Virus record (IMG/VR): IMGVR_UViG_2859720988_000003 | Reading direction: 5' to 3' (one strand) | From: a virus | Taxonomy: Duplodnaviria > Caudoviricetes | DNA: 64,000 bases | Shown: piece by piece, positions 1 to 64,000 of the stretch | How the letters are laid out: each line of letters begins with the position of its first letter | How positions within the stretch are numbered: position 1 is the first letter of the stretch | Translations under genes and position numbers: made by a program | Notes under the pieces: generated by a model | The model's database searches: none | Told to the model about the DNA's origin: nothing | Seen by the model: only the letters and a program-made list of their open reading frames with translations

Positions 1-1941
1 TTTGAATTTGTCGTCTAACTCTTTACGCAGACGAACCACATCATCAGCTTTAGTGCTGGCATTTTTAATACCAAACTCAATATTATTGTCGGCGGTGTAT
101 TCAGCATCATCAAACAGCCCCATAAATACATCAGCGCTGAAACCAAGCTGTGCTAATGCTTTGGTCGTGGCGTCCGTTAGGCTTTTTTTGCTGACTTCAT
201 CGTCACAAATGAAACCATTTGTACTCTGATAAATATGTTTGGTATGACCAAAAGCAGGGAAGCGGCCCCGACCTCCTGCGTATTGGTACCACAGTTCAAT
301 CCGCATAGTGTGGTTGGAGGTCCGTAGAATGGTGCCATCCCCATCACGCATGGGTTTACGCCCGATCTCTCGATTGTTGCTATCCAGAATCGACTCCATA
401 AATGGGATGCCGGGTATAAATTCCTCACTGATAATATCCACGCCCCAGCCGCTACCAAAGGGGCCAAAGATTTCCGTGGCTCTCATTGTCTGATAGGTAG
501 GATTGATGCTGGTCACAGAGCGAATGACTTTGCCATTTTTGGTCGTATCTTTGCGCTTGGTACGCGCGGGATCGGTGCGCTGTACTGATTTCCAGATACT
601 TAAATTATCCTGAGACTCTTTTGGTAACTTAGAGATATCCTGATCGATCTGTGATGCCCGTTGTTGGAACTCATCTGCGGTAGGAGGCGGTGATTCTGGC
701 TCTAGCTGCTCATTGGTATGGGTCTCGGCGTTAATGGTCGCCGTTTCATCATTAATGGCGCTATTGGCAGTGTCAGATGCATGATTTAGCTGTTCTGTTG
801 CATCTTTTGGTACTTTTGTATCAGTTTTTGGTTTTTCGATTGTGCTGGTATTCGCCGCTGAATCGTTGGCTGCGCCGGTCAAGCCATCAACGCTGAATTT
901 GCCATCGCCAAGGTTTGCTACTTTCACATCATCGGCTTTTATTACATCAAGCTGTAAACACTGATTGATATAGGCTTTCAGCTTGGCTGGGTCTTTATGA
1001 ATATCTAATTCAGCACTGCGGATCATTGCAAACAGATCATCACGGGAAACCGCTAAAATGGCAGGGATAATCCGTAAAGCTGTTGACCAGCGCCGCCAAG
1101 CCTCATCACCTTTCTCTACTTTTTCTTTAGCGCCACGATAAATGGATGATGGCACTTCCCAAACATCATAATCACTGGGGAACAGGGCGCAGGCGACTTC
1201 AAGATCGAGAGAGGCGTAATCATGCTTATAATCGCGTTCACGATGACCCGCTGGCGTTGGCGATGAATTGGCTTGTTCATTAGCTTGACTGCCAGGGTGT
1301 TCCCGCTCATCCGGACGGGAGTTGATCCACTTTTCAGCAAACTTGTTAACGTCCGGCCATGATTTAAATACCGGAGTGTGGGCCTGAACATCATCAATGA
1401 GTTGTGCCAATGTAGTGATGTACATGTGCTTAACTTGTGGTAAGCGTGGCAAGCCATCAATAACTGCACGATATAACGGCTCTGATTCATCATCATTAAT
1501 TAAATCGTATGCATTAGATAATAGATGGCTATCAACAATTTCAGGCTCTACGCCATATAATAAAACATATGCAATTCTTACGTTAATTGGTAAATCGAAG
1601 ATGTTTTTAACATTGTCAATTTCATCAGTATTATCAACGACGATAGGTTCAAATTCTTTAGTTTCATCATTCCATTGATTATGTTCCATCCATTCAGTGC
1701 TGAATATGGCATTATCTTCAGCATCATCATGTACCGGAGGTCGAGGGGAACCCACACGATCAGCACAAACTTTAGGGGCAAAGAAATTACTACTTGATCC
1801 GGGGAATTCCCCTTCTAATAACATGGTGGATTTCATTGTTGCCATTTTTTGATTTTTGGCATCAACAGTAATCGCCATGGCTACAGCACCATTTGCCATA
1901 GCTGATTTTTTGGGTAGAAACCCACATACAAATAAGCTCAT
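1..1941 (-). CDS. RecE/Exo VIII-like N-terminus fused to a Rad52/Sak-like single-strand annealing domain (3' end runs off window)
   Basis: Not in the ORF track because it has no stop in the window. ATG at 1941 after GAGG gives MSLFVCGFLPKKSAMANG...; the same frame near the left edge reads WKSVQRTDP...SINPTYQTMRATEIFGPFGSGWG...KSLTDATTKALAQLGFSADVFMGLFDD. The middle was not translated base by base. Confidence 0.75.
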   Translation of the reverse strand, partial: MSLFVCGFLPKKSAMANGAVAMAITVDAKNQKMATMKSTMLLEGEFPGSSSNFFAPKVCADRVGSPRPPVHDDAEDNAIFSTEWMEHNQWNDETKEFEPIVVDNTDEIDNVKNIFDLPINVRIAYVLLYGVEPEIVDSHLLSNAYDLINDDESEPLYRAVIDGLPRLPQVKHMYITTLAQLIDDVQAHTPVFKSWPDVNKFAEKWINSRPDEREHPGSQANEQANSSPTPAGHRERDYKHDYASLDLEVACALFPSDYDVWEVPSSIYRGAKEKVEKGDEAWRRWSTALRIIPAILAVSRDDLFAMIRSAELDIHKDPAKLKAYINQCLQLDVIKADDVKVANLGDGKFSVDGLTGAANDSAANTSTIEKPKTDTKVPKDATEQLNHASDTANSAINDETATINAETHTNEQLEPESPPPTADEFQQRASQIDQDISKLPKESQDNLSIWKSVQRTDPARTKRKDTTKNGKVIRSVTSINPTYQTMRATEIFGPFGSGWGVDIISEEFIPGIPFMESILDSNNREIGRKPMRDGDGTILRTSNHTMRIELWYQYAGGRGRFPAFGHTKHIYQSTNGFICDDEVSKKSLTDATTKALAQLGFSADVFMGLFDDAEYTADNNIEFGIKNASTKADDVVRLRKELDDKFK

Positions 1942-1954
1942 TGGTCATTCCTCG

Positions 1955-2269
1955 CTAATTATTTTTAATCTGATAATAACAATCGGTCAGTGCTATTAAT
2001 TCATCTGTGGGTAATACATGATCTAACGACGTAGCGTCACATTTTTTAATTTTTTCTAAAGCCAGAGAAATTAAATCACGTACATCTACAATGCCGGATT
2101 CTATTAGATCTGAAACAGTGCCCATTATTGCGTCTGGACTCGCTCCAACTTCGACTAATGCGGGGGATTTAGCAGCATTAGCGATGACGATAGAATCAGC
2201 CAGGATTCTAAGTGTTGTCTTTTGCATAGAGATCTCGCTATAATTTCGGCGTCCAGTGGTGGAAGCCAT
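1955..2269 (-). CDS. Phage early hypothetical protein
   Basis: 104-aa ORF with GAGG RBS in the leftward early operon. Confidence 0.7.
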   Translation of the reverse strand: MASTTGRRNYSEISMQKTTLRILADSIVIANAAKSPALVEVGASPDAIMGTVSDLIESGIVDVRDLISLALEKIKKCDATSLDHVLPTDELIALTDCYYQIKNN

Positions 2270-2338
2270 TGGTCATACCTCGCTAGAGTCGGTTTGGTCG
2301 CTGACTCTGCCGTCACCGGGACGTTAAGCCGGTAAGAT

Positions 2339-2362
2339 TGCCCACCTTGAGTGGGCTTTTTT
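2339..2362 (+). terminator. Intrinsic terminator-like hairpin, antisense to the early-left operon
   Basis: GCCCAC-CTTGA-GTGGGC followed by TTTTTT on the + strand. Confidence 0.55.
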
Positions 2363-2457
2363 ACGTCTGTTTTAATGCCGGTTACGTTTTCGGCGTCGAT
2401 ATATCCACTTTAATGAGCTGAGTTTTACGACCGTTTCACTGGTGTTGGCTGCAATTA

Positions 2458-2790
2458 TTAATGTCTGGATTGAGTGGTTAAATCATCAACAACACTTGAT
2501 AACAAAGCAGCTAATAATAAGTTACGGACGTTGTTATTACCGAAGCTGAAATTGGCCTCAATGACTTCATCTTCGCCAATACCAATATAATGCTGAGCGG
2601 CGGCTTTAATTGCACAGCCCATACAGTGATAATCCCCTAAAGTTTCACCACTAGGCAAAACAATAGAAGCCAGCGGTAAATTAGCCTCTTTATTTTTAAC
2701 GGCATAGCCGATTGCTTCATTTTCTGCGGATAACTGAGCAACGTCATTATGAAGTGGTTTAATAGATAATTTAATTTCTTTAAATTTCAT
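2458..2790 (-). CDS. Phage early hypothetical protein
   Basis: 110-aa ORF with GAGG RBS. Confidence 0.7.
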   Translation of the reverse strand: MKFKEIKLSIKPLHNDVAQLSAENEAIGYAVKNKEANLPLASIVLPSGETLGDYHCMGCAIKAAAQHYIGIGEDEVIEANFSFGNNNVRNLLLAALLSSVVDDLTTQSRH

Positions 2791-2803
2791 TGGTCATACC
2801 TCG

Positions 2804-2977
2804 TTATTGTTGATGAATAATGGCATCGACTGGGTAGCAGTTGCCGTTGAATAACCTATTTTCGAAAATGACTTTTTCACATTCTTGTTGGGTGTCATAA
2901 ACTTCATAGACAATATCTCTACAAATTTCATGAGCAGGGCATACCGATACAACTAAAGCGAATAATAGTTGCTCCAT
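2804..2977 (-). CDS. DUF1482/YebW-family small protein
   Basis: Hand-translated 57 aa, MEQLLFALVVSVCPAHEICRDIVYEVYDTQQECEKVIFENRLFNGNCYPVDAIIHQQ; Cys pattern typical of DUF1482; below the ORF-track cutoff. Confidence 0.75.
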   Translation of the reverse strand: MEQLLFALVVSVCPAHEICRDIVYEVYDTQQECEKVIFENRLFNGNCYPVDAIIHQQ

Positions 2978-3089
2978 AAATTTCCTGAATATTAAAAATT
3001 GAAAATGAACATATGATTGCCTCGTTATTAACCCCGCTATAATTTCACGAATCTTTTCTAATAACTCTTTTATATTAACTATGTTGTTC

Positions 3090-3401
3090 CTATTCAGTTA
3101 ACAATTCTAAAATCTTTATTGCCTTAACTGGATTATCTGAACATGTTTCACGAATAATTTTTTTCAGGGATCTTGCTCTTACACCACGTTTTTTCGCCTC
3201 TGCTTTTAACAGTGTATCGCTGATACGATTGAAGGCTTCAAGTGCAGCAGCTTTGTTAGCGTTAAAGTTTGAAGCGGCTACGAAGCGTTTATCTGCCGCA
3301 ATACGTTTTTCACTTTTCAGGTGAGCATCAAGCTCTTTGTGAAAATCGCTATTCCCACGTTTAGTGAGGGGTAGGTTTAATATTCCGTGATCTAATGCCA
3401 T
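3090..3401 (-). CDS. Phage hypothetical protein (first gene of the leftward operon)
   Basis: 103-aa basic ORF with AAGG RBS. Confidence 0.65.
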   Translation of the reverse strand: MALDHGILNLPLTKRGNSDFHKELDAHLKSEKRIAADKRFVAASNFNANKAAALEAFNRISDTLLKAEAKKRGVRARSLKKIIRETCSDNPVKAIKILELLTE

Positions 3402-3477
3402 CGCCTTATCCCTTTTTATCTGCTTTCAGATTGTCAGAACTTGCTTACCTAAGCGGCTGTTGTGCCGTTGATGGGCT

Positions 3478-3532
3478 AAAGTTAATTTAAACTAACAATA
3501 AATTCAATCGTAAATTTAAATAAACTTAACAA
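3478..3532. promoter_or_regulatory. Leftward promoter/operator region (oL-like)
   Basis: Imperfect GTTA-N8-TAAC palindromes (AGTTAATTTAAACTAACA, ATTTAAATAAACTTAACA) resembling those between dicA and dicC. Confidence 0.5.
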
Positions 3533-3574
3533 TAAGGGCGAAATTATCGGTAAGAATTTGAAAAGTATGAATAT

Positions 3575-3967
3575 TTATTTGGCGAGTTTTTTTCTGGTTT
3601 GTAACAGCTCTTCAAAAAGTCGGTTTAACTCATCAACTTTAAGCCGAAGGTCTGTTAAGTGCCGCTCTTTTTCTGATTCAGGAAGAGACGCAAACAATTG
3701 AATTAGTTCAGCTTCTCTCTCATCAAGTTCAGGTGGGATCTTTACTGCGGGTGAGGGGGATTGATCTGTATCCCCGTATAAAATCCACGTTGGTGAGCAC
3801 TGTAATGCGGTACTCAGGGCAAATAGATTTTTGCCAGAAGGTGAACTGTCGTTGCTTTCCCATTGTGAAATGGTGACATGGGACACTTTCACCGCCTTTG
3901 CAAGGCTGCGTTGGGTTAGTTGCAGCTCATTTCGCCGCTCTCTGATGCGTTCACCGGGATTTTTCAT
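3575..3967 (-). CDS. dicA: DicA-like prophage repressor (HTH_3, no S24 peptidase domain)
   Basis: GERIRERR...TQRSLAKAVKVSHVTISQWE...GKNLFALS.ALQCSPTWIL closely follows E. coli Qin DicA. Confidence 0.88.
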   Translation of the reverse strand: MKNPGERIRERRNELQLTQRSLAKAVKVSHVTISQWESNDSSPSGKNLFALSTALQCSPTWILYGDTDQSPSPAVKIPPELDEREAELIQLFASLPESEKERHLTDLRLKVDELNRLFEELLQTRKKLAK

Positions 3968-4036
3968 AGTTAGGTAATTCTAAATTCTCTTGACTTAAAT
4001 TTCCTGAACAAATAACTTGTTAACTAAATCTAACAA
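3968..4036. promoter_or_regulatory. Divergent repressor/cro promoter-operator region (oR-like)
   Basis: Short intergenic gap with TTGACT and palindromes AGTTAGGTAATTCTAAAT and TGTTAACTAAATCTAACA. Confidence 0.6.
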
Positions 4037-4049
4037 CAGGAGAGGCGAC

Positions 4050-4247
4050 GTGTTAAAAAAAGATGCCATTCAATATTTCGGAACCAAGAGTGCTCTGGCA
4101 AAAGCTGCGGGGGTTAAGCCGCCATCAGTTTCTGCTTGGGGTGATTTAGTCCCAGAGAAAAGGGCCGTTCGATTAGAGAAAGCCTCTAATGGCGAATTGC
4201 ATTACGACCCTATTGATTATGACAAGCCTATAACACCAGCACAGTAA
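4050..4247 (+). CDS. dicC: DicC/Cro-like regulator
   Basis: GTG start after AGGAGAGG; MLKKDAIQYFGTKSALAKAAG...GDLVPEKRAVRLEKASNGELHYDP matches DicC. Confidence 0.85.
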   Translation: MLKKDAIQYFGTKSALAKAAGVKPPSVSAWGDLVPEKRAVRLEKASNGELHYDPIDYDKPITPAQ

Positions 4248-4287
4248 ACGCTGATTTTTAAAAATCAGCTTTCATAAGGAGGTCGCT

Positions 4288-4728
4288 GTGAAATTAAAAC
4301 ATGATGCCATCTGCGCAGAATTGCGGAGTTGGGCAGCAGAAACCAAACAAGAAATTGTCGCGGCAGAAGTGGCACAGGCTTATTTCGATCTCGGTGGTGA
4401 TGAGCTTCCACTCACGCCCATTGAGGATGAACACGCTACATACAACAACAAACAGCGCTTGTTCCGCTGGGTTGATAGTGACACTGACAAGGCCAGAGAA
4501 AAAATTGCCGAACTTACTCCAGCCATTCTTCAGGCATTGCCAGGAGAGCGACGCGCCAGATTGGAAAACCCCAATTCAGTGAATTATTTGGCGGCACAAG
4601 CATTGCGCGATTTCTCGCTGGCGATGAGCGCGGTGTTGTTGGGCTGCTCTGATATGTCACAGAAATTAATTAAAGCAACTGAGGCGATACATGCACTTAT
4701 TCCGGTGACACAGCAGTTGATTGCATAA
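4288..4728 (+). CDS. YdaT/CII-like regulator
   Basis: MKLKHDAI...WAAE...VAAEVAQAYFDLGG...LTPAILQALP; CII position after cro. Confidence 0.75.
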   Translation: MKLKHDAICAELRSWAAETKQEIVAAEVAQAYFDLGGDELPLTPIEDEHATYNNKQRLFRWVDSDTDKAREKIAELTPAILQALPGERRARLENPNSVNYLAAQALRDFSLAMSAVLLGCSDMSQKLIKATEAIHALIPVTQQLIA

Positions 4729-4741
4729 CGAGGTATGACCA

Positions 4742-4981
4742 ATGGCTAAATTTTCCAGAGAACAAGTCGAGCAACAATTACGAGATGAACTGCAACGTGT
4801 CGGTTTTAGCGAGACAGTCGCCAGATCTGCTGCTATTCAAGGCGGCAAGCATTATACCGACACGCCTAATTCCACATTTTCCAGCGCGTTAGTTTGGGCT
4901 AAGACATATGCCAAACCCTATAAGCGGATGCGGGATAAGCCAGCACAGAAAGCGGCCAAAGCTAAAAAGCCGTGGAGATAA
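4742..4981 (+). CDS. Phage hypothetical protein
   Basis: 79-aa ORF with GAGG RBS. Confidence 0.65.
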   Translation: MAKFSREQVEQQLRDELQRVGFSETVARSAAIQGGKHYTDTPNSTFSSALVWAKTYAKPYKRMRDKPAQKAAKAKKPWR

Positions 4982-4985
4982 CCGC

Positions 4986-5174
4986 ATGTCTAAAAAGCTG
5001 ACATACCGAAATGGTTACCGCTACGGGAATATGCCAATCACTTCAAACATGGCGCGGGTGGTTTTACGGCAATTTGCCCGTGAGGCTATGCAAGGCCAGC
5101 GTAGAGCTTTCAATGCTCTTTTTAATATTAGTAACGCCAAATGTAACGTTAATAGCGTTACAGAAAAGCACTGA
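4986..5174 (+). CDS. Phage hypothetical protein
   Basis: ATG after GGAG, tightly packed in the operon. Confidence 0.5.
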   Translation: MSKKLTYRNGYRYGNMPITSNMARVVLRQFAREAMQGQRRAFNALFNISNAKCNVNSVTEKH

Positions 5175-5607
5175 ATCGGGGTATGTATGGCATCAAGTTG
5201 GATAAAAGTCGAAGTTATTACTCCAGACAAACCGGAGATATTCCAACTGGCTGAAATCCTGAATATCGACCCAGATACAGTGCTTGGGAAATTAATTCGT
5301 GTTTGGGTCTGGGCTGACCAACAGACTATCGACGGTAACGCAGATGGTAACGCCGTCAGCGTTACAAGAATTGGCATTGACCGTATCACTTTTATGTCTG
5401 GCTTTGCTGATGCACTGATAACAGTTGGATGGTTAAAACATGACGGCGGGAAAATGTACTTCCCTCACTTTGACCGCCATAACGGAAAAGGTTCTAAAAA
5501 ACGGGCGGTTACAAGTAGGCGCGTTACAGAATTCAGAGATTCCAAGCCAAAAAGTAACGCTAATAGTAACGCTGGCAGCGTTACACCACCGGATAAAAAA
5601 GCGTTAC
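5131..5607. repeat. Iteron array / probable phage replication origin
   Basis: Three 32-bp modules GTAACG-N6-GTAACG-N6-GCGTTACA at 5131, 5335 and 5554, plus extra GCGTTAC at 5521 and 5601, in and just before the initiator gene. Confidence 0.75.
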
Positions 5608-6221
5608 CAGAGGAAGAGTTAGAGGAAGAGAAAGATCTAAAAGATAAACCCCTATTGTCCCATGGCGAAAAAAACGCCACAGGACCGAACGAGGATTATC
5701 CGCCTTCGAATCCCGAACCAGAACCCCAACAGGCTGGGAGCAAAAACAAGCGGCATGAGTACCCGCCAGAATTCGAAGCAGCTTGGCTGGAATACCCACG
5801 CAGACCGGGAAGCCCTGACAAGTACGGTGCTCTCAAGGCTTGGAATGCCCGACTACGGGACGGCGTAACGGTTGATGCGATGTTGGAGGGGGTGAAACGC
5901 TATGCAGCGTTCGTCAAGGCGACGGGCAAGGCTGGCACGGAATTTATCAAACAGGCTAAAACATTTTTTGGACCGTCAAAACATTTTGACGATGAATGGC
6001 AAGTGAGCACAGGAGAAAACCATGTGGAATTCAGATTCAACCAGAGCGACCCAAGGCCGTACTCTGAGCAATATCTCAGTTGGGAACAGCAACAGCAAGG
6101 AGTCACCGGCATGGCGCCTATGGGATCTCATGATCAAAATCTACGGGAACCGCTGGACTGCGAAGAATGGCAATCGACCATCGGACCTGTGGGAGTGCCA
6201 GATTGGGGCAATGACCAGTGA
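5187..6221 (+). CDS. Phage replication initiator (O-like)
   Basis: WIKVEVITPDKPEIFQLAEIL N-terminus; FEAAWLEYPRR...FIKQAKTFFGP C-terminal domain; contains iterons. Confidence 0.85.
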   Translation: MASSWIKVEVITPDKPEIFQLAEILNIDPDTVLGKLIRVWVWADQQTIDGNADGNAVSVTRIGIDRITFMSGFADALITVGWLKHDGGKMYFPHFDRHNGKGSKKRAVTSRRVTEFRDSKPKSNANSNAGSVTPPDKKALPEEELEEEKDLKDKPLLSHGEKNATGPNEDYPPSNPEPEPQQAGSKNKRHEYPPEFEAAWLEYPRRPGSPDKYGALKAWNARLRDGVTVDAMLEGVKRYAAFVKATGKAGTEFIKQAKTFFGPSKHFDDEWQVSTGENHVEFRFNQSDPRPYSEQYLSWEQQQQGVTGMAPMGSHDQNLREPLDCEEWQSTIGPVGVPDWGNDQ

Positions 6222-6657
6222 CCAACTCCAGCGGGTTTGCACCGCATGCATGAAACGCTGTGAATCTGGTAACTCTTGGCCGCCAGATTTTGCCGAGTTT
6301 GTTTCTCTTGTGGCGGAGCATGGTGGTGGTCATTTGGGTTTAACTGTGGTGGATGTTCTCGCCGAGCTTAAGCGCTACCGGAATGAATTTTATAAATACA
6401 GTTGTGCTGAGGAATTCAACTGGCGCCACCCGGTTTTATATCAGATTTGCGTAGACCTTAAGCGCCTTGGAATCGAAAAAAGGCTCACTGATACCGGACT
6501 AGAAACACAGGCAGGTATCGAGTTAGCCAAGTGGGAAAAACGTGCCGCCAGTGGTGTACCAATTCCCCCAATTCGCCGCCAATTGAAAACACCTGACCGA
6601 CCATCAGGATTAACCCCGGCACAGCAACTAGCCGCAGGAAACCGATACGTTAAATAA
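6022..6657 (+). CDS. Replication protein P-like (helicase loader); start uncertain
   Basis: LWDLMIKIYGNRWTAKNG...WPPDFAEF...W.HPVLY; overlaps the 3' end of the initiator. Confidence 0.7.
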   Translation: MWNSDSTRATQGRTLSNISVGNSNSKESPAWRLWDLMIKIYGNRWTAKNGNRPSDLWECQIGAMTSDQLQRVCTACMKRCESGNSWPPDFAEFVSLVAEHGGGHLGLTVVDVLAELKRYRNEFYKYSCAEEFNWRHPVLYQICVDLKRLGIEKRLTDTGLETQAGIELAKWEKRAASGVPIPPIRRQLKTPDRPSGLTPAQQLAAGNRYVK

Positions 6658-6671
6658 GCGAGGTATGACCA

Positions 6672-7172
6672 ATGGAAATTAATAACTGTAATAATTTTAT
6701 CAATGATAATCGGCCAGTGATTGACGACAAATGTGATCATTCATCCTGCATCATTGATGCCTGGGGAATGGCGGCTCGCGCCAGATGCCGAGCGCCTTAC
6801 ACGCCACCGGTCAAGCCGAAAAAAGTGGTAATTCCTACATCGAAAGCAACGAAATCAGAGAAGCTTAAAGCGGCCAAAAAATCTAACACATCATCAGCAC
6901 TGCGGCTAAAAGCCAGTGAGCTGGTGGCGGTGATGTTGGGCAAAACATTGACCTATACCGGCATTCTTGCCGCGCTTGATAAATCCTATCCGGATCACGG
7001 CATTACGCTGCGCATGTTGCAGATGCGTATGATTGGCTTGATGAAATCGCCACATGTTGACATTACTCGTCATGAAAAACCGGTAGCGGAATTTACCTTG
7101 CACAGTGTCAGTGAGCGTTTTTATGCGGATTCGATACTCAGGGCCAAAACAAAAGGTGGGGGGGCTCAATGA
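6672..7172 (+). CDS. Phage hypothetical protein
   Basis: 166-aa ORF with GAGG RBS, coupled to the next gene. Confidence 0.65.
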   Translation: MEINNCNNFINDNRPVIDDKCDHSSCIIDAWGMAARARCRAPYTPPVKPKKVVIPTSKATKSEKLKAAKKSNTSSALRLKASELVAVMLGKTLTYTGILAALDKSYPDHGITLRMLQMRMIGLMKSPHVDITRHEKPVAEFTLHSVSERFYADSILRAKTKGGGAQ

Positions 7173-9229
7173 TCTGGCCTACGGAAGTAAATCAATGTGC
7201 CTCATCGGTTATACCGGTACATGCTTTGAGTCCCGACCACCAGCAACAGCTTTTGCTCCAAATGAATCAGATGTTTTTAAATCGAGATAATCCGCAGCAT
7301 ATCCAACAGACAGCCCATGCATGGGCGCGGCGTAAAGAAATCACGGTAGCGCGGCCTGATTTACAGGATGGTCTGGTGGTTGTGGGGTTCGCTGGTGGCG
7401 GTGGCAGCTGTGAGGGCATCAAGCAAGCATTAGGCTATGAGCCACACATCGCGATGAACCATAACCCTGTGGCGATGGCGATGCATGCCATCAATCACCC
7501 ACGTACGTTGCATTACCCTGAGGATATTTTCAGTGTTGACCCGCTCATCTCAACGGGCGGTTTGCCGGTATTGCTGGGTTGGTTCAGTCCTGATTGCCGT
7601 CACTTCTCCAAAGCCAAGGGCGGCACGCCAGTTAAGAAAGAAATTCGTGGTTTAGCCTGGGTGGTGTTGCGCTGGGCGCTGGCAGTACGTCCACGCTTTC
7701 TGATGTTGGAGAACGTCGAAGAGTTTCGCGGCTGGGGGCCATTATTGACGGATAGCGAAGGCAATCACCGTCCTGATCCCGCGCGTAAAGGTGAAACGTT
7801 CAAGGCATTTATTGGCATGCTGGGTACCGGTATTGATGCGAATCATCCAGCGCTGGCCGAAGTGTGTAAGTTTTTGAAGATAGATATCAATGGCTCCGAG
7901 GCAGAGAGGCTAACTTCAGGTTTAGGTTATAACGTGGATCATCGGGAGCTTAAAGCCTGTGATTACGGAACCCCCACTATCAGAAAGCGGTTGTTTGTGG
8001 TTGGGCGTTGTGACGGTGAGCCGGTTGTATGGCCAGAGCCAAGCCACGGCGCACCAAACTCTGCAGATGTGCTTTCTGGCATGTTGCAACCTTGGCGAAC
8101 GGCGGCGGAGTGTATCGATTGGAGCCAGCCAACACGCTCTATTTTCGGTCGCAAGAAAGATTTGGCTGATAATACCTTGCGGCGCATCGTCAAAGGGCTG
8201 CAACGCTTTGTTATCGATAACCCTGATCCGTTTATTGTGCGATTGGGCCAAACCGGTTTCGGTGGCGATCGTCTGCAGTATCCAATAGACCAACCGCTAA
8301 CCACCATCACCAGCAAGGCCGAGCATTTATTGCTGGAGCCGTATGCGGTGAAGTGCAACCACACCAGCACCAAAACCAAATATGATTGCTTCCGTGGGCA
8401 GTCATTACGTGATCCGTTACAGACCATCACCAGAACTCACGGTTTTGCTGTCGCTGCGCCGGTAGTTGTGCGTCAGTTCGGTAACAGTACGGCAAATGAT
8501 ATCAATATGCCGTTGGGTACCGTGACGGCGGGTGGGGGCGGTAAAAGCCAGTTAACCTGCGCTCATCTTGCCAAGCATTATGGCGGCAATTATACCGGTG
8601 CAGGCATCAATATTAACCAGCCATTGCACACCATCACCACGGTTGATCACCACGCGCTTTGTACATCTCACCTGGTGCAATTGCGCGGCACATGCCGCGA
8701 TGGTAAACCGATCAATGAACCGGTACCGACCTTAACCGCCGGCGGTAATCATGTCGGGATAATAAACGCCTTTCTGACCAAGTATTACGGTACCGGTGGC
8801 TCAGTAGATCTCTCAGAACCAATACACGCGGTGACGACCAAAGAGCGCTTTGGTTTGGTGGAAAACAATTTTGATGTTGAACCTCTGACCGACGAGCAAC
8901 GCTATAACGCCTGGAACTGTGCGCGACTGGTGGATCATTTCAGCGATTTACCGGACGACTGGCATTTATTCCCTGCACCACGACCACAATATCTATCGAT
9001 GGGCGAATACATCATCGTAGATATTTGCATGCGCATGTTGATTGCCCGTGAACTCTACAACGCCAGCGGGTTCCCGCCAGATTACATTATTGACCGGGAT
9101 ATTGATGGCACCCTCTGGCCCAAATCTGAACAGGTGGCAAGATGTGGTAACGCGGTGCCGCCACCCTTTGCCGAGGCATTGGTAAGGGCCAATATGCCAG
9201 AGCTGTGTATCTGGAGGATGGCGGCATAA
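7169..9229 (+). CDS. DNA (cytosine-5) methyltransferase, phage type with long variable region
   Basis: Motifs FAGGGG, SPDCRHFS, LENVEEF, YGTPTIRKRLF, C-terminal CGNAVPP; internal PL.TIT repeats. Confidence 0.92.
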   Translation: MIWPTEVNQCASSVIPVHALSPDHQQQLLLQMNQMFLNRDNPQHIQQTAHAWARRKEITVARPDLQDGLVVVGFAGGGGSCEGIKQALGYEPHIAMNHNPVAMAMHAINHPRTLHYPEDIFSVDPLISTGGLPVLLGWFSPDCRHFSKAKGGTPVKKEIRGLAWVVLRWALAVRPRFLMLENVEEFRGWGPLLTDSEGNHRPDPARKGETFKAFIGMLGTGIDANHPALAEVCKFLKIDINGSEAERLTSGLGYNVDHRELKACDYGTPTIRKRLFVVGRCDGEPVVWPEPSHGAPNSADVLSGMLQPWRTAAECIDWSQPTRSIFGRKKDLADNTLRRIVKGLQRFVIDNPDPFIVRLGQTGFGGDRLQYPIDQPLTTITSKAEHLLLEPYAVKCNHTSTKTKYDCFRGQSLRDPLQTITRTHGFAVAAPVVVRQFGNSTANDINMPLGTVTAGGGGKSQLTCAHLAKHYGGNYTGAGININQPLHTITTVDHHALCTSHLVQLRGTCRDGKPINEPVPTLTAGGNHVGIINAFLTKYYGTGGSVDLSEPIHAVTTKERFGLVENNFDVEPLTDEQRYNAWNCARLVDHFSDLPDDWHLFPAPRPQYLSMGEYIIVDICMRMLIARELYNASGFPPDYIIDRDIDGTLWPKSEQVARCGNAVPPPFAEALVRANMPELCIWRMAA

Positions 9230-9376
9230 TCAACAAGAAATTGCTGATATTCATACTTTTTATGTGGTTATATCCGCTATTTAGAATATGAAACTTTACT
9301 TAACTGACATTCACATGAAATCGGTTGAACCAGGTCCCCTGTATGGGGTTATTGAGATCATAAAGGTGTTAGCTTA

Positions 9377-9559
9377 ATGATTACTATAGAAAACTTGATT
9401 CAACATTTACCAACGGATGGCCGAACTGTAATTCATTGTGAAAAGGGTAAGATAATAAGTATTGCACAATTAAGACCGGATCAGTTTATAGCAACGCTGC
9501 CAGCCTTTATCGAGATGGCAGAAAGAGCGGGGTATATCATTACAATCCCTGATATTTAA
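9377..9559 (+). CDS. Small hypothetical protein
   Basis: 60-aa ORF with AAGGTG RBS. Confidence 0.55.
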   Translation: MITIENLIQHLPTDGRTVIHCEKGKIISIAQLRPDQFIATLPAFIEMAERAGYIITIPDI

Positions 9560-9632
9560 CGGTATAATAACCAAGTCAGCCTGAACAACTGACAACCTAA
9601 GTTGTTGTTGTGTCATCACCCTTGGGGGCAAG

Positions 9633-10226
9633 ATGGCACAACTTTCATTTATCAAATCTGGCAATGAGACACTGACACCGGCCACGCCCGATGTTAGGGA
9701 TTTTCTGCATTACAAAGTCAAGCTGGGGGCTATTCTCACCGCTGATTTTAAGCAGGTTCGAAACCCGAAGTTTCACCGCAAATATTTTTCCTTACTGAAT
9801 CTGGGTTTTGATTACTGGACACCCTCCGGTGGCACCATATCGCCTGAAGAAAAGAAGCTGGTGCGTGGTTATGTAAACTATTTGGCAGAATATGCCGGTC
9901 ATAGCGATACGCTGGAAGAATTAGCCCGTCAGTACCTCGATACCCTGGCAGAACAGCGGGCCGACCGTGTAACCCTGCTTAAATCCTTTGATGCTTTTCG
10001 CCGCTGGACAACCATTCAAGCTGGTTATTACGCCATTATTCAAATGCCGGATGGCTCGCAATTTAAAGAGCCTAAATCGATCTCTTTTGCCTCGATGGAC
10101 GATACCGAATTCTCCGAACTCTACAAAGCCACTCTTGATGTTCTCTGGCAATTCATTTTAAACAAAACCTTTAGTACACCAGCAGCTGCAGAAAATGCTG
10201 CCAGCCAGTTGTTAAGTTATGCGTAG
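9633..10226 (+). CDS. DUF1367 family protein (nin region)
   Basis: RNPKFHRKYFSLLNLGFDYWTP.GG...KSISFASMD. Confidence 0.85.
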   Translation: MAQLSFIKSGNETLTPATPDVRDFLHYKVKLGAILTADFKQVRNPKFHRKYFSLLNLGFDYWTPSGGTISPEEKKLVRGYVNYLAEYAGHSDTLEELARQYLDTLAEQRADRVTLLKSFDAFRRWTTIQAGYYAIIQMPDGSQFKEPKSISFASMDDTEFSELYKATLDVLWQFILNKTFSTPAAAENAASQLLSYA

Positions 10227-10234
10227 GGGGATTT

Positions 10235-10519
10235 ATGGCTAATTTACGCAAAGAGGCAAGGGGCCGTGAGTGTCAAATAAGAATCCCCGGCATATGCAAT
10301 GGCAATTCCGAAACTGTGGTTCTGGCTCATTACCGATTGGCGGGTACCTGTGGCACCGCCATTAAACCACCTGATGAGCAGGGGGCTTGGGGATGCGGTG
10401 CATGTCACGACGAGTGTGACCGGCGCACCCGCTTAATTGATAGTGACACTGCCCGTCTGTATCACGCCGAGGGCGTTATGCGCACCCAGTATATTTTACG
10501 AAAGGAAGGGAAGTTATGA
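10235..10519 (+). CDS. DUF1364/YbcO family protein
   Basis: LRKEARGRECQIRIPGICNGNSETVVLAH...C..CHD. Confidence 0.85.
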   Translation: MANLRKEARGRECQIRIPGICNGNSETVVLAHYRLAGTCGTAIKPPDEQGAWGCGACHDECDRRTRLIDSDTARLYHAEGVMRTQYILRKEGKL

Positions 10520-10560
10520 GAGCCGCACCGCAAAGCCTGCCGTCAGAGCAGGAAAAACCA

Positions 10561-10917
10561 ATGCTGGATATTCAATATCTATTGGAGCTTTGGGGAGCAT
10601 GGGCCGCCAATGATAATAGCCAGGTAGATTGGCAACCTATTGCAGCAGGCTTTAAGGGACTGCTCCCCTATACCAATAAATCACGGCCACAGTGCTGTGA
10701 TGATGACGGCATTATGATTGATCGCTGTGTGGCACGATTGAAAAAGTATAAACCAGAAGAGTATGAACTGGTGATTTTGCACTATGTATACGGTGTTTCG
10801 CTGCGAATGATAGCTAAAAGGCGCAAGTGCTCAGATGGGACAATCAGGAAAGAGATGCAAACGGCGATTGGTTTCATCTATGGGGTTTTAGCAATGATAT
10901 TGAATGGACTAAAATAA
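10561..10917 (+). CDS. Late antiterminator Q
   Basis: DIQYLLELWGAWAA...AGFKGLLP...CCDDDG...CSDGTIRK; upstream of the lysis cassette. Confidence 0.85.
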   Translation: MLDIQYLLELWGAWAANDNSQVDWQPIAAGFKGLLPYTNKSRPQCCDDDGIMIDRCVARLKKYKPEEYELVILHYVYGVSLRMIAKRRKCSDGTIRKEMQTAIGFIYGVLAMILNGLK

Positions 10918-12135
10918 TTTAACTATAACTCCGATGGTGCCTATACAAACGGGCACCCAAGCTATTGATATTAAAAAGTCCAAAACTCGCCTGCAAAAAA
11001 CCACATTTTTAATTAATTCTGATTTAGCTTCGATTAATCTTATTTTAAGATCTGATTTTTCATCTTGTATTTTATTTTCAATTGATAAAAAAACAATATC
11101 TTTTGCGTGAGAAATTCTATCTAATTGCTTCTTCTGTGAAATAAGAACAAGAGAGATTATAATGCTTGTTAAAATCAATCCAGAGAAAGTAATAAATGTC
11201 TCTATTTTCCCACTAAACTGATAAATAGCAATTGAACCTACCAAAGAAATAGGAATAGCTAAAGCCTTATTAGCGATTTCCGCAGTGATTTTGGATATTT
11301 TATCAGCATATTCGATCTCCGTTTCAGCAATTTCTTTTCTGGCTTTTTGAAACGAAAATGCTGACATATATACAGCGAGATTATTACTATATAAGTTACT
11401 GATTAACTCCCAGTTTTTAACAATTCCTTTGAAATTGGTTTCAGATGAGTTGATATATTCTATGAGCGTATTTCTAAACGTATTTATTTTTTCATCATAA
11501 TGAAGATCATTACCTGGACTAATATTAATCAATGAATTGATTAGTGTTATATTTATCTCATTATAACCCAACATTTCCTCACTCAATAATGTTTCAATGA
11601 TCGCCGACGATGACTTAGACTCAGAGTGGAGAACAAATACAAGTCTATAAAAGTTAGAGCGACCACTGTTTTTCATATCATGAAAATGTGATAACTTTGA
11701 AAGAGCTATAATTAGCCCACATATAGCCTCAATTTTTTTTACTGATTGTGGCTTGTTGGGGTCTTTTGAAAAATAGTTCAAATCTACAATGTAATACTGT
11801 TCTGGAACTTCTCCCCGCATTAAACTATTTATTTTTATGAAATCTTTCATTGATGGGTAAAAACGTTCAGCACTGGACTGGCTAACTAAAAAATCAAAAT
11901 TTAATAATTCCCCATTATCAGGAATATCTTCAATATCGTTAATTGTCTCCCCATCAATTTCTAATTCTGTAAAGCTTCCGTAAGAAAAATTAGTACAATG
12001 AATGGACTTAACTAAAACCTGTAGCTCTGGAGTATATTTTATAGATGCAGAAAAAACTTCCCCGTCAAATTCCGGAAAGTTGGCTAGTCTATATAATTCA
12101 ACTACACTGCTTAAATTATTCACTGTCTTTCTCAT
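10909..12135 (-). CDS. Hypothetical 408-aa protein with C-terminal transmembrane helices (moron gene 2)
   Basis: AT-rich ORF; hydrophobic segments ALAIPISLVGSIAIY, FITFSGLILTSIIISLVLI, LISIAWVPVCIGTIGVIV; overlaps the upstream gene by 20 nt. Confidence 0.8.
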   Translation of the reverse strand: MRKTVNNLSSVVELYRLANFPEFDGEVFSASIKYTPELQVLVKSIHCTNFSYGSFTELEIDGETINDIEDIPDNGELLNFDFLVSQSSAERFYPSMKDFIKINSLMRGEVPEQYYIVDLNYFSKDPNKPQSVKKIEAICGLIIALSKLSHFHDMKNSGRSNFYRLVFVLHSESKSSSAIIETLLSEEMLGYNEINITLINSLINISPGNDLHYDEKINTFRNTLIEYINSSETNFKGIVKNWELISNLYSNNLAVYMSAFSFQKARKEIAETEIEYADKISKITAEIANKALAIPISLVGSIAIYQFSGKIETFITFSGLILTSIIISLVLISQKKQLDRISHAKDIVFLSIENKIQDEKSDLKIRLIEAKSELIKNVVFCRRVLDFLISIAWVPVCIGTIGVIVKLF

Positions 12136-13270
12136 TGTTACTGATTATTTTTTTTCTTTCTTTCAGAGCTGACCTTATTTTTGTTTTTGCCTCTTCAGGG
12201 AGATTATTAAAACTAAGGTTTCCCGTTTCATCATTATAATATATTTTTGCATCTGCATTATCTCCTAGGAGCTCTTTGTCAAAATTGAAACTATATAGTG
12301 GAGTCTTATATATTACCTTTCTAAGTTTATCTAGAGAAGCCCTGTTTACAATAAAATCTGTTGGTATGCCAACACCTTCGCTATTGAGATAATGCATCAT
12401 ATCTTTCAATAGTTCATCTCTTTTATCATCATCCAGAATTGACATTTGTTCAAAGGCAATAGCTTCTACATCTGGTAAACTTGCAGGGGATTCGGAGTCG
12501 AATTGTTTTTCTAGATATTTTATTATTTTATTTCTGAATTCATCAGCATGGGGAAGCAATTCTGCATGTTTCTTGAAAAACCTCCTTACTTCATTGGGAA
12601 GCTTTCTTGTTGCTCCAGCAGAAGCTATTCCTTTGTCACAACCAAGTGCAGCTATAAAATATGCAGATGCAGATTGCCCATTCGTTTTACTTATAAAACT
12701 TAAATAGTTTAATTCATTGCGCTTAACTTCATCAGCATTAAAGTGTTCATAATAAAGATGAAAATTAATTCTCGCTGCTTGATTTATGTAGTTCAGCTCT
12801 AGATGCATCATTTCTTCAGGATTAAGATTTTCACTAATAGTCACACCATTTTTTTTCTTAATCATGGTGACTAAAAGATACCTAAGATTTAGATATATAT
12901 AATCAGTAAAAACAACATAACCACCAGAGGACCAAATTTGGGATTTAGCCTCATGGTACATCTGTTTCATGATCTGTTTTGACAGATTAATGAAATCTAC
13001 TGTGCTGGATGGTGTGACAGAGTAGTAGGCATTAAAAAGATCTGGAACTGGTCCTCTTTCAGTAGGTTCGGTCTTAAAGACTCCATGATGTGCTAAGTTA
13101 CCACGCGAACCATACAGTTCAACAACTCCATCGACTAGTTGTTGAACAATTATATTGGATTTGTCTAATTCAGTATCTCGAAGATTATAACGCTTTGAGT
13201 GATCGAATTCTTTTTGCGCTTCCTTGATTAACTCATGAACAATGACGTGTTTGATAGATATTTTGCTCAT
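12116..13270 (-). CDS. Nucleoid-associated protein, YejK/NdpA (NA37) family (moron gene 1)
   Basis: HVIVHELIKE, GGYVVFTDY, INQAARINF, YLSFI, SAYFIAALGC motifs typical of NA37. Confidence 0.8.
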   Translation of the reverse strand: MSKISIKHVIVHELIKEAQKEFDHSKRYNLRDTELDKSNIIVQQLVDGVVELYGSRGNLAHHGVFKTEPTERGPVPDLFNAYYSVTPSSTVDFINLSKQIMKQMYHEAKSQIWSSGGYVVFTDYIYLNLRYLLVTMIKKKNGVTISENLNPEEMMHLELNYINQAARINFHLYYEHFNADEVKRNELNYLSFISKTNGQSASAYFIAALGCDKGIASAGATRKLPNEVRRFFKKHAELLPHADEFRNKIIKYLEKQFDSESPASLPDVEAIAFEQMSILDDDKRDELLKDMMHYLNSEGVGIPTDFIVNRASLDKLRKVIYKTPLYSFNFDKELLGDNADAKIYYNDETGNLSFNNLPEEAKTKIRSALKERKKIISNNEKDSE

Positions 13271-13324
13271 TTTTTATACTATCCATTGTTTGCAAACGGC
13301 TGAATATTACAGAGAGTAATAAAA

Positions 13325-13375
13325 TATTAACGCGTACGCAAAAATGATTGTACTGTGATAAGAGTGGTTACTTAG
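13325..13375 (+). promoter_or_regulatory. Probable late promoter pR'/qut
   Basis: ACGCGTACGCAAAAA motif plus a TACTGT -10-like box just upstream of a terminator and the lysis genes. Confidence 0.5.
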
Positions 13376-13394
13376 TCACGTAGCTTACACAATC

Positions 13395-13430
13395 AAAAAA
13401 ACCTCGCTTTTAGCGGGGTTTTGTCGTTTT
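13395..13430 (+). terminator. tR'-like terminator
   Basis: AAAACCTCGC-TTTTA-GCGGGGTTTT followed by a T-rich run. Confidence 0.7.
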
Positions 13431-13498
13431 TGCGCCCAAATAATCTGCAATAACTATGATTATCATTTGATTGTGGCGTGTTTTCTTTTCGCTTCACA

Positions 13499-13543
13499 CC
13501 CAACCCAACCCAACCCAACCCAACCCAACCCAACCCAACCCAA
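13499..13543 (+). repeat. Simple sequence repeat (CCCAA)9
   Basis: Nine perfect tandem pentamers ending 20 nt before the holin ATG. Confidence 0.95.
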
Positions 13544-13563
13544 CACATCAGGGAGGGGAGACT

Positions 13564-13779
13564 ATGAAAATGAGCAATATAACAACAGCGGTCTCCTATA
13601 CCGTGTCAGGTGGTAGCTTCATTTTTTGGGTTAAAGAGCTGATAGCTGGATTCACACCTGATGAGTGGACGGTTATCGGCGTACTTGGGTCTTTGTTTTT
13701 TATGGCCCTGACATTTTTGCTCAATGCAGGCGTGAAAATTTGGGATAGGCGGCATGGTTATAAACCGGATGGTGAGTGA
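13564..13779 (+). CDS. Class II holin/pinholin with dual start (Met-Lys-Met)
   Basis: GGAGGGGAG RBS, ATG AAA ATG, two TM segments, charged C-terminus. Confidence 0.85.
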   Translation: MKMSNITTAVSYTVSGGSFIFWVKELIAGFTPDEWTVIGVLGSLFFMALTFLLNAGVKIWDRRHGYKPDGE

Positions 13780-14309
13780 TGGCCTCGACAAAAAGCAAAT
13801 TAAGCGCGGCTGTTCTGGCTCTGGTTATGGTTGCAGCACCGGCCACAATAATTCTGGATCAGTTATTGGATGAGAAAGAGGGTAATCGGCTTTCATCTTA
13901 TCCAGATGGAAAGGGGATTTGGACTGTTTGCCGTGGTGCCACAATGGTTGATGACAAACCGGTAGTGAAAGGGATGAAGCTGTCAGCGGATAAGTGTGCT
14001 GCGGTTAATCAGCTGGAGGCTGACAAGGCCATCAGCTGGGTAAAGAAAAATATCCGGGTACCGCTGACTGAACCACAGATTGCCGGTATCGCTTCGTTTT
14101 GCCCCTATAACATTGGCCCGAGTAAATGTTTCACTTCTACGTTCTATCGAAAACTCAATGCTGGCGACCGTAGAGGCGCATGTGCTGAAATCAAACGCTG
14201 GGTATATGACGGCGGTAAGGATTGCAATATTCGCTCAAATAACTGTTACGGGCAGATAGAACGCCGCGCTCAAGAAAGCGAGCTTACATGCTGGGGGCTG
14301 GATGAATAA
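13776..14309 (+). CDS. SAR endolysin (GH24 lysozyme)
   Basis: N-terminal hydrophobic SAR segment, then EGNRLSSYPDGKGIWTVCRG (E-x8-D-x5-T). Confidence 0.92.
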   Translation: MMASTKSKLSAAVLALVMVAAPATIILDQLLDEKEGNRLSSYPDGKGIWTVCRGATMVDDKPVVKGMKLSADKCAAVNQLEADKAISWVKKNIRVPLTEPQIAGIASFCPYNIGPSKCFTSTFYRKLNAGDRRGACAEIKRWVYDGGKDCNIRSNNCYGQIERRAQESELTCWGLDE

Positions 14310-14634
14310 GGCCATTGGATTAGTCATTGTTGTGCTGGTGGTTATTGTGTCAGCTCTATTATTTAACAGTTACCGTCTCTCAAATAAGGTCGAAAAAACG
14401 GAAGCGGAGCTGGTAGCCGAGAAAAACACAAACACGGTTCTGGGAAACATTATTGATGCATATCAGGTGAATGATTCTGCAAATAGAGCTGCGACAATCA
14501 GACAACTCGAAAACGAGAGGAAGTTACGTAATGAAAGTGAAGATCGGCTCAAGCGGTTTCTGGTGGCGTCGTCAGATGATAAGTGTGCTATTCAGCGCAT
14601 GCCTGACGCTAGCATTAACATCATGCGCGAATAA
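14302..14634 (+). CDS. Rz-like inner-membrane spanin (DUF2570-like)
   Basis: N-terminal TM plus coiled coil, after the endolysin. Confidence 0.8.
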   Translation: MNKAIGLVIVVLVVIVSALLFNSYRLSNKVEKTEAELVAEKNTNTVLGNIIDAYQVNDSANRAATIRQLENERKLRNESEDRLKRFLVASSDDKCAIQRMPDASINIMRE

Positions 14635-14848
14635 AGCGGCTTCACGTCCGCCAGCTAGTTGCCCCGTATTGTTACCGCCAGAATCAGCATTAACTGAATG
14701 CGAAGTGCCGGAGTTCGTCGGGACTACTTGGGGCGATAGTGGTCTGTATGCATTGGCTTTGAAACGCGAGCTGCGGATCTGTAAAGCGCGGCTTGATGAA
14801 GTAATCGAGTGGAAAGGAAATGTAATTATAAAAAAACATTATGGCTAG
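14576..14848 (+). CDS. Rz1-like outer-membrane lipoprotein spanin
   Basis: Lipobox LTSC, Pro-rich, overlaps Rz in another frame. Confidence 0.8.
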   Translation: MISVLFSACLTLALTSCANKAASRPPASCPVLLPPESALTECEVPEFVGTTWGDSGLYALALKRELRICKARLDEVIEWKGNVIIKKHYG

Positions 14849-14986
14849 TTGGACGAATCTACAAGTAAAGTTAATAAAAAAATTTAAGTGATTAATTCAT
14901 TAATATGCATAAAATGATGGGTAATTAGCTGTTGGGATGGTGTAAGTCTGAACTAACATACATTATGGTATTTTTATGGGGAAATC

Positions 14987-15406
14987 ATGACAACTAGTGA
15001 ATGGATAGCCTTGGCTGGTACGGTTGGAACTTGGGGCGCTGCTGCAGCTACTTTATTTGCTGCTTTGATGGCTATGAGAGCATTAAATGCATGGAAAAAT
15101 CAGGAAATATATAGTCTAGTAAAATCATATAAAACAGCAGTTATAAGATATAGAAATACCCTTAAAAATATGCCACTTCAGTTTGAAGGATATGTAATTC
15201 ATGATGAAAAATTCATCAATTTTGAATTGGCTTTTGATCATGTTTATGAATGTTTCGCATTAATTAATGAAGGTGATTTGAAAATTGAAATTCAAAAGAA
15301 ATTTCTACCTTTTTACGAAACACATCTAAATTATATAAAAAGATCAAAATCAAGAGATGATGTATTCCTTTCAATAAAAGATATATTAATTATGAATGTT
15401 GATTAA
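14987..15406 (+). CDS. AT-rich moron, N-terminally anchored membrane protein
   Basis: WIALAGTVGTWGAAAATLFAALMA hydrophobic helix; own intergenic upstream region. Confidence 0.7.
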   Translation: MTTSEWIALAGTVGTWGAAAATLFAALMAMRALNAWKNQEIYSLVKSYKTAVIRYRNTLKNMPLQFEGYVIHDEKFINFELAFDHVYECFALINEGDLKIEIQKKFLPFYETHLNYIKRSKSRDDVFLSIKDILIMNVD

Positions 15407-15540
15407 TGGAGTTTAATCTTTGCAGTGTAATGTTAATAACAATGACATGAGCAAAGCGATTCAGTGTTTGCCATAACTTGTTTATATATAAATGTCATCA
15501 CATAGCAGCTTTACGAGGCTGTTATGTAATGCGCAAGCAA

Positions 15541-15597
15541 AGCCATCAGTAACACCTTCCGCTCACCCTGAGCATGGTTGCTGGTGGTTTTTTTATT
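15541..15597 (+). terminator. Terminator-like hairpin
   Basis: AGCCATCAGTAAC...GTTGCTGGTGGTT followed by a T-run. Confidence 0.5.
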
Positions 15598-15725
15598 TAG
15601 GAAGGTGGGCGACCGCTGGTAGTTGGAGCTACTAACGGCCATTCATACCCACAGGATCGGTCATGAGTACGAACCAAGGCCCACTTGCTCTCGAGAGCAG
15701 GGTCATAATAGTTGGAACATGCAAA

Positions 15726-16235
15726 ATGACCATAGTAAAAAATCAGAATAAATTGGAAATAGTCTACAAATTGCCCAATTCGTTGATTGTTTACGCAAAA
15801 AATGCCAGAACCCACTCAGCAGAGCAGGTAGATGAAGTTGCAGCGAGTATTAAACAGTTCGGTTGGACAAACCCGATCCTTATTGATGAACGGGGTGAGG
15901 TAATTGCGGGTCATGGTCGTTTATTGGCAGCGGAACAGTTGGGTATTGAACAAGTTCCTACCATCACATTATCTGGGTTAACGGAGTCTGAGAAAAAAGC
16001 CTATCGCCTTGCTGACAATAAATTGCCGCTGAATGCCGGATGGGATCAGGATCTCTTAACTTTGGAATTAAGTGATTTATTGGCAGAAAATTTTGACCTT
16101 GGTCTAACCGGATTTTCGTCTGATGAAATCGATCAAATGTTGAATGTCGATTTTCTGCCTGGTAACGAAGATGATCAGGGAAAGCTCGATCACCTAGACG
16201 CCAAACTCTGCCCACACTGCGGGGGTGTTTTATGA
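15726..16235 (+). CDS. ParB/Srx N-terminal domain protein
   Basis: YAKNARTHS.EQV..ASIKQFGWTNPILID...IAGHGRLLAA...YRLADNKL; C-terminal CPHCG. Confidence 0.88.
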   Translation: MTIVKNQNKLEIVYKLPNSLIVYAKNARTHSAEQVDEVAASIKQFGWTNPILIDERGEVIAGHGRLLAAEQLGIEQVPTITLSGLTESEKKAYRLADNKLPLNAGWDQDLLTLELSDLLAENFDLGLTGFSSDEIDQMLNVDFLPGNEDDQGKLDHLDAKLCPHCGGVL

Positions 16236-16846
16236 CAACACTCACGGTGGATTGGGCGACTCATCAGGCGGCCAGCTTTGCCTGCCTTAACTGGCATTAT
16301 GCTAAAGCGGTTCCGGTCGGAAAATTAGTAAAAGTGGGTGCGTGGGAAGATGGGAAATTTATTGGCGTCGTTATTTTTAGCCGCGGCGCTAATAACCATA
16401 TTGGGCAGCCTTACAGTTTGCAGCAGGATCAAGTTTGCGAACTGACCCGCGTAGCATTACGTCAGCATATATCCCCAGTTAGTCAGATATTGGCGAAAGC
16501 GATTAAATTTCTTGCTGATGTTTGCCCTGGTCTGCGGCTAATCGTCTCCTATGCAGATAAAGACCAAAATCATCATGGCGGGATTTATCAGGCCACCAAT
16601 TGGATATATGAAGGGTTATTTGGGGTCGGAACGGTGGGTGCATTCATCATCAAGGGTAAGAAAACCCACCCGCGCAGTGTTTCTGCCAAGGGGGTAAAGC
16701 AAAACCTTGAATCAATCCGCCAACATTTAGATCCCAACGCCCAAGAGTTCAAAACGTCAGGAAAGCATAAATACCTGATGCCACTTGACAAGAAAATGAA
16801 AAAAATCCTGATTTCACGTCATAAACCCTATCCCAAGAGGGCATGA
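16232..16846 (+). CDS. mom: Mom-family adenine modification enzyme (GNAT fold)
   Basis: WHY...GVVIF...ELTRVAL...LIVSYADKDQNHHGGIYQATNWIYEG. Confidence 0.78.
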   Translation: MTTLTVDWATHQAASFACLNWHYAKAVPVGKLVKVGAWEDGKFIGVVIFSRGANNHIGQPYSLQQDQVCELTRVALRQHISPVSQILAKAIKFLADVCPGLRLIVSYADKDQNHHGGIYQATNWIYEGLFGVGTVGAFIIKGKKTHPRSVSAKGVKQNLESIRQHLDPNAQEFKTSGKHKYLMPLDKKMKKILISRHKPYPKRA

Positions 16847-17109
16847 CGATGGATAAGCCGACGCTAGATAAGGTGGAGGCATTGGCAGGGCGTGGATTAA
16901 CCGAACAGCAGATAGCCGACACACTGGAAATCGACATTGATAATTTAAGAAGAGATAAATCAGCAATCTCACTTTACCGGCTGGCTGTTCGCCGGGGAAA
17001 AGCCAAAGGGATAGCGGATATATCCAATTCTCTGTTTATCAAAGCCAAGAAAGGCGACACGCGAGCCATGATTTTCTTGCTGGAGCATTTAAAACCCAAA
17101 TGTGAGTAA
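16843..17109 (+). CDS. Small HTH protein (TerS-like)
   Basis: VEALAGRGLTEQQIADTL...RGKAKG...AKKGDTRAMIFLL. Confidence 0.65.
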   Translation: MTMDKPTLDKVEALAGRGLTEQQIADTLEIDIDNLRRDKSAISLYRLAVRRGKAKGIADISNSLFIKAKKGDTRAMIFLLEHLKPKCE

Positions 17110-17112
17110 AAA

Positions 17113-18120
17113 ATGAAAAAGCCGGATTGGGAGGCGATAAAGCGCGAATACTGTGCCGGACAACTTTCAATTCGCGCATTAGCTGAAAAGTACGGTGTAA
17201 GTGATACCGCAGTACGGAAGAGGGCTAAAGCTGATACTTGGCCTAAGCCCGAAAAGGTTCGCAAAACAGGTTCGCATCATTCCGGTGCGAACCTGCGAAC
17301 CAAAGATAAAAAATCAATTTCGAAAATTGAAAATATCGAATTGCCTGAAATTGAAAATCAAATTGAAGAAAGCCGCTCTATCTCCAGTAGATACGGGCTT
17401 AACGATATGCAGGCAAAATTCGTCAGTGAGTATTTAATTGATTTGGATAAGACGGCGGCTTATAAACGGGCCGGATATAAATGCGAGGGATTAACCGGTG
17501 CTGCTGCTGCCCGTCGGTTGTATCGCCATGTATCGGTAAACAGAGCCATACGCGATGCAATGGAAGCCAGAGAGAAACGGACGCATATCACGCAGGATGC
17601 TGTTTTAAATTGGTGGTGGGATATTGCTACGGCCAACGCCAACGAAATATCGGAGTTTCGCCGTTTATGTTGCCGTCACTGCTGGGGGATTGAAAATAAA
17701 TACCAGTGGATTAACGAGCAGGAATATCAGGAAGAGTCAGAGAAAAGAACCAATAACGGTAAACCTGCGCCACTGGATGATGGCGGTTACGGTTTTGACA
17801 GTACGCTCGATCCTAATCCAGATTGCCCACGTTGTAATGGTGAGGGGCAAGGCAGGGCGCATTTTCATGATTCGCGGGATTTATCGATTTCGGCACGCCG
17901 CCTTTATGCTGGTGTTAAGCAAGGCAAGTTTGGCTTAGAAGTCATTACCCGTAATCAGGATGACGCACTAAAAATGGTCGGGCAGCATTTGGGTATGCTG
18001 AAAAATAAAACTGAAATCAGCGGGCCTGATGGTGGTGCCATTAACCAGGTGAATTACACGCCAGAAGATTATTCGAAAGCCCAGCAGATGTTGGAGGGTA
18101 AATTGCCGGGGTTGGACTAA
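17113..18120 (+). CDS. terS: Terminase small subunit
   Basis: PDWEAIKREY HTH; LNDMQAKFVSEYLIDLD.TAAYKRAGY; Cys-rich insert CRHCWG...CPRCNGEG. Confidence 0.85.
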   Translation: MKKPDWEAIKREYCAGQLSIRALAEKYGVSDTAVRKRAKADTWPKPEKVRKTGSHHSGANLRTKDKKSISKIENIELPEIENQIEESRSISSRYGLNDMQAKFVSEYLIDLDKTAAYKRAGYKCEGLTGAAAARRLYRHVSVNRAIRDAMEAREKRTHITQDAVLNWWWDIATANANEISEFRRLCCRHCWGIENKYQWINEQEYQEESEKRTNNGKPAPLDDGGYGFDSTLDPNPDCPRCNGEGQGRAHFHDSRDLSISARRLYAGVKQGKFGLEVITRNQDDALKMVGQHLGMLKNKTEISGPDGGAINQVNYTPEDYSKAQQMLEGKLPGLD

Positions 18121-18269
18121 GTGCTAAAAACTAGAAGGGATGCATAGTCAATGCAGTTAGAAGATCACGCCTATTGGCTCTAAGTAGTTGCGCCCAACAA
18201 ACTACTGAAGCGTTTGGCGAAGCATTGGGCCGCGATGCTGTTCTAAAAGATGCAGGCTGGGCACATAAA

Positions 18270-18494
18270 ATGTCGGAACATAGCCCTTTCCCAGATGAAC
18301 GGCGTATTAACGTGTCTAAATTATCAATTGCTTCCAAAGAACTTAAATTCCGAAAATTGGACGATGATAAAGCCTGCGCTTGGAATATGGAGAAGGGTGC
18401 AACAGATACTATGTATTTGAACACCGAACGGAAGCAAGAAAATCAGACACCAGCAGAACAAAATGTTAGAGAAGCTAGAGCAGCATCTTATTGA
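18270..18494 (+). CDS. Possible small hypothetical protein
   Basis: ORF convergent on the FRG gene; no recognisable motif. Confidence 0.3.
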   Translation: MSEHSPFPDERRINVSKLSIASKELKFRKLDDDKACAWNMEKGATDTMYLNTERKQENQTPAEQNVREARAASY

Positions 18495-18518
18495 TAAAGT
18501 AGTTAAATGCTATGTATT

Positions 18519-18542
18519 AAAAGTGTCAAAAGTGACACTTTT
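18519..18542. terminator. Bidirectional hairpin between convergent genes
   Basis: AAAAGTGTCA-AAAG-TGACACTTTT perfect inverted repeat. Confidence 0.6.
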
Positions 18543-18590
18543 AATTTTAAGCATGTTTCAAATTAAAATAATATATTTTGTGTGAGTGTG

Positions 18591-19472
18591 TTATTTTTTT
18601 GAAGTGACTTTGATTTTTTTCCAGTTCTCTTTAATATATCTTGATGCAAATTCAACCTCAGGAAACATTGTTCTAGAGTTAATATTGAGTGTGTCCAGTT
18701 GTTTGATAATCAGTGCCTTTGCGGAAGCGGGAATTGTGATTTTTTCTATTGTGAATCCGGCTGATTGATCAGGGGCGGTATACATTAAAAGTCCTGAAGT
18801 GATAAAAGCCCCTGATTGAGCAATTACTCGACGATTATTTTTTGCAGGATAAACGAAGAAATATTTAAAAAGATCTCTTGGTTCAGCACCATCTAGAAAA
18901 TATGGTTTTTCAACTCGGACAAATTGTGTCAATCTCATCATTGCAGGAATACTTCGAAAAGAGTCCTTTGTTGTAACATTCCATTTTTCTGTGTTTTTGT
19001 ACTTTTGTGTTATTTCTTCACGCTCTTTATCTGAAAGTCGAGCTAAGTTACAAATTAAGCTGATTGTATCACTATCAGCATACTTAACACGTATGCTGGA
19101 AAAATCAAATACTTGTACTACCGCGTCTTTGTCGTGAAATTCTTTTTCGTTACAAGCAAAATACAAACCTACAAGTGGGTTAAGTGAAACATCAAGTAAA
19201 CGAGTAGGAAGAGCATAGTGCTGCGCCCTTACCAGTTTGTCGAACATAGATTTATCAGTACCGAATTCATTTGGAGCTTCAAGCATTAACTCACTAAATA
19301 TTTTGTTTTCAGCATCAGGTTTCATATCACGCATTACGGATGGCTTTAGTTTCCACTTTGCATCAGATTGGCCTCGATAACATCGCACTTCGGATTCTTT
19401 TGTGAGGCTAAAGATTTTTTCTAGGTAAGATGTAACATTTTCTGCAATCAAGTTTTTGTGTGTTGTAGGCAT
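18591..19472 (-). CDS. FRG domain protein (moron between terS and terL)
   Basis: YRGQSDAKWKLKPS, AQHYALPTRLLDVSLNPLVGLYFAC, NRRVIAQSGAF. Confidence 0.9.
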   Translation of the reverse strand: MPTTHKNLIAENVTSYLEKIFSLTKESEVRCYRGQSDAKWKLKPSVMRDMKPDAENKIFSELMLEAPNEFGTDKSMFDKLVRAQHYALPTRLLDVSLNPLVGLYFACNEKEFHDKDAVVQVFDFSSIRVKYADSDTISLICNLARLSDKEREEITQKYKNTEKWNVTTKDSFRSIPAMMRLTQFVRVEKPYFLDGAEPRDLFKYFFVYPAKNNRRVIAQSGAFITSGLLMYTAPDQSAGFTIEKITIPASAKALIIKQLDTLNINSRTMFPEVEFASRYIKENWKKIKVTSKK

Positions 19473-19658
19473 GAACTAATGCTCCATTTTAATGAAGTAA
19501 ATAAAATCTAAGTTTTAGTAGACCTAAATTGAACATGGATATTAAAAAATAGATATCAATATACAGCGAAATACCTGTCACTGGTGAACTTTTGAATAAA
19601 ATCCGCAGTTAGGTCAGATAGAAGCACCTCATCAAATATTCAAAAGTAGGACTGTGCT

Positions 19659-21302
19659 ATGAGCGATATTCTCGAATGGGAAAATCTGGATTTCCCGTCG
19701 CGTGTCGCCCTGAAATCCCGATCGGAAAAATCATTTCTCAATTTTACCCGCATTTGGTTTGAGCTGCTGCAAAGTGACCGGTTACTGGTGAACTGGCATC
19801 ATAAAATGATGGCCGCAAAGCTGGATGATTTGGTCAATAACCGACTGCAACCGCGCAACCTGATTGTGAACGTGCCGCCAGGTGGCACTAAAACCGAGTT
19901 TATTTCAGTTCATCTGCCGGCCTATATCAATATGTTGGTGCAGACTGGTCAGTTACGGCGCTTTCGTAATCTCAATGTGTCGTTTGCTGACACATTGGTA
20001 AAACGCAATAGCCGCCGCACCCGCGATATTATTGCCAGTCTTGAGTATCAATCACTGTGGCCTTGTCGCTTTGGTATTAATCAGGCGGAAGAGTGGGAAA
20101 TCGTTAATAGTCGGGGCCGGATGGTGGGGCAGACGGTTTCACGCTCCAGCGGTGGGCAATTAACCGGTGGTCGTGCGGGTTTCCCCGGCCCTGATTTTTC
20201 CGGTTTTGTTGGGTTGGATGATTACAACAAACCCGAAGATATGTTTTCGGCCACCAAACGGGCCAGTGCGAACCGTATCTTAGTGAACACCATCCGCTCA
20301 CGGCGCGGTGATAAGAGCAAAGAGCATCCAACCCCGTTTGTTTCTATCCAGCAGCGACTTCATACCGATGACGCTACCGGATTTATGCTGTCCGGCAAGA
20401 TGGGAGTGGATTTTCACCACATCACCATTCCGGCGCTGGTCAGTGAAGAATACATTGATGCGTTGCCGGAGCCGTGGCGCTCGCAATGCTGGTTCTCGGT
20501 AAAAAATAGTGAAAGTGTGGTGGTCGGCGGGGTGCGTTATTGGTCTTACTGGCCGGTAAACGAATATGTCGGTGATTTGCTGCGGTTGTGGGAAAGCGAC
20601 GAATACACTTTCATGTCGCAATATATGCAGCGCCCACGGGCATTGACTGGCGGGTTAATTGATACCGACTGGTTTAAACGCTACACCCACTTACCCCCGC
20701 TGACTCACCGCGCCGTTTATGTCGATACCAACTCCGGCAAAATTGAAGATTACAACGATTACACCGTCTTTACCCTGGTGGGGATGGGGGTTGATGGCAA
20801 TCTCTACATTATTGACAGTGTGCGTGGCCGCTGGGATCCGGAGGACTTACTGACCACCGCGCAAGACTTATGGGAGAAATGGCGGCCGTATAATCCGAAA
20901 CGCCCCGCGCCATTACGCCATATGGGGATTGAGGATAAGCAAGCCGGGCAAGGTCTGATTACCACGCTGGTAAAACGTAAAAGTATTCCCATTCTGACCA
21001 TCCCGCGCGGCTCAGGCCAAAATAAGCTGATCCGTTGCCTGAATACCATTCCGCAGATGAAAACCGGTTGTGTCTATCTTCCGGCACTGATGACTGACGA
21101 CGGTCAAAAAATCCCGCAGGTGTATTACTGGGATGGCGCGGTGGCTGCCTCGACGGATTGGGTGCTGCCTGCACTGACGGAATGCGCTGATTTCTCAGCG
21201 GATGACAGCCATAAAAACGACGACATCCTCGATACAATCATGGATTCGATAGAGATCGAATTAATTGCTGGTGGCAGCATCAGTTATGACAAGTGGGTTT
21301 AA
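19659..21302 (+). CDS. terL: Terminase large subunit
   Basis: Walker A-like NVPPGGTKT, LDD Walker B, IQQRLH, nuclease VDT...DYTV...HKNDDILD. Confidence 0.92.
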   Translation: MSDILEWENLDFPSRVALKSRSEKSFLNFTRIWFELLQSDRLLVNWHHKMMAAKLDDLVNNRLQPRNLIVNVPPGGTKTEFISVHLPAYINMLVQTGQLRRFRNLNVSFADTLVKRNSRRTRDIIASLEYQSLWPCRFGINQAEEWEIVNSRGRMVGQTVSRSSGGQLTGGRAGFPGPDFSGFVGLDDYNKPEDMFSATKRASANRILVNTIRSRRGDKSKEHPTPFVSIQQRLHTDDATGFMLSGKMGVDFHHITIPALVSEEYIDALPEPWRSQCWFSVKNSESVVVGGVRYWSYWPVNEYVGDLLRLWESDEYTFMSQYMQRPRALTGGLIDTDWFKRYTHLPPLTHRAVYVDTNSGKIEDYNDYTVFTLVGMGVDGNLYIIDSVRGRWDPEDLLTTAQDLWEKWRPYNPKRPAPLRHMGIEDKQAGQGLITTLVKRKSIPILTIPRGSGQNKLIRCLNTIPQMKTGCVYLPALMTDDGQKIPQVYYWDGAVAASTDWVLPALTECADFSADDSHKNDDILDTIMDSIEIELIAGGSISYDKWV

Positions 21303-21304
21303 CG

Positions 21305-22690
21305 ATGAGTGAAAAACTGGATTTTGGCGGTAAACCCCGCATTCGCCTGACTGCTGATGGTTTGTCGAATGTGATGACTGGCATGGGTACCGACCGTGAC
21401 CGGCGTATGTATAGCCGCTTCATGTATGGCGCGATGCAAGATTTTGCTGAGCTAGAGGCCGCTTATACCGAAAACTGGATCGCCCGTTCGATTATTGATA
21501 TTCCGGTTGATGACGCCACCCGCGAATGGCGCTCATTTCCGTCAGATGATGCTACCGCACTACGCAATGCTGAAAACCAGTTCAATATTCAGGGGGTCAC
21601 CCAAGAGTCCTTTAAATGGGCCGGATTGTATGGCGGGGCGGGGGTATTGATGCTGACCGACCAAGACCTGTCTCATGAATTGGAATTAAAGAATATTAAA
21701 AAAGGCTCACTTAAGCGTTTGTTGGTGTTGGATCGCATGTTGATCAATGGGCAGCAATACAACGTTTCTAACCCGCTAGCCGAAAACTTTATGCAGCCGG
21801 ATTACTACCTGGTAAACGGCGGCCAGCAGAAAATCCATTTCAGCCATTTTGTGCGCGCACCGGGTGCGGCCTTGCCGATGCGCTTACGCATGATTAACGG
21901 TGGATGGGATGATAGCCGCTTGAGGCGCTGTCTTGAGGATGTGAAAGATGCCGTCGCCGCCAAAGGGGGGATTTCTTCGCTAATTCTGGAAGCCAATATC
22001 GACATCATCAGCAAAGAAAATTTAGCCACTGACTTAGCATCTGGCGATATGGATGAAGCCATAGCCAAACGCTACAACACTTTTGGCATGATGAAATCGC
22101 TATTTCGGCTGGCATTGCTGGATTCCAAAGAAACCCTTGATCGCAAACAAATCTCTTTCGGTGGCTTGGGTGAGGTGTTGGCGGTGCTGATGGAGTGGAC
22201 GGCGGGCGCATCTGGTATACCAATGACGCGCATATTCGGCGTACAGGCCAAAGGTATGGGGGATTCCGGTCAAGGAGACCAGAACAATTATTTCAGCACC
22301 ATCAAAGGGGATCAGGAAGCGAAATACCGGCCGTTTTTGAAAAAATTGGATGAGGTATTGGTACGCTCGACCCTTGGCACCATGCCAAATGGTTTGGATT
22401 TTACCTTTGCGCCACTGTCGCAACCGACCGATAGCGAGATATCTGCCCAACGACTGGCTGATGCACAGGCTGATGATATTCGCCTCCAGCAAAAAGTAGT
22501 GTTGCCGTCGCAAGTGGCCCGTAAGCTGATGGAGCAAGGGGTTTATGGTATTCAAGAAAATGACATCACCCGACTTGAAGATGATGAGTCAGCCGAGCGA
22601 CAAGGTGATTATCAATTCCGGCTTGGCAACACTGCAGGCGATGATAAAAACCCAGCCGACGCGCCGGAGGGCACAACTCAGGCCAGTTAA
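21305..22690 (+). CDS. Portal protein (DUF1073 family)
   Basis: Y..NWIARSIIDIPVDDATREW; ASGIPMTRIFG; follows terL. Confidence 0.85.
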   Translation: MSEKLDFGGKPRIRLTADGLSNVMTGMGTDRDRRMYSRFMYGAMQDFAELEAAYTENWIARSIIDIPVDDATREWRSFPSDDATALRNAENQFNIQGVTQESFKWAGLYGGAGVLMLTDQDLSHELELKNIKKGSLKRLLVLDRMLINGQQYNVSNPLAENFMQPDYYLVNGGQQKIHFSHFVRAPGAALPMRLRMINGGWDDSRLRRCLEDVKDAVAAKGGISSLILEANIDIISKENLATDLASGDMDEAIAKRYNTFGMMKSLFRLALLDSKETLDRKQISFGGLGEVLAVLMEWTAGASGIPMTRIFGVQAKGMGDSGQGDQNNYFSTIKGDQEAKYRPFLKKLDEVLVRSTLGTMPNGLDFTFAPLSQPTDSEISAQRLADAQADDIRLQQKVVLPSQVARKLMEQGVYGIQENDITRLEDDESAERQGDYQFRLGNTAGDDKNPADAPEGTTQAS

Positions 22691-23498
22691 ACCGACGGAC
22701 GAAACCGAACGTTATTATCGTGCTCAGTTACGTGAAATGGTTCGGTTGATGGCCCAGTCGGTAGATGAAGTATTAACACCGGTTCTGCGCCGTAATTACA
22801 CCGCTGACAGCTATCTGGTCGATATCATCAAACAGTCAATCAGGCAGGCCGCTGACAAATTCAATAGCTCGGTGATGGGCCGTCAGGCTGACCGATTAGC
22901 CCAACGAGTGGTGAGCCGCGCAGAGTCTGAAAGTTCTGCGGCATTTGTTGAGCAAATTAATCGCGCTATCGGTATTGATATGACCTCACTAATGGTTAAT
23001 GAGTCATTAGTGGATTATTTCGATGCCTCGGTCGAAAGTAATGTCGCTCTGATTAAGTCACTGTCGGCTGATTATTTCGATGATATTCAGCGGGAAGTGA
23101 TGGACAGCATCATGCGCGGTGACTCGCTCAGCACCATGGTCAAAAATCTCCAGCAAGTGACTGGTGCCAGCTATCAGCGTGCGCATCTTATTTCCCGTGA
23201 CCAAACTGCCAAAATCCGCAGTGATATTACTCACACTCGGCAGGTCGGCGCGGGAATTAACCGTTTCCGCTGGTCTACCTCGCAAGATGTACGTGTGTCC
23301 GGTAATCCCGCCGGTAAATACCCACGGGCCAAAATCAAATGCTTTGAAATTTCCCGCAGCAATGTGGGTTATGGCGCGGGTATTTATCTTTGGTCGCAGG
23401 GTGCGGCTTATCACGGTGAAAGCGGATTATTCCCCGGCAGAGCCCATATTGGCTGCCGCTGCCATGCTATTCCCCAAATCAAGGGGCTTGATTACTAA
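22641..23498 (+). CDS. Minor head protein (Mu gpF/SPP1 gp7-like)
   Basis: RAHLISRDQTAK, FRWSTSQDVRV, PG..IGCRC. Confidence 0.85.
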   Translation: MIKTQPTRRRAQLRPVKPTDETERYYRAQLREMVRLMAQSVDEVLTPVLRRNYTADSYLVDIIKQSIRQAADKFNSSVMGRQADRLAQRVVSRAESESSAAFVEQINRAIGIDMTSLMVNESLVDYFDASVESNVALIKSLSADYFDDIQREVMDSIMRGDSLSTMVKNLQQVTGASYQRAHLISRDQTAKIRSDITHTRQVGAGINRFRWSTSQDVRVSGNPAGKYPRAKIKCFEISRSNVGYGAGIYLWSQGAAYHGESGLFPGRAHIGCRCHAIPQIKGLDY

Positions 23499-23509
23499 CA
23501 GGATATATT

Positions 23510-24709
23510 ATGCGGTTCACCGTTCGTGACCGCGTGTCCTTTCCGATTAATTCCCAACGAGAAATGACCCCTGAGGGCTATTTAAAAGTCCCCGGGCGGG
23601 TTGCGCGCGTCGGTGTGCAGCAATATCTCGCCTCTGAATTGGGATTAAAAGACAGGCCACCCGGTCAAATCGTCAATGTGTACCGGCCACCGGCGGAGGT
23701 ATTTGATCCAGTTAGTCTGGCCAGTTATGACAATAAAGACGTCACCATTGATCACCCTGATGATTTGGTGAATGCCCAAACCTTTAAGCAAGTCACCGCA
23801 GGCCATGCTATTTCGCCAGGGCGACAGGATAGCGATGACCCTGATTATGTGGTGGTCGATCTGCTGATTAAAGATCAGTACGCCATTGATGCCATCAACC
23901 AAAATAAAGAGGAATTATCCGCCGGTTACACCTCTGAATACCGTTATGCCCCCGGTATCGCGCCCTGCGGTACTGCCTACGAATTTATTCAATGCACCAT
24001 CACCATCAACCATATCGCACTGTGTGATCAGGCCAGAGCCGGACACCTGGCGCGGTTATTTGACCGTAAACCCAAGGGAGTAACCCCCATGTATAAAGTT
24101 GTTCTGGATTCCGGCGTGCGCGTAGAGGTGGCTGACGAAGCGACCCAGCAGCTGATCCAATCATCGATGGATGCGCTAAAAAAACGTGTTAGCGACGCAG
24201 AGGAAGGGCAGGAAAAAGCCGAAGCCGCCAAGGATGAAGCTGAACAGAAAAAAGAGGAGGCCGAAGCCAAAGCCGATGCCAAAGATGAGGAAATCGAGGC
24301 ATTAAAAGAAAAATCGTCTGAGGATGCGATTTCGAAGCGGCTGGCCGATGTGGTGGCAGCGCGTGACTCTGCTATCAAAATTGCCGGTGCAGAATTTAGC
24401 TGTGATGCGGTAGACCCGCTGAAAATCAAACGAGCCGCGCTGGACAGTGCCGGGATCAAATGCCGCAAATACCCCTCATGGGATAAAGCGCCGGATGCTT
24501 ACCTGGCAGCTTATTTCGACGCCGAAGAAGAGCGGCGCGAAAACGAGGATGACGATGATCCTGATGATAAAAATGAGATTAATGACTCCATCATCAATTT
24601 GGGCCGCGATATGAAGAAAGTCAAAACCGGCGATGCACAGACGACTCGTGACAGTGTGCGCCAAAGCTGGCTGGACAAACGTTATGGCAAACAAGCGGAG
24701 AATAAATAA
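23510..24709 (+). CDS. DUF2213 head protease/scaffold
   Basis: TPEGYL.VPGRVARVGVQQY, ELSAGY, INHIAL...ARAG, coiled-coil C-terminus. Confidence 0.85.
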   Translation: MRFTVRDRVSFPINSQREMTPEGYLKVPGRVARVGVQQYLASELGLKDRPPGQIVNVYRPPAEVFDPVSLASYDNKDVTIDHPDDLVNAQTFKQVTAGHAISPGRQDSDDPDYVVVDLLIKDQYAIDAINQNKEELSAGYTSEYRYAPGIAPCGTAYEFIQCTITINHIALCDQARAGHLARLFDRKPKGVTPMYKVVLDSGVRVEVADEATQQLIQSSMDALKKRVSDAEEGQEKAEAAKDEAEQKKEEAEAKADAKDEEIEALKEKSSEDAISKRLADVVAARDSAIKIAGAEFSCDAVDPLKIKRAALDSAGIKCRKYPSWDKAPDAYLAAYFDAEEERRENEDDDDPDDKNEINDSIINLGRDMKKVKTGDAQTTRDSVRQSWLDKRYGKQAENK

Positions 24710-25233
24710 TGGCGATTGCTCAGAGTGAATTCACCAAATGGCGCGGTAAGGCTTACGAGGGCCAAATTTCAACCACGGATGTCTGTGAAGTGGTCTCACG
24801 TCGAGTGGAAACCAAAATGGTGTCCTTTGGTCGGGCAGTGATCCGTGGGGTGGGCGCGCGTTCTTGTGCACCTGTCACGCAGACCACTACCGCCGCACAG
24901 ATTATCGGTTTTACCGTGCGTTCGATGGCGGTATTCAGCAATAGCGTGCCCACTAATCCCCCAGATTATGAAGTGGGTTATGAGGTCGATCATGTGGCGT
25001 CGTTACTGCGTCGTGGGCCGATGTTTGCCTTGTGTGTCGATGGTGCCAGCGCAGGCGAAACCGTAACAGTCATTACAGCCGTAGGGGTGAATCAGGGCCG
25101 GTTAACCGCAGGCGGTACCGGAGTTGAATTAGATTTTGTCCGCTGGGTTGATGATGTAGTGGCCGGTGAAGTGGGTGAAATTCGCGTTGATGGCATTCTG
25201 GCATCTACACCTGCAGCTGCTGGCGGCGAGTAA
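24709..25233 (+). CDS. Capsid decoration/cement protein
   Basis: Lies between DUF2213 and the capsid gene; FGRAV motif. Confidence 0.7.
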   Translation: MAIAQSEFTKWRGKAYEGQISTTDVCEVVSRRVETKMVSFGRAVIRGVGARSCAPVTQTTTAAQIIGFTVRSMAVFSNSVPTNPPDYEVGYEVDHVASLLRRGPMFALCVDGASAGETVTVITAVGVNQGRLTAGGTGVELDFVRWVDDVVAGEVGEIRVDGILASTPAAAGGE

Positions 25234-25251
25234 AATTAAAGGAACATATTC

Positions 25252-26187
25252 ATGAAACGAAGTGTATTTGACGTCAGCCCAGTATCGGCGCTCTCTTTTC
25301 TGGTGCAACAAGCTGCGCATATTGAATCGGAAATTTACCGACTGGAATATCCGCAGTTTAAGTACAGCACATTGCTACCACTGGATAACAGTGCGCCAGA
25401 CTGGGTAAAAGTGGTGGCGTTCCGCTCGATTGATGCCCGTGGTGAGTTACAGATATTTGGCCCGAACTCGACTGACGTGCCGACGGTGGATATCGCCATG
25501 AATCAGGGCTTCCATGAGATCAAAACCGCCGCACTGGGTTACACCTATTCCATTGAGGAAATCGGTTTTGCCATGCTCAATAACGTCAATTTGGATGCGG
25601 AGCGCGGTCAGGCGGTACGAGATGTGGTTGAACAAGGTCTGAATAAGATTTACTTGCTCGGTCACAGTGATATTGGTGAGGGGCTATATACCAGTTCCAA
25701 TGTGGGTGTTGAGGCGGCTCCGGCGACCTTGGCCGATTTGGTGGCTGCTATCCCTACCAAGGGCACCCAACCGATCATTGATTTCTTTGGTGCCGCTTAT
25801 AACCAGGTGTACCTGAAGAATACCGTCACGGTTCACCGCCCTAATGGTTTCGTTCTGCCCTCGGAACAACATCAATTATTGATGCGCACCCTGTTATCAA
25901 CCCATAACGCTTCAAATGTCACCTTGCTGGAATTCCTGCGCACCAACTTCAAAGATATGGATTTTGATGATGATGTCTTGCTGGCCGGAGCCGGGGCAGC
26001 GAAGAAAGATCGTCTAGTGGTGTACAAAAAAGATATGCGAGTAGTGAAAGGCCACGATGTGATGCCGCTGCGCTTCCTCGCACCAGCTACACCAGACAAC
26101 GTTAATTTCAAAGTGCCAGCCGTTTTACGTACCGGTGGCACGGAATGGCGTATTCCTAAAGCCGCTCACTATGTCGATGGGGTTTAA
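25252..26187 (+). CDS. Major capsid protein (DUF2184 family)
   Basis: 311 aa; YTYSIEE, GLYTS.NV, RTGGTEWRIPKAAHYVDG. Confidence 0.85.
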   Translation: MKRSVFDVSPVSALSFLVQQAAHIESEIYRLEYPQFKYSTLLPLDNSAPDWVKVVAFRSIDARGELQIFGPNSTDVPTVDIAMNQGFHEIKTAALGYTYSIEEIGFAMLNNVNLDAERGQAVRDVVEQGLNKIYLLGHSDIGEGLYTSSNVGVEAAPATLADLVAAIPTKGTQPIIDFFGAAYNQVYLKNTVTVHRPNGFVLPSEQHQLLMRTLLSTHNASNVTLLEFLRTNFKDMDFDDDVLLAGAGAAKKDRLVVYKKDMRVVKGHDVMPLRFLAPATPDNVNFKVPAVLRTGGTEWRIPKAAHYVDGV

Positions 26188-26189
26188 TC

Positions 26190-26570
26190 ATGTTTGAACT
26201 CACTAACTTGCACACATCACCGCTGACGGTGACCGATGAGGAAAACGGCCAGCGCATCACTATTGCTGTTGGACATTCAGCGGCGGTGAATGGCAACTTT
26301 ACTCGCCACTTATTTACTCAGGCAGGCATGATGCGCGCCGAACAATTCGATGCTCCACTTAATGAGCATGCAGATGATAGTGGGCTGGATATCACTGCGG
26401 TACGTGATGAATATGAAGCCTTATTTGGTAAAAAAGCACCCTCGGCGGCTAAAGCGTTAACCTTGCAAAAGGCGATTGATAGCAAAAAAGCCGAGCTGGC
26501 GCAGAATGATGTCACGGAGCCAGAAACCCCAGCGGATGAAACCGATAACATTGATAACCCGTCCACGTGA
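26190..26570 (+). CDS. Phage structural hypothetical protein
   Basis: Follows the capsid gene; hairpin terminator at 26557-26579. Confidence 0.65.
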   Translation: MFELTNLHTSPLTVTDEENGQRITIAVGHSAAVNGNFTRHLFTQAGMMRAEQFDAPLNEHADDSGLDITAVRDEYEALFGKKAPSAAKALTLQKAIDSKKAELAQNDVTEPETPADETDNIDNPST

Positions 26571-26594
26571 CGGGTTTTTACTTTAGGGGGAGAT

Positions 26595-27002
26595 GTGGAT
26601 ATTACTGCACAAATTGTGGCTGACTTTCGCGAGTATTACCCGGAGTTCAGCGATACCACCTTATGGGCTGAGCGCGAAGTGATACAGGCATTGGAGGAGG
26701 GCGATTCGGAAACCGGCCAACGTTGGCTGAAATATCATGCCCGCCCGGCATCAATCAAAAAACGTGGCCTGTTTGCCTTTGCTGCCCACCGGTTGGTGAT
26801 GCGTAAAAGGGCTATCAGTGGTGATGTTGGGGCGGCTTATGCCATCTCATCAAAATCGGTCGGTGATGAATCCACCTCTTTTGCGGTTCCGGCGGTGACT
26901 GCTGACGATCTCAATATCAATGGTGATTTACCACTGACCACCTACGGGGTGGAGTTCCTGCGCTTGCGCCGCCGAGCCGGTACCGGGGCCATGATGGTAT
27001 GA
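26595..27002 (+). CDS. DUF4054 head-tail adaptor
   Basis: FREYYPEF, AAHRL, SKSVGDESTSF, TTYGVEF. Confidence 0.8.
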   Translation: MDITAQIVADFREYYPEFSDTTLWAEREVIQALEEGDSETGQRWLKYHARPASIKKRGLFAFAAHRLVMRKRAISGDVGAAYAISSKSVGDESTSFAVPAVTADDLNINGDLPLTTYGVEFLRLRRRAGTGAMMV

Positions 27003-27466
27003 AACTTCGGGCCGAAGTACGGGGCGGGACAAAACTGGCGCAGAAATTGCGCCAGATCCATCAGCGGGCAACGGCAAAACGTCGAGTGCTGGTGGGGCTG
27101 CCGGAGGGGACAGGGGTGTATGAAGATGGTGCTCCCATTGTGGTGATTGGTGCGGTACAGGAATTTGGCTCAGCTGACGGGCGTATCCCTGAGCGCTCAT
27201 TTCTGCGCGTTCCACTGCGACAAAATCAGGACAACATCAAAAAAGCCTTTCGTGTGCTGACGGCGCAGGTCACTCGCGGCGAAATCACGGCATTCCAAAT
27301 GCTGGATCAGATTGGTCTGCGTGCGGTGGGTTATTGCCAAGAGGCGATAGAAGCCGGTATTCAGCCCAAAAATGCTGACGCCACCGTAGCAGCTAAAGGC
27401 TCGGCAACACCGCTTATCAGGCATGGCGATTTAAAAGGCGCACTTACTCATATCGTGGAGGATTAA
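26999..27466 (+). CDS. Neck/tail-completion protein
   Basis: EFGS...IPERSFLR, KGSATPLI; position in the head-tail block. Confidence 0.7.
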   Translation: MKLRAEVRGGTKLAQKLRQIHQRATAKRRVLVGLPEGTGVYEDGAPIVVIGAVQEFGSADGRIPERSFLRVPLRQNQDNIKKAFRVLTAQVTRGEITAFQMLDQIGLRAVGYCQEAIEAGIQPKNADATVAAKGSATPLIRHGDLKGALTHIVED

Positions 27467-27468
27467 TC

Positions 27469-27888
27469 ATGTTCGGTAATGGTCTGGATATGCACGGGCA
27501 TATTGATACCACCTTTAATTCGCCTATTGAAGGCGGTATTCGGTTGATTCGACCGACTGCCGGTGACTATAGCGGCCGCGGTGGTATTTGGCAGCAAGGA
27601 GAACCGCAGGTTACCGAATTGCAAAAGGTGAATGTGCAGTCAGCAAAATGGAAAGATATTCAAATGCTGATCGGCATGGGCGGCACGGCTAACCCGCAGG
27701 ATCTGCGAGTGGTACACATCAACGATGGTGTGCATTATCTTTGGCCCGATGATGAGGGGAAATTTAGCGATTTACTGGAATTCAGCGACGGGCTGGCAAT
27801 GCGGCAATGGCGGGTGGTGGCTTGCGATAACCGGCCTTGGCGTAGCTTTTGCCGTGCCTTGGTTGAACGTTATCGAGGTGCGGGCTGA
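27469..27888 (+). CDS. Head-tail joining protein
   Basis: Position and size. Confidence 0.6.
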   Translation: MFGNGLDMHGHIDTTFNSPIEGGIRLIRPTAGDYSGRGGIWQQGEPQVTELQKVNVQSAKWKDIQMLIGMGGTANPQDLRVVHINDGVHYLWPDDEGKFSDLLEFSDGLAMRQWRVVACDNRPWRSFCRALVERYRGAG

Positions 27889-28448
27889 TGGAAACCATTG
27901 AAGAGATGTATCCGGTATTTCAGCAACTCATTTCACTCGCCGCTGCAGTCCCCCTCGAACGTGTTGTATTAGCCGATCAAGGCCGTAACCCACCAATCGG
28001 TAATAGCTTATATGCCACTTATAACCCGGTGCCGATTCGGGCCTATGGGCAAACGCGGCGCAAGCGCGAATTTATCCCGGCCATTGCTGAAACTGATCCG
28101 GCGCTAGGGGAGGAGTGGCAAGACTTGCAAGAAACAGCCTGTACATCAATGGAGTTTTTGCTGTCGGTGAATTTGCTCAATAGCGGGGCGGCAACCGCCG
28201 CTATGCATTTAGCTAACGCCAATTTCGTGACGCCAATCAGTGACTATCTGTTCCGCCATAAAATCGCCTGGCGTTTCTCCAGCAATTTCCGAAATCTCAC
28301 CGGATTGTTACAAGCAGGACTACAGCCGCGCTATCAGGCTGACATCCATCTATTCATCGAAAAAACCGCATCCTACGCGCTATTACGTGCCGCAGGGTTT
28401 GACATTCAAATTAGAGAAAGAGACTGCTCTTATGGCTTATCCGGTTGA
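27888..28448 (+). CDS. Tail terminator/neck protein
   Basis: Immediately before the sheath gene. Confidence 0.6.
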   Translation: METIEEMYPVFQQLISLAAAVPLERVVLADQGRNPPIGNSLYATYNPVPIRAYGQTRRKREFIPAIAETDPALGEEWQDLQETACTSMEFLLSVNLLNSGAATAAMHLANANFVTPISDYLFRHKIAWRFSSNFRNLTGLLQAGLQPRYQADIHLFIEKTASYALLRAAGFDIQIRERDCSYGLSG

Positions 28449-29589
28449 TAATATTATCCCCGTCAATCTTATTCTGACGGCGGCAGGGTTGGGCTACGGT
28501 GATTTTTCCAGTGCACTCACTTTTGCTGATCCGTCAGATTTAGTTGATGGGGGCGAGTTTGCTGCAGATTCATTCCGTGACTATGCATCATTGCCAGAAC
28601 TTGGCGCTGATTTCCAAACTGACAGTTCGATTTATTACATTGCCACCCGCTACTTTGCGCAAATTCCCAAGCCGCCACAAATTACCGTCTGGATGAAAAA
28701 CGAAGAAAATTCACTGCTGGAAATTGTGAATAGTGCCACTGACCGTATTTGGCGCTATCACTACTTCTTTAAAGCCAGCGACTTAACCAGCAATGACATT
28801 ATTCTCCAGTTGGCCGACTGGTCTGATGCCAATAGTCATCCGGTCTGGTGGACATTTAGCGCTAACGACATTGCTGATCAGAACAAGGTGAATGATGTGG
28901 TCTCACTGCTGAAAAGCAAAGGTAACCGCCATGTGTTTGCAGGCTATAAAACCGCTGGATCCGTCACTACTGACCCGACCCAAGCCTATGCCATGGTGCA
29001 ATTGGCCGCCGCATTCCATAAGTTCAGGCCAACAGGGCTAAACACCGCCATTACCGGCGAGTATCAGGTGTTACCAGGAGTCATAGGCGATGATATGGCG
29101 ACCAGTGCTTACAATGCCTTAAAAGCCAAGAGCGCAGTGTTTTTTACCAAAATTGAACTGGCCGGGCAAATTGATAATAGCCGGGTGATCAACAGTAAAT
29201 CGATGTCGTCCTATGGCGAATTTATTGATGATGTGATCAATCTGGATGTGTTGAAAAACCATATTCAGGTGGACGGCTACAACTACATTGCTAATGTCGG
29301 CACCAAGCGCGCACTGACACCACGCGACTATGACGGGTTATTGTCTACGATTGCCACCACTTGCAAACGCTTTTTCAATAATGGTGTGCTCGGTACTGGC
29401 TCTTATGTTGATCCGGACGATGGCGTGACGAAAGTGGCTGATTTTGGTTTTGTTATCCGTTCGCGCCCTGAGGATGTCCTTTCGCTGACCTCCGACCAAC
29501 GCAAAAAACGTGTTTACCCGTTAACCACCCTGTTAGTGATTTTAGGCCGTGCCGGTCATATCGCTGAAATCAATGCCACCGTGGAGTAA
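28432..29589 (+). CDS. Tail sheath protein (DUF3383)
   Basis: YFAQIPKP, GEFIDDVINLDVL, NGVLG, GRAGH..EIN. Confidence 0.82.
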   Translation: MAYPVDNIIPVNLILTAAGLGYGDFSSALTFADPSDLVDGGEFAADSFRDYASLPELGADFQTDSSIYYIATRYFAQIPKPPQITVWMKNEENSLLEIVNSATDRIWRYHYFFKASDLTSNDIILQLADWSDANSHPVWWTFSANDIADQNKVNDVVSLLKSKGNRHVFAGYKTAGSVTTDPTQAYAMVQLAAAFHKFRPTGLNTAITGEYQVLPGVIGDDMATSAYNALKAKSAVFFTKIELAGQIDNSRVINSKSMSSYGEFIDDVINLDVLKNHIQVDGYNYIANVGTKRALTPRDYDGLLSTIATTCKRFFNNGVLGTGSYVDPDDGVTKVADFGFVIRSRPEDVLSLTSDQRKKRVYPLTTLLVILGRAGHIAEINATVE

Positions 29590-29595
29590 TCCCTT

Positions 29596-30000
29596 ATGAC
29601 CATGCACAGATACGGCGCTGATGGCTCTAACCTCACCGTCTTTGGTATCCCGATTGATGATTTTGGTGATACCGACCCACCGATCACCATTGAAGATTTA
29701 GAACCCCGCGCCGCGCTAAAGCGCGGTATCGGCGGCACGTCAGTACGGCTGGACAATAAAACCCGCGCCAAACGGTTGACCATCAACCTGATCCCCGGCT
29801 CGGTGCAGGCGCGTCAGTTATTGGCGGTGGAGAAATCCGGTATTGATGCCACCTTTACCTTTTCACAGACCGGCACTGATGAACGTTTTGCCGGATTCGA
29901 CGGCATCATGACTAACCGTGGCTCAGCCACCCGCGCCGGGAAAAGCGGTGTATCGGATGAACAATTTATTTTTGAATTTGCTGACTCAGAGGAAACCTAA
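29596..30000 (+). CDS. Tail tube protein
   Basis: 134 aa, directly after the sheath gene. Confidence 0.72.
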   Translation: MTMHRYGADGSNLTVFGIPIDDFGDTDPPITIEDLEPRAALKRGIGGTSVRLDNKTRAKRLTINLIPGSVQARQLLAVEKSGIDATFTFSQTGTDERFAGFDGIMTNRGSATRAGKSGVSDEQFIFEFADSEET

Positions 30001-30002
30001 TT

Positions 30003-30395
30003 ATGGGGCGTCAAATTGATGTAGTTATCGGTGACACCCTTTTTCGCGGGGCAACATCACCGGCCAGAGATCAAGTGGAAATGCTGCAAATTGCCGCTAA
30101 GTCTGGTTTGTTACCAGCGATCAATCCCAATGTTACGGCAATGGGTATGGCAGCTAGTTTGGCCTCTGTCGATACGATGAGCTTAAACCGCTTGAAAGAG
30201 CTGTGTTTTAACAGCGGTAGCATCGTTCGCCAATCCGATAACATCCCGGTGGGCGAAAACCTGTTTCAAGATGAAGCCCATAATTATCTGGTATTGCTTG
30301 GGCAGGTATTGCGGGAAAATATCGGCCCTTTTTGGCAACTCAAAAAAGAGGAGGGAAGAAACGCGGAAAACAATCCGCAGAATCCTCCCGCGTAG
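30003..30395 (+). CDS. Tail assembly chaperone (G-like)
   Basis: After the tube gene; slippery heptamer near the 3' end. Confidence 0.72.
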   Translation: MGRQIDVVIGDTLFRGATSPARDQVEMLQIAAKSGLLPAINPNVTAMGMAASLASVDTMSLNRLKELCFNSGSIVRQSDNIPVGENLFQDEAHNYLVLLGQVLRENIGPFWQLKKEEGRNAENNPQNPPA

Positions 30396-30556
30396 ACTGG
30401 TTTTTATGGCGACCTTGCGCCGGTGCCGGGCAACACTGCCCGCCGCTGGCAAGGTGGGCAGATATGCTTGATGGCACTTACACTATTGATGATGTGCAAC
30501 TGATGCATGATGTGTTGGATGAGATTGTGGCTGTAGTGGAAAGGGGGCGGGGTTAG
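30326..30556 (+). CDS. Tail assembly chaperone -1 frameshift extension (T-like)
   Basis: In-frame C-CCT-TTT heptamer at 30326-30332 leads into the -1 ORF ...DWFLWRP...DGTYTIDDVQLMHDVLD. Confidence 0.7.
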   Translation, partial: PFLATQKRGGKKRGKQSAESSRVDWFLWRPCAGAGQHCPPLARWADMLDGTYTIDDVQLMHDVLDEIVAVVERGRG

Positions 30557-30657
30557 TAATAGGCTGTTATTCTGTATCGTCTATAATGTAAATGAATTGC
30601 AAATTTAAAGAGTAAAACATACTATATTTATGGATATTAAATATAAGGATATTATGA

Positions 30658-31236
30658 GTGAAAGAGATCAGTGGAGAAAAATGGGTTTCTCGTTTTCAGG
30701 GAAGTGCTTCAACCCAATCATTAAGCCCGTCATTTAAAATAAGTGTTGACAATTTCATATCTGAATTAACAAAGTCGGGTGCGACAGTCATTATATCAGC
30801 AACATTAAGACCACCTGAAAGAGCTTATTTGATGCATTGGTCTTGGAAAATATCAAGAAACCTTGCCAAGCCTGAAGATGTACCGGAAAAAACCGGTATC
30901 AGCATTCAATGGGCACATAAAAAGAGCGATGGCAGTATAGACACTGCGAAAAGCATTAAAGCCGCACAGGATATGGTCAGAGCGTACGGGATGACAGGAC
31001 TTAATGTTGCTCCATCATTAAAAAGCAGACATACCGAAGGCAATGCTATAGATATGAATATCTCATGGATGGGTGATTTAAAAATAAAAAATAAAAAAGG
31101 GGAAGATGTCTTAATTAAGAGTTTTCCCAAAGATGGGATGAATACAGAACTCCATGCCGTAGGGAAAAGTTTTGGTATTATAAAATACCATGGTGGTTCC
31201 AAAGATAGACCTCATTGGTCAACAGATGGTAGATAA
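30658..31236 (+). CDS. M15/LAS-like zinc peptidoglycan peptidase (moron)
   Basis: ATLRPPERAY, SRHTEGNAID (S-x-H-x-x-G-x-A-x-D) and D-x-x-HWS motifs; AT-rich. Confidence 0.7.
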   Translation: MKEISGEKWVSRFQGSASTQSLSPSFKISVDNFISELTKSGATVIISATLRPPERAYLMHWSWKISRNLAKPEDVPEKTGISIQWAHKKSDGSIDTAKSIKAAQDMVRAYGMTGLNVAPSLKSRHTEGNAIDMNISWMGDLKIKNKKGEDVLIKSFPKDGMNTELHAVGKSFGIIKYHGGSKDRPHWSTDGR

Positions 31237-31237
31237 T

Positions 31238-31522
31238 ATGAAGAAAATGATTGTTTTTATTTTGCCATTTATTCTTTTACTTGGATGCTCCCATGCTGCT
31301 GAAAAATACCCGGCTGATATTAGCGAGTTTTTAAAAATAGCAGATGAATGCCAATATCTTGCTGGCGAATGGGACTCATCAATCCCCAAAGAACGGCAAA
31401 TTGCCATAGCGAAAGAAGTCAATGTTACTTGCCCTAAAGCAACTGAATTGCAAAAAAAATTAAGCACCAAATACCAAGAGAATAAGCAATTGCTAGAAGT
31501 CATTAATGATTATGACTTCTAA
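31238..31522 (+). CDS. Small exported protein/lipoprotein (putative immunity)
   Basis: MKKMIVFILPFILLLGC lipobox; two further Cys; starts 1 nt after the peptidase stop. Confidence 0.75.
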   Translation: MKKMIVFILPFILLLGCSHAAEKYPADISEFLKIADECQYLAGEWDSSIPKERQIAIAKEVNVTCPKATELQKKLSTKYQENKQLLEVINDYDF

Positions 31523-31592
31523 TAGCGTCATGGTGACTGTGCCGAACTGATTGTTACAGTAAACACAATTATAAGTACCCATACGAGTATCA

Positions 31593-31618
31593 AACCCGCC
31601 ACTGCGCGGGTTTTTTTA
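31593..31618 (+). terminator. Intrinsic terminator
   Basis: AAACCCGC-CACTGC-GCGGGTTTTTTTT. Confidence 0.75.
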
Positions 31619-31639
31619 TACCTAAAAGATGAGGTTTCC

Positions 31640-33304
31640 ATGTCAGAGACGATTGATTCTCTATTGGTTTCCCTTGGCCTGGAAACAGATGCAAAGAGCT
31701 TTCAAACCGCCAATGATGCCGTTAAAGGGATTAAAGACGGCATATTGCAACTGGCCGCCGCAGCCGGTACCGGTGTTGGGTTAAAAGCCCTGACTGCGGA
31801 TTTATCTGCCTCAGTATTAGAAATGGACAGGCTGAGTAAGATTACCAACTTTACCGTTAAACAGATCGATGGTCTGCGCTACGCGATGCGTAGCCTTGGT
31901 CTTAGCCCGGATGCGGCTAATCAGATTGTGCAGAAAATCCCTGACCTGCAACAGCGTGCCAGACAAGGGGAGTTAGGCGATAAAGCCTATTGGAATGGTG
32001 CATTTAACCCTACGGAATTTGCCAATAAAACCGGCATGGACTCGCTCAAGTATCTTATAGATGCTTACGGCAAAATGGATAATGACCAGCGGAGAAATCT
32101 GCGCAGTGGAATTGGCAGCGGTGATAATGATCCTTTTACCCGCTTACTGGAAGGCGGTAGCAAGGGGCTTAATGCCTCATTGAAAAATTTTGAAGAGTTA
32201 TATAAACCGCTCGATCCCAAGCTTATTGATTCTGCCAACGAGTTTAATAAAGAGATGGCGGATTTGGCGACTAACTTTGACAATCTGGCCCGTTCGATGG
32301 GGGGCGACTTACTGCCAATCATCAATGCGTTATTAGAAAGTATTAATCAGTTTATTAAAGAAAACCCCGAAGTCTCAAAAGCGATTCTAACTGCTGCCGG
32401 TCTGGCCGGTACCGCTGGTGCAGTAAAGTTTGTCGGCGGCATGCTACCTGGCGGCGGTAAGCCACCCGCAGGTGCTGCTGGTGGGCGCGGCTGGTTGTCA
32501 CGCTTGTTGGTCAATCCGGTCACCATCGGCGCGGCGGCGACATTAACGCCCGGTAATATTTTTACCAGTGCCGACGATGCCAAAGCTATGAGTAATCCCG
32601 AAGCGCTTAAACGCCAGAACTGGGCTAAAAATAACCCCGGCGTGCCTTACCCCAGTGATACCAGTGACCTTAATAATCTGGTTGATGATCCTAACGTTCG
32701 CCAGTATCTGGAGGTGCTATCCAAAGCTGAGGGAACCGCCAGTTATGCCAATTCTGGCTATAACACGATGTTTGGCGGCGACCAATTCTATGACAACAGT
32801 GACCACCCACGGCAATTAAAAGATTTCACGCAAACAGACGGCACTAAAAATAAAACCTCGGCTGCCGGGCGCTATCAGTTCACCAGCAGCTCTTGGGATG
32901 ATGCCGCCAAAGCGCTTAATCTGACCGACTTTTCACCACGCAGTCAGGATCTCGCCGCACTGTTTCTGATTCAACGTGCCGGTCAGTTAGAAAATGTGAC
33001 GAACGGGAATTTTGCTGATGCCACCAGCGGGCTTGGCGGTGTGTGGGCCTCGCTCCCTTCATCAAATTACGCCCAGCCTAAACGTTCATGGGAAGAGATT
33101 CAGGGCTACAGCGACCGCCAGAATACCCCTATGCAAGCAGTCGCCGCATCCGCACCCCGTGGTGATGTCAGGCTGGAGCAACACAATATTATTAATGTGG
33201 GTACCGTGGGCGGTGATAGCGAATCCATCCGTGACGGGGTGTTACAGGCCACTACTCAACTGGCCCAGCAAGCACGGGACATGATGCATACGGAGCACTA
33301 CTGA
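31640..33304 (+). CDS. Tape measure protein with lambda-R-like muramidase domain
   Basis: IDSLLVSLG N-terminus; AEGT...GYNTMFGG...SAAGRYQF...DFSPRSQD...WASLP. Confidence 0.85.
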   Translation: MSETIDSLLVSLGLETDAKSFQTANDAVKGIKDGILQLAAAAGTGVGLKALTADLSASVLEMDRLSKITNFTVKQIDGLRYAMRSLGLSPDAANQIVQKIPDLQQRARQGELGDKAYWNGAFNPTEFANKTGMDSLKYLIDAYGKMDNDQRRNLRSGIGSGDNDPFTRLLEGGSKGLNASLKNFEELYKPLDPKLIDSANEFNKEMADLATNFDNLARSMGGDLLPIINALLESINQFIKENPEVSKAILTAAGLAGTAGAVKFVGGMLPGGGKPPAGAAGGRGWLSRLLVNPVTIGAAATLTPGNIFTSADDAKAMSNPEALKRQNWAKNNPGVPYPSDTSDLNNLVDDPNVRQYLEVLSKAEGTASYANSGYNTMFGGDQFYDNSDHPRQLKDFTQTDGTKNKTSAAGRYQFTSSSWDDAAKALNLTDFSPRSQDLAALFLIQRAGQLENVTNGNFADATSGLGGVWASLPSSNYAQPKRSWEEIQGYSDRQNTPMQAVAASAPRGDVRLEQHNIINVGTVGGDSESIRDGVLQATTQLAQQARDMMHTEHY

Positions 33305-33972
33305 TGGCTATTACCGGACTATTTACCCGTAACCGACCGAAAATCGGCAATCTCTATTTTGATGCATTACTGGAAGAATCGAGCGAACTGCGTACTGATG
33401 TCAGTGAGTTTCCGCTGGAAGACGCCAATACCGCCCACGATAACGCGGTTACCCGCGCGCTGGCGCTAACCATGATTATCGGTGTATCCGATAACTGGTT
33501 TCGTGAACTGCTGGCCCAGCAAGATAGCAGCATTGCAGGACTACTGGGGGCCGGAGCCAGTATCACTACTGGTATGGCGGCCAGTTTGCTTTCTGGCCGG
33601 GCGGCGGCGCTGGCAGGGGTGGCTGCTTCGGTTGGCACCAGTCTGTATTCCGGCAGTTTGGGATCACAATCGCGCTCAACCCGTTCGCAAAATTTACTCG
33701 AGCAATTGCGTGAATTACAGCGTTCACATACGCCGTTCGAATTAGTGGCCAGTCGGGGGGCCGCCTATAAAAACTGTCTGATCATCAACACCCGCACCCA
33801 ATTGAAAAAAGAGAATGAGGGCGGGTTGGAGATTGTGGTTGAACTGTTGCAACTCAATATTATTTACGACACCGTTGCTGAAACCAATGACAATTTGCCC
33901 TATGGCGATAGTGCTGCCACTCAGGGGCAACGTGAATACTCATTTGGAGAAGTTTTTGTCGAGGCCACGTAA
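33304..33972 (+). CDS. Baseplate/tail-tube initiator protein
   Basis: FDALLEE...EFPLE...HDNA; follows the tape measure. Confidence 0.7.
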   Translation: MAITGLFTRNRPKIGNLYFDALLEESSELRTDVSEFPLEDANTAHDNAVTRALALTMIIGVSDNWFRELLAQQDSSIAGLLGAGASITTGMAASLLSGRAAALAGVAASVGTSLYSGSLGSQSRSTRSQNLLEQLRELQRSHTPFELVASRGAAYKNCLIINTRTQLKKENEGGLEIVVELLQLNIIYDTVAETNDNLPYGDSAATQGQREYSFGEVFVEAT

Positions 33973-34262
33973 TGAAAGTTATCCCATTAAATAATGGTTA
34001 CGCGGTGCAGCGTTTCCGAGTGCAATTAAATAATCACTATCTGGTATTTCGTTTGCACTGGCTCACCCGTTTTAATTATTTCTGTGTCGATATTTATGAA
34101 CAGGATGAGCCGGTAGTTTTGGGGCGTGCTTTGCATATTGGCGTTAATTTATTGGCTGGACTCAATACCGATATTGGTGTGCTGATATTAGTCGGGGAGA
34201 CTCCGACTATCGCCAACCTTGGCATTAATAATCGCCTGACATGGTACCCCGATAATGAGTAG
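33972..34262 (+). CDS. Baseplate plug-like protein
   Basis: Position and size. Confidence 0.6.
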   Translation: MKVIPLNNGYAVQRFRVQLNNHYLVFRLHWLTRFNYFCVDIYEQDEPVVLGRALHIGVNLLAGLNTDIGVLILVGETPTIANLGINNRLTWYPDNE

Positions 34263-35148
34263 CTATTTTGGCCGTAATTACTTACTGACCATTACCCCGG
34301 TGAGTGGTGATGAACTTACCTATCAGCCGCCATTAGAGATCCGTTTTGCTGTCGATAATACCCCGCAGAATGTTGATGCCACCGCCAGAATTACCCTTTA
34401 CGGTATTTCGGCCCGCACCCGCGCCTTGATCCAGCGCTATGACGACAAAGAAAAGCGTTATGGCAACCTGGTATTAAAAGCCGGTTATGGCGACAACATC
34501 GGCACGATATTCAGCGGACGCATTCACAATGTCGAAGTGGTCAAAGAGGGGGTAAATACCTGCCTGCGGCTATATTGCCGCACGATTGGGCTGGCATGGA
34601 ATACCACGATATTTAAAACCTGGGGCGCGAATACGCCTGCCATTGAAATGCTCAAAGATGTCGCAGCGGCTTTTGGGCTTGATGTTGAAGTGATTGGTGA
34701 CTTTTCCGACTTACCGCGTTTTGCCACTTCCTATAATTCCGGTGGCCGCTTGTGTCGCGATATTCTCGATAGCGTAAAAGATGACTGGAAATATTACTGG
34801 ATGATCACGCCATCACGAGTGTTATTAGCCAGAGAGGGTGCTGCCAGAAAATGGGCGACTCATGAGATCACCGCTAAAAATGGTATGGAAAGTGTCCCGC
34901 GTTGGTATCTCAGCACTATGGAAATTGACGTCAAAATGAATCATCAAATTCAGCCGGCTGATGTGATTAATGTCACCTCAAGTTTTTGGACGATCAATTT
35001 CAGCGGCATGTATAACTCCGACCTCAATAATCTGGCGAATATTCAGCAGCAGACCGGCCAGTTTAATGTGCTGCGTACCTACCACGAAGGTACTTTATGG
35101 GGTGATACGTGGAAAACCACGCTGATCAGTCAATGGCGTATGCCCTGA
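34255..35148 (+). CDS. Baseplate hub protein
   Basis: LKAGYGDNIGTIFSGRI; H.G...GDTW. Confidence 0.72.
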   Translation: MSSYFGRNYLLTITPVSGDELTYQPPLEIRFAVDNTPQNVDATARITLYGISARTRALIQRYDDKEKRYGNLVLKAGYGDNIGTIFSGRIHNVEVVKEGVNTCLRLYCRTIGLAWNTTIFKTWGANTPAIEMLKDVAAAFGLDVEVIGDFSDLPRFATSYNSGGRLCRDILDSVKDDWKYYWMITPSRVLLAREGAARKWATHEITAKNGMESVPRWYLSTMEIDVKMNHQIQPADVINVTSSFWTINFSGMYNSDLNNLANIQQQTGQFNVLRTYHEGTLWGDTWKTTLISQWRMP

Positions 35149-35152
35149 GGTA

Positions 35153-35833
35153 ATGATGATTGAGAGCAACCCGCTGTATACCACCATGATGCTGCTCAAG
35201 CGCGATATGGTGCGTGACCTGATGATCGGCATGCCCGGCAAAGTCATTAGCTATAACGCCGATCAGCAACGCGCAGTGGTGGAGTGTGGCATTCAGCGTC
35301 ATATCGGTGACGGTCAATTTAAGACACTCCCCGTTATCGAACATGTGCCGGTGCAATTTTCTGGCAGTGCAGAATGGACGGTTTTTCATGAATTACCCGC
35401 GGGTACCGAGGGTTATATTCATTTCAGCCAACGTTCTATCGACAATTGGCTCAGTCAGGGGGGGCCGGTAGCACCACTGGATGCACGGATGTTTAATCCG
35501 TCCGATGCTTTCTTTGCCCCCGGTTACCGCTCACAGCAAACCGCGATTGCGGGCTTGCCGACCGAGGGGATTGGTTTAACTAACAAAAGTGGCGGGGTGC
35601 GCATTCACCTCACTGATAGTGGAATGACTTTGACGGCTGGCGGTACCTCATTGGCGCTTACCGAATCTGGCATGAGTTATAGCGGCCCTGAATTTACCAA
35701 TAATGGGCAAACCACCCTTAATGGTCGTACTGAGGTCACTCAAGGTGGCTTGGCGGTTGGCGAACTGGAAGTTGGCGACCACGACCACGGCGGCGTGCAA
35801 CACGGCAATGATCGCACTGATGGGCCGCAATAG
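35153..35833 (+). CDS. Baseplate spike (Gp138-like)
   Basis: MPGKVISY, VPVQF, FSQRSIDNW, C-terminal HDHGGV. Confidence 0.8.
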   Translation: MMIESNPLYTTMMLLKRDMVRDLMIGMPGKVISYNADQQRAVVECGIQRHIGDGQFKTLPVIEHVPVQFSGSAEWTVFHELPAGTEGYIHFSQRSIDNWLSQGGPVAPLDARMFNPSDAFFAPGYRSQQTAIAGLPTEGIGLTNKSGGVRIHLTDSGMTLTAGGTSLALTESGMSYSGPEFTNNGQTTLNGRTEVTQGGLAVGELEVGDHDHGGVQHGNDRTDGPQ

Positions 35834-35905
35834 CTCATTACCCTGATTGAATCCTACCTATTATCGCCCTGGCTTATGCCGGGGCTTTTTGTTTCCGGAG
35901 GCATT

Positions 35906-36256
35906 GTGATCCGCAATTTCCAAGATGGTGACATTGTTACCCACGGCAGCCAGTTTGCTAACGGTAAAGAAGAAACCCGGCAAGCCATGATCTGCTGCCT
36001 GCGGTTATTTCTTGGCGAGTATTTTCTTGATGCCACCGAGGGAACGCCGTGGTTCCAAAGCATATTGGGCAAAACCTCACGCGATATTGCCGAAGCCAAT
36101 ATTAAACAGCGCTTATTGGCGGCCAAAGGCGTGCTGACCATTAACCGCTTTGAAATGGATCTCGATATGAAGAATCGCAAAATAACGATATTTGCCGCGG
36201 TGATTGATATTAATAACGACGCATTTGATTTCCTGTTCACGGAGGATCTTATCTAA
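35906..36256 (+). CDS. Baseplate wedge protein
   Basis: RLFLGEYFLDATEGTPW. Confidence 0.72.
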   Translation: MIRNFQDGDIVTHGSQFANGKEETRQAMICCLRLFLGEYFLDATEGTPWFQSILGKTSRDIAEANIKQRLLAAKGVLTINRFEMDLDMKNRKITIFAAVIDINNDAFDFLFTEDLI

Positions 36257-37455
36257 TGGCAACCATTAATCGTGACGGGGCCAGCGGCACCACGCTGAGT
36301 GAATATCTGGATACTATGCGCCAGCGTTATCTTGCTATTGATGATGGCTGGAATATTAACCCGGAATCACCAGATGGTATGGCAATAGCGGTCTGGTGTG
36401 AGGCATTAGCTAATTTGGATGAAGCGGTAATTAATGCCTATCATGCAGCCGATCCCAATTCAGCGATTGACCAACAATTAGACCGCATTGCTGCGTTCGC
36501 TGGAATCAAACGCAAAAGTGCGACCTATTCAACTGCCACCGTTAATTTTAGCGGTATCGCTTTTACGCCGATCAATGCCGGGACATTAATCAGAAATAGG
36601 GCGACTAATACCTTATGGGCGACCGATGGTGATGTTGTTACTGACGCGGCAGGGAATGCGACGGTGAATGTTACTTGTACGCTGGCAGGGGCGCAGGGGG
36701 CCAATAGTCATAATCTGACCATTATTGCCACACCGATCGGCGGCATTACGGTGGTGACAAATAACACTGCAGCGTCAATGGGATTGGATAAAGAAACCAA
36801 TAACGCATTTCGCATCCGGCGCAATGAATCAGTGGCGTTACCTGGCTCCAATCAGATTGATAATATTTATGCGGCGCTGGTGAATATTGATGATGTTAAA
36901 CGGGCGCGGATTTATGAAAATTTTGAGGATCAAGCCGACGAGAATGGGGTGCTCGGTCACTCAATGGCGATATTTGTTGATGGTGGCAGCATCGAGGATG
37001 TTATTAACAGTATTGCCATCAATAAAAGCCCCGGTTGTGGGTTAAACCGTTATAACACTTTCCCCAATAAAATCTCGTTGGATACTGTTACCCCAAAAGG
37101 TAACCCGATCACCGTAACCTTTTTTCGCCCCCAACTAATACCGGTTTATGTACGGGTAGAGATCGCCAGTAATAGCGAATTTATTGACGAAGAGATAAAA
37201 CAGGCGATTGTCGATTACAGCATTACCGGTTTTGATCAGACCAATGGCTTTTCTAAGTTGGGCTTTAAAATTGGTGAAAGTATTGGTGCGGGCCGTTTAT
37301 TTACCCCAGTCAATTATCTGGTGGCCGGTAATGGTTTTGTGAATGTGATTACCGTCGGTACAGCAGCGGAGCAGGTTAATGAGAATGCAGTAAGAATAGC
37401 CTTTAATCAGCTCGGGGTGTTCAGTACTGAGAATATCGAGGTGGTCTATGTATAA
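36256..37455 (+). CDS. Baseplate J/gp47 family protein
   Basis: DPNSA...LDRIAAFAGIKR, G.DKETN..FR.RR. Confidence 0.85.
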   Translation: MATINRDGASGTTLSEYLDTMRQRYLAIDDGWNINPESPDGMAIAVWCEALANLDEAVINAYHAADPNSAIDQQLDRIAAFAGIKRKSATYSTATVNFSGIAFTPINAGTLIRNRATNTLWATDGDVVTDAAGNATVNVTCTLAGAQGANSHNLTIIATPIGGITVVTNNTAASMGLDKETNNAFRIRRNESVALPGSNQIDNIYAALVNIDDVKRARIYENFEDQADENGVLGHSMAIFVDGGSIEDVINSIAINKSPGCGLNRYNTFPNKISLDTVTPKGNPITVTFFRPQLIPVYVRVEIASNSEFIDEEIKQAIVDYSITGFDQTNGFSKLGFKIGESIGAGRLFTPVNYLVAGNGFVNVITVGTAAEQVNENAVRIAFNQLGVFSTENIEVVYV

Positions 37456-38092
37456 CCACCGTAAAAAAGCGCTGTCACGGATTTACCTGCAATATAAAAA
37501 CGCGCCGAAACTGCTTGAATGGATCAGTATTTTACCGGACATCAGCCAATCTGCACTGGAAGAGCAGATCACTAAAATCAATAACCTGTTGGATATTGAT
37601 AATGCCGAGGGCGATCAACTGGATATCTGTGGCCGCATTGCCGGATTTACTGAGCGGCCACTCATCCGCAGCGATTACTTATCGATATTTGCTTATAACG
37701 GTACCGGCGGTGCACAGCCCTATAATGTTGCGCCGTATAAAGCGCCGCATGAACAAATCGGCAAAGTTCCGGTGTCGGATTATCTCTATCGCGTATTAAT
37801 CAAAGCCAAGATCCAGAAAAACAACACCAACGCCACCTTGGATGAAATCAAAACTGCCGTTGATTACATTCTGGATGTTAATTCCGCCATCATCGATGGG
37901 CAGGATATGACCATGAAAACTATCTGGGTCGATAAACCGATCCCCGCTAATGTCTTAGTGCTTATTCAGCTGTTTGATTTAATCCCCCGACCGCAAGGCG
38001 TCAAAGCCAGCCTGATCCGCGTTAACCATCATCCCTTTGCCTATAAAGGCACCTTCGACGCTCAGCCATACGGCATGGGTGCTTATATCTAA
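37448..38092 (+). CDS. DUF2612 baseplate protein
   Basis: DIDNAEGDQLDICGRIAG, YRVLIKAKI, PRPQGV. Confidence 0.8.
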   Translation: MYNHRKKALSRIYLQYKNAPKLLEWISILPDISQSALEEQITKINNLLDIDNAEGDQLDICGRIAGFTERPLIRSDYLSIFAYNGTGGAQPYNVAPYKAPHEQIGKVPVSDYLYRVLIKAKIQKNNTNATLDEIKTAVDYILDVNSAIIDGQDMTMKTIWVDKPIPANVLVLIQLFDLIPRPQGVKASLIRVNHHPFAYKGTFDAQPYGMGAYI

Positions 38093-38105
38093 TTGGAGCC
38101 AATAT

Positions 38106-39128
38106 ATGGCCAGAAATGACAGCTTTAATCAGCCGTGGGCCAGTGTGCCTGCACAATTTGAACGCCCCGGCGATGGACTGATTGCGCGTGGTTGGGCAGG
38201 GGGTGCATCAGAGGATCCGCCCGAGGCCAAGTGGGAAAACTGGTGGCATAATCGGGTGGATTTAGCCTTGCAGGAATTGCAAAACCTTGGGCAGCTAATT
38301 TGGTTTACTGATGCCCCCTACCAGGCAGGGGCGAGAGTGAGTCACGGTGGCAATAGCTATATTGCATTGTCAGAAAACACCGGCGTAGAACCCACTGGCG
38401 CATTAGATATTGGTGTGTGGCGTAAAGAGGGGGACAGCACCTATTTGCAAACGGCTAATAACCTCGCTGAAATCGCCGCGGCAGGGCCGGAGGCAATAGC
38501 TGCCGCCATTGCTAACCTTGGCTTAACGGATACCGCAGCCATTGCCACCAATGCATTACAGAAAAACCAAAATCTCAACGATGTAGCAGATAAAACCGCC
38601 GCACGAACCAATTTAGGGCTTAAAGGGGCGGCAGTGCTGGATGTAGGGACTATCGCTAACACTGTAGCTGCGGGCAATGACTCACGTATTGTTAATGCAG
38701 TTCAATCCACAAATACCGCCATCACATTACCCGGTAGTCTGACTACGGCAGGCACTGTAACAGGAGGTGGCATTTCATCTATTGGGGCGGTTTATGCAGG
38801 CAATACGGCGGCATGGTTAGCTGCGGATGGGAATGTCTACGGTTCAGTATGGGGCGGTTATTTAAGCACTTATATTGCCAATGTAATAGCGCAAGCCAGA
38901 GTTCCAGACACTTACGGTATTGGCTCCTATGCTTTCGCGATCAATTCTACCAATGTCGGAAATGCCGTTAATCCGGGGGATGTGAAAGCGGGCAGTGAAC
39001 TAAAGTGGAATAACGTTGCAAACTACAATAACGGACAAACACTATTAACCGGGACATGGCGTTGCCAAGGTTTTGCGGCGGTTAATGATGGTCTTACCCG
39101 AAACACATTATGGATGCGTATCTCATGA
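38106..39128 (+). CDS. Tail fibre protein
   Basis: LQKNQNLNDVADKTAARTNLGL, DGNVYGSVWGGYLS, GTWRCQG. Confidence 0.85.
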   Translation: MARNDSFNQPWASVPAQFERPGDGLIARGWAGGASEDPPEAKWENWWHNRVDLALQELQNLGQLIWFTDAPYQAGARVSHGGNSYIALSENTGVEPTGALDIGVWRKEGDSTYLQTANNLAEIAAAGPEAIAAAIANLGLTDTAAIATNALQKNQNLNDVADKTAARTNLGLKGAAVLDVGTIANTVAAGNDSRIVNAVQSTNTAITLPGSLTTAGTVTGGGISSIGAVYAGNTAAWLAADGNVYGSVWGGYLSTYIANVIAQARVPDTYGIGSYAFAINSTNVGNAVNPGDVKAGSELKWNNVANYNNGQTLLTGTWRCQGFAAVNDGLTRNTLWMRIS

Positions 39129-39598
39129 TTAATGATATAGATAAAATTACTGCCACCGCGCCCCGCTCACGGAATATCGAGCACTATATTGATGTTACGA
39201 TCACTGACAATATCGCCGGTGGAACCTTTAATTTCAGTGCCGCGCCAGTAGATTCTATGGCGTATTGTGTTGAGATCTACCAGCGAGCTTTAGCCGGGGA
39301 TTATGGTGTTGTATCAGTCTGTCCCGATGATGGCAATTATTATGAATGGGATGGCTCCGGCTGGGTGCTGGCAAGAACCCATGCAGAACTAGAGCAAGAG
39401 GCAGATGAACACAAGAAAGCCAATTTATTAACGTTAGCCGCAGAGGCTATTGCACCGCTTCAGGACGCAGTTGATCTGGCAATGGCAACGGAGCGCGAAA
39501 AAGAATTGATTACCGCATGGAAGAAATATCGGGTTCTCTTAATGAGAATTGATATAGCGCAATCGCCTGATATTATCTGGCCGGTGGTACCAGAGTAA
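39125..39598 (+). CDS. Tail fibre assembly chaperone
   Basis: IAPLQDAVDL.MAT..E...AWKKYRVLL.RID...PDIIWP..PE. Confidence 0.88.
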   Translation: MINDIDKITATAPRSRNIEHYIDVTITDNIAGGTFNFSAAPVDSMAYCVEIYQRALAGDYGVVSVCPDDGNYYEWDGSGWVLARTHAELEQEADEHKKANLLTLAAEAIAPLQDAVDLAMATEREKELITAWKKYRVLLMRIDIAQSPDIIWPVVPE

Positions 39599-39603
39599 CC
39601 AAT

Positions 39604-39623
39604 GCCGGGCGCTATCGCCCGGC
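39604..39623. terminator. Bidirectional terminator hairpin
   Basis: GCCGGGCG-CTAT-CGCCCGGC between convergent genes. Confidence 0.7.
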
Positions 39624-39634
39624 TAATTGTATAT

Positions 39635-41599
39635 TTACTTTACATCTGAAAAGTATTTTTTATAGACACCAGTTTCAATAAATCGTTTGGCAGCCATCAA
39701 TGAACTGTCAATTGAGATATGAGCACCGTCAAGAGAGTAGGGGATCTCTATTCCATTGTAATGGTATGAGTCACTTTCATCAAATATGTCATCTTTTTTG
39801 ATGAATTTTATATACCCATCTTTTTCTAATTGCGAGAAGATAATATCCATCTTTTGGGTATCATCATCTTTTTTATTGGAATTACCTTTTAATCTAAACG
39901 GTAAATCATTGACTCCCGCAGCGATAAAATTAGCAAAAACATTGATGTCGTATTGTGTTGGGGATGCCATTACATACACTTTCACCCCTTTAGATTTGGC
40001 ATATTTAATTACATCAACAATTTCATTTTGATAACCTTTGCGATATAAATCAAACCAGATGCCAGAAAATATAACGAAATCATATTTTGAAATATTATCT
40101 TTTAGATATTCTCTATTTAACAGGCACTGTTTATAGGCCACTCGTGTTTTAGTGCCATTGGTTGAATCCGTTAAACTCGGGAAACACCAGTTAGTGGTGA
40201 CGGAATCTACTGATATACCGAGTTTCTTCGCGACTTCATCGACGAAGGGTTCATAATGCCCGGCAAAAGAGTCACCAAAAAGCAGACCTTTTGGCTTCAA
40301 TGACTTAATCCCCAGTTTGCACACTGATTTTTCCATTGAGATGATGGGGTCGGACTCACCGTCAACATTATAAAAACAATAACCATTATCTCGGTTTGGC
40401 ATTACATGAAATGATTGTATTTTTGCATAAAGTTCAACGGTTTCTTTATCTGCCATAATGCCGCGATCGAGCGTACTGTGCCTAACTGTCAGTGCCAGCA
40501 CACCAACGACCAGTGTACACAGTGATATATAGACCAGGTTAGAGGTAGTGGATAATTTGGCGAAAACTTTCCGTGATGGATTTTCCACCAACTTAAGAGA
40601 TAATTCACCTAATATCACGGTAGCAACTAAAGCCAGCAGCACCCATTTATAGTTACTGAGTAAACTTAAATAAGTTAATGCGACGACAATAGGCCAATGC
40701 CATAAATAGATAGAATAGGAACTGGCCCCCAACTTTTGAGCGATAATGTTAGCGGTGAAAATTGATTTTTGCCGCGCAGAAATCAGTACCAGCACCGCGC
40801 CGGCTACCGGTAATAGCGCATTTGAGCCGGGCCAAACAATTGATGAGTTAAATAGCACAATTGACGCAGAGATAAATACTATGCCGATAACTTCTGTACA
40901 TCTCGCCAGAGTCTCCGGCATGGCCTTTCTACGCGTTACCCACCAAGCCATCCCCCCAGCCAGCATTTCCCACATTCTGGTTGGCAGAAGGTAAAACGCC
41001 GCTGACGGCCAGCGTTGTGAAGCATAGATAGAAAGGCACAGTGATAGGAATCCTAGTGCGAATAAGGCAAATTTAACGGCCTTGTAATTGATGAACTTCC
41101 ACAGCACAAAAATGATAATAGGCAGAATAATATAAAACTGCCACTCCACAGAAAGTGACCAGGTATGTAACAACCACTTTTCATGTGAGGACGCATCGAA
41201 ATAACCCGATTCACGCCAAAATTTAATATTCGATATAAAAAAGAGTGTATTTACCACATGGGTTGCTAGCAATTTATAATTCTGTTCAGGCAGCCAGAAC
41301 CAACCAAAAATTAATAGCGCAAAACATAGCACCAAAAGCATGGGAATAATTCTTCGCGCTCTGGCCAGATAAAACTGTAAGAATGAAAAATTGCCAGACT
41401 CCATGCCAGAAACGATGATCCGGGTCATTAAAAAGCCGGAGATGACAAAGAAAACATCCACACCGACAAACCCACCCGAGAACCCTGGTACACCAAAATG
41501 GTACAGAACAACGGCAATAACCGCCCATGCTCTAAGACCATTGATATCATTACGAAATTTATTAGATGCTGTTTTTTGTGTTGGAGTTGTTGCTAACAT
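39635..41599 (-). CDS. OafA-like acyltransferase-3 + SGNH O-antigen acetyltransferase
   Basis: FRNDINGLRAWAV, GVDVFFVISGFLM, HTWSLSVEWQFY, SYSIYLWHWP, GDSFA, DGAH. Confidence 0.9.
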   Translation of the reverse strand: MLATTPTQKTASNKFRNDINGLRAWAVIAVVLYHFGVPGFSGGFVGVDVFFVISGFLMTRIIVSGMESGNFSFLQFYLARARRIIPMLLVLCFALLIFGWFWLPEQNYKLLATHVVNTLFFISNIKFWRESGYFDASSHEKWLLHTWSLSVEWQFYIILPIIIFVLWKFINYKAVKFALFALGFLSLCLSIYASQRWPSAAFYLLPTRMWEMLAGGMAWWVTRRKAMPETLARCTEVIGIVFISASIVLFNSSIVWPGSNALLPVAGAVLVLISARQKSIFTANIIAQKLGASSYSIYLWHWPIVVALTYLSLLSNYKWVLLALVATVILGELSLKLVENPSRKVFAKLSTTSNLVYISLCTLVVGVLALTVRHSTLDRGIMADKETVELYAKIQSFHVMPNRDNGYCFYNVDGESDPIISMEKSVCKLGIKSLKPKGLLFGDSFAGHYEPFVDEVAKKLGISVDSVTTNWCFPSLTDSTNGTKTRVAYKQCLLNREYLKDNISKYDFVIFSGIWFDLYRKGYQNEIVDVIKYAKSKGVKVYVMASPTQYDINVFANFIAAGVNDLPFRLKGNSNKKDDDTQKMDIIFSQLEKDGYIKFIKKDDIFDESDSYHYNGIEIPYSLDGAHISIDSSLMAAKRFIETGVYKKYFSDVK

Positions 41600-42275
41600 T
41601 AAGATGACTGCCTGCTGTTAAATTTTTCAAAAAACATCCATGTTTGAATGACGCTATTCTAACAGTTGTGTCGATTGATCAATAGACTGTCATGGTTATG
41701 TAATTTTTCAGTGAGGAGGAAGAAAAGAGTTAAGCTAGCCATTTAGCTTGCAGCAGCGAAGCGCTATCAAGAAGCTCTGAGTTTAATCGCTCGGTCTATT
41801 CATCTATTCATTGCATTTTTGGTCGGTGACTTAAAAATGAGACCAATCATCTGTAGCAACTCATACTTAATCAGAAACCTTTGCTAGGTCTGACAGTCGG
41901 CTTAGTGCCAAGAGCGGATGTTGGTTGTATCGTGCAATGCTGATTTATTAGGAGCCGGTAAAGCCAACTTGAACTACCAAACCGAATTACCAAAAGTGAT
42001 CGAGGTGATGGCTGTTGCACATTCTCAGTACCGCTTAACCGGATCAGGTTTAGACTGACTCAACTATGATGCATAGTATTTACGTCAAAGCGGGCTTGCT
42101 GTAAATTCTATAGCTTACAGGGTGATAAGCCGTACGGAACTAAATTCTATTAACATGCTGGCGATTGACGGGGAATAAAACAGGCTATTACTAGTTTTAA
42201 AGATCACAATATAAAATAATACTAATTAAAAGAAAGCGAACATTGACAGTTGAATAACTCACATAAAGGGTTAAT

Positions 42276-43292
42276 ATGAGCTTTAAAAACAAGACTAAAA
42301 ATCAGCATTTTATCTCTCGCATTGAGCAACGATTGAATGCAATCAATTTAAATTCCGAAAAAGATAGTATGAAAATTTACTCGTTTTTATTACTGGAGCG
42401 AAATGAATACAAGGTTGAGTTGGAATCCAAAAGCGCTAATAAAATATCAAGTAATCTTGCCTATATTGACCTCTATAGTTTTGACTTTCTAGATAATGGA
42501 ATTAGGCATAACTTCGAAAAGGCTTTTGGGAAGTATGAGGAAAAAATTCATGCGTCTACACTGACTTTCATTAATAAAATTGAAAGCAATAGCAATGATA
42601 TTTTAGACGAGCTAAACGATGTCTTAGCCATGAAATTCCTTAACTTCATAAGGAATCCTTTTAACATAAAAAAAGTTTTGAACACGTTTGGTGCTTTGGC
42701 TGACTACTATCCATTAAACAGTAAACTACGCGCCGAATACGATAAAATAGAGAAAAGAGATGATAAAGGCGTGGACAGGATCTGCCATCTTTTTGACGTT
42801 GAAAAACACCAGTATTTCAAATGGATGAGGGTTATGTTTCTAATTTTGATGGATTCAGGAAATAAAGGAAGAAATATGTTAGATGACATCATTTACCAGT
42901 TTGTCACTGATAAAAAACAGGCAACGGCTGTTTGGGTTTATAAATTTACTGATGAAAACGCAGATAAAAAAGTATGCCTATCCGATAGATCGTTCGTAGA
43001 CCTCGCTGGCCCAGAAAATGGTAGCTTGGTTATGGCTTTTAATCTCACGGCCAATTGCTTCATAAAACTTGCTATGATCGATGTGAGAACTTTTTTGGAA
43101 AAAAATCCAGAGCGACCAGATACGGTTGAAAACTTAATGGCAATTTTAGAGAACATACCTAAAAACATTGAAATAAGATTACTTTTAAATGATGAATATG
43201 CTCTTGAGGCACTAGCCCATTACAATAGAACAGCAATTCTTCAATGTCACAAAAGGGTTTATTGTTCATCTTCTAATATCTATGGGTTATAA
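42276..43292 (+). CDS. DUF4238-like protein
   Basis: N-terminal KNQHFISRIEQRLN; AT-rich cargo. Confidence 0.6.
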   Translation: MSFKNKTKNQHFISRIEQRLNAINLNSEKDSMKIYSFLLLERNEYKVELESKSANKISSNLAYIDLYSFDFLDNGIRHNFEKAFGKYEEKIHASTLTFINKIESNSNDILDELNDVLAMKFLNFIRNPFNIKKVLNTFGALADYYPLNSKLRAEYDKIEKRDDKGVDRICHLFDVEKHQYFKWMRVMFLILMDSGNKGRNMLDDIIYQFVTDKKQATAVWVYKFTDENADKKVCLSDRSFVDLAGPENGSLVMAFNLTANCFIKLAMIDVRTFLEKNPERPDTVENLMAILENIPKNIEIRLLLNDEYALEALAHYNRTAILQCHKRVYCSSSNIYGL

Positions 43293-43793
43293 ACTGATTT
43301 ATTTCAAGGTGGGCTGAGGGATTCCAAACCGTTAAATTTATTATTATGCACTGTTCAGACGCTTATATAAAGGCTGTTGAGCATCCACTGTTTGTGGAAA
43401 TATAACATGATCTTTAAATAGTTATTGTCCACAAAATACAATAATTTGTAGTTGTCACTGATTTATATTATCAATATTTAGAGCGTGCAAGTTTAAGTAA
43501 CTCGGGCCAAACCTGACAACCAAGTGGAAAGTTCAGTACCACCTATTCAAAATTTGAACGAAACTTCCGCTCCTCGCTCACTACGGACTGTTAACTCGTC
43601 CGCTGCATGCCAGGAGCGGACATTTTACACATTCTGATCTGCTTCGTACCAAAAGCAGATGTTGTGAATATCGTGTTATCTTACTCTCTGGGAATTAGTA
43701 AAACTCTCGTTTGACGTAAACGCATTCAGCCGCTTACTCTAAGAAAAAGGGGGCGGCTGAAATAAGTACGTTACCTTACTGTTATGCTTTTCT

Positions 43794-45200
43794 CTATGAA
43801 TTAACCAGTCGTTGATAAGCAGAAACTCTTCCAATATTAGGGAGTTGAGGCAGCGTTGCAGATGCGATATAACCCAGGGCTTGAATTACAACTTGGTTAG
43901 TAGAAGCAAATGTTGCAGCCAAATTTTTATAACTCTCAGCACATCTAGCTATAGAAACTCTGGATACAAACTCACTATCCAAGACAAGTCTTACAAACTC
44001 TTTTAATTCGTTGTCACCAAACTTAGCAATCATCTGATCGTAATAATATACAGCTCCATTTGAAACGCCGTATCCATTACCCAACTTACACATTATTATG
44101 GTTTTGACATAATCCTTTCTTACTGCATCAGGAATAATTCCGGTACTGGATATATAAGCAGCTAAAGCTGAAGCATGAGGCGGTTCACTATGGAAATTAT
44201 TCCATCCACTGTGAGCTTGATATAGATTATCTATCTTTATCGACATTTCAACTGATAGTGTATCTGCAGGTAAATATGGCAAGCCACTAACAATAGTCAA
44301 AAATTCGTTTGCAGCATCACGCCGAGAGTTCTCGCCATTGGTAGCAAAGGACTGGTATTTTATGCCGCAGTTATATTTCGCACTATCAGATGCTAAGGTC
44401 CAACAATCATTTGCAATAGCTTTAATATTGTTTTTAATTTGCACTGATGCGGAATCATTTGTATACATTCCAAATATAGTTCGCAAGAGAGAATTTAGAG
44501 CATCTAAAGGTAGAGTTTGTAAGCCTGTTTTGATATGGGCTATGGCAGTCGAATCTAAAGACTCTTGTTTGATACTTAGCAGAAAGCGATTTACATTTAA
44601 GGCCGCTGGTTCTGGTTGCTTTGATATAACTTCTTTAATACATGTTTCCAACCAAGAAACCAATTGAAAACCAGTTAGCTGATTCTGGTTAGGATGTGCT
44701 GCGCTTGCCCAATTTCGCATATCCCTAATGTAGTCTAGGTGTTTAAAACCTAAATCTGAAAGCAGACCTGTTAGGTGACATCCCCTAATTAACTCCCACT
44801 CCTCAACCTTTACAAGGTCATCAATGGATTTTAATTTATCGCGTCTTTTAGGATCGGTTATTATGCTATCATAAAAATAATCAATATCATTTAATGAAAC
44901 CTTCCACCTCAAATTGGTTACAGTCTCATTCCAGAGGAAATTCAAAGCAGCATCAAAAAGACCTGCGCCGCATGCCGCGACAAATTTCGATAAATATAAT
45001 GAGTCAGACCGGGTTTGTACGGTCATGTTACTGATGACATCGGGAAGATTTGAAATAACTCTATGACGTTCTGAATTATCTACGAGAACATTATTTGTAG
45101 GCAAATCTAAACTTGATAGGTAGGTAGCAAGTGACGTGTTAAATTGGTCAACAACAGTTGTTACACTTTGTGTGTCAACAACTAATAAGTTATTTGCCAT
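43794..45200 (-). CDS. Hypothetical ~468-aa protein with HEPN-like R-x6-H motif
   Basis: GLFDAALNFLWNETV...LDYIRDMRNWASAAHPN. Confidence 0.65.
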   Translation of the reverse strand: MANNLLVVDTQSVTTVVDQFNTSLATYLSSLDLPTNNVLVDNSERHRVISNLPDVISNMTVQTRSDSLYLSKFVAACGAGLFDAALNFLWNETVTNLRWKVSLNDIDYFYDSIITDPKRRDKLKSIDDLVKVEEWELIRGCHLTGLLSDLGFKHLDYIRDMRNWASAAHPNQNQLTGFQLVSWLETCIKEVISKQPEPAALNVNRFLLSIKQESLDSTAIAHIKTGLQTLPLDALNSLLRTIFGMYTNDSASVQIKNNIKAIANDCWTLASDSAKYNCGIKYQSFATNGENSRRDAANEFLTIVSGLPYLPADTLSVEMSIKIDNLYQAHSGWNNFHSEPPHASALAAYISSTGIIPDAVRKDYVKTIIMCKLGNGYGVSNGAVYYYDQMIAKFGDNELKEFVRLVLDSEFVSRVSIARCAESYKNLAATFASTNQVVIQALGYIASATLPQLPNIGRVSAYQRLVNS

Positions 45201-45734
45201 GTTCATTCCTTTTCATCGATTTCATACCTCAGTCGAAAGTTCTGACAGAACCGATAACGACTTCATAAATTATTTAGGTAAGTCATTTGGGAAAACTTTA
45301 TAGGTCTCATTTTTTGTCACGGGCTTTTAATGTTAGAAACAATTTAAACTAGCTGAACCAACTGATGCAACTAAAAAACCAAGATCAGACTGGCATTTTA
45401 CCCACCAAAGTAGATTACAGGCCTGAGTGTAAGATACTTTTGTTGGCTTGCTTCCCATTACCAATGTCACTATATAGCTTGTAGTGTGACCATTATCACA
45501 CGATAAACTACTTCCGCTCCTCGCTCATAGCTGCCAGTCAGACTTAATCGTACCTTGCTACAAAACACAAGCCGAACGCATTAAACGTATCGAAATTTTT
45601 ACGAATGGTTCCGAATTAGCAGTTAACTATATGAATTTAAAGACTAGGTAAGTAAGGTAATGGAAGGTGTTTTTTACGATGATATTGATTTAATTGCTTG
45701 ATTTTAAAAATAAAAATTCTTTTAAATCTAAAAG

Positions 45735-45758
45735 AGGAATCGTATTCGGTCTTTTTTT
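45735..45758 (+). repeat. att core 1 (3' end of SdsR/RyeB sRNA)
   Basis: AGGAATCGTATTCGGTCTTTTTTT, identical copy at 55437-55460; resembles the enterobacterial SdsR 3' end as recalled. Confidence 0.8.
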
Positions 45759-45792
45759 ATCTGATTGATTTATATGGTTTTATTTTTAAGAT

Positions 45793-45831
45793 CCCGAAAT
45801 CCCCCGAAATCCCCCGAAATCTCCCCGAAAT
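45793..45831 (+). repeat. Integrase arm-type repeats (CCCGAAAT x4)
   Basis: Copies at 45793, 45803, 45813 and 45824, between the att core and an integrase stop codon. Confidence 0.65.
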
Positions 45832-45843
45832 CCTATACTCGGC

Positions 45844-45882
45844 CTAAATTTCTACCCACTCATTTTTGCGTGAATCCAGGTA
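45844..45882 (-). pseudogene. C-terminal stub of a tyrosine integrase
   Basis: Reads YLDSRKNEWVEI*, like lambda-Int-family ends; points at the att core. Confidence 0.55.
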
Positions 45883-45897
45883 ATCAAAGTAGTCACC

Positions 45898-46167
45898 TCC
45901 GAGACCTGGTGGCCTGAAAAGGCGGATCACCTTGTTTTCATTCGTGGTCGTATCGGTTTCGATCTCCCACACTGGTTTGTTCCGGCAGATGATAAGCAAG
46001 TACCGAGCGGGGCATTCTTCGCGGGTGCGATAGCGGTATTTGATAAGTCGTGGCGCGGGCCAGCAACAAGTTATGTCTCGTTAGATCAGCTTATGACCAC
46101 TGGCACGGCATTCTTAGCGCAGATCCGCAGAGAGACCGTGTGTTTGGCCTTAATGGGGGCCGCATGA
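45898..46167 (+). pseudogene. C-terminal fragment of a phage N6-adenine methyltransferase
   Basis: SETWWPEKADHLVFIRGRIGFDLPHWF...AFFAGAIAVFDKSWRGP; no start codon. Confidence 0.7.
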
Positions 46168-46811
46168 TAACAGCACCGCGAACTAAGTCCCCGAGAAAGA
46201 AAAAAACGGAGGTGCTGGGCGTGCTGTTACCTGGTGGCGGCATCAAGTACGCCACTGATCATGATCGTGAAACGATGAAGGGGGTGCCTGTTGGCACGCC
46301 AATTTCAATGAGTCCAATTGGTGACTGCCGCAATCTGAAGCATCACCGTAAATTCTGGAAACTGCTTGAGTTGGGTTTCTCTTATTGGGTGCCAGACTGG
46401 ACTTTTGTCAGTGCGCCGGAGGAATGGATAGCACACGAGGTGGCTAAAGCCGTGGGGAGTGCCGCTGGAGATCCGGGACTCTATGAGAATGTTACCAAGT
46501 CTATTGCTCAAGCAGTATTAGACAGGGTAATTAGGCAGCGCCAGAAGAGGTTTGATGGGGAGGCGGTAAAGACTGATGCAGCCTACTTCAACCACGTCAT
46601 GATTAAGGCAGGATTCTATGACCTTATGGCTAACCCTGAAGGCGGGACATTGAAACAGCGTTGGAGTATCGCGTTTGTGAATATGGATCAGGGTGCTTTT
46701 GACCGTATTTATAAAGGCGTGGCTGGTGTTATCTGGAATGAGACATTAGCCCAGCACTTTGATAACGAGTATGAAATGGAGCAGGCAGTTAACCAACTGC
46801 TGGAGTATTGA
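46164..46811 (+). CDS. DUF1367 family protein (second phage remnant)
   Basis: RNLKHHRKFWKLLELGFSYW, SIAFVNMD. Confidence 0.78.
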   Translation: MITAPRTKSPRKKKTEVLGVLLPGGGIKYATDHDRETMKGVPVGTPISMSPIGDCRNLKHHRKFWKLLELGFSYWVPDWTFVSAPEEWIAHEVAKAVGSAAGDPGLYENVTKSIAQAVLDRVIRQRQKRFDGEAVKTDAAYFNHVMIKAGFYDLMANPEGGTLKQRWSIAFVNMDQGAFDRIYKGVAGVIWNETLAQHFDNEYEMEQAVNQLLEY

Positions 46812-46812
46812 T

Positions 46813-47064
46813 ATGAAATCTCCGGCATTTAGAAGTAAAGCCCTGCGCGATTCTGCACGGGGCCAATGCTGCACGCTACAGATCCCCAGCATCTGTAACG
46901 GTAACCCAGAAACAACGGTACTGTGCCATTTACCCAGTTCAACCCACGGCATGGGGTATAAGTCAGATGACTACTGGGCCGGAGAGAAGGAGCAAACTCT
47001 GTTGTTAGCATTGTACAAAACAATCGAATTGTGGATAAAATCGGGAAAGGCATTTAACGGATAA
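46813..47064 (+). pseudogene. DUF1364 family protein, internally deleted
   Basis: LRDSARGQCCTLQIPSICNGNPETTVLCHL; lacks the C..CHD motif present in 10235..10519. Confidence 0.6.
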
Positions 47065-47130
47065 GGGACTATTGATGCGTCATAATATATTGTTTTTTAA
47101 ATATTTCTATTCCACGACATTCGGTTTTTT

Positions 47131-47915
47131 GGTCACGTATTCAATGTGTAGATAGGGTCATTGCAGGTAATGCTCACGCTCAATGAACGTGCCGATTATC
47201 TTGTCATGCATTTCTGCCGATTTTGAGTACCCAAGCGTTTTGCGATTCAGTCGTTTTAACCGGTTACGAAGATTCAGGTTTTCGCGTTCAATCCGCTGGG
47301 TGTAAAGCTTACCTGTGATGTCTTTTGTAGCCGGTAACATCTCATAAGCACTGAAGTTGTCTGTACACCAGAAGGCGACTCTGAAGCCCGACAGTAAACC
47401 CAGTAATTTGCACTGCGTCATTTTGCTCCTGCGCCCAAAAGCATGAGCAACAATACGTTTGAGACGAGGCTCCCATGCATACCACAGCCAACGCTGACGC
47501 TTTTTATTGCCAACAAACGACCACATTTCATCAACTTCACAGATAAGCTGAATTTGCAGGTTATCCAGAGGAAGCGTGGTTACAACTCTCGGCGAGAGTT
47601 TTTTAGTGTGCGCACAACGGCATTAATGCTGATATGTAAAGCTCGGGCAGTGTCTCGAATACCGGCATTGTTCATTGCAAGGTCGACAATTTGTGATTTC
47701 ATGCCGGGTTGGCAGGCGCGATAAGCATAATCGAGCTGGAAAGTACGGCAGCACGACTGGCACCGATAGCGCTGAAGTTTGGCCTTACCCAGGCCATGCT
47801 TTTTAACAGATTCGATTTGCTCACAAAACGTGCATTTTACGTCAACTTTAGCCATCAGATGCACACTTCAAAAAGAGTGATTCTACCGCATGATCAACAC
47901 ATTGAATACTTGACC
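47131..47915 (-). mobile_element. IS1-family element, copy A1 (insA 47580-47864, insB 47158-47526)
   Basis: TIRs GGTCACGTATTCAATGTGT / ACACATTGAATACTTGACC; zinc-finger InsA, A6C frameshift motif, DDE InsB. Confidence 0.95.
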
Positions 47916-48031
47916 AAAGCGAGGATATTCCCACTGAAGAGGTAAATTAGAATACAACACCGGGCTTAATGGCCCGGTTATTTAAAGCTGGCTAAAAATG
48001 TCAGATATCACCATTCGCAATTACCAATCTT

Positions 48032-48256
48032 TTATTTCTGTTTCGTTACTGTGAATTTATCACTACATTTTTGCACTGCCCAGAATATTACAGCGCCAAC
48101 CACGAAGAAGCCGATAGCAACACCCCAGGCGGTAATCCCTTCATAGAAGGCATAAGCAATCATAAATCCTATAGCCATTATGAACGTAACGATAACGCCA
48201 ATCATATCGAAGATAAATCGCAAGAACCCATTAATAACTTTTGATTTCATCTGCAA
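48032..48256 (-). CDS. Small two-TM membrane protein
   Basis: 74 aa, hydrophobic; overlaps the upstream gene. Confidence 0.7.
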   Translation of the reverse strand: MQMKSKVINGFLRFIFDMIGVIVTFIMAIGFMIAYAFYEGITAWGVAIGFFVVGAVIFWAVQKCSDKFTVTKQK

Positions 48257-48872
48257 AATGCCTCAACGCCATAGGGTTATTTTTTGCCATTTTACTGAGT
48301 TTCATAAAACGCTCGAATGGCTTCTCAAAAAGAAAGAACAACATATCGTAATCATCCGGTTTTAGCTTATTAAAAAGCGATGGATTTTCTCGGGCTAATG
48401 TCCGTGATGATTCACATGCGCGAGATGCGATCCCTTGTAGCATAACGATGGAAATCATCGCGGTGGTGCCTAATCTAAAACTCAGTGTTACCGCAGAACT
48501 GGCCGCTAAGCCACTAACGACTCGTCCACTGATATAACCTGATATCAATGTCTGTGCCGCCATACGCGTGATTTTACCAGTGGCACCATAGATAAGCTCT
48601 TGGTGTAATTGTTGAATGGTTTCATCCGGTAAACGGCTAAGGGTATCATGAATGATGATATCTGCTATTTTAGCGATAATAAAACGATCGCGAATGAGAT
48701 TACTGAAGGCATTAAGAAAACGCTTATCATCAGACATATTACGTTGTTGATAATATCGTCCGCCATCGGAAAGTTTTAAATCTTGAAAGGTACGTTCAAC
48801 CCCCAAATATAAATCCATGGGGATAGACTTGATTCCCTCAGCCATGGCCTTAATAAATCTTGATGAATCCAT
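48231..48872 (-). CDS. Hypothetical 213-aa protein, paralog of 56475..57095
   Basis: AAGG RBS; C-terminal G..SRA...S..L....P..F.KL...D.D.LFFL shared with the paralog. Confidence 0.75.
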   Translation of the reverse strand: MDSSRFIKAMAEGIKSIPMDLYLGVERTFQDLKLSDGGRYYQQRNMSDDKRFLNAFSNLIRDRFIIAKIADIIIHDTLSRLPDETIQQLHQELIYGATGKITRMAAQTLISGYISGRVVSGLAASSAVTLSFRLGTTAMISIVMLQGIASRACESSRTLARENPSLFNKLKPDDYDMLFFLFEKPFERFMKLSKMAKNNPMALRHFADEIKSY

Positions 48873-49115
48873 AACATTTCCTTGTTCTGACTACATTCGC
48901 CTCCGCCTAGCATATTGGATTAAGGATCAATATTCCAAACCATTATAGTGAGCAAAATTCTGAAAATAGAACAACATCAGATATTTCCCACGTGCATTGA
49001 AAAATATCCGCTACCTCCAAGCCAGATAGCTATGCGTCTTAAAATAAATAACTACCCTGTTGCTCTCTTATCAACAACGCGCTAAATTATCCAAAGATGC
49101 CAAGCCTCACTTTTT

Positions 49116-49900
49116 GGTCACGTATTCAATGTGTAGATAGGGTCATTGCAGGTAATGCTCACGCTCAATGAACGTGCCGATTATCTTGTCATGCATTTCT
49201 GCCGATTTTGAGTACCCAAGCGTTTTGCGATTCAGTCGTTTTAACCGGTTACGAAGATTCAGGTTTTCGCGTTCAATCCGCTGGGTGTAAAGCTTACCTG
49301 TGATGTCTTTTGTAGCCGGTAACATCTCATAAGCACTGAAGTTGTCTGTACACCAGAAGGCGACTCTGAAGCCCGACAGTAAACCCAGTAATTTGCACTG
49401 CGTCATTTTGCTCCTGCGCCCAAAAGCATGAGCAACAATACGTTTGAGACGAGGCTCCCATGCATACCACAGCCAACGCTGACGCTTTTTATTGCCAACA
49501 AACGACCACATTTCATCAACTTCACAGATAAGCTGAATTTGCAGGTTATCCAGAGGAAGCGTGGTTACAACTCTCGGCGAGAGTTTTTTAGTGTGCGCAC
49601 AACGGCATTAATGCTGATATGTAAAGCTCGGGCAGTGTCTCGAATACCGGCATTGTTCATTGCAAGGTCGACAATTTGTGATTTCATGCCGGGTTGGCAG
49701 GCGCGATAAGCATAATCGAGCTGGAAAGTACGGCAGCACGACTGGCACCGATAGCGCTGAAGTTTGGCCTTACCCAGGCCATGCTTTTTAACAGATTCGA
49801 TTTGCTCACAAAACGTGCATTTTACGTCAACTTTAGCCATCAGATGCACACTTCAAAAAGAGTGATTCTACCGCATGATCAACACATTGAATACTTGACC
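49116..49900 (-). mobile_element. IS1-family element, copy A2
   Basis: 785 bp; same TIRs and translated ORFs as A1. Confidence 0.95.
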
Positions 49901-50484
49901 ATAAGTTATATGCCATAAATAATGGAATGAGAAACTTCCTACAAAACACCACTCCGAGACCTATAGAAACAAAAAAAAATTGATAATATATTAAATCATC
50001 TTATTAATAAGTTCCATGCTGATTGGTAATGCATAGTTCTTCTTGCTTTTTTGATGTTATCTATTGAAGTAATGGTTAAGACCTAAATGACATCTATGAT
50101 ATTCATAGATGATTTTTTATTAAAAATTAACAAAAAATATTAGTATGCAAACTACACCATATGAGTATATAAATTATTTTATGCCCATGCTGTAGTAGTT
50201 TTCATGGTTTTTTGTGGTAAAAATAATTCAATATCAGATATCAAATGTATCATGGATAGCAACTGTGATTGTTTATTTTTAGTTTCTCGCCATTATTTAA
50301 GAATAGATGGAATGGTCTATTCTTATTTTAGCTCTTGTGTCATCACTACGGACCATGACGGAATATCTATAAATTTATAACTTATATAGGGTATGGACTT
50401 TTAAACCAGGAATAAACCACCAAGCCTTAATTAATATCAAGAGTTATATTCTGATGTCAACCAGGCTTTTATTGAGAATATAGT

Positions 50485-50570
50485 ATGAATAAAGTATTTA
50501 AAATAATTTGGAATACAACATTGAATCGATTTGATGTGGTGCCCGAGTTTGCAAAAGCAGGGAAAAAATG
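50485..50570 (+). pseudogene. Detached 5' end (ESPR signal extension) of the autotransporter
   Basis: MNKVFKIIWNTTLNRFDVVPEFAKAGKK rejoins 51343 onward in frame when the IS and one TSD copy are removed. Confidence 0.85.
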
Positions 50571-51334
50571 GGTCGTGCCGCAGATTTAGTGGTAATGGTT
50601 AATTGTCAGATACCATCCGATGATCTTATCGTGCATTTCTTCTGATTTTGAGAAGCAGATAGTCTTGCGGGCTAACCGTTTGAGATGGGTTCGCAAGTTC
50701 AGATTATGTCGCTCTATCCTCTGGGTGTATTTCTTGCTGATAACATGACTGGTTGAGGACAATAAAGTGCGGTATACCGGCCAGGCATCGGTCATGTAGA
50801 AGGCAATGCTAAACTGGCTCAGCAAAACCAGAAGACGCTTTAATGTCAAAGCATTTCGCGGGCCAAATACATGGGCGATAACGCGCTTTCGGATGCGGTC
50901 ATAGGCATAAAACAGCCAGCGTTGATTGCCTTTACAGCGGACATATGACCACTGCTCATCGGCTTCACAGCAGATAACCACCTCTGCGCTAGGCTCTACG
51001 TTTTGCGCTACCTGGTGCGGCGTAAGTTTTTTAGATGACGCAGAACGGTATTGAGGCTTATCCGTAGAACCCGTGCTGTATCGCGGCATCCGGAGCCGTT
51101 CATCGCCATATCAACGATGGCCTGATGGGTTTCGGGTTTAGCTCCGTTGTAGCGATAGCTGAGCTGGAAGGTCTTCAGGCATTGGTTACAGCGATAGAGC
51201 TGCGCCCCTGAGCCGGAGTGGCCGTTTCGGATAACCCCATGAGTTTCAGAACAGCGAGGACAAACCACATCAATCTTTGCCATCAATCATCCAAAGGGTA
51301 AAGAGTACACCAACACTAAGTTTGCGTCACGACC
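50571..51334 (-). mobile_element. IS1-family element, type B (insA 51008-51286, insB within 50586-51089)
   Basis: TIRs GGTCGTGCCGCAGATTTAGTG / GGTCGTGACGCAAACTTAGTG; 8-bp TSD AAAAAATG at 50563-50570 and 51335-51342. Confidence 0.95.
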
Positions 51335-51358
51335 AAAAAATGTAAAGCATCAACTTCC

Positions 51359-54300
51359 ATGACCATAAAGACTACTATCAAACTTCCGTTGATTATAGGC
51401 CTTAGTGCTTTCGCTACGGGAAATGCCTGGGCTGCACCATTGCCATCCATTATTGTTAACAGTACGGTTAGCGAGAATGATGTAGAGCGTGATTCTGCCA
51501 CAGGTCCGGCAGTTGCCGTGACTAGTGGCGGTAATTATACCGGTACAAACGTAACTATCACCTCACAAGCTCCAGCCTCTGGCGGAAATACGGCCGCCTT
51601 CTATGTGACCTCAGGCGGTAAAGCAAATATTGATGCCAGTAGCAATATCATCATGAATTCCTCAAGTATCGCTACGATTTGTTGCTCATATGGCCTTGTT
51701 GTCGATGGTGTGGGAAGTGTTGTAGATACTTCAGCTACGATAGTTGGTAGTACCGGGGGGGCGGGAGTGTACAACGGTGGTCTACTCAATCTTAATGGCG
51801 GTTCCCTCTCTGGCCTGTATGGCATCGTTTCCAGTGGCACTGGCAGTGTTATCTCTGGCAATGCGGATATTTCTGGTTCGGGAGCCGGGACTGGAGTTCG
51901 GGCTGAACTCGGTGGTTCGGTTATTTTGAATGGTGGAAGTGTCTTGTCAAATGGCATGACTGCAACGGGTAGTGGGAGTTCCATTTCTGCAACAGCACTT
52001 ACTGTAAACGGCAGTATAAATGCCAATAATGGCGCCACCATCTCTCTTGATGGTGGGTCGGTGAGCGCAGGAGGCTTTGGTGCTGTTGGAGTTCTTGCCG
52101 ATGGCTTGGCTAGTAGCTATGTCACGACGTCAGCAGATATCACCATGACTGGTGGTGGTGGTGGTTCTACCGCTATTTCCGCTAGAAACGGCGCGACCGT
52201 AGATATTACGGGGGGCAGTTTGGTTGGGGATACTTATGGCATTACCGCAGTCACTGGGGGACAAGTTTTAGTCTCCAATGCTAATGTTACATCTAATAAT
52301 ACAGGGGTCTATGCGGCTGACAGTGGCTCTCGAGTAACACTCAACAATGGCACTATCAATATGCCTGGTTGGAATAATGTGGGTGTGACAGTCAACGGAG
52401 TGGGTGCTGTTGTCGAAAACCTCGGAGTCACAATTATTGGTGGGGGTGCTAGTAGCATTGGTGCTCAAGCCAATAATGGCGGCTCTTACATCCTGGCAAC
52501 TGGCGGTACGATGACCGGCAGTGGAACAGGGATCAAAGCCAATGGTGTAGGTAGCTCAGTTGTCAGTTCGGGTACGGTTAGCGCGACTCAACGTGCTGTA
52601 AATGCAACAAACAGTGGTATTGTGACCGTAAATGGTGGGTCTTTGGCGACAACTATTGCCGGCTATACTGCTATTGTTGCAGATACTAGTGGGCAGGTTA
52701 ATATAACGGATGCGTCTGTTTTAGACTCGGCCACTTTAGCTGGTAATGGTATTCAGGCAATCAGCAGCGGAGTGGTCAATTTGGCTGGCGGTACTCTGAA
52801 TATTAATGCCATTAACAGCTCGGGATTGATCATCGACGGTACAGGTTCAACCATTAATAGTTCAGCACCGCTGAATATCAATGTCGTTGGTTCTTCGAGT
52901 AAAGCAATAAGTGTCGCCAATGGCGCTTCACAAACATTCCAAGGTTTAACTGCTAGTGTGACGGGCAGTAATAGTAATGTGGTCCAATCCAATGGTGGTG
53001 CAAACCAACTTACCTTAATAGGGAGTTCGCTCAACAGCACGCAAGGTGCAGCTATCATTGGCCAGGGTGGCTCGCTTGACCTCATTGTGTCTAACTCTCA
53101 ACTGAGTGGGCCAGTACTGGTGCAAGACAATGGCAGTACAATTGATATCACTGCCAGTGACAGTTCGGTTATCTCTGGTTCAGCAGAAGCAGCTAACTCT
53201 TCACTCACGTTAGATACTGGCTCTGCATGGAATGTCGGGGCGGGTAGTTCAACGTTGGCTTCTCTCTCAATTGATAATGGCACAATAAGATACATGGGGG
53301 CTGGTAGCCTAAACCTTAGCGGTGATGTCATTCTGGGTCCAAGTGGCGGTATATTCGACACCAATGGCTTTGATGCTGTACTTTCCGCCAGTACTATCTC
53401 TGGGGTGGGTAACTTTGCAAAAAATGGTGCTGGCACGATATCGTTGACACAATCTGCGGTCTACACTGGCCAGACGAACATCAATGCGGGCGGGCTTATC
53501 CTAGGTAGTAACGTTGATCCAATAACATTAGCTAGCCAACAAGTAAACATTGCCAACGGTGCTTTTATGGCAGGTTTTGGTGGAGTGGCAGGCGCTGTTG
53601 ATAACAACGGGATATTGTTTGTCGGCAACCCAACTGCTCCGGTGACTTCAGTATTGAGTAACGTGTTCACAGTCGGGACGGATCTTACTAATAGCGGCAG
53701 TGTTTTTATCGGTAATGAAACTAGTAATGGTACCGGTAGCACGGGCAATCAGTTGATAGTAAATGGTAATTATACAGGTAACAGCGGTCTTCTGCATTTC
53801 AACACCGTACTGGGGGATGATAACTCGGCAACGGATAGCATGATCATTAATGGCAACACCAGTGGAATCACTTATGTTAGCGTTGATAATGCTGGAGGTA
53901 GTGGGGCCCAGACACTGAATGGTATTGAACTGATTCAGGTGAACGGTCAGTCAGATGGTAAGTTCGTGCAAAATGGCCGTATTGTTGCGGGGGCGTATGA
54001 TTACTCTCTGGCCCGTGGCGTGGGAACAAATGCGACCAATTGGTATTTGAGTAGTGATGTGGTGACTGCTCCGGTTGATCCTACTGCCCCAGTAGACCCA
54101 TCATTAATGGTCGAACGTCCGGAAGCCAGTGGTTATGCAGCGAACCTGGCTGCAGCGAACAACATGTTCGCCATGAGTCTGCATGACCGTTTGGGTGAAA
54201 CACAATATATCGATGCATTAACCGGAGAACAGAAAGTGACAAGTCTGTGGCTGCGTAATGCTGGAGGCCATAATCGCTCCCGTGATACGTTGGGCCAGCT

Positions 54301-55084
54301 AAGTACGAAAGCTAACCGGTATGTAGTGCAATTGGGCGGCGATATTGCTCAGTGGAGTCATGGCGGGCAGGACCGTTTCCATCTTGGTGTGATGGGCGGT
54401 TATGCAAATAGCAAGAGCAGAACAGGAGCGAGTCTATCAGGTTACAGCGCCCGGGCCTCTGTTGATGGCTATAGCACGGGTGTCTATGGTACTTGGTATG
54501 CTAATGAAACCGATAAATCTGGCTTGTATGTGGATAGCTGGGCGCAATATAGCTGGTTCAATAACACCGTTGATGGCCAAGGATTGAATACTGAAGAGTA
54601 TAAATCTAAAGGGTGGACAGCTTCTCTTGAGAGCGGTTATACCTTTAAAGTAGGTGAGAACGCGGCTAAAAATGCGACTTACTTTATCCAACCGAAAGCC
54701 CAGGTGACTTGGATGGGTGTCAAGGCTGATGACCATAAAGAAGTTAACGGTACCCGTGTATCCGGCGAAGGGGATGGAAATATTCAAACCCGTCTGGGGG
54801 TAAAAGCCTTTATGAACGGTTACAGTGAGCAGGATAAAGGGAAAGACCGGGTATTCCAGCCTTTTGTTGAAGCCAACTGGATTCATAACACCAATGATTT
54901 TGGTACTACTATGAACGGCGTAACCATTAAGCAAGATGGTGCAGCCAATATTGGTGAACTGAAAGTCGGTGTAGAAGGGCAAATCAATAAGCAGGTCAAT
55001 CTGTGGGGCAATGTTGGTCAACAAATTGGTAATAAAGGCTACAGCGATACTGCGGTGATGTTAGGAGTTAAGTACAACTTCTAA
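51359..55084 (+). CDS. AIDA-I/Yap-like type Va autotransporter (5'-truncated by IS)
   Basis: Gly/Ser/Asn-rich beta-helix passenger, autochaperone region, beta-barrel ending GVKYNF. Confidence 0.9.
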   Translation: MTIKTTIKLPLIIGLSAFATGNAWAAPLPSIIVNSTVSENDVERDSATGPAVAVTSGGNYTGTNVTITSQAPASGGNTAAFYVTSGGKANIDASSNIIMNSSSIATICCSYGLVVDGVGSVVDTSATIVGSTGGAGVYNGGLLNLNGGSLSGLYGIVSSGTGSVISGNADISGSGAGTGVRAELGGSVILNGGSVLSNGMTATGSGSSISATALTVNGSINANNGATISLDGGSVSAGGFGAVGVLADGLASSYVTTSADITMTGGGGGSTAISARNGATVDITGGSLVGDTYGITAVTGGQVLVSNANVTSNNTGVYAADSGSRVTLNNGTINMPGWNNVGVTVNGVGAVVENLGVTIIGGGASSIGAQANNGGSYILATGGTMTGSGTGIKANGVGSSVVSSGTVSATQRAVNATNSGIVTVNGGSLATTIAGYTAIVADTSGQVNITDASVLDSATLAGNGIQAISSGVVNLAGGTLNINAINSSGLIIDGTGSTINSSAPLNINVVGSSSKAISVANGASQTFQGLTASVTGSNSNVVQSNGGANQLTLIGSSLNSTQGAAIIGQGGSLDLIVSNSQLSGPVLVQDNGSTIDITASDSSVISGSAEAANSSLTLDTGSAWNVGAGSSTLASLSIDNGTIRYMGAGSLNLSGDVILGPSGGIFDTNGFDAVLSASTISGVGNFAKNGAGTISLTQSAVYTGQTNINAGGLILGSNVDPITLASQQVNIANGAFMAGFGGVAGAVDNNGILFVGNPTAPVTSVLSNVFTVGTDLTNSGSVFIGNETSNGTGSTGNQLIVNGNYTGNSGLLHFNTVLGDDNSATDSMIINGNTSGITYVSVDNAGGSGAQTLNGIELIQVNGQSDGKFVQNGRIVAGAYDYSLARGVGTNATNWYLSSDVVTAPVDPTAPVDPSLMVERPEASGYAANLAAANNMFAMSLHDRLGETQYIDALTGEQKVTSLWLRNAGGHNRSRDTLGQLSTKANRYVVQLGGDIAQWSHGGQDRFHLGVMGGYANSKSRTGASLSGYSARASVDGYSTGVYGTWYANETDKSGLYVDSWAQYSWFNNTVDGQGLNTEEYKSKGWTASLESGYTFKVGENAAKNATYFIQPKAQVTWMGVKADDHKEVNGTRVSGEGDGNIQTRLGVKAFMNGYSEQDKGKDRVFQPFVEANWIHNTNDFGTTMNGVTIKQDGAANIGELKVGVEGQINKQVNLWGNVGQQIGNKGYSDTAVMLGVKYNF

Positions 55085-55436
55085 TCAGTTAAAAATACCA
55101 TAGGTTACGATATCAGCATATTGTTATGATGTGCTGATATCTTTTGCATTATTCTCACTTATATAATCAGTAAATACTGCCATTAAGTTATATTTTACTG
55201 AAGAGTAAAATACGGTTTTTAGTGTTGGTTATGAGCTTAAAAAATCTTTGTCAAAGATAAGTGTTCATCAACAAATTATTGGATTTATAGCCCGAAATTT
55301 TTACGAATAGTTCCAGATTAATTGATAACTATATGAATTTAAAGGATGGCATAACAAGGTAAAACGAGGTGTTTTATTAAATGGAATGATGGTATATAAT
55401 TGATTTAAAATGGAATTTATAATATCAATCTGAAAT

Positions 55437-55460
55437 AGGAATCGTATTCGGTCTTTTTTT
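55437..55460 (+). repeat. att core 2 (SdsR/RyeB 3' end)
   Basis: Identical to 45735-45758; the upstream ~150 bp (from 55292) resembles 45590-45734. Confidence 0.8.
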
Positions 55461-55559
55461 AATTTATTATAAAGACATGTCTGACCAGCGCTATCGTGCG
55501 TGGTAAATCCAATCTGGCTACAGGAAATGCATGTTACCGAAGCTCAAAGATCGCGCTGC

Positions 55560-55738
55560 CATCGAATTTGGCTAGTTCAGAACGAGCTTACTGCGCTCAA
55601 ACTGACTTGATGCTGGGGATTATTGATGATGCTGGCACAGCGCGCTTGATTAACCTGAAAGGTTACGTCATATCTTTAAAACAATTAGATATATCGACAG
55701 CCCCTGAAATTGAATGGCCGGTAGCGCCAGTATCATAA
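55560..55738 (+). pseudogene. Tail fibre assembly chaperone C-terminal fragment
   Basis: LMLGIIDD...LDISTAPEIEWPVAP, followed by a hairpin at 55747-55767. Confidence 0.6.
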
Positions 55739-55771
55739 AATATAAAACTGGGTTTAACGGCCCGGTCTATT

Positions 55772-56098
55772 TTAATCATATAGCCAGCGGCCTGCTTTGG
55801 CAGATTCTGTAAACATTTTTATTGTCAGTGGTTTTTTGTCTTGGACTGGTTCCTTAAAAGAAAAGAATCCTTTTTCTTTCCAAGGAAAATAATTACTCCA
55901 ATAGAAGTTATCATAGTTAACGTTAAATGCTTTTAAACAGGTGGCTGTGGCATCACTTATGTCCTCAAAGCCAAAATTACTTAGCAAAACAGAATCGACT
56001 TCAACAAGGATCCTCTTGAAGACAATCGTCGCTATGAGGGAATGCTCTTTTTTCAAAAAATCGATAACCAGTAGTTCAAGATCAGTTTGAGTTACCAT
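55772..56098 (-). CDS. DUF1493 family protein
   Basis: F.W.NYFPW...KPLTIKMFTESAKAGRWLYD. Confidence 0.75.
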   Translation of the reverse strand: MVTQTDLELLVIDFLKKEHSLIATIVFKRILVEVDSVLLSNFGFEDISDATATCLKAFNVNYDNFYWSNYFPWKEKGFFSFKEPVQDKKPLTIKMFTESAKAGRWLYD

Positions 56099-56222
56099 AA
56101 ATTATTGCTAACTCAAACTGATAGCCCATGAAGGTTATCCCTACTGTGAGTGCATACAGAATCGCTATAGCATTTTGGGTTAATGTTGGTTATTATAAAT
56201 ATAATTCGGGATTTTTTAATTA

Positions 56223-56471
56223 ATGGAACTAATAATGAATACTAATAAATTTCTTTTTTACACAATGGCGTCATTATCATTTTGTCTGTTTTGTTTTATT
56301 ACCTTTGTTGTGTTCAGCTTTTTTACAACCATCATTGACATATATAATGACGGTGGGTTATCTCCATTTAACTATAGCTATGTTGTTGGTCACTTACTTA
56401 TTCTTATGTTTGGATTAGGTTGCTTCTACTTTTCAATAAAAACAACCTTTAAGTTAAAGGATAAAATTTAA
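56223..56471 (+). CDS. Small two-TM membrane protein
   Basis: Hydrophobic 82 aa; convergent with 56475..57095. Confidence 0.6.
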   Translation: MELIMNTNKFLFYTMASLSFCLFCFITFVVFSFFTTIIDIYNDGGLSPFNYSYVVGHLLILMFGLGCFYFSIKTTFKLKDKI

Positions 56472-56474
56472 TTA

Positions 56475-57095
56475 TTATCTTTCAAGACCAATTATTATCT
56501 TCATGATAATCTCGTCCCACGCGGAGGGATTTTTATCTTTCATTATCATAGCCTCAATAAATGGGCTGGCATAGCTATCCACCAAAAAATAAAACAAATC
56601 CAAATCACCAGAACTTCTTAGCTTAGTATATATATCAGGTGTTTTCTCCCTTAACGCATCAGAGCCATAAATTGCTCGAGACCTAGCTCCACCTATTGAA
56701 TAAATTGTTGAAAACAAAGAACCAACAAGAAATTTGCTCACGAGTCTTTTGGAGAAAATAGTAGATAAATCATTAAGAATAGCAGTGCTGATGACAAATT
56801 TGCCCGTTGCTTTTCCTAAACCATCAGCGAGTGATTTTATTTTGTCCTTTCTGATTTTGCTCACGAATTCATTTGTGATGATATTTAATATTTTGGTTAG
56901 ATCTTCATTTGTAACGCCTTTTTTTATTCTCTCTAAGAGCCGTATGGTGGCTATTTCATTTCTTGATCTGTTTTCCGTGTCAATAAAATCTACAAATATA
57001 AATGATATATCTTTTGAAAAGTCAATAACAACTTCACCTGCCTGCTTAAAATATATTTTATAGGCGGGTTTATTGTTTGACTTTAAAATTTCCAC
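56475..57095 (-). CDS. Hypothetical protein, paralog of 48231..48872 (original start may be ATA at 57128)
   Basis: Shared C-terminal motif; AAGGAA RBS precedes an in-frame ATA at 57128. Confidence 0.65.
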   Translation of the reverse strand: MEILKSNNKPAYKIYFKQAGEVVIDFSKDISFIFVDFIDTENRSRNEIATIRLLERIKKGVTNEDLTKILNIITNEFVSKIRKDKIKSLADGLGKATGKFVISTAILNDLSTIFSKRLVSKFLVGSLFSTIYSIGGARSRAIYGSDALREKTPDIYTKLRSSGDLDLFYFLVDSYASPFIEAMIMKDKNPSAWDEIIMKIIIGLER

Positions 57096-57606
57096 TATTT
57101 GATTTGCTATTAAATCTTGTTTAGATATTTTACGTTCCTTATAGAGTGTCCTATGTTTATTTTGTCACGTTCACACTTCTTTTTACATAAACCCCATGAG
57201 AGAAATAGCTTATCATAGGTTAATATTTTAATCGTACGAAAAGCTAGCGTAAGGTTTGGCTTATTACACTAAAAAATTTCTCTGTTATTACCATATAAAT
57301 TCCTATCACAGCATATTGGATTATGGATGATTACTCCATGCAATAAGAGTGAGCAAAATTCTGAAATTGGCGGGCGCTGATGGTTTTTGCCCTTCGTCAC
57401 ACTTCACATGATAGTGAGACTCTAGGCACCCCATCACGGCGATCAATGAAAAAATTCGGCCATCAAGTTACTTATAATCCCTTGTGTATCTTTCACCATA
57501 TTCTTAAAGCTGATTGTATAACCCATTGATATATTGCATTTAATTTAATGTTTAGTATGGCGAAAATATTGACTAACATTATGAATCAACGAGATATTAC
57601 CGGCGT

Positions 57607-57660
57607 TTTAAAATCCCTCGGCTTATGGCTGTGCGGGTTCAAGTCCCGCCCCGGGCACCA
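57607..57660 (+). repeat. 3' half of tRNA-Leu(UAA) (leuZ-type) used as att site; not a complete tRNA
   Basis: TTTAAAATCCCTCGG...GCGGGTTCAAGTCCCGCCCCGGGCACCA: anticodon loop, variable arm, T-arm and CCA, but no 5' acceptor strand or D-arm. Confidence 0.85.
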
Positions 57661-57704
57661 TGGAAACAAATCTAAGTAAAACAAAGCAGTATGAGTATGT
57701 CGTT

Positions 57705-57728
57705 AACCGCCGTGAGGCGGTTTTTTTG
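57705..57728 (+). terminator. Intrinsic terminator after the tRNA fragment
   Basis: AACCGCC-GTGA-GGCGGTTTTTTTT. Confidence 0.75.
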
Positions 57729-57800
57729 TGCCTGAAATCACATTCCTAAGATGTTCCTAACATCATTTCCTAACATGATTTTGGCAATCTGAATAAAAAC

Positions 57801-58124
57801 TCACTTTTTCTGACCACCCACCACTGGTACGATTTCTGTTTTCCTGTCATATCTTGCTGTCTGAGCTGTATTCTTATGCCCTGAAATAGCTTGTTTTTCT
57901 TCGAGTGTTCCCTCTAAATCGGATATGCCCTTTGCCTTTAAATCATGAAACGTGAAGTCAAAACCCAATTCAGGAAATGTTTTTGTGGCCAGTAATTTTG
58001 CATTGCGCCACCGACTATTGAAACCATCTCTTGTGTAACCATGTCCTGACTTTTGATGCAGCACATAAATACTGCTCACTCCTGGTGCTATTTCTATTTC
58101 ATCGGCAATTTTGATGGCTTGTTG
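57801..58124 (-). pseudogene. Tyrosine integrase C-terminal fragment truncated by IS1
   Basis: FTFHDLKAKGISD...SGHK...TARYDRK; TTCCTAA arm repeats at 57743-57776. Confidence 0.85.
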
Positions 58125-58909
58125 GGTCAAGTATTCAATGTGTTGATCATGCGGTAGAATCACTCTTTTTGAAGTGTGCATCTGATGGCTAAAGTTGACG
58201 TAAAATGCACGTTTTGTGAGCAAATCGAATCTGTTAAAAAGCATGGCCTGGGTAAGGCCAAACTTCAGCGCTATCGGTGCCAGTCGTGCTGCCGTACTTT
58301 CCAGCTCGATTATGCTTATCGCGCCTGCCAACCCGGCATGAAATCACAAATTGTCGACCTTGCAATGAACAATGCCGGTATTCGAGACACTGCCCGAGCT
58401 TTACATATCAGCATTAATGCCGTTGTGCGCACACTAAAAAACTCTCGCCGAGAGTTGTAACCACGCTTCCTCTGGATAACCTGCAAATTCAGCTTATCTG
58501 TGAAGTTGATGAAATGTGGTCGTTTGTTGGCAATAAAAAGCGTCAGCGTTGGCTGTGGTATGCATGGGAGCCTCGTCTCAAACGTATTGTTGCTCATGCT
58601 TTTGGGCGCAGGAGCAAAATGACGCAGTGCAAATTACTGGGTTTACTGTCGGGCTTCAGAGTCGCCTTCTGGTGTACAGACAACTTCAGTGCTTATGAGA
58701 TGTTACCGGCTACAAAACACATCACAGGTAAGCTTTACACCCAGCGGATTGAACGCGAAAACCTGAATCTTCGTAACCGGTTAAAACGACTGAATCGCAA
58801 AACGCCTGGGTACTCAAAATCGGCAGAAATGCATGACAAGATAATCGGCACGTTCATTGAGCGTGAGCATTACCTGCAATGACCCTATCTACACATTGAA
58901 TACGTGACC
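58125..58909 (+). mobile_element. IS1-family element, copy A3
   Basis: Same TIRs as A1/A2; InsB differs by two residues (KHIT vs KDIT, KTPG vs KTLG). Confidence 0.95.
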
Positions 58910-59365
58910 ATCACTGTGGCCTTGCCGCTTCGGTATTAATCAGGAGGAAGAGTGGGAAATTGTTAATAGCCGTGGCCGAATGGTGGGGCAGACGGTTTCC
59001 CGCTCCAGCGGTGGGCAATTAACCGGTGGTCGTGCGGGTTTCCCCGGCCCTGATTTTTCCGGTTTTGTTGGGCTAGATGATTACAACAAACCCGAAGATA
59101 TGTTTTCGGCCACCAAACGGGCCAGCGCTAACCGTATCTTGGTGAACACCATCCGCTCACGACGCGGTGATAAGAGCAAAGAGCACCCGACACCCTTTGT
59201 TTCTATCCAGCAAATACTTCATACCGATGATGCCACCGGATTTATGCTGTCCGGCAAGATGGGAGGGATTTTCATCACATCACCATTCCGGCGTAGGTCA
59301 GTGAAGAATATATCGATGCATTACCGGATCCGTGGCACTCGCAGTGCTGGTTCTCGGTTAAATGT
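58910..59365 (+). pseudogene. terL fragment of a decayed sibling prophage
   Basis: Near-identical to ~20050-20500 with frameshifts. Confidence 0.85.
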
Positions 59366-59561
59366 TGCAAGATGAAACCCATAATTACCTGGTATTGCTG
59401 GGCAGGTATTGAGGGAAAATATTGGCCCTTTTTGTCAACATTGCCCGCCACTGGCGAAGTGGTCAGATATGCTGGATGGCAGATATACCATTGATGATGT
59501 GCAACTGATGCATGATGTGCTAGATGATATTATGGCGGTGGTGGAAAGGGCGCGAGGTTAG
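59366..59561 (+). pseudogene. Tail chaperone fragment of the sibling prophage
   Basis: Similar to 30266-30556 with an internal deletion. Confidence 0.75.
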
Positions 59562-59662
59562 CAATAGGCTGTTATTCAGCTTTGCCTAGTATGTAAATGA
59601 ATTGCATATTTAAAGAGTAAAATATACTATCCATAAAGATATTAAATATAAGGATATTATGA

Positions 59663-60234
59663 GTGAAAGAGATCAGTGGAGAGAAATGGGTTTCTCGTTT
59701 TTAGGGAAGTGCTTTAACCCAATCATTAAGCGCGTCATTTAAAATAAGTGTAGACAATTTTATATCTGAATTAACAAGTTAGGGTGCAACAATAATTATA
59801 TCAGCCACATTAAGCCCCCCAGAAAGGGCTTATTTGATACATTGGTCTTGGAAAATATCAAGAAAACTTGTCAAGCCAGAGGATGTACCGGATAAAACCG
59901 GTGCCAACATTCAATGGGTTCATAAAAAGAGCGATGGCAGTACAGACTCAGCGAAAAGCATTAAAGCTGCACAGGATATGGTAAGAGCGTACGGTATGAC
60001 AGGACTTAATGTGGCTCCATCATTAAAAAGCAGACATACCGAAGGGAATGCTATAGATATGAATATCTCATGGATGGGAGATTTAAAAATAAAAAAGGGG
60101 AAGATGTCTTAATTAAGAGTTTTCCCAAAGATGGTATGAATACAGAACTTCATAGTGTAGGAGAAAGTTTTGATGTTATAAAATACCATGGTGGTTCTAA
60201 AGATAGATCTCATTGGTCAAAGAATGGTAGATAA
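59663..60234 (+). pseudogene. Decayed copy of the M15-like peptidase
   Basis: CAG>TAG at codon 14, plus 1-nt and 7-nt deletions relative to 30658-31236. Confidence 0.85.
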
Positions 60235-60235
60235 C

Positions 60236-60520
60236 ATGAAGAAAATGATTGTTTTTATTTTGCCATTTATTCTTTTACATGGATGCTCCCATGCTGCTGA
60301 AAAATACCCGGCTGATATTAGCGAGTTTATAAAAATAGCAGATAAATGCCAGTATCTTGCCGGCGAATGGGACTCATCAATCCCCAAAGAACGGCAAATT
60401 GCCATAGAGAAAGAAGTCAATGTTACTTGCCCTAAAGCAACTGAATTGCAAAAAAAATTAAGCACCAAATACCAAGAGAATAAGCAATTGTTGGAAGTCA
60501 TTAATGATTATGACTTCTAA
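60236..60520 (+). CDS. Intact copy of the small lipoprotein
   Basis: 94 aa, four substitutions relative to 31238..31522. Confidence 0.8.
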   Translation: MKKMIVFILPFILLHGCSHAAEKYPADISEFIKIADKCQYLAGEWDSSIPKERQIAIEKEVNVTCPKATELQKKLSTKYQENKQLLEVINDYDF

Positions 60521-60528
60521 TTTTAATG

Positions 60529-61551
60529 TTAGGAAGTGGGGGAGTTATGCAGATAAGAAGCATGTACATGAGATATTAGTTTTTCTATTAAACCATTCCC
60601 CTCGCCAAATATATTTTCATAAATATGGTTGCTTATGCTATTAACTATCTCTGACACAATTTTGTTTTTTTCTTTTGATTCTTTTTCAAAAAAATCATTT
60701 ATCTTATTTTCTCCGTTAAGGTATGTTCTTATACAATGTTTTATCGAGGATTGTGCACAAGATGTATCTAGCTTTAAATTTTCATCATCAATATATCTGT
60801 ACGCAGAATCAAAAATTAAATCTTTATCTTTATTTGATATTTTAACACCTGATACGGTATGAATATTGTCTATTTCCTTACTAATGACTGCTGACAAATA
60901 AGTGGTTTTCTCTTCTTTTTTCCACGTTTCAAAACCCTCACCTTTATTGACTTTTTTAACTTCCCTCATAAATTTATCGTAAAGGTTTGTATAATCTAAA
61001 GTGATGTTTTTCCCTTGATATGAGATACATACAGATTCGCTTATCATCCATTTTACATTAGGTCTTAGGTGCGGCTTTGGCCAGTTATTAAAGGTTATGG
61101 CTAGCTTTTCTGTGCCAAATTGGCTCTCTTGAGCGGGCGATTCTATTAGCGGAATATCAAAAATAAATATTTTATCTAAAATAGTGTAGTTACATAACTC
61201 GCCTTTTTGTTCAATGCACAATAGGTCGCCATTATCATCACCTTTTATGTGTAACTTACCCGTGGTTGAACTATCAATATGATTACTGCAAAACTTTTCC
61301 TTGTACCCAGGTGAGGCTAACTCTTTTAACCTAAAAAATATTTCTTCGACATCGTGACTTGTGAGGTTTTTCGTAGGATTGCATAGTTTATATAGACATT
61401 GAAATGCTTCTTTTTGACCGGTGGAAAAAAAGTAATCTTTTATTTTTTCCCATAGAGTCATATGCGGTATGGAGTTTTTAATAAGTATTTCATTTATTTG
61501 TTCGTTGCTAATATTTGCAGTAATAAAAGAGCTACCAACAGTAAAATTCAT
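60529..61551 (-). CDS. SifA/SifB-like type III effector (WEK translocation domain + WxxxE domain)
   Basis: LWEKIKDYFFSTG, EIFFRLKELAS, WKKEE, CAQSSI. Confidence 0.8.
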   Translation of the reverse strand: MNFTVGSSFITANISNEQINEILIKNSIPHMTLWEKIKDYFFSTGQKEAFQCLYKLCNPTKNLTSHDVEEIFFRLKELASPGYKEKFCSNHIDSSTTGKLHIKGDDNGDLLCIEQKGELCNYTILDKIFIFDIPLIESPAQESQFGTEKLAITFNNWPKPHLRPNVKWMISESVCISYQGKNITLDYTNLYDKFMREVKKVNKGEGFETWKKEEKTTYLSAVISKEIDNIHTVSGVKISNKDKDLIFDSAYRYIDDENLKLDTSCAQSSIKHCIRTYLNGENKINDFFEKESKEKNKIVSEIVNSISNHIYENIFGEGNGLIEKLISHVHASYLHNSPTS

Positions 61552-62291
61552 AAAAGATACCTTATTTAAAATAAATTTAATGAAATATAAGGAATGTTAA
61601 GGATATTAACACTAAGGCTTTCACCTGATTTTGTAGGTCTTGTAATCCGGTAGTTGTAAGTTCAAACAGCGATAACTATCTAATTGCGGTGAGAACATGG
61701 TGTTAAACACCAGTTTATGCAGTCCGCGGGTTTTAGTCGCTTGCTGTTAGCATCGGTATACGTTTATTACCGATATTTAGATTTAATTGGAAGATAGTCA
61801 CGTGATACACAAATGCAAGGATAGGAAAATATATTATTAAGTTAAACGAGTTTTATTTACACAGATGAATTTAGCCGTATTTCGAGGTCAACAAGACAAT
61901 TTTAATAGCTAATAAATTAGTTTCAGACTAATTATTGCTAAATTAAACTGGTGACGAGGTAAAGCATTGCAAGTGCGCGGAATATATGGGGGGAAAGATA
62001 TGTAATTATATGAAATTGATGGGGATCACATTCAGATGATGGGCGTTTTACCACTTACATATTTATGCAATTGATATCATAAAAAATACAATCTAAAGTC
62101 AAGTTTAGGTATTCACAGTAGTTATTTATTAATCGTTTAAATTAGATGTGATATCTAAGAATGCCATGACACTCAAGTTATTGAAGCTATTTTTATCTGC
62201 CATGGGTGTTTATGTTTATTAGCTAAGTGATTTTTCCTAGGTATTTGGTTGACGTTTTATCTAGCGGTTAATTTTAAACAAGGAGTAGTTT

Positions 62292-63224
62292 ATGATAACA
62301 AAAGGTATTTTCGTCGTATTTGGGGTGTTTTCCGTGACTTTACCTGCGCTCGCAGATGACAATATTCATTTGGATTCTAAAAGTATTAAAACCAGCGTTG
62401 GTTTAGGTATGCTAGGTGGAGAGTCTAAGGAGTATGTCTACGACTCTGATAGTGGACAAAAGATAAGTCAATTGAATTGGAAGATTAAAAACACTGCTAT
62501 CATTAAAGGGGATATATCTTGGGATGCTTTTAATTGGCTAACTTTAAATGCTAGGGGTTGGACATCCTTGGCATCCGGATCTTCTGGGATGGATGACTAT
62601 GACTGGTTAATTCCAGGGCAGACTAATTGGTCACACTGGTCCAATCATCCTAATACACAATTGAATCATGCCAATGAGTTTGATGTAAATGTAAAAGGGT
62701 GGATTCTTAATACACCTGAATATCGTATTGGAACTATATTCGGTTATCAACAAACTAGATTTAGCTGGGCAGCATCTGGCGGTAGTTATAGCTATAATAA
62801 CGGCGCTACTACTGGGGTCTCCCCCCCTAATTCACCGGGTATAGGTTACAATCAACAATTTAGTATGCCTTACTTAGGGCTTGCCAGTATATATCGCTAT
62901 CAGGATTTTGAATTTAATGCATTATTAAAATTTAGCCCTTGGGTTACCGCGAATGATAACGATGAACATTATAGGCGCAATCTTACTTTCCGCGAAAAAA
63001 CCAATAATTCACGGTATTATTCTGTCACTGTAGATGCTGGTTATTATGTAACACCTAATGCCAAAGTTTATACAGAGTTAAGTCTCAGTAAGTATGAAGA
63101 AGGCAAAGGAGGTACAGAAATCATTAATAGGGCCACTGGAGAAAAGGCTTACCTCGGTGGTGATGCTGCCGGGATAGAAAACATGAATTACACGGTATCT
63201 ATCGGCATGCAATACCAATTCTAA
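62292..63224 (+). CDS. Omptin-family outer-membrane protease (Pla/PgtE/OmpT-like)
   Basis: Signal peptide; SKEYVY, KISQLNWKI, MDDYDW, DNDEHY, C-terminal YQF. Confidence 0.92.
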   Translation: MITKGIFVVFGVFSVTLPALADDNIHLDSKSIKTSVGLGMLGGESKEYVYDSDSGQKISQLNWKIKNTAIIKGDISWDAFNWLTLNARGWTSLASGSSGMDDYDWLIPGQTNWSHWSNHPNTQLNHANEFDVNVKGWILNTPEYRIGTIFGYQQTRFSWAASGGSYSYNNGATTGVSPPNSPGIGYNQQFSMPYLGLASIYRYQDFEFNALLKFSPWVTANDNDEHYRRNLTFREKTNNSRYYSVTVDAGYYVTPNAKVYTELSLSKYEEGKGGTEIINRATGEKAYLGGDAAGIENMNYTVSIGMQYQF

Positions 63225-63677
63225 TTTAGATAGTATTTCAAATAATGACGCCTTCACTGCAAGCCAAGGAGTTAATATGGCATGGATTAATCTAACACTT
63301 GGAAGCGGAAAACTTACCCAGCTCGTTACAAATAGTAATCGGAAACACTCCATATCCGACAGGCAAATTACGACGGAATACCGAAACCATGGCTATATTA
63401 GCAGCAATTGTTGAGGTGCATCCTGACTCGTTTGTGTTGAATTGATAGTCGATATACCACCAATCTAATTAGTTGGTGGCTTTTCTATATGGGGAGGTGA
63501 AGGCAAAAGACATGATGATAAACTTGCCACTATGTAAATATAACATATCTAACACCAGACATTTTAACGCAGTGCACCAAATAAAGAGTTTGCTCAGGTT
63601 GATTTTTTATGCCGGTAGTAATAGTACATTTTCGTGCGCAAATCAGCCAAGAGCCATTCGGGTAGAGTTTTAATAGA

Positions 63678-63700
63678 AAGCCATGTTACCATGGCTTTCT
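63678..63700. terminator. Hairpin terminator
   Basis: AGAAAGCCATG-TTAC-CATGGCTTTCT. Confidence 0.6.
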
Positions 63701-63733
63701 GGTGTATTTACTCTTTTGAATTACTAAGGAGTT

Positions 63734-64000
63734 TTACAGGACTCTGCAGAAAAATACTTTAACCCAGGCTCCCGGTCCGGTGGGCATGAATTTACTTTCT
63801 GCTTGACTAGCTGCATCAGCTTCATTATTGGCATTGAAAATACTATCCCATAGTCCAGAATCTGTTGCATCACCGTGGGAACCACTACAAATGTATTGCT
63901 GAGATTTACTTTCTTTTGCATGAGAGGGTAATACTGTGAATACCGATAAGAAACAAATTGCTGGAACTAGAATTTTTCGAAACGCAGCCAATATACTCAT
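63734..64000 (-). CDS. Small secreted protein (start may lie at or beyond the window edge)
   Basis: Signal peptide ending PSHA; two Cys in the mature part. Confidence 0.55.
   Translation of the reverse strand: MSILAAFRKILVPAICFLSVFTVLPSHAKESKSQQYICSGSHGDATDSGLWDSIFNANNEADAASQAESKFMPTGPGAWVKVFFCRVL

Follow-up and report, generated by a model that had tools for sequence, protein, structure and literature searches.

The window analyzed here is a 64,000-nucleotide stretch of DNA from a virus of the Caudoviricetes, in which two genes, referred to below as gene A and gene B, sit between the antiterminator gene Q and the holin gene (Table 1). Both lie antisense to the late operon, the usual orientation for cargo that is expressed in the lysogen. 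According to the open reading frame listing, the two genes overlap by 20 nt. When B is instead started at the in-frame GTG at 12123, a position that aligns with the start of most homologues, the overlap becomes 8 nt and the product 404 aa. At the far end, the 3' ends of B and Q overlap convergently by 9 nt. In 400-nt windows over 10800–13399, the GC content across the pair was 0.285–0.365, compared to 0.43–0.52 over 9400–10999 and 0.46–0.49 over 13400–14799 in the flanks. A preliminary description of this DNA, made from the letters alone, had recorded two AT-rich overlapping genes running antisense to the phage, and these values agree with it. It had also placed the insertion between Q and pR', a putative position: between gene A and the holin gene lie a promoter-like site that matches the consensus at 10 of 12 positions and a terminator-like hairpin.

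Table 1. Coordinates of the gene pair and of the neighboring features in the window
Feature	Coordinates	Strand	Product length	Description
Antiterminator Q gene	10516..10917	+		Phage_antitermQ, PF06530, E 2e-47
Gene B	10909..12135	-	408 aa	Soluble N-terminal part followed by 2–3 C-terminal TM helices; presumed effector (DS-1B / Pag2B-like)
Gene A	12116..13270	-	384 aa	YejK/NA37-family nucleoid-associated protein; presumed sensor (DS-1A / Pag2A-like)
Intergenic region, gene A to terminator-like hairpin	13271..13397	not assigned		Putative promoter placement
Terminator-like hairpin	13398..13432	+		A-run before, T-run after
Holin gene	13564..13779	+		P21-type, PF04971

The promoter-like site in question lies on the plus strand at 13251–13280 (TTGATA-18-TATACT), and the region contains 10 promoter-like sites compared to a mean of 12.8 in shuffled sequence, so that there is no excess. 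A promoter scan returned no minus-strand promoter upstream of gene A, where only weak candidates were seen by eye. We infer nevertheless that the intergenic region must hold the pair's own minus-strand promoter, and it probably holds a Q-dependent late promoter on the plus strand as well. The hairpin that follows has an 11-pair stem with 5 GC pairs (13398–13422) and runs into the T-run GTCGTTTTTG; it appears tR'-like and is possibly bidirectional. Beyond it, the holin family match (PF04971, E 3.6e-17) covers residues 35–94 of a listed 102-aa open reading frame that begins at a TTG at 13471. The true start is probably the downstream ATG at 13564 (M-K-M), and the ribosome-binding site GGGAGGGGAG stands before ATGAAAATG at the holin start. 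Three RNA sequencing runs carrying the same species label gave 13–26 reads each over 9600–15500, all of them on the endolysin region (90–99% likeness), and the strain used was evidently without this prophage.

Gene A encodes a full-length member of the NA37 family, with residues 10–360 matching the Pfam model (PF04245, E 5.3e-49), and the NA37/YejK motifs noted in the preliminary description are thereby borne out. The product also matched phrog_3767, annotated "nucleoid associated protein" (E 6e-85), and, in a sequence search of the PDB, the YejK chain 9be2_A (E 1.4e-13). Gene A is not the housekeeping gene of this family. It scored 131.7 bits on the NCBIfam YejK model (NF001557), below the equivalog cut-off of 341, and a separate chromosomal yejK is present in the same genome (G000:C1:1168946-1169890), to which gene A is only 23% identical. 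On PF04245, the chromosomal yejK reached 372.7 bits compared to 167.7 bits for gene A. Gene A shares the whole NA37 domain with housekeeping YejK/NdpA but differs from it in always being paired with B and in residing on mobile DNA.

Gene B had no match to any family in a Pfam search but matched phrog_5023 (E 4.7e-88). Its first 290 residues are moderately acidic (net charge -12, pI 5.0), whereas residues 291–408 are basic (net +4, pI 9.3). Kyte–Doolittle windows of at least 1.6 were found at 311–335 and 383–408, with a weaker hydrophobic stretch at about 291–309. The AlphaFold2 model (pLDDT 87.2) has an alpha/beta domain from residue 1 to about 205, a long helix at 242–291 and terminal helices at 293–306, 310–355, 362–391 and 394–407. 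By both measures, a soluble region of about 290 aa followed by about three TM helices, as first proposed, is a fair description. The C-terminal helices are predicted to lie in the inner membrane and the acidic N-terminal domain in the cytoplasm.

We also compared the predicted structure of B with known folds. When the whole model was searched with Foldseek, nothing was found at E ≤0.001, the best match being CorA (8tmc_D, E 0.19, probability 0.63). Wide VIA matches had Z values of 10–15, all on the C-terminal helical part (residues 255–408), and included designed bundles, spectrin repeats, CorA (Z 12.1, 124 aligned residues, rmsd 3.1) and the ClyA pore (Z 11.0). Since such Z values are within the range common for helical bundles, we left the fold of the C-terminal part without an assignment. 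A profile of B against PDB sequences gave only YbgF coiled-coil matches (E ~0.01), which we took as noise from helical composition. The N-terminal 215 residues modeled alone (pLDDT 81.1) reached at best a VIA Z of 4.1 and a Foldseek E of 0.49 against the PDB. Because its acidity is moderate and no significant PDB fold match was found, the term "DNA mimic," where we apply it to this part of B, is borrowed from the preprint on type II PANGU discussed below.

The pair is related to DS-1, a validated two-gene anti-phage system of Escherichia coli (DefensePredictor, Science 2026; PMC13092281). In that source, DS-1 carries the working identifier D390 and consists of DS-1A (WP_000355468.1, 391 aa, NA37) followed by DS-1B (WP_000150292.1, 404 aa), and its Table S7 gives protection values, as -log(EOP), of 7.6 for Bas1, 2.7 for Bas26, 1.7 for Bas3, 1.7 for T3, 1.0 for T5, 0.92 for T7 and -0.15 for SECphi27 (PMC13092281). 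Gene A scored 96.6 bits on the first DS-1 model (NF053868, DS1_1_antiphage; E 1.5e-27) and gene B 99.7 bits on the second (NF053869, DS1_2_antiphage; E 1.8e-28). Both scores are significant yet remain at about 30%, roughly a third, of the equivalog cut-offs (330 and 315 bits), so the pair falls outside the equivalog definition. By comparison, DS-1 equivalogs in other genomes scored 420–436 bits on the A model and 312–384 bits on the B model, while the members of the pair's own clade scored 82–103 bits (6 of 6 scored). In BLASTP comparisons with DS-1 equivalogs, gene B was 25% identical over 271 aa to the DS-1B equivalog at locus L016 (E 2e-15), and gene A 29% identical over 127 aa to a DS-1A equivalog (E 2e-9).

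The likeness extends to the layout. As in the DS-1 unit, an NA37 protein is directly followed by a membrane protein of about 400 aa, the genes are homologous, their order is nucleoid-associated protein (NAP) then membrane protein, and their sizes are close (391 and 404 aa in DS-1, 384 and 408 aa here). DS-1B resembles gene B in its acidic N-terminal part and C-terminal hydrophobic helices, and adjacency is tight in both systems, with a gap of 2 nt in DS-1 and an overlap here. There are also differences: according to the HHpred table of the source, DS-1A has an N-terminal extension before NA37 (NA37 at 42–382, with a weak NinF-like match at 3–26; PMC13092281), while gene A lacks such an extension and enters NA37 at residue 10. 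Moreover, identity to DS-1 equivalogs is only about 25–29% over partial alignments, and the pair belongs to a well-supported separate clade in the B tree. Judged from sequence, the pair is a distant relative of DS-1 and an intact, divergent member of its class. Since both genes are homologous to DS-1 components, the earlier suggestion of an undescribed system was not supported; type II PANGU, too, shares this layout. The pair is an exact match to neither system, given scores at about a third of the DS-1 cut-offs and identities of about 25–29%, and it agrees with what has been described in kind but not in sequence. Two E. coli entries, WP_016159279.1 (408 aa) and WP_120130707.1 (382 aa, NA37 at 10–362), were considered as candidate members of the clade; neither accession appeared among the 15 members listed for each cluster, out of 40 of 309 and 40 of 76 members. 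Within the DefensePredictor files, they appear in the prediction table only and not in the files of tested systems (PMC13092281).

The pair also resembles type II PANGU in layout, as that system is set out in a preprint that describes a NAP sensor, Pag2A, and a TM effector, Pag2B, both genes being required and protection being of the abortive-infection type (bioRxiv 10.64898/2026.04.06.716658). There, T4 escapes through denA (EndoII) mutations, Pag2A-GFP departs from the nucleoid upon infection, and the KD of Pag2A for the acidic N-terminal domain of Pag2B is 19 nM (bioRxiv 10.64898/2026.04.06.716658). The preprint defines the type by a YejK-like NAP in a bicistronic operon with genes less than 40 bp apart, whose partner combines a C-terminal TM domain with an acidic domain at the N terminus, a DNA mimic termed "DMK" (bioRxiv 10.64898/2026.04.06.716658). 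On the first count, gene A is such a NAP (PF04245, E 5.3e-49) and overlaps its partner by 20 nt; on the second, B has the acidic N-terminal part and the C-terminal hydrophobic helices, with an N-terminal fold that gave no significant PDB match. The two are likened by description. Linkage to defense genes and mobile elements is common to type II PANGU and the family of the pair; prophages go unmentioned in the preprint text searched (0 occurrences of "prophage"), whereas the pair is prophage-borne.

The preliminary description had drawn an analogy to Kiwa (the membrane protein KwaA with KwaB), which likewise combines one membrane protein and one DNA-associated soluble protein in a two-gene layout. 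Kiwa assigns these roles the other way round from our proposal, sensing to the membrane protein and the effector function to the soluble one, and the PADLOC models gave no Kiwa match for the pair. Since a homologous described system exists, the analogy is not needed. A check with PADLOC, which had been proposed, yielded no significant match to either gene: PADLOC-DB v2.0.0 returned nothing for A and, for B, a non-significant hit to PDC-S35 (E 0.022) that we regarded as chance.

We then analyzed the distribution of the pair. Each of the 11 loci from named genomes has a homologue of A immediately upstream of B. In a search of 401 genomes, 20 others had a DS1_2-like gene, and all 20 had an NA37-like sequence at that position (19 full or near-full open reading frames and one fragment of 168 aa). 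The co-occurrence of homolog pairs, a check proposed in the preliminary description, held in 31 of 31 other loci. The two proteins also diverged together, with A and B pairwise identities over 29 pairs correlating at a Pearson coefficient of 0.957, a value reached by none of 2000 label permutations. An acidic region ahead of the first hydrophobic helix was present in 29 of 29 B homologues (net charge -3 to -19, pI 4.5–6.3). Close relatives are sparse: a megablast of the pair gave Klebsiella phage P7641, with the same gene arrangement, as the sole INPHARED record and no match in complete E. coli genomes or PLSDB plasmids, and no match was present in any of the 29 other genomes from the family to which the window belongs. 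A 97%-identical B is present in other assemblies. Nine of the 11 named loci belong to the late or nin region of a prophage, and in six of these B is immediately followed by a convergent Q. The two most distant loci (L013 and L014; 28–30% identity) neighbor type I RM genes together with genes for integrase, RadC or WYL proteins, and many loci of the wider genome set adjoin housekeeping genes.

Together, these results make it quite likely that the prophage carries, in this pair, a two-gene anti-phage module akin to DS-1 and type II PANGU. In the most likely scenario, the module is expressed in the lysogen and works by abortive infection, the membrane protein being activated by a NAP that has left a damaged nucleoid. 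The pair would be transcribed leftward in the lysogen from its own promoter; the product of gene A, as a member of the YejK family, would coat chromosomal double-stranded DNA; and the product of gene B would reside in the inner membrane through its C-terminal helices, exposing the acidic N-terminal domain to the cytoplasm. By analogy with Pag2A and Pag2B, a superinfecting phage that degrades the host chromosome would release the NAP, which could then bind the acidic, DNA-mimicking N-terminal domain of B. Binding would switch on a membrane-damaging activity of B, and the infected cell would stop before progeny are made. The preliminary description had arrived at a similar guess, i.e., a sensor and a membrane effector acting by abortive infection from a moron slot; its anatomy was upheld and its functional part is favored by our analysis, leaving aside only the word "undescribed."

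A different role, in which the module benefits the phage, would assign the compaction or silencing of phage or host DNA to the NAP, and the tuning of lysis timing or of superinfection exclusion at the envelope to the membrane protein, with no abortive infection. The pair is indeed locked between Q and the holin gene in the window, as it is in phage P7641 and at six of the 11 named loci; it converges on and overlaps Q and adjoins the lysis cassette. However, the two most distant clade members and most of the wider family lie outside prophage lysis regions, the pair is antisense to the late operon, as lysogen-expressed cargo usually is, and the homologous DS-1 protects E. coli when cloned alone (PMC13092281), so that we consider this role very unlikely. 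The overlapping two-gene operon with its small membrane protein and the strict co-inheritance of A and B would also suit an addiction module, in which a membrane toxin B is restrained by A and the prophage is stabilized with no sensing of phage. Yet a broken A stands beside B at loci L020 and L030 and B is not obviously lost there, and in the preprint no PANGU single-gene construct, albeit of other homologues, was toxic, which sets that system apart from classical toxin–antitoxin pairs (bioRxiv 10.64898/2026.04.06.716658); we give addiction scant credence. Finally, the degraded copies in relatives (L008 in Shigella flexneri, and the short A open reading frames of L020 and L030) and the sparse nearest relatives might suggest that the pair is what remains of a defense pair now decaying or inactive. 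We consider this scarcely probable, given that both open reading frames are intact and of full length, that each aligns with its homologues from end to end and keeps the invariant columns (40 in B and 67 in A), and that a 97%-identical B exists in other assemblies. The existence of degraded copies does indicate that the module is dispensable.

Within the anti-phage reading, we considered whether the clade locked into prophages (the window, phage P7641 and prophages of Enterobacterales) might be a functionally distinct subtype that is regulated in part by where it sits, which appears rather unlikely. The transcript of the pair would converge on Q, with the promoter of the pair facing the late promoter region. 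Defense would then be active in the lysogen until early and late transcription of the prophage itself began and silenced the pair by transcriptional collision. If true, such a shut-off would keep the prophage from setting off its own abortive-infection module. It is also a possibility that B forms an oligomeric pore, similar to CorA or ClyA, that opens when the NAP binds; if so, the class would have its first mechanism for a membrane effector.

By itself, the pair opens no new question. It adds to a class described only in 2025–2026 an intact, divergent member that is about 25–29% identical to validated DS-1. Neither PADLOC v2 nor the NCBIfam equivalog models in their current form call the pair, which makes it of use for annotation. 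It also offers a natural comparison point for how far the trigger, a NAP released from the damaged nucleoid, and the membrane-effector mechanism are conserved. More broadly, lambdoid prophages in several families of Enterobacterales carry one well-supported clade of the class as cargo between Q and the lysis genes.

The preliminary description placed two AT-rich, overlapping genes antisense to the phage between the antiterminator gene Q and the holin gene, and the open reading frames, the drop in GC content and the Pfam matches to Q and holin bear this out. The two ORFs, gene A (the presumed sensor) and gene B (the presumed membrane effector), overlap by 20 nt, and the GC content of the block is 0.285–0.365 (400-nt windows, 10800 to 13399), against 0.43–0.52 on its left and 0.46–0.49 on its right. 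Since an in-frame GTG at 12123 is aligned with the N-terminus of most B homologues and is preceded by GAGAAAG, the gene B product may be 404 aa long, with an 8-nt overlap with the A stop. Q (PF06530, E 2e-47), the left neighbor of B, lies on the plus strand and is convergent with it, the last 9 nt of each overlapping. The genes upstream (CI-like repressor, YdaT, lambda-P-like protein, DUF1367, and YbcO) confirm a lambdoid prophage.

Gene pair A/B and the features to its right (window coordinates)
Feature	Position	Strand	Description
Gene B	10909..12135	-	ORF, 408 aa
Gene A	12116..13270	-	ORF, 384 aa
Spacer	right of gene A		127 nt
Terminator-like hairpin with T-run	13398-13422		right of pair
P21-type holin (PF04971), phage lysozyme, Rz-like ORF	right of pair		

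To the right of the pair, a perfect (ACCCA)x9.4 microsatellite (ACCCA/CCCAA, 9.4 copies, 100% matches) occupies 13498–13544, in a leader flanked by the tR'-like hairpin on one side and the holin ribosome-binding site on the other. It gives rise to spurious "GLGWV" and "PNPTQ" repeat ORFs, was not found in the 34 other loci compared, and could be a slippage-prone tract of the late-operon leader. The holin probably starts not at the listed TTG 13471 but at ATG 13564, which follows a GGGAGGGGAG ribosome-binding site and carries an M-K-M motif (13564–13572) that we take to be a dual start like that of lambda S. After the Rz region lies a second AT-rich cargo ORF (14987–15406, plus strand, 139 aa, GC ~0.30) with an N-terminal hydrophobic stretch; it matches phrog_6169 (unknown function, E 5.9e-13), with no significant match in Pfam, NCBIfam, or PADLOC. 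Just 3' of the lysis cassette, a gene for a ParB_N-like protein (190 aa) and, after it, one for a Mom-family protein (PF25680, E 1.3e-44) occupy 15663–16846 (plus strand) and look like a DNA-modification (anti-restriction) module. A 686-aa protein encoded at 7169–9229 (plus strand) has a short match to C-5 cytosine DNA-methylase (PF00145, residues 251–284, E 2.1e-14) as its only one and is a candidate for an atypical, large phage methyltransferase.

The NA37/YejK motifs initially noticed in gene A extend to a full-length family match (PF04245, residues 10–360, E 5.3e-49), accompanied by matches to phrog_3767 ("nucleoid associated protein") and to the YejK structure 9be2_A (E 1.4e-13). Gene A is not the housekeeping yejK: the YejK equivalog model gave it 131.7 bits, against a cut-off of 341. 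A genuine yejK is present elsewhere in the genome (372.7 bits on PF04245 vs. 167.7 for gene A), and the two are 23% identical.

No Pfam family was found for gene B, and phrog_5023 matches its product over the full length. Residues 1–290 are acidic (net −12, pI 5.0; residues 61–90 alone, net −9), and a basic C-terminal part of 118 residues follows (net +4, pI 9.3), with hydrophobic windows at 311–335 and 383–408 and a weaker one at ~291–309. All 29 B homologues analyzed were likewise acidic (net −3 to −19, pI 4.5–6.3) ahead of the first strongly hydrophobic window, located at residues 255–311. A confident AlphaFold2 model (26 homologues as input; pLDDT 87.2, pTM 0.63) comprised an alpha/beta domain to ~205, helices at 213–291, and then four terminal helices. 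When folded alone (pLDDT 81.1), the N-terminal domain had no significant structural neighbor (VIA Z no higher than 4.1; Foldseek E at least 0.49). The C-terminal helical part returned generic helical-bundle matches alone, including CorA and the ClyA pore, at Z 11–12, values that the fold-search tool flags as common for helices; the modeled CorA-like arrangement of soluble domain, long stalk helix, and terminal TM helices is a lead only.

A word-seeded search with B recovered 58 proteins at E ≤ 1e-3, nearly all of 400–416 aa and from Enterobacterales, the closest being 97% identical and the next, from Ewingella and Serratia, 70–74%. An exhaustive profile search of 1.84 billion yielded 951, 497, and 187 cluster representatives at E ≤ 1e-3, 1e-10, and 1e-30, respectively. 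The neighborhood analysis proposed in the preliminary description was carried out. In a one-genome-per-species scan, an A homologue ended no more than a few tens of bases from the B start at 11/11 loci (L004–L014). DS1_2, the NCBIfam model for the second DS-1 protein (see below), was also run on the GTDB order of the window (401 genomes): 21 genomes had a match, three of them above cut-off, and no match came from the window's own family, represented by 29 other genomes. Directly upstream of B, 19 of the 20 other matching genomes carried a YejK/DS1_1-like ORF and the remaining one (L020) a 168-aa NA37 C-terminal fragment. Short NAP genes beside an intact B homologue (L020:2762–3268, 168 aa; L030:2658–3452, 264 aa) may be frameshifted sensors. 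Shigella flexneri CP182557.1 holds, besides an intact copy (L005), a second, degraded pair (L008, 4814–7140), with A in four tblastn pieces, a B ORF of just 262 aa, and truncated adjoining DUF968 and KilA-N genes. The genes, their families, their strict pairing, and the architecture of B are direct observations.

We compared the divergence of A and B across 29 pairs; L008 was left out as degraded, L017 because its contig ends within B, and L020 and L030 for their short A. Pairwise identities were correlated (Pearson 0.957, Spearman 0.70), and 0/2000 permutations of partner labels reached this Pearson value (maximum 0.33). Because related rows share history, the correlation shows inheritance as a unit, short of proof of physical co-evolution. 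In a maximum-likelihood tree of B, the window grouped with Ewingella, phage P7641, Shigella, Pantoea, Xenorhabdus, Proteus, and Providencia (10 rows, support 98/97), and with Rheinheimera, Arsukibacterium, and one further genome formed a 13-row clade (100/100). The DS-1 equivalogs L015, L016, and L018 formed a separate group (97/93) on the opposite side of the midpoint root.

The ORFs flanking the 11 loci (104 in all) were scanned with Pfam; prophage late or nin genes surrounded nine loci (L004–L012), with Q convergent immediately after B in six (L005, L006, L007, L010, L011, and L012). In Klebsiella phage P7641 the pair occupies the same slot as in the window: Q is followed by B and A in antisense orientation, and these by the holin gene. 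The two most distant members, L013 and L014, adjoin type I RM genes (methylase and specificity), and integrase, RadC, WYL, or ProQ genes also lie nearby, a setting that is a defense island or integrative element. In Xenorhabdus hominickii (L012), a Tad2-like (Thoeris anti-defense, PF11195) plus DUF7823 gene lies at 3435–4157 (minus strand), ~700 nt from the NAP gene, placing defense and anti-defense cargo side by side in one prophage late region.

Both genes match the NCBIfam models of DS-1, an E. coli anti-phage pair: DS1_1_antiphage ("nucleoid-associated anti-phage protein") for gene A (96.6 bits, E 1.5e-27; cut-off 330) and DS1_2_antiphage for gene B (99.7 bits, E 1.8e-28; cut-off 315). Its source, DefensePredictor (Science 2026, PMC13092281), counts "a YejK nucleoid-associated domain" as one of the domains newly validated in defense and gives DS-1 the working id D390 (E. 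coli contig 220602–222994), with WP_000355468.1 (391 aa, NA37 at 42–382) as its first protein and WP_000150292.1 (404 aa) as its second. For D390, part 1 of 10 of Table S7 lists −log(EOP) values of 7.6 (Bas1), 2.7 (Bas26), 1.7 (Bas3), 1.7 (T3), 1.0 (T5), 0.92 (T7), and −0.15 (SECphi27) (PMC13092281). DS-1 shares with the window pair the order of NA37 gene first and membrane-protein gene second, as well as similar lengths (391+404 vs. 384+408 aa), but both window genes fall below the equivalog cut-offs. The clade of the window is separate in the B tree, and six of six tested members of it scored just 82–103 bits on DS1_2; the window pair therefore belongs to a sister subfamily and not to DS-1 proper.

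A 2026 preprint defines "PANGU" systems, of which type II consists of a YejK-like NAP, Pag2A, and a transmembrane effector, Pag2B (10.64898/2026.04.06.716658). For an E. coli type II system, the preprint reports that both genes are needed, that neither construct is toxic, that protection resembles abortive infection, and that T4 escapes via denA (EndoII) mutations; Pag2A-GFP departs the nucleoid upon infection. Pag2B is described there as carrying a TM domain at its C-terminus and, at its N-terminus, an acidic "DMK" domain that is said to mimic DNA and that binds Pag2A (KD 19 nM); activation of Pag2B by Pag2A "remains to be determined" (10.64898/2026.04.06.716658). By this description, the window pair resembles type II PANGU in placing a YejK-like NAP gene beside that of a predicted TM partner with an acidic N-terminal part. 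The original interpretation is partly supported: the kind of mechanism suggested, a nucleic-acid-binding sensor with a membrane effector, agrees with DS-1 and type II PANGU, but the system cannot be called undescribed, given the DS-1 model matches and the published PANGU layout. Judged by its sequence, the pair is a divergent member of the DS-1/type II PANGU kind.

By analogy with the PANGU preprint for trigger, A–B contact, and abortive outcome, and with DS-1 for protection, the gene A product would coat the chromosome, chromosome breakdown by a phage would release it, the released protein would bind the acidic N-terminal domain of B, and activated B would compromise the membrane. A promoter/terminator scan found no terminator-like site after B (minus strand) or after Q (plus strand) before 13398, so that a transcript of the pair would continue into Q on the opposite strand, and the early or late transcripts of the phage would cross the pair antisense. 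A promoter-like plus-strand site at 13251–13280 and the hairpin that follows it resemble a late promoter whose leader is short and terminated; this candidate promoter would, speculatively, face the pair's own putative promoter. The best-supported reading is that the pair would act as a lysogen-expressed abortive-infection module, and opposed transcription could, more speculatively, render the defense lysogeny-specific.
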